Numbered from the stretch's first letter, positions 1 to 6,839 are shown. The stretch: DNA of 6,839 nucleotides from Fonticula alba ATCC 38817 (GCA_000388065.2 KB932208.1), one strand, 5' to 3'. The notes: a model not told the origin generated them from the letters alone. Program-made: numbers and translations.

Positions 1-5
1 CGTGC

Positions 6-6
<1 letters not shown>

Positions 7-51
<45 letters not shown>

Positions 52-100
52 CCCCCCCCCCCCCCCCCCCCCCCCCCTGCTCCCCCCCCCCCCGCCCCCG
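7..100 (+). repeat. Poly-C tract (C44, G, C26, further short runs), probably intronic
   Basis: Seen directly; ends just before a CAG acceptor-like site at 104-106. Confidence 0.9.
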
Positions 101-106
101 ACCCAG

Positions 107-234
107 GTCCCTCATGTGGGGCCTCCCCCGCACCAGTTGAGTACTTTGCGCGGGCCGCCGTGCCGCGAGGGGAAGCCGTGAAAATGAAACGACCCCCTAG
201 GGTGCACGCCCCCCCCCTCCCCTCCCCGTTCAAG
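107..234 (+). CDS. Candidate upstream exon of the plus-strand gene (PSCGASPAPVEYFARAAVPRGEAVKMKRPPRVHAPPLPSPFK)
   Basis: Follows the poly-C tract and ACCCAG| at 106; one frame is open; ends at a consensus donor AAG|GTATGT (235) followed by CTAAC at 246-250. Confidence 0.4.
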
Positions 235-327
235 GTATGTAGCCACTAACCTTGCCATGTGTTACCAGAACCAGCAGAATGGAGGCTGGGGTTCAGCGTG
301 ATTGTCTCGGGCGCTGATCTCCCTCAG

Positions 328-545
328 GTCACCTGCCAGGCTCTTGGCAGCCGAGCCGCAACACTGGGGGCCACTTTTTCGGCATGTATGTCCACCGACC
401 GATCGAGAAATACTATGCCCGTGTCTGGGGCCGGACACCGCACGCAGGCGTGCCGGGGCAGCCATACAAGCGCCCCGGCTCAAAGGGGGCAGTGCTCTTC
501 CACTCTCATGCCAGCCTTCCCTTATTGCTAGAAGCACCCACCATC
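328..545 (+). CDS. Internal exon of the same plus-strand gene (GHLPGSWQPSRNTGGHFFGMYVHRPIEKYYARVWGRTPHAG...)
   Basis: CTGAT...CCCTCAG| acceptor at 327. The frame starting at 330 has about 70% GC3 by hand count versus about 53% for the frame at 329. The exon runs into the N gap; its 3' end is unknown (a GTGCTC donor near 492 is possible). Linkage to the exon at 1242 is inferred. Confidence 0.5.
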
Positions 546-1223
546 NNNNNNNNNNNNNNNNNNNNNNNNNNNNNNNNNNNNNNNNNNNNNNNNNNNNNNN
601 NNNNNNNNNNNNNNNNNNNNNNNNNNNNNNNNNNNNNNNNNNNNNNNNNNNNNNNNNNNNNNNNNNNNNNNNNNNNNNNNNNNNNNNNNNNNNNNNNNNN
701 NNNNNNNNNNNNNNNNNNNNNNNNNNNNNNNNNNNNNNNNNNNNNNNNNNNNNNNNNNNNNNNNNNNNNNNNNNNNNNNNNNNNNNNNNNNNNNNNNNNN
801 NNNNNNNNNNNNNNNNNNNNNNNNNNNNNNNNNNNNNNNNNNNNNNNNNNNNNNNNNNNNNNNNNNNNNNNNNNNNNNNNNNNNNNNNNNNNNNNNNNNN
901 NNNNNNNNNNNNNNNNNNNNNNNNNNNNNNNNNNNNNNNNNNNNNNNNNNNNNNNNNNNNNNNNNNNNNNNNNNNNNNNNNNNNNNNNNNNNNNNNNNNN
1001 NNNNNNNNNNNNNNNNNNNNNNNNNNNNNNNNNNNNNNNNNNNNNNNNNNNNNNNNNNNNNNNNNNNNNNNNNNNNNNNNNNNNNNNNNNNNNNNNNNNN
1101 NNNNNNNNNNNNNNNNNNNNNNNNNNNNNNNNNNNNNNNNNNNNNNNNNNNNNNNNNNNNNNNNNNNNNNNNNNNNNNNNNNNNNNNNNNNNNNNNNNNN
1201 NNNNNNNNNNNNNNNNNNNNNNN
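546..1223. other. Assembly gap (678 N)
   Basis: Run of N, directly followed by a C run. ORFs spanning it (262-1236, 302-1522, 384-1862, 506-1336) are not interpretable as continuous. Confidence 0.99.
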
Positions 1224-1241
1224 CCCCCCCCCTCACTCAAG

Positions 1242-1862
1242 GCCTTCCACCAAAGCACCAAAGAGCACTCATCCAGTGGCAGCGCTGCCTGGGAGAAGGA
1301 GCAGGCCCGGCGCACCGGTGGAGGATCGGTCGGCATGCTCTGGGCCCGAGGGGAGCTTCGACTTCTGTCGATCCTAGAGCGGGCATGTTCCGATGCTGCA
1401 ATTCAGCCGGCCGGGGATGCTGCACCGGCGCCCACCGGGCAAGCCGGCCTGGCCACCCGCCTGGAGGACCGCAAGCGTCTCCGCGCCCGGTGCATGTCTT
1501 TGCTGGAGGACCTGGAGGATGACCTCCGCGATCGGTGGTGGTTCTCCCCCCAGCGGGCAGCGGGAGCCGAGCGTCGGCCGCTGGTCCTGCCGCCGGCCGA
1601 GTGGCCACCGGCCGGATGGGCCGCCGCCTCGGCTGCAGGCGATGCCCCCTGGTGGTTTGACCCCAGCGAATCGCCCCTGCCACAGGAGGCCGAGCTGCGC
1701 CTCTGGTGGGGCTTCTGCTCATCGGCCCATGGCGGCCCCTGTCCGGCGGATGAGTGCGCACTCCTGCCACCTCCTGCGGCGAGTGCAGTTGTCAGCCCCG
1801 AGGGCGTCGCCGGCTCCGACACCACCACTGACGGGGAAGCCTCCCAGAGGGACGAGCTGTGA
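1242..1862 (+). CDS. Last coding exon of an unknown protein ending in RDEL
   Basis: Open frame from the gap edge to TGA 1860-1862 with protein-like content (helical LEDRKRLRARCMSLLEDLEDDLRDRWWF, Ala/Pro-rich tail). Preceded by a C run and CTCAC...AAG| possible acceptor at 1241, so the exon start is tentative. No family recognised. Confidence 0.68.
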   Translation, partial: AFHQSTKEHSSSGSAAWEKEQARRTGGGSVGMLWARGELRLLSILERACSDAAIQPAGDAAPAPTGQAGLATRLEDRKRLRARCMSLLEDLEDDLRDRWWFSPQRAAGAERRPLVLPPAEWPPAGWAAASAAGDAPWWFDPSESPLPQEAELRLWWGFCSSAHGGPCPADECALLPPPAASAVVSPEGVAGSDTTTDGEASQRDEL

Positions 1863-1904
1863 TTGGCGGTCGCGCGAGGCCCCGCTGCGTGGCCTCCCCC
1901 AGTT

Positions 1905-4832
1905 TTAGAGGCCATCACCGGTGATACACCCGAAAACCAATACCTGGAGGCTCCCTCCCCCCTCCCCTACGATGGCATGCAATACACGCAGACATGCCTA
2001 CAAGCTGACGATCAGCCATGGTGAACAAGGGTCCGTGAGGACGAGAGGCGGAGAGAGATCAAGAGACAAAGAGGCAAAGAGACAAAGAGGGAAGGAGGAT
2101 GCGTCGAGGCATCCATGTGCACAGAGGCCGTCTATTTCGTGGGACAGGGCTCCGCAGGTATCCGGCGCGGTTGGGCAATGGACCCCACGCCATCCGGGTG
2201 GGGGAAGATTGTCAGGGCTCGCTTGAGCTCCGGATTGCGGAGGACAATGGTCGTGCCAAAGGACTCGGGCGCATGGCCCAGGTAGGGGACCGTCTGGTTG
2301 ATCGAGCACCGGAAGGAAGCCGCACGCGACGGGGAGGCTCCCATGAACATCGATGCCGGGGCCGATGCCGGGGCCGGGTCCAGGTCAGCCGTGGACCGGG
2401 CATCATCCTCAAGCACTTCTAGGGTGGCCAGGGCATCGGCCGAGCTGCCGGCTATCCGGTCTCCATGCGGGTCATCACCGAGGCGTGCGGTCGAGTGTGT
2501 TTGGATGGCCCCGGAGACGCGGCCCCAATGACAAGGACAGAAGGGGCCCCCGGTCCCACGGGCGGCTGCCGCCGCGATGGCCGCTGCCGCCGCATCATTG
2601 CCCCGCCCATGAGGCGAGGCATGACCCCGACCATTGGCCGACAGCCAGGAGGGGCCGACTGCTGATTGCAGGGCAATGGTCGACTGAAGGGAGAGGCTTT
2701 GTGAAAGGGGGAGACTGGCAGCCAGGAAGTCGGACTCCATGGAGGCACATCCTCCGGGGGAATTGGCAAGCAATGGGCACAAGTCGGCTGGCAGGGGGAA
2801 ATAGATGTCCCCATCCGGGGAAGTCAACAGCTTCTCGATGTACCAGACAATGGTGTGCTCTTCCTGTGGGCGGAGGAAGACCCGGGCGGCCAGGGGGGAT
2901 GAGGGTCAGGGAGGGGCGAGGAAGGGGAAAGGGAGGGGGACAAATTGGGGCGGTTTAAATGCCTCGGGCAATGCATACCATGCGACATTGAACAGGCGAC
3001 GTGGCGTCCGGCGCAAATGCGCCAGCTTCACTGGTCGAGGGCAAATCCGACGGCAGGCGCATCGCCAGACAGGGGCCGCCAGCAACATCGACATACATAG
3101 ACCGGACCAGGCGCGGGGTATTCACCCGGCGCATTGAGCCCCCGCGATCGAACTCCGCCACAAAGGTCAGATGCTCCCCCTGGATGCCGGGCACCGTGAG
3201 GGTCGATCGCAGCTGGTGGAGCCCGGTGGCCGGGGACGCCACCGGCAGGGCAAGGCGAATGCTGGTATTGGCCAAAACCGTGAAGGAGGGAGGGATGTCG
3301 GCGAAGTGGATGACCTCCGCCGGGGGAGGGCAGGCGCCTCCAGCCGCCAACCGGCCATCCCTCGGTGGGGATGCCCACCCAAGAGCCCACTCGGCGAAGG
3401 AGCCGGATGTGCGGGCATGGTCGTGCTTGGCCGAAAGGAGGAAGACCGAAGCCAGACCCTTTAGCCTCCACTCTTCGGGCGAAGGAGCCTCGCCTGAAGC
3501 ATCGTGGATGGTCTCGAGGAAGGCGGCTTCCGGGGGGAAGGGCAGCTCCAGCTCCAGCGCCAGAGGCCGGAGGAAGTTCCCAGGCAGGCTGCAACGATCT
3601 CGCGCAAGCGTCGAGACCAGGAAGGAATTGTCCATCGAGTTGAGAGCCGGCAGGTGCTCGGTAAAGTGACGCGTGACCGGGACATGGGGCTCGGCAGCGG
3701 CAAGGCCGTGACCCACCAGGCGAGGCGCCTGTTCACTTGAAGCCACGGGGCGAAGGTGCGTCGGCAGGAGAATGCGCTCCGAGGCATCGACAAGTCCCGC
3801 TGGCAGGTCGCTCAGTGAGCCTCGAGCACCGGCGGCCTTGCGCAGCGGTTGAACGGGGGAGGCACGCTGGCGGAGCTGCTCATTCGAGGAGATGATGGAA
3901 ATCTCGTCAATGTGGAAACTGGACACCTCAAGAAGCCATCCTTCCCGTGGGGGGTGCACGCTGGTGGCCGCCGATGCGACGGCCGGGTACTTCTTGAGCA
4001 TTGCCCGGACAAAGGAGTCGGAGAAGAGAATCTTCGAAGGCCAGGGGGAGGAGAATAGGTCAGGAGCCGACATGAGAGCGATGCTGGTACAGGGGGGCGG
4101 GGAGGGGGGGGGGGGGGACACCCATCCGGATGGGCGCATACGCACTTTGCTTTGGAGAGTCAAGTCCGCCGGGGCCGCCGGATCCGTGGCGACGGAACAC
4201 TGGTAAAGCCGGGTGTGGAAGGCGGAGGGCTGGGCCTCGGAGTGGGGAAGGAAGATGGAGCTGTCGGAGCTGGACTTGAGCATGGGCGGCGAGAAGGAAG
4301 GGCGGGAGGGACGGAGAGATCGACCGGTCGAAGGCAGCGGCAGTGATGGACGGGTAAGATCCGCGGCCGAGGACGACTCGGCCCCCTGGACATTGGCCGC
4401 CATGGCCATGCCGCCGGTGGCTGCCTTTGGTGCGGGGGACAAGGCAAAGGAGGCTGGCAGGGGAGGCGGCGATGAGGAGTCGGGATCGCTGTCATCCATG
4501 GGCAAGCCGTCGGCGGGCAGTTGCCGGGCCGCAACCGTCGCCATTGGCGGTGCGGCTGTGGGCCCGGACAGGGGGGAGACCGTCGATGCAGCAGGCAGCC
4601 CAGGGGCATTGGGTGCTTGCCAAGTGCGCATTGCTTCGAAAAACTCATCCTCGCTGCTGCTATCGGATGGGGTAGACTCGAGGACCGGCTGGGAGTGACT
4701 TGGGAGGGCGAAATTCATGACCATCCGAATGGGCGGCGGGCTTTTCGGTGTGCGAGCCCTCTGGTTTTTGCGATACTCCTTCCGAGTTGCGGACGAGCCG
4801 GGCGACGGGGGGGGGGGGGGGGCAAGGTGACT

Positions 4833-4867
<35 letters not shown>

Positions 4868-5326
4868 TCAGCGATCGGGAAGGGGAAGAAAAAAAGGTGC
4901 GCCAATGTCGAGGGCAGGAAGGCGCGACATACCCGGAGTGAACGCCGGCCACGGGTCTCGGTATAGCCGATCAGGTCATCGGGGCCTTCGCGAAATTGAA
5001 CCTTCTGCCCGGTGGGACGCTTGACCGTCGAGGCAGGACCGTGACAGTTGGCCGGACAGGTCGCCAGGCGCAAGGCAGTCGCAGTGGTCGGGGTGTGGGC
5101 GGATGGGAAGGAGTTGGGGCAAGTGCCACGACAATCGAAGTCCACCCAAAGCGGGGTGCTGATGGGGGCCAGTCCGTAGAGCGAGCGCTTGGCCGCCTCC
5201 TCGCGAATGATGCCATTTACATAGGACTCCGGTTCGAAGGCCTGGAAGGAGGAGACAACCTCAAACAGGTGCTGGGGAATTGCGAGTGAGTGGACACCGA
5301 GAGATGGGGCTCGACCAGGGAGGAGG

Positions 5327-5364
<38 letters not shown>

Positions 5365-6301
5365 GGGGATAGCCTGGCAGTACCTCGGATTCCTNNNNNN
5401 NNNNGGGAGGGGATAGCCTGGCAGTACCTCGGATTCCTTCTCGCGACCAATTAATTGCGTGATGGTGAGGCGTGTCAGAGCCATCTTCAGGACCTCCAGT
5501 TTGAGGGCTTCATAATTGAGGAAGATCTGCCACCATGGATTCAAAGAGAGGGAGGGGCGAATGTAAGGGTCAGTGGTGAGGGGGGCGAGGAAGGCGAGGG
5601 AAGAGCATGTCGATGCGGGAGCATTCGCCAAGGAGGGAGGAAAGAGCAAGGGTGGAGGTGATGTCCCGACCTTCGAGGCATCCGGGAAAGAGGGAGCGTC
5701 GCGAACGGCCAGGGGGTCGGGGCTCTTGCTGCGGTTGAAGAAGGTCAACGGATCCAGAGCCTGGTCGACGATCTGATCGGCCGAGATCCGACGATCGTTC
5801 GACAATTCACCGAGGATGGAGAAGTACTTGGCCAATGGGGGGGCCGTTTCACTATCACCCTGGGGGGTCAGTGCCGGGCGTGTCATTCAATCTGCGGCGG
5901 AGGGTAGAGCATGGGGGACAAACCTCTCAACGAGAGCTGCATGCTCATCGAGTCGAAGCCGACACCGAGCCGCGATCTCGGCCAAACGGCTGGCATAAAG
6001 ACGCTCGAGTTCCAGTCTGGTAGATGGTTTGCATGTGTAATATGCGTGTGTTTGTGTATGTGTGTGTGTGGGGGGGGGGGCGTGTTCAGAAGGAAAGAGA
6101 AGTGTGAGTGGAAGTCCCTGAAGGAGGGGCAGTCGGAGGGGTTGTCGGGTGGAAGTGAGATTCGTACCTTTCCCGCAGGTAGTCCTCAATGATAAGTGAC
6201 TCGACCTTGGCATTGTTGGCCAGAAAGACCAACCGGGGCCCGGCAGGACAGGCGCGCGGTCGGCTCAGGGCCGAGACGCGGGCGGAAGGACTATCTGACA
6301 T
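1905..6301 (-). CDS. Spliced gene, about 1,100 aa: F-BAR (FCH)-like N-terminus, disordered linker and mu-homology-like C-terminus (muniscin / FCHo-Syp1-like endocytic adaptor)
   Basis: Manual exon model on the minus strand: 6301-6168, 6016-5924, 5851-5671, 5526-5428, 5271-4933, 4830(or 4778/4760)-4146, 4031-2979, 2863-2189, 1997-1905. All junctions are GT-AG and phase-compatible except exon 5/6, which needs either a 1-nt error in the G16 run at 4807-4822 or a downstream in-phase acceptor. N-terminus reads MSDSP...RLVFLANNAKVESLIIEDYLRERLELERLYASRLAEIA, matching the FCH pattern (FLKERxxIExEYAKxLxKLA). If the last intron is not real, the CDS ends at TAG 2132-2134. Family assignment is by motif recognition only. 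Confidence 0.75.
1998..2188 (-). other. Probable intron 8 (191 nt, phase 0)
   Basis: GGC|GTGGGG donor, strong C/T tract at 2041-2100, CTGAT motif, TTGTAG| acceptor. Removes TAG 2132-2134 and adds a 30-aa beta-strand-like exon ending at TAA 1905-1907. Confidence 0.5.
2061..2090. repeat. 14-nt direct repeat AAGAGACAAAGAGG x2
   Basis: Copies at 2061-2074 and 2077-2090, inside the C/T tract of probable intron 8. Confidence 0.8.
2864..2978 (-). other. Intron 7 (115 nt, phase 0)
   Basis: ATG|GTATGC donor, long C/T tract, CTGAC, CCACAG| acceptor. Joins the 665-aa ORF (PVQCRM) to the frame of the 231-aa ORF (EEHTIVWYIEKL) and removes TAA 2955-2957. Confidence 0.9.
4032..4145 (-). other. Probable intron 6 (114 nt, phase 0, in-frame and stop-free)
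   Basis: AAA|GTGCGT donor, C14 run, CTGAC then pyrimidine tract, in-phase acceptor TCGAAG|ATT. AAG acceptors are less common than YAG, and the frame is open without splicing. Confidence 0.55.
4807..4866 (-). repeat. Poly-C (plus-strand G16 and G34) runs
   Basis: G 4807-4822 and G 4833-4866; source of the poly-Pro/poly-Gly stretches in the ORF track. Confidence 0.95.
4831..4932 (-). other. Intron 5 (phase 0 donor; acceptor uncertain)
   Basis: Strong CGG|GTATGT donor, U/C tract, CTGAT motif, C34 run, CCCAG| at 4831. Using this acceptor leads to TAG 4660-4662 unless the G16 run (4807-4822) is really 15 or 18 nt. In-phase alternatives are AAG| (next exon from 4778) and CCAG| (from 4760). Confidence 0.65.
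5272..5427 (-). other. Intron 4 (phase 0; contains C34 run and the 10-N gap)
   Basis: GAG|GTACTG donor, poly-C, CTCAC motif, CCCCAG| acceptor; joins EKESE to HLFEVV in frame. True length is uncertain because of the duplicated gap edge and the homopolymer. Confidence 0.8.
5361..5438. other. 10-N gap flanked by an exact 34-nt duplication (unmerged contig overlap)
   Basis: GGGAGGGGATAGCCTGGCAGTACCTCGGATTCCT occurs at 5361-5394 and 5405-5438, separated by N 5395-5404, next to a G34 run. Confidence 0.9.
5527..5670 (-). other. Intron 3 (144 nt, phase 0, in-frame and stop-free)
   Basis: AAG|GTCGGG donor, C/T-rich body, CTGAC motif, GGCAG| acceptor. Its retained translation is Pro/Ser-rich and interrupts helical F-BAR-like sequence. 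Confidence 0.72.
5852..5923 (-). other. Intron 2 (72 nt, phase 2)
   Basis: GAG AG|GTTTGT donor and CTGAC branch-like motif. The in-phase acceptor is GATAG| (5852), not the nearer CAG. Removes the in-frame TGA at 5887-5889. Confidence 0.75.
6017..6167 (-). other. Intron 1 (151 nt, phase 2)
   Basis: AAAG|GTACGA donor and TACCAG| acceptor; pyrimidine-rich with C11 run and CA repeats. Removal joins YLRE-R-LELERLYA, reconstituting the FCH motif from two separate listed ORFs. Confidence 0.9.
6046..6080 (-). repeat. Imperfect (CA)n microsatellite plus C11 in intron 1
   Basis: Plus strand GTGTGTTTGTGTATGTGTGTGTGTG followed by G 6070-6080. Confidence 0.85.
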
Positions 6302-6839
6302 TTGATACTGGCATTTGGGGGGGGGGCGAGACTGAGGAGAAGGCGGAGAGGGAGGGAGAGAGAAAGAGAGGGGAGGAGGGAGGGAAGAGAAGAGGGGAGT
6401 ATCCTGGGCCGCGAAGATCAGGGCACCAGGGAGGGGCACTGAAAAAGTCGGAACAAGGGGGCCCCGGAAGGGTGGAGAAGGGCGGAAGAGGCAAGATCCA
6501 GGCCGGGAGACCGAAAATTGGCCTCCTGGCCGGACTGGTGCGATCAATCGACCCGCGCTCTTGAGCCGGCACCGAATGCGCACGCTCCCCTGCGGTCGGT
6601 GTGCAGTCCATTCTCCTCCTCTGGGGCTTGGGCCAGTTTTGTTCGCCCCCGGCCTACCGACCGAAAAAGGCGCGCTGGTCACTGGGGAGAGAGGGGGGGG
6701 GGGGGGAAGATCGCCCGCGGCCGTTCTTTACCGCGAAAAAAACACCGGCGCACAGACTCACACATGCGTCTGTGCTCATTCTGCGCGCGTGTCGAGCACA
6801 TAATTGTGTCGAGCGTCCACGCCCCCCCCCCCCCCCCCC
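6302..6839. promoter_or_regulatory. Putative 5' UTR/promoter region of the minus-strand gene
   Basis: Positional inference only: upstream of ATG 6301, low-complexity purine/pyrimidine tracts, no protein-like ORF recognised. Confidence 0.4.

What the first reader, a model, noticed from the sequence alone, without database searches (positions are those of the whole stretch)
1905..6301. F-BAR plus mu-homology protein whose MHD looks adaptin-mu-like rather than typical muniscin
Seen: F-BAR-like N-terminus and ordered mu-like motifs including HFADIPP and HTIVWYIEKL. The latter only appears after splicing intron 7, which independently supports the gene model. Established: F-BAR plus MHD defines muniscins (FCHo1/2, Syp1), described mainly in animals and fungi, with the MHD thought to derive from the TSET/TPLATE-complex subunit TCUP/TML; the IPP motif is typical of AP-complex mu subunits and stonins. 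Inference: if the host is not an opisthokont, this is either a deeper origin of muniscins or an independent F-BAR/MHD fusion. The putative MHD also carries two insertions of very roughly 100-150 aa of low-complexity sequence, which is unusual.
Basis: partly seen in the sequence, partly recalled or inferred. Interest (0 to 1): 0.7.

Follow-up and report, generated by a model that had tools for sequence, protein, structure and literature searches.

The report
Very divergent muniscin-like gene in Fonticula
This is a real eight-exon gene of the slime mould Fonticula alba, a relative of fungi, that most likely encodes a very fast-evolving version of the FCHo/Syp1 "muniscin" endocytosis proteins; since such proteins are expected in this lineage, the find is modest, not a deeper origin.

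Summary
The gene is real. It lies on the minus strand, has 8 exons (6301..2135) and 7 GT-AG introns, and matches the public protein H696_04972 of Fonticula alba (1087 aa) exactly. The gap at 5395-5404 lies in intron 4 between two identical 34-nt copies, so it looks like an unmerged contig overlap that leaves the reading frame intact.

The host is an opisthokont, so the "deeper origin or independent fusion" branch falls away.

The protein is an orphan by sequence. Exhaustive phmmer against 1.84 billion representatives found only itself. Metagenome and PDB searches gave nothing relevant. Pfam gave only a sub-threshold FCH hit (E 0.004, 17.9 bits, cutoff 27.8) and no muHD or Adap_comp_sub hit. 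Single-sequence AlphaFold models were unusable (pLDDT 36-38), so the MHD fold is untested.

A protein-language-model search of the whole protein returned only FCH+muHD clusters, fungal Syp1-like and chordate FCHO2-like, at scores of 0.80-0.83. That is only a lead, but it names exactly the predicted family.

Best reading (about 0.65): a highly divergent muniscin with a shortened F-BAR and an oversized C-terminal region. "Adaptin-mu-like" is not supported, because IPP-type motifs occur by chance in 76% of shuffles. A published survey listed no FCH-MHD protein for F. alba, and this gene would fill that gap.

The parts
2135..6301 (-). Coding span of the gene H696_04972 (1087 aa, 8 exons); stop codon at 2134-2132
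   Evidence: The exon translations match P0001.
6168..6301 (-). Exon 1 (aa 1-44 plus 2 nt)
   Evidence: donor GTACGA
5924..6016 (-). Exon 2 (aa 45-76, split codons at both ends)
   Evidence: donor GTTTGT
5671..5851 (-). Exon 3 (to aa 136)
   Evidence: the acceptor ..GATAG agrees with P0001
5428..5526 (-). Exon 4 (aa 137-169)
   Evidence: donor GTACTG. The last 11 nt of the exon lie inside the duplicated 34-mer.
4933..5271 (-). Exon 5 (aa 170-282)
4146..4778 (-). Exon 6 (aa 283-493). It encodes most of the Pro/Ser/Ala-rich linker and includes the acidic-aromatic patch EDEFFEAM (4652-4629).
2979..4031 (-). Exon 7 (aa 494-844). This is the first part of the putative mu-homology-like region and includes HFADIPP (3308-3288).
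   Evidence: Pfam found nothing in it.
2135..2863 (-). Exon 8 (aa 845-1087). It starts with EEHTIVWYIEKL (the motif is at 2857-2828). It holds a low-complexity insert at about aa 880-1020 (2758-2336) and ends with beta-strand-like C-terminal segments.
5953..6190 (-). aa 38-66 (interrupted by intron 1), the stretch matched by Pfam FCH PF00611 profile positions 19-47
   Evidence: E 0.019; E 0.004, 17.9 bits; gathering cutoff 27.8
5179..6244 (-). N-terminal helical domain, about aa 20-200 (shortened F-BAR candidate)
   Evidence: helices 23-76, 80-93, 100-116, 134-162, 168-176 and 183-198, at low confidence..
5395..5404 (.). Assembly gap of 10 N inside intron 4. It is flanked by identical 34-nt copies (5361-5394 and 5405-5438), which points to an unmerged contig overlap.
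2864..2978 (-). Intron 7 (115 nt, GTATGC..CACAG). Its removal joins exon 7 to the W-motif exon.

Best explanation
The gene encodes the Fonticula alba counterpart of the muniscins (fungal Syp1, animal FCHo1/2), diverged so far that family models no longer recognise it.

Proposed working (inferred, not shown):
- The N-terminal FCH/F-BAR-type helical module (about aa 20-200, shorter than the usual 260 or so) dimerises and binds the plasma membrane.
- The roughly 290-aa disordered Pro/Ser/Ala-rich linker (aa 201-493, with an acidic-aromatic patch EDEFFEAM) offers short motifs for coat components.
- The C-terminal region (aa 494-1087) folds as a mu-homology-type beta domain interrupted by large loops. 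It binds EH-domain scaffolds of the Ede1/Eps15/intersectin type, and cargo, at nascent clathrin pits.

Shown: the gene structure, the identity with H696_04972, the opisthokont host, the weak FCH signal, and the whole-protein resemblance to FCH+muHD clusters.
Inferred: the MHD fold, the binding partners and the endocytic role.
For: - Gene model and host.
- FCH is the only Pfam family hit, at the N-terminus and in register (profile positions 19-48 on aa 38-67), with E 0.004.
- The N-terminus is predicted all-helical, with no strands, so it is not a longin domain (low confidence).
- Between the two ends lies a Pro/Ser/Ala-rich stretch (P+S+A+G 52-70% in the windows covering about aa 321-460), as in muniscin linkers.
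- Whole-protein language-model search, named clusters: 30 hits. The only family sets shown are muHD+FCH and muHD+GMIP-like_FCH+FCH (Basidiomycota, Ascomycota, chordate FCHO2-like). Scores are 0.83-0.80, with 177-167 of 256 shared features. All ten of the best hits share a family or clan with the top one. Taken alone this is only a lead, but it names exactly the family proposed beforehand from motifs.
- The mu-type motifs come in the right order and spacing (IPP at 739, the Trp strand at 849). That happened in 0.1% of shuffles, though the pattern was defined after the fact.
- Muniscins are expected in an opisthokont (PMC4031984). Table S4 of PMC4824007 lists EH-EH-coiled-coil proteins in F. alba (H696_01266, H696_04301).
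Against: - No muHD (PF10291) or Adap_comp_sub (PF00928) hit, even at E up to 10, on the whole protein, on single exons or on sub-pieces.
- phmmer against PDB chains gave no relevant match.
- Exhaustive phmmer found no relative at E <= 0.001 among 1.84 billion representatives. The metagenome scan found none.
- The FCH score is below Pfam's cutoff.
- The AlphaFold models are unusable (pLDDT 38.5 and 36.1), and Foldseek on the C-terminal model returned noise.
- Atlas scores under 0.9 are reached by a third of shuffled proteins.
- The helical domain is about 60 aa too short for a canonical F-BAR. The C-terminal region is about twice the length of a normal MHD, and the low-confidence model shows helices at aa 594-713.
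Confidence: 0.65

Rival explanations
1. It is an FCH/F-BAR-type protein whose C-terminal 590 aa are a lineage-specific region unrelated to mu-homology domains. The mu-like motifs are then chance matches in a proline-rich sequence.
For: - No MHD signal from any profile or PDB sequence search.
- [ILVF]PP is found in 76% of shuffles.
- The low-confidence model has helices at aa 594-713.
- The atlas resemblance could be driven by the FCH part plus the long disordered stretches.
Against: - Every family set shown by the atlas search carries muHD. In two of the clusters FCH is present in only 56-65% of members while muHD is in 99-100%. No FCH+SH3 or FCH+RhoGAP cluster was listed.
- The order and spacing of the motifs fit an MHD.
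Confidence: 0.2
2. It is a fast-evolving orphan protein with neither a true FCH nor a true MHD. The weak FCH hit and the atlas neighbours are then noise from helical and low-complexity composition.
For: - The only hit in 1.84 billion representatives is the protein itself.
- The FCH score is below the curated cutoff.
- Atlas scores of 0.80-0.83 lie in the range that shuffled proteins often reach.
Against: Two methods of different kind, a Pfam profile and language-model features, point to the same rare family. That family was also named beforehand, from motifs, by a reader who had no tools. The FCH E-value of 0.004 already allows for the 24,736 models searched.
Confidence: 0.1
3. One reading: the MHD is of the AP-complex mu or stonin type, so the protein is an independent F-BAR plus adaptin-MHD fusion and not a TCUP-derived muniscin.
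For: The IPP motif at aa 739-741. The exon-7 start (ILFSDSFVRAML) recalls, from memory only, the start of AP-mu C-terminal domains; this was not tested.
Against: - No PF00928 hit.
- AP mu subunits are well conserved, yet none appeared in the exhaustive search.
- The nearest atlas clusters carry muHD, not Adap_comp_sub.
- IPP is expected by chance.
- Table S4 of PMC4824007 lists five MHD-carrying F. alba proteins, and this gene is not among them.
Confidence: 0.05

Closest known systems
Syp1 (Saccharomyces cerevisiae) and fungal FCH-muHD proteins
   Same: N-terminal FCH/F-BAR-type module, a long disordered linker and a C-terminal domain. These are the nearest language-model clusters (Basidiomycota and Ascomycota, 0.83-0.81). 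The host belongs to the fungal side of the opisthokonts.
   Different: There is no detectable sequence similarity. At 1087 aa the protein is longer than the 638-764 aa cluster representatives. The helical domain is about 60 aa shorter, and the C-terminal region is about twice the length of an MHD, with an Ala/Gly/Ser-rich insert.
FCHo1/FCHo2 (animals)
   Same: The same three-part layout. A chordate FCHO2-like cluster scored 0.80.
   Different: PMC4824007 searched for the AP2-activator linker motif with a profile built from animal FCHO proteins; I did not look for it here. No NPF, DPF or clathrin-box motif was found in the protein. The Pfam families are not recognised.
TCUP/TML, medium subunit of TSET/TPLATE
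   Same: It is held to be the source of the muniscin MHD (PMC4031984).
   Different: From general knowledge, TCUP/TML has a longin-type N-terminus. Here the N-terminus is predicted all-helical and FCH-like. According to PMC4031984, opisthokonts have no full TSET subunit.
AP-complex mu subunits and stonins
   Same: An IPP motif and a Trp-containing strand, in the order seen in mu C-terminal domains (the comparison is from memory).
   Different: No Adap_comp_sub hit, no longin-like N-terminus and no AP-mu relative in any search.

Membership tests
Muniscin (FCHo/Syp1) | N-terminal FCH/F-BAR domain recognised by Pfam PF00611 at or above the gathering score | tested here: inconclusive
   It is the only Pfam hit, correctly placed, at E 0.004 and 17.9 bits, but below the 27.8-bit cutoff.
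Muniscin (FCHo/Syp1) | Full-length F-BAR (about 260 aa, with long helix 3 and helix 4 arms) | tested here: inconclusive
   The helical region ends near aa 200. There is a proline-rich break at aa 117-133, and only about 30 aa are left for the last long helix. The model's confidence is too low to decide.
Muniscin (FCHo/Syp1) | C-terminal mu-homology domain recognised by sequence (Pfam muHD PF10291) | tested here: not met
   No hit at E up to 10 on the whole protein, on exons or on eight sub-pieces. There was also no match to any solved chain.
Muniscin (FCHo/Syp1) | Mu-homology fold (two beta subdomains) at the C-terminus | tested here: inconclusive
   The single-sequence AlphaFold model has pLDDT 36.1. 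Foldseek on it gave only noise. No alignment could be built, because no relatives were found.
Muniscin (FCHo/Syp1) | Disordered linker between the two domains | tested here: met
   In the windows covering about aa 321-460, P+S+A+G is 52-70% and sequence entropy is low. No helix or strand is predicted after aa 198 up to aa 278.
Muniscin (FCHo/Syp1) | Whole-protein resemblance to known FCH+muHD proteins | tested here: inconclusive
   All atlas family sets shown are muHD+FCH, at scores of 0.80-0.83. By the tool's own calibration, scores under 0.9 are only a lead.
Muniscin (FCHo/Syp1) | Opisthokont host | tested here: met
   Fonticula alba, Opisthokonta/Rotosphaerida.
Muniscin (FCHo/Syp1) | MHD binds Eps15/Ede1-type EH scaffolds; the protein arrives early at clathrin pits | not testable with these tools
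   The only related fact is that Table S4 of PMC4824007 lists EH-EH-coiled-coil proteins in F. alba.
AP-complex mu subunit / stonin | Adap_comp_sub (PF00928) C-terminal domain, with a longin (mu) or stonin-homology N-terminus | tested here: not met
   No PF00928 hit. The N-terminus is FCH-like and predicted all-helical. No AP-mu relative appeared in the exhaustive search.
TCUP/TML (TSET) | Longin-like N-terminal domain plus MHD, within a TSET complex | tested here: not met
   No strands are predicted in aa 1-290 (low confidence), and the region carries the FCH signal instead. Whether the genome holds TSET partners was not tested.

The most novel reading that the evidence does not exclude
Fonticula alba carries a radically remodelled muniscin. 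It has a 'mini' F-BAR that lacks most of the helix 3-4 arms, so it may not form a normal curvature-sensing crescent. Its mu-homology domain is split by two inserts of about 150 aa. It has evolved so fast that no relative is detectable among 1.84 billion proteins. Less likely, its MHD is of the adaptin type, which would make it an independent F-BAR/MHD fusion.
Probability: 0.3. Interest if true: 0.5.

Novelty: new variant of a known kind. Interest (0 to 1): 0.3.

Why it matters
A published survey of endocytic proteins listed five FCH proteins and five MHD proteins in Fonticula alba, but no FCH-MHD protein and no FCHO homologue (PMC4824007, Tables S3 and S4). If this gene is a muniscin, that absence comes from extreme divergence and is not a loss. 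Muniscins would then be present on the nucleariid branch too, which fits their proposed origin in the ancestral opisthokont (PMC4031984). A naturally shortened F-BAR joined to an expanded MHD would also show how much of each domain the early endocytic function really needs. It does not change the picture of when muniscins arose.

Tried and rejected
- Pfam on each exon by reference gave nothing.
- Pfam on the whole protein, its halves and ten sub-pieces gave only sub-threshold FCH.
- Word-indexed protein search of the exon-7 region found only the protein itself.
- Exhaustive phmmer of the full protein found only itself.
- The metagenome locus scan matched 115 patterns, and none was confirmed as a relative.
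- phmmer against PDB, with the whole protein, aa 720-1087 and aa 1-230, gave only chance-level hits such as a TCR alpha chain and an amidohydrolase.
- The atlas feature search on aa 495-1087 alone gave no usable hit.
- Foldseek against PDB with the C-terminal model gave E >= 0.5, which is noise. I ran no further fold searches, because the models are too poor.
The splice junctions and the gap have not been checked against reads.
I used the public protein P0001, which was found by reference and is identical to the exon translations.
- I did not type known FCHo, Syp1 or AP-mu sequences from memory, so there is no explicit alignment or MHD phylogeny.
- A longin-type N-terminus (the TCUP or AP-mu reading) was considered and rejected. 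The region gives the FCH signal and an all-helical prediction.
- An exon hidden in the gap was considered, because the F-BAR is short just there. It is unlikely, given the identical 34-nt flanks.
Full report
**Gene model**

The window is GC-rich and carries a minus-strand gene. I derived eight exons from splice signals and reading frame:

| Exon | Window coordinates |
|---|---|
| 1 | 6301-6168 |
| 2 | 6016-5924 |
| 3 | 5851-5671 |
| 4 | 5526-5428 |
| 5 | 5271-4933 |
| 6 | 4778-4146 |
| 7 | 4031-2979 |
| 8 | 2863-2135 |

- The stop codon is at 2134-2132.
- All seven introns are GT-AG and 72-156 nt long.
- The exons add up to 3261 nt, which is 1087 codons, with no internal stop.
- I searched a stop-free reading frame that spans exon 7 (window 2958-4952, minus strand), scoring only its exon-7 part. 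It returned one protein, P0001, at 100% identity over the exon-7 part scored. This is NCBI hypothetical protein H696_04972 of Fonticula alba, 1087 aa.
- Every exon translation is a consecutive substring of P0001.
From then on P0001 served as the reference.
HFADIPP is at aa 735-741 (3308-3288). HTIVWYIEKL is at aa 847-856 (2857-2828), at the start of exon 8, in a different frame from exon 7.
- The coding region ends at 2135, not 1905.

**The assembly gap**

- The ten N at 5395-5404 lie in intron 4 (5427-5272).
- The 34 bases before the gap (5361-5394) are identical to the 34 bases after it (5405-5438). This is what two overlapping contig ends look like when they were scaffolded without being merged.
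- Exon 4 ends at 5428, inside the right-hand copy. Exon 5 starts at 5271. Both junctions are in phase 0.
- The frame therefore does not depend on the gap. If the copies collapse into one, the intron is simply 112 nt long instead of 156.
- A hidden exon cannot be ruled out without reads, but the identical flanks make it unlikely.

**Host**

Fonticula alba belongs to Opisthokonta, order Rotosphaerida. It lies on the fungal side of the opisthokonts. Hirst et al. place the origin of muniscins in the ancestral opisthokont, through fusion of the TCUP MHD with an F-BAR (PMC4031984).

**Sequence-level tests**

- Pfam gave nothing for any single exon.
- On the whole protein and on the N-terminal part, the only family hit was FCH (PF00611). 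It matched aa 38-66 to profile positions 19-47, with E 0.019-0.096.
- That improved to E 0.004 and 17.9 bits when aa 20-130 were searched alone. This is still below the 27.8-bit gathering score.
- Neither muHD (PF10291) nor Adap_comp_sub (PF00928) was reported at E up to 10 for the C-terminal half or any of eight sub-pieces.
- phmmer against all PDB chain sequences gave no relevant match.
- Exhaustive phmmer against 1.84 billion cluster representatives returned only the query itself at E <= 0.001.
- A metagenome scan confirmed no relative.
- By HMMER standards the protein is an orphan.

**Structure**

With no relatives, no alignment could be built.

- The single-sequence AlphaFold model of aa 1-290 had mean pLDDT 38.5. 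It was all-helical: helices 23-76, 80-93, 100-116, 134-162, 168-176 and 183-198, with no strands.
- The model of aa 494-1087 had mean pLDDT 36.1. It showed six short strands at aa 751-818 and helices at aa 594-713.
- Neither model is usable. Foldseek with the C-terminal model gave only noise, E >= 0.5.

**Language-model lead**

- A feature search of aa 495-1087 alone gave no usable hit.
- The whole protein, searched against named clusters, gave 30 hits.
- The only family sets shown were muHD+FCH and muHD+GMIP-like_FCH+FCH: a Basidiomycota cluster at 0.83, two Ascomycota clusters at 0.81, and a chordate 'F-BAR domain only protein 2-like' cluster at 0.80.
- These shared 167-177 of 256 features with the query.
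- All ten of the best hits share a family or clan with the top one.
- By the tool's own calibration, scores under 0.9 are only a lead, and a third of shuffled proteins reach 0.8.
- Even so, the family returned is exactly the rare one proposed beforehand from motifs, and it also contains the FCH domain that Pfam weakly detects.
- No FCH+SH3, FCH+RhoGAP or Adap_comp_sub cluster was listed.
- In two of the clusters muHD is in 99-100% of members while FCH is in only 56-65%. The resemblance is therefore not simply an FCH effect.

**Motif statistics**

- The protein is 10.5% proline.
- In 20,000 shuffles of the C-terminal 594 aa, an [ILVF]PP triplet appeared in 76%, with a mean of 1.35 per shuffle.
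- A Trp-strand pattern ([ILV][ILV]W.[ILV]..[ILMF]) appeared in about 1%.
- Both together, in the right order and 70-140 aa apart, appeared in 0.1%.
- The patterns were written after seeing the sequence, so these figures are optimistic.
- IPP alone, the basis of 'adaptin-mu-like', carries no weight.

**Anatomy**

- aa 20-200: a helical module with an FCH signature. It has a proline-rich break at aa 117-133 and only about 30 aa for the last long helix. That makes it about 60 aa shorter than a canonical F-BAR, from my knowledge of the family. Another first-stage note on this window says the same (s1-066571).
- aa 201-493: a low-complexity Pro/Ser/Ala linker with one acidic-aromatic patch, EDEFFEAM. 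It has no NPF or DPF motif and no clathrin box.
- aa 494-1087: about twice the length of a normal MHD. It has a clearly low-complexity Ala/Gly/Ser insert at about aa 880-1020 and a region of mixed composition at aa 541-733.
- The 'two low-complexity inserts' are thus half confirmed. They can only be delimited once an alignment or a fold exists.

**Literature**

Dergai et al. screened the F. alba proteome (PMC4824007).

- Table S3 gives FCHO = 0 for F. alba.
- Table S4 lists five FCH proteins and five MHD proteins for F. alba, and nothing under FCH-MHD. Chytrids, Mucoromycota, yeasts, Ustilago, Capsaspora and Sphaeroforma each have an entry there.
- H696_04972 does not appear in the stored supplement. 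The file was cut when it was stored.
- The same table lists EH-EH-coiled-coil proteins in F. alba (H696_01266, H696_04301), which are possible partners.

**Verdict**

- Most likely (about 0.65) this is the Fonticula muniscin, diverged beyond the reach of family models, with a shortened F-BAR and an expanded C-terminal domain.
- The rivals are an FCH protein with an unrelated C-terminus (0.2), an orphan with no true domains (0.1), and an adaptin-type MHD fusion (0.05).
- The result is modest. It probably fills a reported absence, and it does not change when muniscins arose.

Noticed in passing
window 4833-4866, 5330-5363, 4807-4822, 4104-4117, 6070-6080: Introns 1, 4, 5 and 6 carry long homopolymer runs that read as poly-C on the sense strand, up to 34 nt. 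The introns are 39-58% C overall. They look like all-cytosine 'polypyrimidine' tracts upstream of the acceptors. Runs of this length are also error-prone in assembly.
   Followed up: partly
window 5527-5670: Intron 3 is 144 nt long, in frame and free of stop codons. If retained, it would add 48 proline-rich residues inside the short F-BAR-like domain. No reads were available to test retention.
   Followed up: no
window 1335-1862 (+): A convergent neighbour gene of 175 aa, called in the public record. Its stop codon is 270 nt from the stop codon of the muniscin-like gene. It has a recurring tryptophan motif (RWWF, PWWF, LWWGF) and no significant Pfam hit; the best was DUF3456 at E 0.12.
   Followed up: partly
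window 546-1223: A second, much larger assembly gap of 678 N lies upstream of the neighbour gene. Long poly-C runs sit at the start of the window (7-50, 52-77) and at its end (6822-6839).
   Followed up: no
L001:1054-3794: The next gene on the 5' side of the muniscin-like gene, in the public contig KB932208.1, is 498 aa long and also has no Pfam family on record.
   Followed up: no
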